Below are positions 1-32,000 of a stretch of 32,000 nucleotides of DNA, in pieces. The position numbers and the translations under genes are program-made. Each line of letters begins with the position of its first letter. Positions within the stretch are counted from its first letter, which is position 1. The notes under the pieces were generated by a model that saw only the letters and a list, made by a program, of their open reading frames with translations, ran no database searches and was not told the DNA's origin. Origin of the DNA: Candidatus Heimdallarchaeota archaeon (GTDB lineage: Archaea > Asgardarchaeota > Heimdallarchaeia > JABLTI01); assembly GCA_030614005.1 (NCBI GenBank), contig JAUWKS010000007.1, forward strand, positions 1 to 32,000, in the 5' to 3' direction.

Positions 1-766
1 CTTTATTCTTTTTAGCAACGTTCTTACAAATAGCGCTAATCAAATTCTCCATGAGTTGAAGGAGCTCCTCAAAATCCATCCAAGTTGCTTCAACTTCTGC
101 ATGCCAAAATTCTGTGACGTGCCTGGCAGATTTCGATTTTTCTGCTCGGAAAGACGGAGCAATGGTATATGCTTTTTCCACGGAATAAATGAAATTCTCT
201 GCGTATAATTGCCAGCTTTGACTCAAAAATACCGTTTTGTCAAAATATTCAACCTCGAATAATGTAGACCCACCTTCTGAACCGGCAGTAGTAAAGATTG
301 GAGGTTGTACCTCGGTATAATCATTTTTTCGAAAATAATTATGAATCGCTTCAAAAACTGAAGATCGAATCTTAAGCATTGAAGTTAATCTTTGTGAACG
401 AAGAGCAAGATGACGAACATCCAATAGTAGCTCTTGGCTCTGATCTTTTGAAATGGGGAATTTTTCTGCTTTTCCAACAATTTCAATTTCAGATGCTTTA
501 ATCTCAAATCCACCTGGTGCACGAGAATCCTCAGCAAGAAGTCCAGTGATGTAAAGTGCCGACTCGTATCCAATTGAATCAGCGATAGCATACGCCTCGG
601 GATTATTCTCTTTATTAACTGAAACTTGAATGCGACCTGTAGAGTCACGGATAGTTAAGAAAGCAATCTTTTTGCTGCTTCTCTTTCGAGCAACCCAACC
701 TCTAAGGTGGATAGCTTCGCCGGCTTGTTTTCCAGTTAATAAATCAATAATAGGTATGTATGTCAT
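1..766 (-). CDS. asnS: Asparagine--tRNA ligase (partial, runs off the left edge)
   Basis: Not in the ORF track. Translated by hand from ATG at 766: MTYIPIIDLLTGKQAGEAIHLRGWVARKRSSKKIAFLTIRDSTGRIQV (OB anticodon domain), then EGGSTLFEVEYF, LSQSWQLYAE and FRAEKSKSARHVTEFW (class IIb motif 2). Confidence 0.9.
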   Translation of the reverse strand, partial: MTYIPIIDLLTGKQAGEAIHLRGWVARKRSSKKIAFLTIRDSTGRIQVSVNKENNPEAYAIADSIGYESALYITGLLAEDSRAPGGFEIKASEIEIVGKAEKFPISKDQSQELLLDVRHLALRSQRLTSMLKIRSSVFEAIHNYFRKNDYTEVQPPIFTTAGSEGGSTLFEVEYFDKTVFLSQSWQLYAENFIYSVEKAYTIAPSFRAEKSKSARHVTEFWHAEVEATWMDFEELLQLMENLISAICKNVAKKNK

Positions 767-884
767 AAAATATACCACCAGTATTTGATGGAAGAATTAA
801 TTACCTTCTTAAAATTTTCCCAAGTAGTGAGAAGGCATTCATTGTAGCTAGCTATAACTAAAATGATTAATTATCAAGCTGTTT

Positions 885-1196
885 TTATTGAACATTTTTC
901 ATTCGTCTAAGACAAAAATCGCGTAAAATGACCATCTCTCCGAAAATTGCTATTTGATCGACGTGTGGTTGCTCACCGTTTGTTTCTTGTGCCAAAATTT
1001 CTCGTGCTTTATCTGCTAATACTTGATATCGTTTGACAAAGAGTGCTATATTATCACCATTATTTTGCTTAGTTATTTTTTCGAAATCAATATCTACCTT
1101 CTGAAATGCTTTCGCTAATGTTTGATACGAAACTGCTTGAGTGACTTCAAGTAAGAAGTCTGTTATTACTTGTTGCTTTTCAGATTTCATTGTCAT
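885..1196 (-). CDS. Small hypothetical helical protein
   Basis: 103-aa ORF with protein-like composition. GAGGTAAGAG lies upstream. No motif recognised. Confidence 0.6.
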   Translation of the reverse strand: MTMKSEKQQVITDFLLEVTQAVSYQTLAKAFQKVDIDFEKITKQNNGDNIALFVKRYQVLADKAREILAQETNGEQPHVDQIAIFGEMVILRDFCLRRMKNVQ

Positions 1197-1240
1197 TGTT
1201 TCTCACTCTTACCTCAGCAGGTTTTCTTTTAAAAGGTCTA

Positions 1241-1336
1241 AATGTAATTAGATGGAAGCAAGTTTGCCCATCGAAAAAATGGGCTTTTGAACATGCTCCC
1301 TTACTAGCAAAGTTTCTGTGATTCTCCTGTTACATT
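1241..1336 (-). ncRNA. Candidate structured non-coding RNA or leader
   Basis: Nested stems on the minus strand: AATGTAA/TTACATT, GGGAGCA/TGCTTCC and GCCCAT/ATGGGC. A BRE-TATA-like element lies just upstream. Confidence 0.35.
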
Positions 1337-1353
1337 ATTTTACATACAATGAC

Positions 1354-1369
1354 ATATAAAAACATTTTC
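1354..1369 (-). promoter_or_regulatory. BRE-TATA-like archaeal promoter
   Basis: Minus strand reads GAAAATGTTTTTATAT, placing a start site near 1330-1336. Confidence 0.4.
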
Positions 1370-1395
1370 AAACTGGAGATAATTAGCGAAAAAAA

Positions 1396-2037
1396 TTATT
1401 TTTTCTTACAGAGAACACCGATATCTTCGACATCTGCAGTCCAGTGTTCATTTATTTGTAAATTCGTTTGCATAATAAGTTCTGAAAGTTTATCTCGAGA
1501 CCATGTTTTTCGTAAGATAGAGATTACGATTAAAGTATCTTTGGTGGATATGCGAATCATTTCGTGTAATGTTTGTTCAGGTTTGGGTAGATTTTGTAAG
1601 TGTGTGATAGAAAAGACTTGCGAGAAAGTTAAATCTCGAATTGGTAATGCATCGGAATCTGCAACAATAAAATCGATAGTGGGATATTTTTCATGAGCAA
1701 TTTTAATCATTTCAAGAGAAAGATCTATGCCAACAAATTTCGTCCCATTGGTTTCTGTTTCAGAGATGATGTTAAGAAAAGTACCCGTACCGCAACCAAC
1801 ATCGAGAATGGCTTTGCTTTCTCTAATATCCACTCGGGAGAAAATTTCTCGATATTTTTTATCTTGGATAAAATTGTAACGATTATCATATATTTCTGCT
1901 GAAGAATCATATCTTCTAGCAATTTCTTTCTTGTTTACCAAATGTTGTTCCCGAGCCTTTAATAATAGAATATAATTTTTTTTCAAAAGTTTTGGATGAA
2001 AAAAATGGAAAGGAAATTTAACAGTCCATTTTCTCAC
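1396..2037 (-). CDS. Class I SAM-dependent methyltransferase
   Basis: ILDVGCGTG motif I, VGIDLS motif II, ADSDALP. The true start may be the downstream TTG (LVNKKEIARRY), because the first ~30 codons look atypical. Confidence 0.85.
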   Translation of the reverse strand: MRKWTVKFPFHFFHPKLLKKNYILLLKAREQHLVNKKEIARRYDSSAEIYDNRYNFIQDKKYREIFSRVDIRESKAILDVGCGTGTFLNIISETETNGTKFVGIDLSLEMIKIAHEKYPTIDFIVADSDALPIRDLTFSQVFSITHLQNLPKPEQTLHEMIRISTKDTLIVISILRKTWSRDKLSELIMQTNLQINEHWTADVEDIGVLCKKK

Positions 2038-2041
2038 TTTA

Positions 2042-2767
2042 CTAATTTTTTTCTGTAAGGATTATTCGTGCATCAACTGTTAAAAGATTATCATTATAAG
2101 CAAATATTGGATTGAGATCAATTTCTAAAATATCATCAATAAAGTCTACACTTAATTTGGAAATTTTAAGTAAGACATCGATTACCTGGTTCAAATCTAC
2201 ATTGGGTCCTCCACGAAAACCTTGTAACATCGGTAGAGCTTTAATTTCGTGAATCATTTGTTTAGCATCTCTTTCTGTTATAGGAGCAATTCTAAAAGAA
2301 ACATCTTTTAGTAATTCAACAAATATGCCTCCTAAACCAAACATTATTGCTGGACCAAAGGTAGGGTCTCGAGTAACTCCAACAATGATTTCTGTAGAGG
2401 GTTTAACCATTTTTTCGATTAACACACCGCGAATTTCGGCATCTTTTTTGTATTGTTTTGCATTTGCAACAATTTCATTAAATGCTTCTTCAGCTTCTTT
2501 TTCGGAATGAATATTTAGTTTTACTCCTCCAGCATCAGTTTTGTGAATAATATGTGGGGAAAGAATCTTCATAACAATAGGAAAACCAATTTTCTTGGCC
2601 ACTTCTTTTGCTTCTCCAGCATTTGCTGCGACATGGAAATCTGTAGTTGCTATTCCTACTTCTTTAATAAGAGCTTTAGATTCGGGTTCGAGTAAGAAAA
2701 GTCTATTTTCTTTCCTAGCAGTTGCAATTATTTCCTGTATTTTTTTTGACAAAATTACACAATCCAA
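2042..2767 (-). CDS. acdB: Acetate--CoA ligase (ADP-forming), beta (ATP-grasp) subunit
   Basis: LLEPESK, GFPIVMKILSPHIIHKTDAGGVKL, DPTFGPAIMFGLGGIFVE, EIDLNP. Confidence 0.9.
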   Translation of the reverse strand: MDCVILSKKIQEIIATARKENRLFLLEPESKALIKEVGIATTDFHVAANAGEAKEVAKKIGFPIVMKILSPHIIHKTDAGGVKLNIHSEKEAEEAFNEIVANAKQYKKDAEIRGVLIEKMVKPSTEIIVGVTRDPTFGPAIMFGLGGIFVELLKDVSFRIAPITERDAKQMIHEIKALPMLQGFRGGPNVDLNQVIDVLLKISKLSVDFIDDILEIDLNPIFAYNDNLLTVDARIILTEKN

Positions 2768-2914
2768 TTATTTTATAATCACCGAAGCACGTTCCTTTTT
2801 TAAAAATTTGGTAAACCTCCTTTTTGTGACGTTATTCTTTTAGAGCAAATTGACCACAAATATAAAAAACAAACACAATGCATTACGAAACGCTTTATCG
2901 TGGAGTATTTCCTT

Positions 2915-4990
2915 ATGAAAAACCAAATCAAAGAGCACCCAATTCTTCAACCGAAAAAAGAGAAGAAAGTCAAGTTCACCTTTGATGATCAAGAATTAGA
3001 AGGTTTTGTAGGAATGGCTGTTTCATCAGCACTCTTTCTAAATGATATCAAAATCTTTGGTCGACATTATATTGATAACAGCCCTCAGGGAATTTTTTGT
3101 GCAAATGGACAATGCGCTCAATGCACACTAATTATTGATGGTATACCAAAGAAATCTTGTATGACACCCTTAGAAGGCGGGATGACAATCACAAGTTGTG
3201 AAGGTGTACCAACATTACCAACAAGCAATCAAGCAGTAAAAGTTTCTGATATCAAACAACAAGAAATAGATGTACTGATCATTGGAGGAGGACCTGCTGG
3301 ATTGTCTGCAGCAAAAATATTGGGTGAAAAAGGTGTGAAAGTATTACTGGTTGATGATAAGGATAGATTGGGTGGCAAATTAGTTTTACAAACACACAAG
3401 TTTTTCGGTTCATCAGAAGATGTGTATGCAGGAACAAGAGGAATTGAAATTGCAGATATTCTGAGTGAATCTATAAATTCTCTCGACAGTGTTGAGATTT
3501 GGTTGGAAAGCACTGCATTAGCAGTTTACAGTGATAAATTAATTGGTATTTTACGAGCAAATCAAGAATATATTCTGATTAAAACTAATCATCTGTTAGT
3601 TGCTACTGGTGCTAGAGAGAAGATGCTCACTTTTCAAGGAAATACATTGCCAGGTGTATATGGAGCTGGCGCATTTCAAACATTGGTTAATCGTGATTTA
3701 GTAAAAGCTTCTAATAGAATTTTCATCATTGGAGGGGGAAATGTAGGTTTAATTGCGGGATATCATGCTATACAAGCAGGAATCGAAGTTGTTGGTCTTG
3801 TAGAAGCATTACCTTATTGTGGTGGATACAAAGTTCATGAAGATAAACTTCACCGATCAGGTGTTCCTATTTACACATCACATACGATACTCTCAGCAAA
3901 TGGAGATGAAAAAGTTGAATCAGTAACAATTGCAGAATTAGACAAGGAATGGCATCCAAAAACCGGAACAGAAAAAACATACGAATGTGATACTGTTCTT
4001 ATCGCCGTAGGTTTAACTCCTGTTGATGAATGTTTTCAGAAAGCAAAACATTACGGACTAGATGTTTGGACTGCTGGCGATGCGGCTGAAATTGCCGAAG
4101 CATCTGCAGCAATATTTACTGGAAGAATTGCCGGAGTGAAGATACTCGAGTCAATGGGGATTGATACAGGTGAAAATATCGCTGAATTGGAGGAAAAAGC
4201 AACAATAATGAAAAGTCGACCTGCACTACCAAAAGATATTTCGGTTCCTGAAAAAGAAGAAGGCGTATTCCCCATTTTCCATTGTTATCAAGAAATTCCC
4301 TGTGATCCGTGCACTACTGTTTGCCCACACGATCAGATCAAGCTAAATAGTGGATCTATTGTTGCAATTCCATATTTTGTTGGTGATCATGAATGTACAG
4401 GTTGTGGGAAATGTGTTGCAGTTTGTCCAGGATTAGCTATTACATTAGTTGATTACCGTAAAGATAAAGAAAATCCCCTTGTCACACTTCCTATAGAGCT
4501 AGGGAAAAAATCAGTTCAAAAAGGAGACAAAGTATTAGTTATGAGTAACACTGGCGATTTGGGTGAATATGAAGTTCATCGAGTCAGGATTCTCAAAGAT
4601 TATCCAAGAACTGAATTAGTATCAGTTCATTTACCGAAAGATATAGCTAAATATGCAACCGGAATTCGTGTTCAAAGAATTGAAGTGACAGAGCCAATGG
4701 AAATTTATCATAAACCACCATTAGCAGATGAAGCGATTGTTTGTCGGTGTGAACGAGTAACAGCCGGACAAGTTCGGAAGTGGATTAAAAAAGGAGTCAC
4801 AGATATTAACGAGCTGAAAGCGATAACTCGAGCAGGAATGGGAGCTTGCGGAGGCAAAACATGCACTCTACTAATAAATCGTTTATTTAGAGAGGAAGGA
4901 ATTAAAGATATCACTCCAGGAACACCACGCCCATTATTTGTTGAGGTTCCACTAGGAATTTTTGCCCAGACAAAGGAGATGAAAAAATAG
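2915..4990 (+). CDS. Fused FAD/Fe-S oxidoreductase (proline dehydrogenase or sarcosine oxidase alpha-like) with [2Fe-2S], 2x[4Fe-4S] and BFD-like domains
   Basis: CANGQCAQC...C; IIGGGPAGL; ATGARE; CYQEIPCDPCTTVCP and CTGCGKCVAVCP; CRCE...AGMGACGGKTC. ATG 2915 preferred over GTG 2900. Confidence 0.85.
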   Translation: MKNQIKEHPILQPKKEKKVKFTFDDQELEGFVGMAVSSALFLNDIKIFGRHYIDNSPQGIFCANGQCAQCTLIIDGIPKKSCMTPLEGGMTITSCEGVPTLPTSNQAVKVSDIKQQEIDVLIIGGGPAGLSAAKILGEKGVKVLLVDDKDRLGGKLVLQTHKFFGSSEDVYAGTRGIEIADILSESINSLDSVEIWLESTALAVYSDKLIGILRANQEYILIKTNHLLVATGAREKMLTFQGNTLPGVYGAGAFQTLVNRDLVKASNRIFIIGGGNVGLIAGYHAIQAGIEVVGLVEALPYCGGYKVHEDKLHRSGVPIYTSHTILSANGDEKVESVTIAELDKEWHPKTGTEKTYECDTVLIAVGLTPVDECFQKAKHYGLDVWTAGDAAEIAEASAAIFTGRIAGVKILESMGIDTGENIAELEEKATIMKSRPALPKDISVPEKEEGVFPIFHCYQEIPCDPCTTVCPHDQIKLNSGSIVAIPYFVGDHECTGCGKCVAVCPGLAITLVDYRKDKENPLVTLPIELGKKSVQKGDKVLVMSNTGDLGEYEVHRVRILKDYPRTELVSVHLPKDIAKYATGIRVQRIEVTEPMEIYHKPPLADEAIVCRCERVTAGQVRKWIKKGVTDINELKAITRAGMGACGGKTCTLLINRLFREEGIKDITPGTPRPLFVEVPLGIFAQTKEMKK

Positions 4991-6156
4991 TGGTACACTA
5001 CGATGTTATCATCATTGGAGCAGGAAGTGCAGGTGTTCCAGCAACAAGAGAAATAGCAAAAAGTGGTCTAAGCGTTCTTTGTATTGATAGTAAGCCTTCC
5101 CCAGGCCAAGGTGACAATAAACATGCAATTGGTGGTTTAAGAGCTACACATAGTCAAAAATCGAAAATCAAAGTTTGTTTAAGGTCGCTGGAAATTCTTA
5201 GCACGTGGAAGGAAAAGCACGACGAAAATATCGATTGGGTTCAAGGAGGATATCTTTTTGTTGCCTACAGAGAGCAAGAGAAGAAGATCTTTCAAGAAAC
5301 AGTTGCCTTTCAGAAGAAACAAGGATTGGATATTTCTTGGAAAGAAGCAGATGAAGTAAAAGCTCTAGTTCCAGGAATCAATGAGGAGGATCTTCTAGGG
5401 GGAACATATTCACCAAAGGATGGTAATGCAAGTTCTCTACTAACCAACCACGTGTTCTACACCAGTGCATTAGAATATGGAGCAGACTTTCGATTCAAGG
5501 AACCAGTTAAAGATCTAATAATTAGTCGTGGAGAAGTGCAAAGCGTAACTACGACAAAAGGAACTTATAGCGCTGATTTTGTAATAAATGCTGCTGGAGC
5601 ACACGCACAATACATTGCTAATATGGCTGGGTTAATTGTTCCTGTGATACCTGATATGCACGAAGCCGGAATCACAGAGCCTGTAAAACGGTTCTTTTCT
5701 CCAATGATCGTAGATATTCGTCCAAAAGTTAACAAAGCATTTGGCAATTCAAAGAATTATTATTTTTATCAAAATCATTTAGGGCAGATAATATTCTGTA
5801 TTACTCCTGATCCACCGATGTACGGTTTGAGTACAGAAGAAACCAGTATGTTTCTTCCACAAGTAGCTCAACGAATGGTAAACTTACTTCCAAGATTAAC
5901 TAATCTTAAAGTGCGACGAACCTGGAGAGGACGATATCCAAGCACTCCAGATGCAAGTCCAATAGTTGGTCCAGTAAATGGATTAGAGGGATACTTTAAT
6001 CTAGTAGGATTGGGTGGACAAGGATTGATGTTGGGACCAGGATTAGGGGAATTAACTGCAAGATTTGTTAACAATAAACTAACTAGAGAAGATGAAGAAG
6101 TTCTTGAAGAATTTTCCCTATATAGAGAATTTAGCAAAGAAGAACTTTTGAAATAG
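4990..6156 (+). CDS. DAO-family FAD-dependent oxidoreductase (proline dehydrogenase or sarcosine oxidase beta-like)
   Basis: IIGAGSAG, VINAAGAHA, RRTWRG...TPDASPIVG, GLGGQGLMLGP. The start overlaps the upstream stop by 1 nt. Confidence 0.88.
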   Translation: MVHYDVIIIGAGSAGVPATREIAKSGLSVLCIDSKPSPGQGDNKHAIGGLRATHSQKSKIKVCLRSLEILSTWKEKHDENIDWVQGGYLFVAYREQEKKIFQETVAFQKKQGLDISWKEADEVKALVPGINEEDLLGGTYSPKDGNASSLLTNHVFYTSALEYGADFRFKEPVKDLIISRGEVQSVTTTKGTYSADFVINAAGAHAQYIANMAGLIVPVIPDMHEAGITEPVKRFFSPMIVDIRPKVNKAFGNSKNYYFYQNHLGQIIFCITPDPPMYGLSTEETSMFLPQVAQRMVNLLPRLTNLKVRRTWRGRYPSTPDASPIVGPVNGLEGYFNLVGLGGQGLMLGPGLGELTARFVNNKLTREDEEVLEEFSLYREFSKEELLK

Positions 6157-6278
6157 TAAAGTTCTCTCAAATGCTTATCGTACGATCTATTTGGGAGGAC
6201 AATTTAACTCTTAAACAAGCAAAGGAAAAATTTTCGCTCCAAAACAATCTTTCGTATGATTTTTTTTCGAATCGCTTC

Positions 6279-6322
6279 TTATTATATATCAATATTCAGA
6301 ATTATTTGTTGATATATAATAA
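6279..6322. promoter_or_regulatory. 14-bp perfect inverted repeat with TATA-like arms
   Basis: TTATTATATATCAA (6279-6292), 16-nt spacer, TTGATATATAATAA (6309-6322). Confidence 0.55.
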
Positions 6323-6339
6323 TGGAGACACACAAAAAA

Positions 6340-6492
6340 ATGAAAAAAATAAATCCCCGAATTATTTCAATTGCTATGATTTTGTTATCACTACTCTTTG
6401 CTGGCGGATTCGCTGCTAAAGAAATAATTTCTCCAAGTGGTGGTGGAACCACTGGAGCAATTGGCGAGGAAATCAACCCCAACGGTGGATGA
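6340..6492 (+). CDS. Small secreted or membrane-anchored peptide (50 aa)
   Basis: MKKINPRIISIAMILLSLLFAGGFAAKEIISPSGGGTTGAIGEEINPNGG*. Basic n-region, hydrophobic h-region, small-residue c-region. GGAGA at 6324-6328; alternative in-frame ATG at 6322. Shorter than any ORF in the track. Confidence 0.7.
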   Translation: MKKINPRIISIAMILLSLLFAGGFAAKEIISPSGGGTTGAIGEEINPNGG

Positions 6493-6547
6493 AAGATCTC
6501 ACCAATCTTTTCAATATTTTATACTTTTATCGTCAAAAAAGATTTTT

Positions 6548-24900: not shown

Positions 24901-25709
24901 GAACCTTTTATGAAATGAACTTAGTTACAACTCAGGCATATCCAATCGTCGTGCCTATCGTTATAATAGGTGTGTTCTTAGTATTACTCTTCTTGTTTGG
25001 ATCCTATTTCACTCCAATCAGATTGATACTCACAATTGGTATGAGTATAGCTTTTACTTTGGGTCTGCTTTATCTAGTCTATGGAATAGGTTTTGGCGCT
25101 CCAATATTCTGGCTTCTTCCAATAATGCTATTTTCCATTTTAATGGGATTAGGTTTGGATTATGATATTTTCTTGGTATCTCGAATCAAAGAGTATTGTC
25201 AAGCTGGTATGACGGATAAAGATGCAATTATTCATGCCTTGGATCATACTGGAACAATCATTACATCTTGTGGGTTAGTGATGGCTGCAGCGTTTAGTAG
25301 CTTGATGTTCACTGAACTTTGGCACATCAACGAACTAGGATTTGCATTCACAATCTCAATATTAATCGACGCAACTGTAGTTCGTCTAATTCTTGTTCCA
25401 TCAATAATGGTGCTATTGGAGAAATTCAATTGGAAAGGACCGAAAAGATTGCAAAAGGTACACCGAAATCCAAAAGTAACTGCTGTAATGAAAATTTTAG
25501 GCGATAACATTGGTATTGAAATTTTCAGTCCTGAGTTAAAGAAATCTCTTGAAAATGTTGTAGAACAATCATCTTCCAATGCTACTGTTGAGGAGTTGAT
25601 TGGTAATATGCAACCAGCATTGATACAATATATAGATGAGAAAAAACTGACAACGATAATAACTGATCTTATGACCACTAAATTGAACGAAATATCTTTG
25701 AAATCGTAA
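21966..25709 (+). CDS. MMPL/RND family transporter with a large extracytoplasmic insertion
   Basis: Two RND repeats with GAGVDYCIFIYSRY and GLGLDYDIFLVSRIKE; GTIITSCGLVMAAAF; IDATVVRLILVP. Start uncertain (21966 or 22062). Confidence 0.92.
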   Translation: MSNLLFLFISQQLQLFQQGINKWQTKLRLKKQMCKIKSKKEKLELESKIAGESREKKKDNKDTTPKKKRKKELFKWLGGFVTKRYKIILIVSLLSLATAIYPAILLQGELKYNDQDFLPQNLESSIGEQILEDQFASNVSSLSTIIVLDSDELISSEDNLAYIEALTQGIDGSNVSNDVARVDNIVSTFIAYNSTYWSEINQARSAIDNMLFDNLTYANSAMQYAAGELNATMQQIAGLYLMTWFNFSRTYYYGHYDSNLFTAGPLDPTVLQTIALDTNFTNGFAISPEYVSLVYSYANSLDNISYVDDFVVNEIALSIANMSLFYASNMSLEEYQVQLYPLLALYYQNWIQSFQQTITNYSLSIVNGTLLSANLYDNSTIPNAYVSQGTVLGYLQIVNNTAFQGIDIRNLILSQASEFFDLSDPQIMAFLDSEDLATIIEAVYDLGLNPSQEAIQLLSASITEQIILGIITVNPSIPTIEEFCISDRVSNITRWFLSTDGKCSIYVVSYDVSSYSTVEEQNRALVAADKWIGDYSHQLISDMNLTQTRIYHTGEIFITESITESSGEAAGSIDIFAIIFVVIALILIFTSLVAPVIPLLTIGIAIVISFAFLFWVSKAMDIHYLSTLLLTIISLGAGVDYCIFIYSRYTEELKRGKPKEDAVKIAIEHAGESVFHSGLTVMVGFGALIIPNFPMLRSLGIAMLIGVGFSILASVLIVPSLLMLLGDAVFWPKKLNTILRPQKWFKKKKVPIIEIEEQSENVPDGQSLHKIKSEKEEVSEPKRKSSLSIRIGKFVTKNGLSIFLLAIVSIAPFVYFTTQMKTSTDFMSMMPSDFEPRDASDILTERMDYGNPISVKLLFTNLDQEVLSRETLIDTENLCKQLLTQEHVKTIRAVTRPLGTNSIPFDNPAMYSSYLSIMDNFVGKDNHTFYMEIYLDIDPYSDEANDYVGNLPAFIDEVISQEDLSYLTSADHYVMGVSRTFYEMNLVTTQAYPIVVPIVIIGVFLVLLFLFGSYFTPIRLILTIGMSIAFTLGLLYLVYGIGFGAPIFWLLPIMLFSILMGLGLDYDIFLVSRIKEYCQAGMTDKDAIIHALDHTGTIITSCGLVMAAAFSSLMFTELWHINELGFAFTISILIDATVVRLILVPSIMVLLEKFNWKGPKRLQKVHRNPKVTAVMKILGDNIGIEIFSPELKKSLENVVEQSSSNATVEELIGNMQPALIQYIDEKKLTTIITDLMTTKLNEISLKS

Positions 25710-25725
25710 AGTCTGTAAAACAATA

Positions 25726-25757
25726 ATACTTCTCGTTTCGAGAAGTATCTTTTTTTT
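25726..25757 (+). terminator. Hairpin plus U8 terminator
   Basis: ATACTTCTCG-ttt-CGAGAAGTAT-c-TTTTTTTT between convergent genes. Confidence 0.7.
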
Positions 25758-25800
25758 CTAAAAAACAATACAACATAAACTTCTATCTAGAGGTCGCCTT

Positions 25801-26211
25801 CTAAAAAAAAAGTTCAAAGAGTTCCTCTATTTGAATGAGTGCTCTTTTTGCAGGTAGAACTGCTAATCCAGCTTTTTTTGCTTTTATTCCTCTAAATTTT
25901 ATTGCCATGGTGAAATTTTCTGAACGAGCAATTAACAAGCTTCCTTGCTCTGTTCGAATATTCATGTGCCTGAATGTATCCTCGGGATTCCCTTCAATAC
26001 TTTGGAGGGCAAGTAATGTACTGATACTCTTGATGGTGTCTATTAGTAGGGCAGCAGTTCCTTCAACATTTATGGAACCTTTATGTTCATGTACACTACA
26101 ACAAGGTAATCCTTCCTCTGTTGTAAGAACAATATCTGATGAACCTGTTCTGTCCATCAAATCGCGGAGAATTTTTTCCGCTAGTTCGTTTATTGAAGCA
26201 CTTTCATCCAT
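25801..26211 (-). CDS. Roadblock/LC7 domain protein
   Basis: ILRDL...DIVLTTEEGLP...AALL...HMNIRTEQGSLLIAR...AGLAV pattern. Confidence 0.78.
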   Translation of the reverse strand: MDESASINELAEKILRDLMDRTGSSDIVLTTEEGLPCCSVHEHKGSINVEGTAALLIDTIKSISTLLALQSIEGNPEDTFRHMNIRTEQGSLLIARSENFTMAIKFRGIKAKKAGLAVLPAKRALIQIEELFELFF

Positions 26212-26375
26212 ACCAACACCCCAAAATTATAACAGTAAATTTGCTCTTTTTGTTTTTTTAACTTTCTTTCAAATAATCAAATTACTTTCTCCTATAAAGA
26301 TTTAATGATTAAAGCAGAATGGATTTTCCGCTAGTCAAATAAAAAAAGACTCTTCTTACACAAACTTCTTTCCAC

Positions 26376-27131
26376 CTAAAATAATAATGGATAAGCAAGT
26401 TCGTGCAAGATTTCATATTTCTTTGGATCAAAATCTACTTCATCTAGTAACTCATTCAAGTTAGTGTACTCGAATTCATTTAATGCTACAGGGAAATTTT
26501 TCTTATCAATTTCTTCTTTAGGTATAGCGAAGAAGCTTAGTAGTAATGGTCCAAGGTACCCTGTTTCTACATAAATTTGAACTATCCAGTGGAAATATTG
26601 CATTAGTTCTTTCAGCGTTGAATTTTCGATTGCTTCTGCAATGATACTATAAGAAGTCATTAAAGCTGCTCTTCGTGTGAGATAGTCCTTGGTTTTGCCA
26701 ACAGAAATTAATGTTGAAAGTAGTTCAAGATTCGCCCAACTTGAAAGTGCGATAATAACTGCGTATTGTAAATCTGCTTTACTTTCTCTCAGAATCTTCA
26801 AGAGAATAGGAAGGGAATTATTATGACCTATTTTTCCTATTACCTCAATTACAGCGAGTTTTTTCGCAAGTGATTCCGATTTGAGTTCAATATGCAATTG
26901 TTTTATTAAATTAGGTGAAGACTTTTTTTCGTATACTCTAGCAATAGCCATTGAACATGCATTTCTGACATTCCATGAGGGATCTTCTAATCCATCAAGT
27001 AATTTCTCTAATGACGCTTGTCCACCAACTTCAAGAAGTGTTAGAGCTCCTTTAACTCGATCGATCTCTTTTTCTGAGGTTAATCTTCTCTTTGCTATTC
27101 CTCTTTGAAATACTCTTTTGATAAAAGCCAT
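26376..27131 (-). CDS. HEAT-repeat (PBS lyase-like) protein
   Basis: LLDGLEDPSWNVRNACSMAI, AVIEVIGKIG, LQYAVIIALS, TRRAAL. Confidence 0.8.
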   Translation of the reverse strand: MAFIKRVFQRGIAKRRLTSEKEIDRVKGALTLLEVGGQASLEKLLDGLEDPSWNVRNACSMAIARVYEKKSSPNLIKQLHIELKSESLAKKLAVIEVIGKIGHNNSLPILLKILRESKADLQYAVIIALSSWANLELLSTLISVGKTKDYLTRRAALMTSYSIIAEAIENSTLKELMQYFHWIVQIYVETGYLGPLLLSFFAIPKEEIDKKNFPVALNEFEYTNLNELLDEVDFDPKKYEILHELAYPLLF

Positions 27132-27133
27132 GA

Positions 27134-28729
27134 TTATGCACTTTCCTGTTGAGTGACTATTTCATCAATCAATATACGTACTGAAGCTAGTTTTGATTGA
27201 CTCATTTTACTCAAATGACTATAGTCAACTTCCTTGCGTATTTTAGAAGTTCCATAAAGCACGCTTGTTGAAACATCCGTTTCTTCTTCTTTTGCTTGTG
27301 CTTCTTTTTGTGCTTTAACGAAATCCAACAATTCTTTGGATATATCAATTGCTCGAGTGTAAATTGGAATATCCCAAGGTGACATTGGATTGTCATCAAG
27401 ACTGCCCACTGAGAGAAGTGTTCCCACTATCATTCTATCCAATTTCTTAAACATAATGATATCTGGAAAACCAGGTGTTGGCATCTTGAAATTTTGACGA
27501 TAAAGCAAACTGTGGTTATGAAGAATTAGCAACTGTTCTAAATTAACCGATTCATCATCAATTTCGAATACATAGATTGGTTTAGAATCAACTTTGACAT
27601 AACCATAAAATTGGAATGCTTTGCTACTTTCTAACCATTGGCCTACATTGACAACTTGGAAACGATGGACAAATTTAACGTAATCATCAATTTGATCCCA
27701 TTCTCCTTCGTAGATATTCCATGTTTTTCTCCAGTAACCAGTAGAATCTGCGTGCCAGTAGACATTTGTAGATTGAGTTCTTTCTCGAACATCCTTGATA
27801 ATTTTCCGTGCATCAGGACCTCCACCTGCTTTGTTAAGGAGGTCTAGGTCACCTTTCATCTCGAGAACTTCTTGAATAATCTCTCTTGGTTGTTCTAATT
27901 TATCCTCAAAAGCTCTTTTGATTAATTCAAGAGAGAACTGATTCATTGGTGGTCCATAAATTGGTTTGAGTAAACGTGGAAGTGTATTGAATTTGTATTC
28001 TCCTTTTTCGAGAATTTTAGTGGCTATTTCTGTATGAATGTAATTTGCAAATGCTTCTATTAGAATTCCTGAAAGGTTCTTCTTCTTCACAGCCTCTGCT
28101 CGTTTGTTAAGAAAAGTAATTATTTCCAAAAGGAAGTTCTGGAAAAGAGATGTATTCCTTGAGCTTTCCGGTGGGAGATAGAAATCTTGTACACCAAATG
28201 TTGAAAGCAGGCGTATAACCGCAACCATGTCTTGAAAATAGGGCAAACCCCAACCGATTTGGCGAGCTTCTTTCAGTCCATAGGCATTATTCATCATTAA
28301 TTCCTTAATGATCATATCCATACGATAGATTTGTGTGAGCATTTCACTATCATTTGTAGCAGACTTTTCAGCAAAATATGCGTGAGCAAATGCATGAATA
28401 AACATTATTCTCAAAGCGAAATCTCTTTCCGGGCTTTGTTCAAGCTCGAAAGGAAGGCTCATATAAATCATTGTAGGTTTACTGGGGAAGACTGAAATGC
28501 ATTCATCTGCTAAGTAATTTCTCGCTCGAGACTTTCTTAAGTTTTCAATCATTTCTTGGGAGAGCACTGCATGTGGGCTTCCACCTAATTCCATTACTTG
28601 GTAAAGGCTACTGTGAAGTTCAGGATCAATGAATACAAGTACTTTGTATTCTTCTGGTGTTTCACCTACAAATTCCTCGAAGTCTTTTCGAGCTTGTTTG
28701 TAGATTTCAACTACTCGTGGATTGTCCAA
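27134..28729 (-). CDS. Hypothetical protein with a degenerate zincin-like motif
   Basis: 531-aa ORF. FIHAFAHAYF (HExxH with E replaced by A) and downstream LIEAFANY. Confidence 0.7.
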   Translation of the reverse strand: MDNPRVVEIYKQARKDFEEFVGETPEEYKVLVFIDPELHSSLYQVMELGGSPHAVLSQEMIENLRKSRARNYLADECISVFPSKPTMIYMSLPFELEQSPERDFALRIMFIHAFAHAYFAEKSATNDSEMLTQIYRMDMIIKELMMNNAYGLKEARQIGWGLPYFQDMVAVIRLLSTFGVQDFYLPPESSRNTSLFQNFLLEIITFLNKRAEAVKKKNLSGILIEAFANYIHTEIATKILEKGEYKFNTLPRLLKPIYGPPMNQFSLELIKRAFEDKLEQPREIIQEVLEMKGDLDLLNKAGGGPDARKIIKDVRERTQSTNVYWHADSTGYWRKTWNIYEGEWDQIDDYVKFVHRFQVVNVGQWLESSKAFQFYGYVKVDSKPIYVFEIDDESVNLEQLLILHNHSLLYRQNFKMPTPGFPDIIMFKKLDRMIVGTLLSVGSLDDNPMSPWDIPIYTRAIDISKELLDFVKAQKEAQAKEEETDVSTSVLYGTSKIRKEVDYSHLSKMSQSKLASVRILIDEIVTQQESA

Positions 28730-30104
28730 GTCTCATACTCTCCGTAATGATGGTTTTTGCTAGTATATCCATTCTTGATGGATCTATTATTACTGGATAA
28801 GCGATGCCTCTAAGGGCTCTTCTAGTATCTCTCCAGAGATCCGTGTGTCGTAATCGCTCTGATCCAATCATAAAGTAGGATACTTTCCAAGCTCTACTTC
28901 GATCTTTCACCACATCTCTTAGTAAGCTGTTCAGTTCAATGTAACAATTTCGTGCAACAGGATCAATTACTTCCCGCTCTTCTTCAAAATAATGCAATAA
29001 ACTTGTTGATGGTTTTGCGTCATACCCTGGAATCAGCTCATTTGGTCGTCCATCTGTGACGATAATGATGTGAATGTCTCTATTTTGAGTGTTTTTCTTA
29101 ATGCGAGCATGATCTATTGCTGATCTGATTGAAGCGCTCATTGGAGTCCGTCCTTTTGCTTGGGCAGTTAATAAGAATCGTTCCAGTTCTCCTTCTGAAG
29201 AAACTATTCTACGATTCTTGGAAATAGGAACAACAGCAGTTCTGAATGCTTTTTGGTTTGTTCTTCTTGTTCTTCCTTGTTTCTTCAAGTAATAGAAGAT
29301 AGCCAAAGAAGTTAAGAGTGCACCTTCAAGTCTAGAGAAGTGTGTTCCTTGGACAACATTTCTCATAGATTGAGAGATATCAACTGCAAGATAGATCTGT
29401 GCATTTCTATCTTTCTTTATAATAACAATATCATCAGTATCAATAGATTTTGGTGGAATAGATTGAGAGGTAAGAATTGAATGTTCAAATGTTTTCTTCT
29501 TGTGGATTTTACCTCGAGGTCTAACAATTGTTTCATTTACCGGTCTAGCTGGTAATTGTCTGGTTAACCAATTGCCAAGTTGATTTCCTAAGAAATCCAT
29601 AACTTCCTCACGTTTAATCCTCATTTTATGACCAAAACGATCTGTAATTTCAATATCTGTCAATTCTTCCAGAGTACGTAATGACTCTGTCAATTGTTTT
29701 TTGTAATCCGCTGTGCCTTCGAATCCTTTCAGATGTTTCTGAATAAAAGATTCGATTTCCTCTTTTGTTTGTAGTTCACCCATATTGACTTTCAATAGAG
29801 CGTCTGGTAAAGCTTCGTTACCAAGATACTCGAGTATTTCCAGTTCACGGATAAGATCTTCTTCTTCCATGGGTTCCATTGGTGTAACTAGCAATCTTCG
29901 GCGGATATTTTTCACTGCAACAGCGTTCTCAAGAGACATACCTAGAACTAGGGCTTCTCGCGAGCTTTGTCCTTTTCGAGGGTCTCGCCATTTTTGTAAT
30001 ACGCTGGCAGCATCAGCGAAGTCAAACACAAATTCAGGGTCGCGCCAAATTGTCAGCGGATCTGAAAATCTCTCACGAGTGATCATGTGTAATCTATGAG
30101 GCAT
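28707..30104 (-). CDS. VWA domain protein
   Basis: Complete MIDAS: LAVDISQS (DxSxS), GRTPM, IIVTDGRPN. Confidence 0.88.
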   Translation of the reverse strand: MPHRLHMITRERFSDPLTIWRDPEFVFDFADAASVLQKWRDPRKGQSSREALVLGMSLENAVAVKNIRRRLLVTPMEPMEEEDLIRELEILEYLGNEALPDALLKVNMGELQTKEEIESFIQKHLKGFEGTADYKKQLTESLRTLEELTDIEITDRFGHKMRIKREEVMDFLGNQLGNWLTRQLPARPVNETIVRPRGKIHKKKTFEHSILTSQSIPPKSIDTDDIVIIKKDRNAQIYLAVDISQSMRNVVQGTHFSRLEGALLTSLAIFYYLKKQGRTRRTNQKAFRTAVVPISKNRRIVSSEGELERFLLTAQAKGRTPMSASIRSAIDHARIKKNTQNRDIHIIIVTDGRPNELIPGYDAKPSTSLLHYFEEEREVIDPVARNCYIELNSLLRDVVKDRSRAWKVSYFMIGSERLRHTDLWRDTRRALRGIAYPVIIDPSRMDILAKTIITESMRLGQSTSS

Positions 30105-30164
30105 TGTGTATGCTCTCCATTCATCGTAAATGATAACAAAATATCCAGTATTTTACCAGATATT

Positions 30165-31727
30165 TTAGATATGATCGATTAATAGCAATTGTTCATAGCT
30201 TGGCTTCAATTGCTCGATAACTTTTTCTTGGATTTTCTTTGATTGCTTACCAAGATTTTCATATTTGATGATTATTTTTATTAATTCATCATCAGTTAGT
30301 GCTCTCATTTTATCAATATCTTCAGAGATGCTTTCAACAGTGGTTAGCTCTCCTTCTGATTTGATTTCTCTACGAAGCATAGTTTTTACTTCTTGGATAG
30401 CATCATTGATGAGGTTTCGTGGAATATCGAAGAGTTCAACAAGCTTCTTTGCGTCATCTAATGTAAGCATAGCAACTTGACTTTCTATGTAGAATTCATC
30501 TTTTCGTAGAACAGTTTCACCAATTAAACTGTAGAGGGTACGCAAATCAACGTGAGGTGTTTTTTCTGGATCATGAATATCTATCAGTGATTTGAAGAAC
30601 ATATCTCGAGTGACTTTCTTACGAGCATAAGCTTCAGATTCACCTGCTTTCAATGAATTTGGTATGGATAAATCTGCGAGTAATCCAATGAAATGGATAG
30701 CAAGTTTACTTACACCTTTAGAACCAAATTGTTTTGTCTTTTCAAGTAAAGCAACGAGTGCAGGATTTGCTGTCATATTATTGAGGCAGAGCGTGAGGTG
30801 CTCTCTGAACATATCCTCAACGATTTTTACACGTTCAAGTTTTGTTCTTGCTGGCCATAAAACTTCTGGAATACGGTTGATAATTGGTTGTGCTTCTTCA
30901 CCGAAAACACTCAAAGGAGCGTTTGAAGTAAAGATCATTGCACCATCAATAAAAGCGGGACGACCTTGAATACTATATTTAATTCCACTTGGATCTTCAA
31001 GGAAACCCATTAATGCTTCAAGGAAGTTCAATGGTAATCTCTGAATTTCGTTTACAATAACAAAACCTTGAGAGAGAACACCAACTTTGTGTGCCATTGG
31101 AGAGAAGGTAGTACTTGTTTCTCCACCGAATAATTGCTCAAGATTTTCTACTCCTGCAAGAAGCATGTAAAGACCTTCAGGATCATTTCTGGGGTCAATT
31201 TGTGCTACATTGACAACTGTTTTTTCTGCTTTAACAGCATATAATGCTTTGACCATCATTGCTGGTTCTACTTTAGCAACATCTGAACTTTTATTCAAAT
31301 TGATATCTGAACCTGTAACCTTCTTGAGTGATTCACTTATAGTCTTTTGACAGAAAGGACAAAGACTCTTTAATACTCCAGCAGAGGCTTTTGGATCCTT
31401 TTCAAAGGATTCAATAATATGGATGAGATATCCAGCATCTTCATTGAACGGACAGTTATTAATGTGCCATTTCTTTTCATTGATTTCATGTGTGAGATGT
31501 TTGAGCATAACTCTAGCAAAAAGAGTTTTAGCTTCACCTGTTGGGCCAATTAACAGTACTTTTCCTGAAACTGCTATCTTATCCATGACAATACCTTTTG
31601 AGTGTTCATTACCACGAACTGCTGGATCGTCATTTATTCGTTTTCTAAGTTCAGGGTCATTCAAAAGTCTTCTAACAGAGCACCCAGAATATCCCTTTTT
31701 CGCTAAAGAGGCAATTGTTACTGACAT
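30165..31727 (-). CDS. AAA+ ATPase (MoxR/Mg-chelatase-like clade) with variant Walker motifs
   Basis: LLIGPTGEAKT, VIVNEIQR, FTSN, INRI; Cys cluster CPFN...CPFC. Confidence 0.85.
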   Translation of the reverse strand: MSVTIASLAKKGYSGCSVRRLLNDPELRKRINDDPAVRGNEHSKGIVMDKIAVSGKVLLIGPTGEAKTLFARVMLKHLTHEINEKKWHINNCPFNEDAGYLIHIIESFEKDPKASAGVLKSLCPFCQKTISESLKKVTGSDINLNKSSDVAKVEPAMMVKALYAVKAEKTVVNVAQIDPRNDPEGLYMLLAGVENLEQLFGGETSTTFSPMAHKVGVLSQGFVIVNEIQRLPLNFLEALMGFLEDPSGIKYSIQGRPAFIDGAMIFTSNAPLSVFGEEAQPIINRIPEVLWPARTKLERVKIVEDMFREHLTLCLNNMTANPALVALLEKTKQFGSKGVSKLAIHFIGLLADLSIPNSLKAGESEAYARKKVTRDMFFKSLIDIHDPEKTPHVDLRTLYSLIGETVLRKDEFYIESQVAMLTLDDAKKLVELFDIPRNLINDAIQEVKTMLRREIKSEGELTTVESISEDIDKMRALTDDELIKIIIKYENLGKQSKKIQEKVIEQLKPSYEQLLLIDHI

Positions 31728-31774
31728 TTTTCATTACACTTCCAAAATTATCTTCAGTTCTTCTATTTTTAAAC

Positions 31775-32000
31775 TTATTTTTTATCTCGTTTGGATTTTT
31801 CTACACCGGATTTTGATGTTTCTTTTTTCTTCAATATTTTTGGTTTTATACCTAAAACTTCAATGTAATCATTTAACCAGCTAAAACAAGCGAGTATATC
31901 TTCTGCTTTATTTTCATGAATTTCCATTACATTCCATAATCTATCCGTTAATCTGATGAGGGAGTAAGCTTCAATTATTTCTGAAGATGTTAAAGCAATG
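31775..32000 (-). CDS. Hypothetical protein, C-terminal fragment (starts beyond the right edge)
   Basis: Open frame ...IALTSSEIIEAYSLIRLTDRLWNVMEIHENKAEDILACFSWLNDYIEVLGIKPKILKKKETSKSGVEKSKRDKK*, same strand and 47 nt from the AAA+ start. Confidence 0.65.
   Translation of the reverse strand, partial: IALTSSEIIEAYSLIRLTDRLWNVMEIHENKAEDILACFSWLNDYIEVLGIKPKILKKKETSKSGVEKSKRDKK

What the first reader, a model, noticed from the sequence alone, without database searches (positions are those of the whole stretch)
6340..6492. Unannotated 50-aa Phr-like secreted peptide gene
Seen: MKKINPR-IISIAMILLSLLFAGGFAA-KEIISPSGGGTTGAIGEEINPNGG. This is a textbook signal-peptide layout followed by only ~24 polar, Gly-rich residues, with a GGAGA element and its own promoter-like region. 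It is absent from the ORF track, which shows only overlapping shadow ORFs. Established: Phr, PapR and NprX propeptides of RRNPP systems have this size and layout. Inference: it is the precursor of an extracellular signalling peptide. A membrane-anchored microprotein is the alternative.
Basis: partly seen in the sequence, partly recalled or inferred. Interest (0 to 1): 0.72.

Follow-up and report, generated by a model that had tools for sequence, protein, structure and literature searches.

The report
Orphan exported-peptide gene, Heimdall archaeon
The 50-codon ORF is a real, conserved gene for a small exported or membrane-anchored peptide of a family that in these Asgard (Heimdall) archaea normally sits beside a large Lrp-like DNA-binding protein; this copy stands alone, and the family is a credible but untested candidate for peptide signalling in archaea.

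Summary
Window 6340-6492(+) encodes a 50-aa peptide with a +3 N-terminus, a 19-residue uncharged stretch and a 24-residue Gly/Pro/acidic tail, behind a GGAGAC ribosome-binding-like site.

It is a gene, not a chance ORF. It belongs to a family found at 3-10 copies in all 11 genomes searched of its taxonomic family, and nowhere convincingly elsewhere in the class. About three quarters of the 41 copies examined lie directly beside a ~580-600-aa protein ('BIG'). My model shows BIG as a helical N-domain followed by a tandem Lrp/AsnC-like unit.

A complex model of one cognate pair places the peptide's last 13 residues between the two ligand-binding domains (score 0.62; best control 0.02).

The window copy is an orphan. 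It sits in a ~343-nt cassette between an FAD oxidoreductase gene and a TPR gene. The cassette is missing at the same site in the nearest genome compared and replaced in another strain. The copy is still under purifying selection (dN/dS 0.14 against a second orphan locus).

The TPR neighbour is not the family's usual partner, and this is not an RRNPP member. Export, cleavage and expression are untested.

This scan had already described the two BIG-linked copies on other contigs of this genome.

The parts
6340..6492 (+). Coding sequence of the 50-aa peptide (stop included). Residues 1-7 form a +3 n-region with the family motif KKINP(K/R). Residues 8-26 are uncharged and hydrophobic, with AGG at 21-23. 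Residues 27-50 form a Gly/Pro/acidic tail ending NPNGG.
   Evidence: family alignments; dN/dS 0.14 against L072; layout statistics.
6324..6329 (+). Shine-Dalgarno-like GGAGAC, 11-16 nt before the ATG.
   Evidence: an SD-like motif at -20..-6 in 23/23 type-A copies against 0.2 expected after shuffling.
6282..6289 (+). TATA-like box TTATATAT at -58..-51. This is the position where most type-A copies carry cTTTTAATA or TTTAAATA. Inferred promoter.
   Evidence: 13/23 by a strict pattern against 1.7 expected after shuffling. Inference only: no transcript data.
6295..6302 (+). TTCAGAAT, the local form of a TTYN(1-2)GAAW element between the TATA box and the start region. It is shared with the closest BIG-linked copies. 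Possible operator.
   Evidence: 7/23 type-A copies, 0/17 of types B/C, 0.6 expected; also present in L072. Inference.
6309..6314 (+). TTGATA element at -31..-26, conserved in type-A upstream regions.
   Evidence: 17/23 against 0.8 expected; 0/17 in types B/C.
6279..6322 (.). Perfect 14-nt inverted repeat (6279-6292 and 6309-6322, 16 nt apart) that spans the TATA-like box and the TTGATA element.
   Evidence: Not conserved in L072, so its meaning is open.
6192..6534 (+). Variable cassette holding the promoter, the ORF and the 3' spacer. It is absent from the syntenic site of G010 and replaced by 384 other letters in a ~97% identical strain. The part from 6309 to 6533 is homologous to BIG-linked paralogue loci.
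   Evidence: intergenic 391 nt here against 116 nt in G010:C15; joint 6191/6535 in run X3.
6493..6547 (+). 3' spacer with T-runs between the peptide stop and the stop of the convergent TPR gene.
   Evidence: 80% identical in L072. A terminator role is inferred.
6548..8866 (-). Convergent neighbour: a 772-aa TPR protein. It occupies the place that BIG takes in type-A loci but is unrelated to BIG and is not the family's usual partner.
   Evidence: Pfam TPR_12 E 3e-46; no similarity to BIG; its orthologue in G010:C15 has no peptide gene beside it.

Best explanation
Window 6340-6492 is a functional gene for a small pro-peptide of a family restricted to one family of Heimdallarchaeia.

Proposed mechanism:
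1. The peptide is inserted into or passed through the membrane by its N-terminal signal-like segment. The N-terminus stays inside and the 24-residue tail faces outside.
2. The tail is probably released by cleavage near AGG/FAA.
3. Its C-terminal ~13 residues act as the ligand of a cytoplasmic tandem Lrp/AsnC-like HTH protein ('BIG'). Binding is at the cleft between the two RAM-type domains, after re-uptake.
4. BIG then changes transcription.

This copy has been separated from any BIG gene. It is a type-A peptide cassette copied (promoter, ORF and 3' spacer up to the BIG stop codon) into the gap between an FAD oxidoreductase gene and a TPR gene. It must therefore act in trans. It could act on a receptor elsewhere in the genome (none of type A is in the 90%-complete assembly), on the two other BIG proteins by cross-talk, or on neighbouring strains.

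Shown here: the gene is real, belongs to the family, is linked at family level to BIG, and is under purifying selection; BIG has the described fold; the genome has uptake systems.

Modelled only: peptide-BIG binding.

Inferred: export, cleavage, re-import and regulation.
For: Gene reality:
- The family is conserved in 11/11 genomes of the taxonomic family, always as short frames.
- The start-codon position is shared and SD-like motifs are present in 23/23 type-A copies.
- dN/dS is 0.07-0.2 against the closest relatives.
- dN 0.10 / dS 0.75 (16 synonymous and 7 non-synonymous codon changes) against L072, which has the same DAO-peptide-TPR arrangement. The upstream intergenic DNA there is only 56% identical.
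- Three G009 paralogues, one BIG-linked and two orphans, are ~78% identical in DNA yet encode the same or nearly the same peptide (dN/dS 0.02-0.08).

Partner:
- About 33 of 41 copies directly flank a BIG gene, and tail type, gene arrangement and BIG subfamily go together.
- The close ENA/JGI relatives carrying MKKINPR in L069, L070 and L074, and the JGI type-A relative L075 (58% identical), are convergent with BIG C-termini.
- BIG and the peptide share the same narrow distribution.

BIG fold:
- AF2 model with pLDDT 88.6.
- Best PDB matches are the tandem Lrp-like NirDL (4czc, 4ch7; E 4e-7) and Lrp/AsnC regulators (2dbb, 2ia0, 2p6t).
- The nearest Atlas cluster carries HTH_AsnC (0.85; a lead only).

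Binding model: score 0.62 with best control 0.02. That mark was reached by 58 of 80 solved complexes and 2 of 110 mismatched pairs. The runs agree in at least 56% of contacts and partner pLDDT is at least 46. Peptide residues 38-44 and 46-50 touch both RAM-like domains.

Layout: +3 n-region in 39/40 copies; a 19-residue uncharged stretch in 28/40; (-3,-1)-compatible sites after xGG in 37/40.

Uptake is possible: at least 9 SBP_bac_5 oligopeptide-binding proteins in the genome.
Against: - There is no evidence of transcription, translation, cleavage or secretion.
- The uniform 19-residue hydrophobic stretch is long for a signal peptide h-region and fits a permanent membrane anchor.
- No type-A BIG, and none of its usual neighbour genes, is in this assembly, so this copy has no identified receptor.
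- The complex was modelled for the G010 pair, not for the window's peptide. The partner's own fold is uncertain (pLDDT under 50), and my own alignments make the calibration only rough.
- RAM domains are known (my knowledge) to bind amino acids, not peptides.
- NirDL-like proteins are enzymes, so a tandem Lrp fold does not prove regulation.
- Linkage of peptide type with BIG subfamily is expected from shared descent alone.
Confidence: 0.5

Rival explanations
1. The peptide is a permanently membrane-anchored microprotein (signal anchor, N-in/C-out) that is never released. It would work at the membrane, for example as a small surface or envelope component, or as a tether or modulator of a membrane complex. 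The link to BIG would then be regulatory only: BIG controls its expression rather than binding it.
For: The uncharged stretch is 19 residues in 28/40 copies and is flanked by +3 on the N side and a conserved Lys on the C side. The invariant KKINP motif suggests a cytoplasmic contact beyond mere charge. Different palindromes upstream of different subfamilies fit BIG acting on the peptide promoter. Orphan copies work without an adjacent partner.
Against: The controlled complex model places the extracellular-side tail in BIG's RAM cleft. The conserved xGG and small residues at -3/-1 look like a peptidase site. Tails are short, Gly/Pro/acidic and diversify by subfamily, as ligands do.
Confidence: 0.25
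2. In this lineage the peptide signals to the convergent 772-aa TPR protein, which would be a new receptor recruited in place of BIG. This is the peptide-TPR pair idea of the first reader's sibling note.
For: The TPR stop lies 55 nt from the peptide stop, exactly where BIG's stop lies in type-A loci. The DAO-peptide-TPR arrangement is kept in a second, ~82-85% identical lineage, L072. TPR domains bind peptides in RRNPP receptors (established knowledge).
Against: The TPR orthologue in G010:C15 (83% nt identity) has no peptide gene, and the G004 orthologue shows none either. No other family member lies beside a TPR gene. The TPR protein has no HTH and no similarity to BIG. Convergent neighbours share no promoter. 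No binding test was run.
Confidence: 0.08
3. The peptide is the precursor of a secreted antimicrobial or modified peptide (bacteriocin- or RiPP-like). BIG would serve as its regulator, or its winged helix would act as a leader-recognition element.
For: The N-terminal part is conserved and the C-terminal part variable. There are several copies per genome and Gly-rich tails ending in GG. A replaceable cassette and polymorphism between strains are seen.
Against: There are no Cys/Ser/Thr-rich cores (0 Cys in 858 tail residues). No modifying enzyme, protease-transporter or immunity gene recurs next to the copies. BIG matches no enzyme family in Pfam or NCBIfam. The tails are acidic, unlike most membrane-active peptides.
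Confidence: 0.07
4. The window copy is a stranded, functionless duplicate on its way to decay.
For: It has no adjacent BIG and no type-A BIG in the assembly. The cassette is absent or replaced in close relatives. One orphan elsewhere (G005:C105) is truncated. The only difference from the 99.98% identical contig L068 is a Pro-to-Gln change inside the ORF.
Against: dN/dS is 0.14 between the two orphan lineages, with an intact frame, start, SD and promoter-like elements in both, while the DNA upstream has drifted to 56% identity.
Confidence: 0.05

Closest known systems
RRNPP-type propeptide/receptor signalling of Bacillota and their phages (Phr/Rap, PapR/PlcR, NprX/NprR, AimP/AimR; also SHP/Rgg)
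   Same: - A 40-60-aa ORF with a basic N-terminus and a hydrophobic export segment.
- The C-terminal end is the part predicted to bind the receptor.
- The gene usually lies next to a cytoplasmic HTH protein.
- There are many diversified pairs per genome, plus unlinked extra peptide genes.
- Oligopeptide uptake proteins are present.
   Different: - The organism is an archaeon (Heimdallarchaeia).
- The receptor candidate is a tandem Lrp/AsnC-like protein with a helical N-domain, not a TPR protein.
- There is no sequence homology on either side.
- This particular copy has no receptor gene beside it.
- Secretion, processing and import are untested.
Lrp/AsnC ('feast/famine') regulators and the fused tandem Lrp-like NirDL/AhbAB siroheme decarboxylases
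   Same: BIG residues ~215-560 fold as two HTH + RAM units. Its best structural matches are 4czc/4ch7 and 2dbb, 2ia0 and 2p6t. The modelled ligand site lies between the RAM domains, where Lrp proteins bind effectors.
   Different: BIG has an extra ~210-residue N-domain. It reaches no Pfam or NCBIfam cut-off for these families. Its proposed ligand is a peptide rather than an amino acid or tetrapyrrole. This comparison concerns the family's partner, which is not encoded in the window.
The two BIG-linked copies of the same family in this genome, already described by this scan (e1-5394788 on C112, e1-5394606 on C79)
   Same: They share the N-terminal motif, layout and taxonomic range. I confirmed the pairing and the Lrp-like fold independently, and obtained a passing complex model on a different subfamily (~20% identical).
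   Different: The window copy belongs to subfamily A, is unlinked to BIG, and sits in a replaceable cassette beside a TPR gene.

Membership tests
RRNPP propeptide/receptor systems | Small ORF with an N-terminal Sec-type signal peptide that is cleaved | tested here: inconclusive
   The layout fits (+3 n-region, hydrophobic stretch, small residues at -3/-1 after G23 or A25). The stretch is 19 residues long, however, and no signal-peptide predictor or experiment was available.
RRNPP propeptide/receptor systems | Adjacent cognate receptor with a TPR-type peptide-binding domain (usually with an N-terminal HTH) | tested here: not met
   The family's conserved neighbour is a tandem Lrp/AsnC-like protein. 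The TPR gene beside this copy lacks an HTH and is not a conserved partner.
RRNPP propeptide/receptor systems | Mature signal derives from the C-terminal part of the propeptide and binds the receptor inside the cell | tested here: inconclusive
   The complex model contacts peptide residues 38-50 (score 0.62, best control 0.02; 58/80 solved and 2/110 mismatched pairs reach that mark). It is a model only, run on the G010 pair.
RRNPP propeptide/receptor systems | Re-import through an oligopeptide permease | not testable with these tools
   At least 9 SBP_bac_5 proteins are in the genome. This shows only that uptake is possible.
Heimdallarchaeial KKINPK peptide family (partner of BIG) | N-terminal M/L/V-KK-(I/L/V)-N-P-(K/R) motif, ~19-residue uncharged stretch with a GG pair, and a 16-24-residue Gly/Pro/acidic tail | tested here: met
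   Profile E 2.9e-24; alignments; statistics.
Heimdallarchaeial KKINPK peptide family (partner of BIG) | Gene directly beside a BIG (tandem Lrp-like) gene | tested here: not met
   The neighbours are DAO and TPR genes. The only BIG genes in the genome are on C112 and C79. Other orphans exist in G004, G005 and G009.
Archaeal type IV pilin-like proteins (class III signal peptide) | Short basic leader ending in [KR]-[GA] immediately before the hydrophobic segment (prepilin peptidase site) | tested here: not met
   Read directly from the sequence: the leader ends NP(K/R) followed by I/V/L, with no G/A at -1. The total length of 50 aa leaves no pilin body.
RiPP / bacteriocin precursors | Neighbouring modifying enzyme, leader protease-transporter or immunity gene; a core rich in modifiable residues | tested here: not met
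   No such gene recurs beside the copies. BIG matches no enzyme family. No Cys in any tail.

The most novel reading that the evidence does not exclude
Heimdall-group Asgard archaea run a peptide-based cell-cell signalling network with a receptor type unknown in bacteria: tandem RAM domains of an Lrp-like protein reading a re-imported C-terminal peptide. Unlinked pro-peptide genes such as this one sit in replaceable cassettes and work like pherotype alleles or cross-talk signals between strains.
Probability: 0.3. Interest if true: 0.9.

Novelty: new variant of a known kind. Interest (0 to 1): 0.7.

Why it matters
No literature searched here describes a peptide pheromone system in archaea; to my knowledge none is established. 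A conserved, diversifying peptide plus cytoplasmic receptor-regulator module in the archaeal group closest to eukaryotes would open archaeal social behaviour to experiment. It would also show a second, independent way to build such a system, using RAM domains instead of TPRs.

This copy adds three specific points. The peptide gene can be kept under selection away from its receptor gene. It moves as a ~225-340-nt cassette. The same chromosomal site carries different contents in close strains. These are the features expected of signal polymorphism.

The system is directly testable with short synthetic peptides and one recombinant protein.

Tried and rejected
- Pfam and NCBIfam on the peptide: no family.
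- Rfam on 6000-6700: only a chance-level CrcZ match, E 0.86.
- ESM Atlas for the peptide: best score 0.76, below any useful level.
- BLASTP of the TPR neighbour against BIG: no similarity.
- The look-up of sequencing runs: no RNA holder listed, so expression could not be examined.
- Read laying used contigs only, so it gives no transcript ends or depth-based inference. The 384 replacing letters in X3 could not be read.
- Metagenome scan with a TPR-end DNA pattern: 0 matches.
- Single-protein related-loci scan: one further BIG-linked relative only.
- Search for the usual type-A neighbourhood genes (97-aa wHTH, AAA_18, GNAT, MBL, 357-aa protein) in the own genome: none found. I cannot tell whether the type-A receptor locus is truly absent or unassembled.
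- Contig L069 (same sample and similar coverage as the window-identical contig) could not be assigned to this organism.
- The 9-nt direct repeat GATTTTTTT (6258 and 6541) was considered as a target-site duplication. I rejected it as low-complexity, and it overlaps the TPR stop.
- A Mantel-type co-divergence test of peptide against BIG was not run, because physical linkage alone would produce the signal.
- Paper searches (Asgard + quorum sensing + peptide; archaea + Lrp + signal peptide; RRNPP + archaea) found no description of such a system.

Full report
**1. The observation**

GGAGAC lies at 6324-6329. The default ORF list shows only overlapping shadow frames.

The peptide has three parts:
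- a +3 N-terminus (residues 1-7);
- a 19-residue uncharged stretch (8-26) containing AGG;
- a 24-residue Gly/Pro/acidic tail.

Neither Pfam, NCBIfam nor Rfam recognises the ORF or the region.

**2. It is a gene and belongs to a family**

The same genome (3.6 Mb, 126 contigs, 90% complete; the window is contig C34) holds two paralogues, on C112 and C79. They share the N-terminal motif KKINP(K/R) and the hydrophobic stretch but have different tails.

A profile of the three finds 3-10 short open frames (44-80 aa) in each of the 10 other genomes of the genus and in the one genome of the sister genus. In the 29 genomes of other families of the class the best E is 0.005.

Across 40 members:
- the start codon (ATG, GTG or TTG) falls at the same aligned position;
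- an SD-like GGAG/GGTG lies 6-20 nt upstream in 23/23 members of the window's subfamily, against 0.2 expected after shuffling;
- substitutions concentrate at third codon positions, with dN/dS mostly 0.06-0.5.

Earlier notes of this scan identify the genome as Heimdallarchaeia. Public homologues of the partner protein are labelled Asgard or Heimdallarchaeota MAGs.

**3. The family's usual partner**

I examined 41 family ORFs in fetched loci. About 33 lie directly next to a 575-600-aa protein that I call BIG. Three arrangements recur, and each goes with its own tail type and BIG subfamily:

| Type | Arrangement | Gap | Tail |
|---|---|---|---|
| A | convergent | 20-40 nt between stops | ...APSGGG...(D/N)PxGG or GQGDAGTGGGG |
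| B | divergent | ~330 nt | QEGxGDPTLxPxPP...GGG |
| C | co-directional or divergent | varies | ends in DTG + hydrophobic residue |

The window's peptide is type A.

BIG has only sub-threshold HTH hits near residues 215-260 in Pfam and NCBIfam. Every source calls it 'hypothetical protein'.

I modelled a type-A BIG (G010:C45) from a 28-sequence alignment, with mean pLDDT 88.6. The model shows:
- a helical N-domain (1-210);
- an HTH (217-259) followed by a beta-alpha-beta-beta-alpha-beta domain (261-364);
- a second HTH-like region (406-466) followed by a second such domain (470-560).

Foldseek's best PDB matches are the fused tandem Lrp-like siroheme decarboxylase NirDL (4czc, 4ch7; E 4e-7), followed by Lrp/AsnC regulators (2dbb, 7fby, 2ia0, 2p6t, 4pcq). 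The nearest ESM-Atlas cluster carries HTH_AsnC (0.85; a lead only).

BIG occurs in 11/11 genomes of the taxonomic family at 2-6 copies. Among the other 68 genomes of the class searched, strong matches occur in only one (G065), plus two weak partial hits at E 3e-12 and 3e-7. This is the same narrow range as the peptide.

**4. Binding model**

I submitted the G010:C45 BIG with residues 21-50 of its own convergent peptide, both as alignments.
- The score was 0.62 and the best of three controls was 0.02.
- That mark was reached by 58 of 80 solved complexes and 2 of 110 mismatched pairs. The counts hold only roughly, because my own alignments were used.
- The runs agree in at least 56% of contacts. 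Partner pLDDT is at least 46, so its own fold is uncertain.
- The confident contacts are peptide residues 38-44 and 46-50, the last 13 residues.
- They touch BIG residues 265, 306-307, 322 and 357 (first RAM-like domain), 419-457, and 475-560 (second RAM-like domain).

The model supports binding; it does not show it. It is a second, independent subfamily (~20% identity) to the pair that an earlier agent of this scan reports having modelled.

**5. This copy is an orphan in a cassette**

The window's neighbours are a two-gene FAD/Fe-S oxidoreductase pair (2900-6156; DAO E 7e-56) and a convergent 772-aa TPR protein (6548-8866). The TPR protein is unrelated to BIG.

The genome has only two BIG genes, on C112 and C79, and neither is type A. 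The genes that usually surround type-A loci are absent from the assembly too.

Comparison with other lineages:
- **G010:C15 (83% nucleotide identity).** The DAO and TPR genes are 116 nt apart with no peptide gene, against 391 nt here.
- **Paralogue homology.** Homology to the BIG-linked type-A loci of G010:C45 spans window 6309-6533. That covers the proximal promoter, the ORF and the 3' spacer up to the position of the BIG stop codon. Synteny with G010:C15 resumes at 6535.
- **Run X3 (another study).** A contig ~97% identical in both flanks carries 384 other letters in place of 6192-6534. A second contig carries the ORF at ~96% identity in another context.
- **L072 (ENA).** This contig shows the same DAO-peptide-TPR order at ~82-85% identity.

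Between L072 and the window, the ORF has 16 synonymous and 7 non-synonymous codon changes (dN 0.10, dS 0.75, ratio 0.14). The 144 nt upstream of the promoter region are only 56% identical. The orphan has therefore been kept as a coding gene since these lineages split.

A 99.98% identical contig from another assembly (L068) differs by one base, a Pro-to-Gln change in the ORF. One change allows no inference.

Orphans recur elsewhere:
- G009 has one BIG-linked and two unlinked copies that share a ~260-nt unit at 78% identity yet encode the same or nearly the same peptide (dN/dS 0.02-0.08).
- G004 and G005 share an orphan beside a 703-aa protein, and one tandem copy there is truncated.
- The window's close ENA relatives with the MKKINPR start in L069, L070 and L074, and the more distant JGI type-A relative L075 (58% identical), are convergent with BIG C-termini.

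**6. Expression signals (inferred)**

Type-A upstream regions share four elements:
- a TATA-like box near -58..-50;
- in the closest subgroups, a TTYN(1-2)GAAW element near -45;
- TTGAWA near -30;
- the SD-like site.

The window has all four, at 6282-6289, 6295-6302, 6309-6314 and 6324-6329.

A perfect 14-nt inverted repeat (6279-6292 and 6309-6322) spans the first and third elements, but it is not conserved in L072. Other subfamilies carry different palindromes upstream, as expected if each BIG type reads its own site. No RNA run holds this DNA.

**7. Signal peptide or anchor?**

Family-wide figures:
- The n-region is +3 in 39/40 copies.
- The uncharged stretch is 19 residues in 28/40.
- (-3,-1)-compatible cleavage positions are most consistent after xGG (37/40; after G23 here) and two residues later (32/40; after A25 here).
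- Tails are 16-24 residues in nearly all copies. They are 25% Gly, 15% acidic and 10% Pro, with no Cys.

This fits a Sec signal peptide of archaeal length and equally a type-II anchor. I could not run a predictor.

The positive N-terminus puts the tail outside, while BIG has no export signal. If the two bind, the tail must therefore return to the cytoplasm. The genome encodes at least 9 oligopeptide-type binding proteins, which makes uptake possible and shows nothing more.

**8. Reading**

My best explanation, at 0.5 for the whole chain, is as follows. The ORF encodes an exported pro-peptide whose C-terminal part is the ligand of tandem Lrp-like regulators. This copy is an unlinked type-A cassette acting in trans.

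Rivals:
- a permanent membrane microprotein that BIG merely regulates (0.25);
- the TPR neighbour as a recruited receptor (0.08);
- an antimicrobial or RiPP-like precursor (0.07);
- a decaying relic (0.05, largely refuted).

**9. Comparison with what is known**

The system works like RRNPP or Rgg peptide signalling but is not a member of those families. The receptor fold differs, there is no homology on either side, and the host is an archaeon.

Searches of the paper library found no description of a peptide pheromone system in Asgard or other archaea.

The scan itself had already described the two BIG-linked copies on other contigs of this genome (e1-5394788, e1-5394606). I reached the pairing before reading those notes. 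I then tested the Lrp-like fold and the binding idea independently.

The sibling note on this window (e1-5383081) proposes the TPR protein as receptor. My comparative data argue against that as the family rule but cannot exclude it for this lineage.

Noticed in passing
window 6192-6534: In public run X3, a contig ~97% identical to both flanking genes has 384 other letters in place of this 343-nt stretch. The right junction (6534/6535) is also where synteny with G010:C15 resumes and where homology to BIG-linked paralogue loci ends. It looks like a replaceable cassette site; the alternative content is unknown.
   Followed up: partly
window 2900-6156: Two overlapping genes (stop and start share 4990). 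The first is a 696-aa protein with 2Fe-2S, FAD/NAD, 4Fe-4S and BFD-like domains. The second is a 388-aa DAO-type flavoprotein. The layout resembles the two-subunit proline/opine/sarcosine-type dehydrogenases of Thermococcales (my recollection, not tested).
   Followed up: no
window 6548-8866: A 772-aa protein with ~7 strong TPRs (TPR_12 E 3e-46, TPR_MalT) and a ~140-residue non-TPR C-terminal domain. It has several paralogues in the genus (partial DNA matches on other contigs).
   Followed up: no
L024-L027 (G005:C69, G004:C408, G002:C288, G006:C106): A syntenic locus in four genomes has one BIG gene flanked on both sides by peptide genes facing it, lying next to PlsY and DegV genes. Within a locus the two peptides are similar but not identical.
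   Followed up: partly
G065:C25:5104-6891 and G065:C58:716-2446: A genome assigned to a different family of the class carries two BIG genes at E 1e-215 and 2e-185, while 27 other genomes of that family have none. This could be misbinned contigs or a transfer.
   Followed up: no
L069 (ENA ERZ4220366 NODE_35886, 2387 nt): This contig comes from the same sample and has similar coverage (3.1x against 3.4x) as the window-identical contig L068. It carries a type-A BIG C-terminus with its own peptide and is not in the G000 assembly. It may be the missing type-A receptor locus of this organism, or it may belong to a co-occurring relative.
   Followed up: partly
L033 3748-4019 (G005:C105) and L057 (G004:C295): A second kind of orphan site: peptide genes convergent with a 703-aa protein, about 24 nt from its stop. 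In G005 there are two in tandem, one of them truncated at the N-terminus.
   Followed up: no
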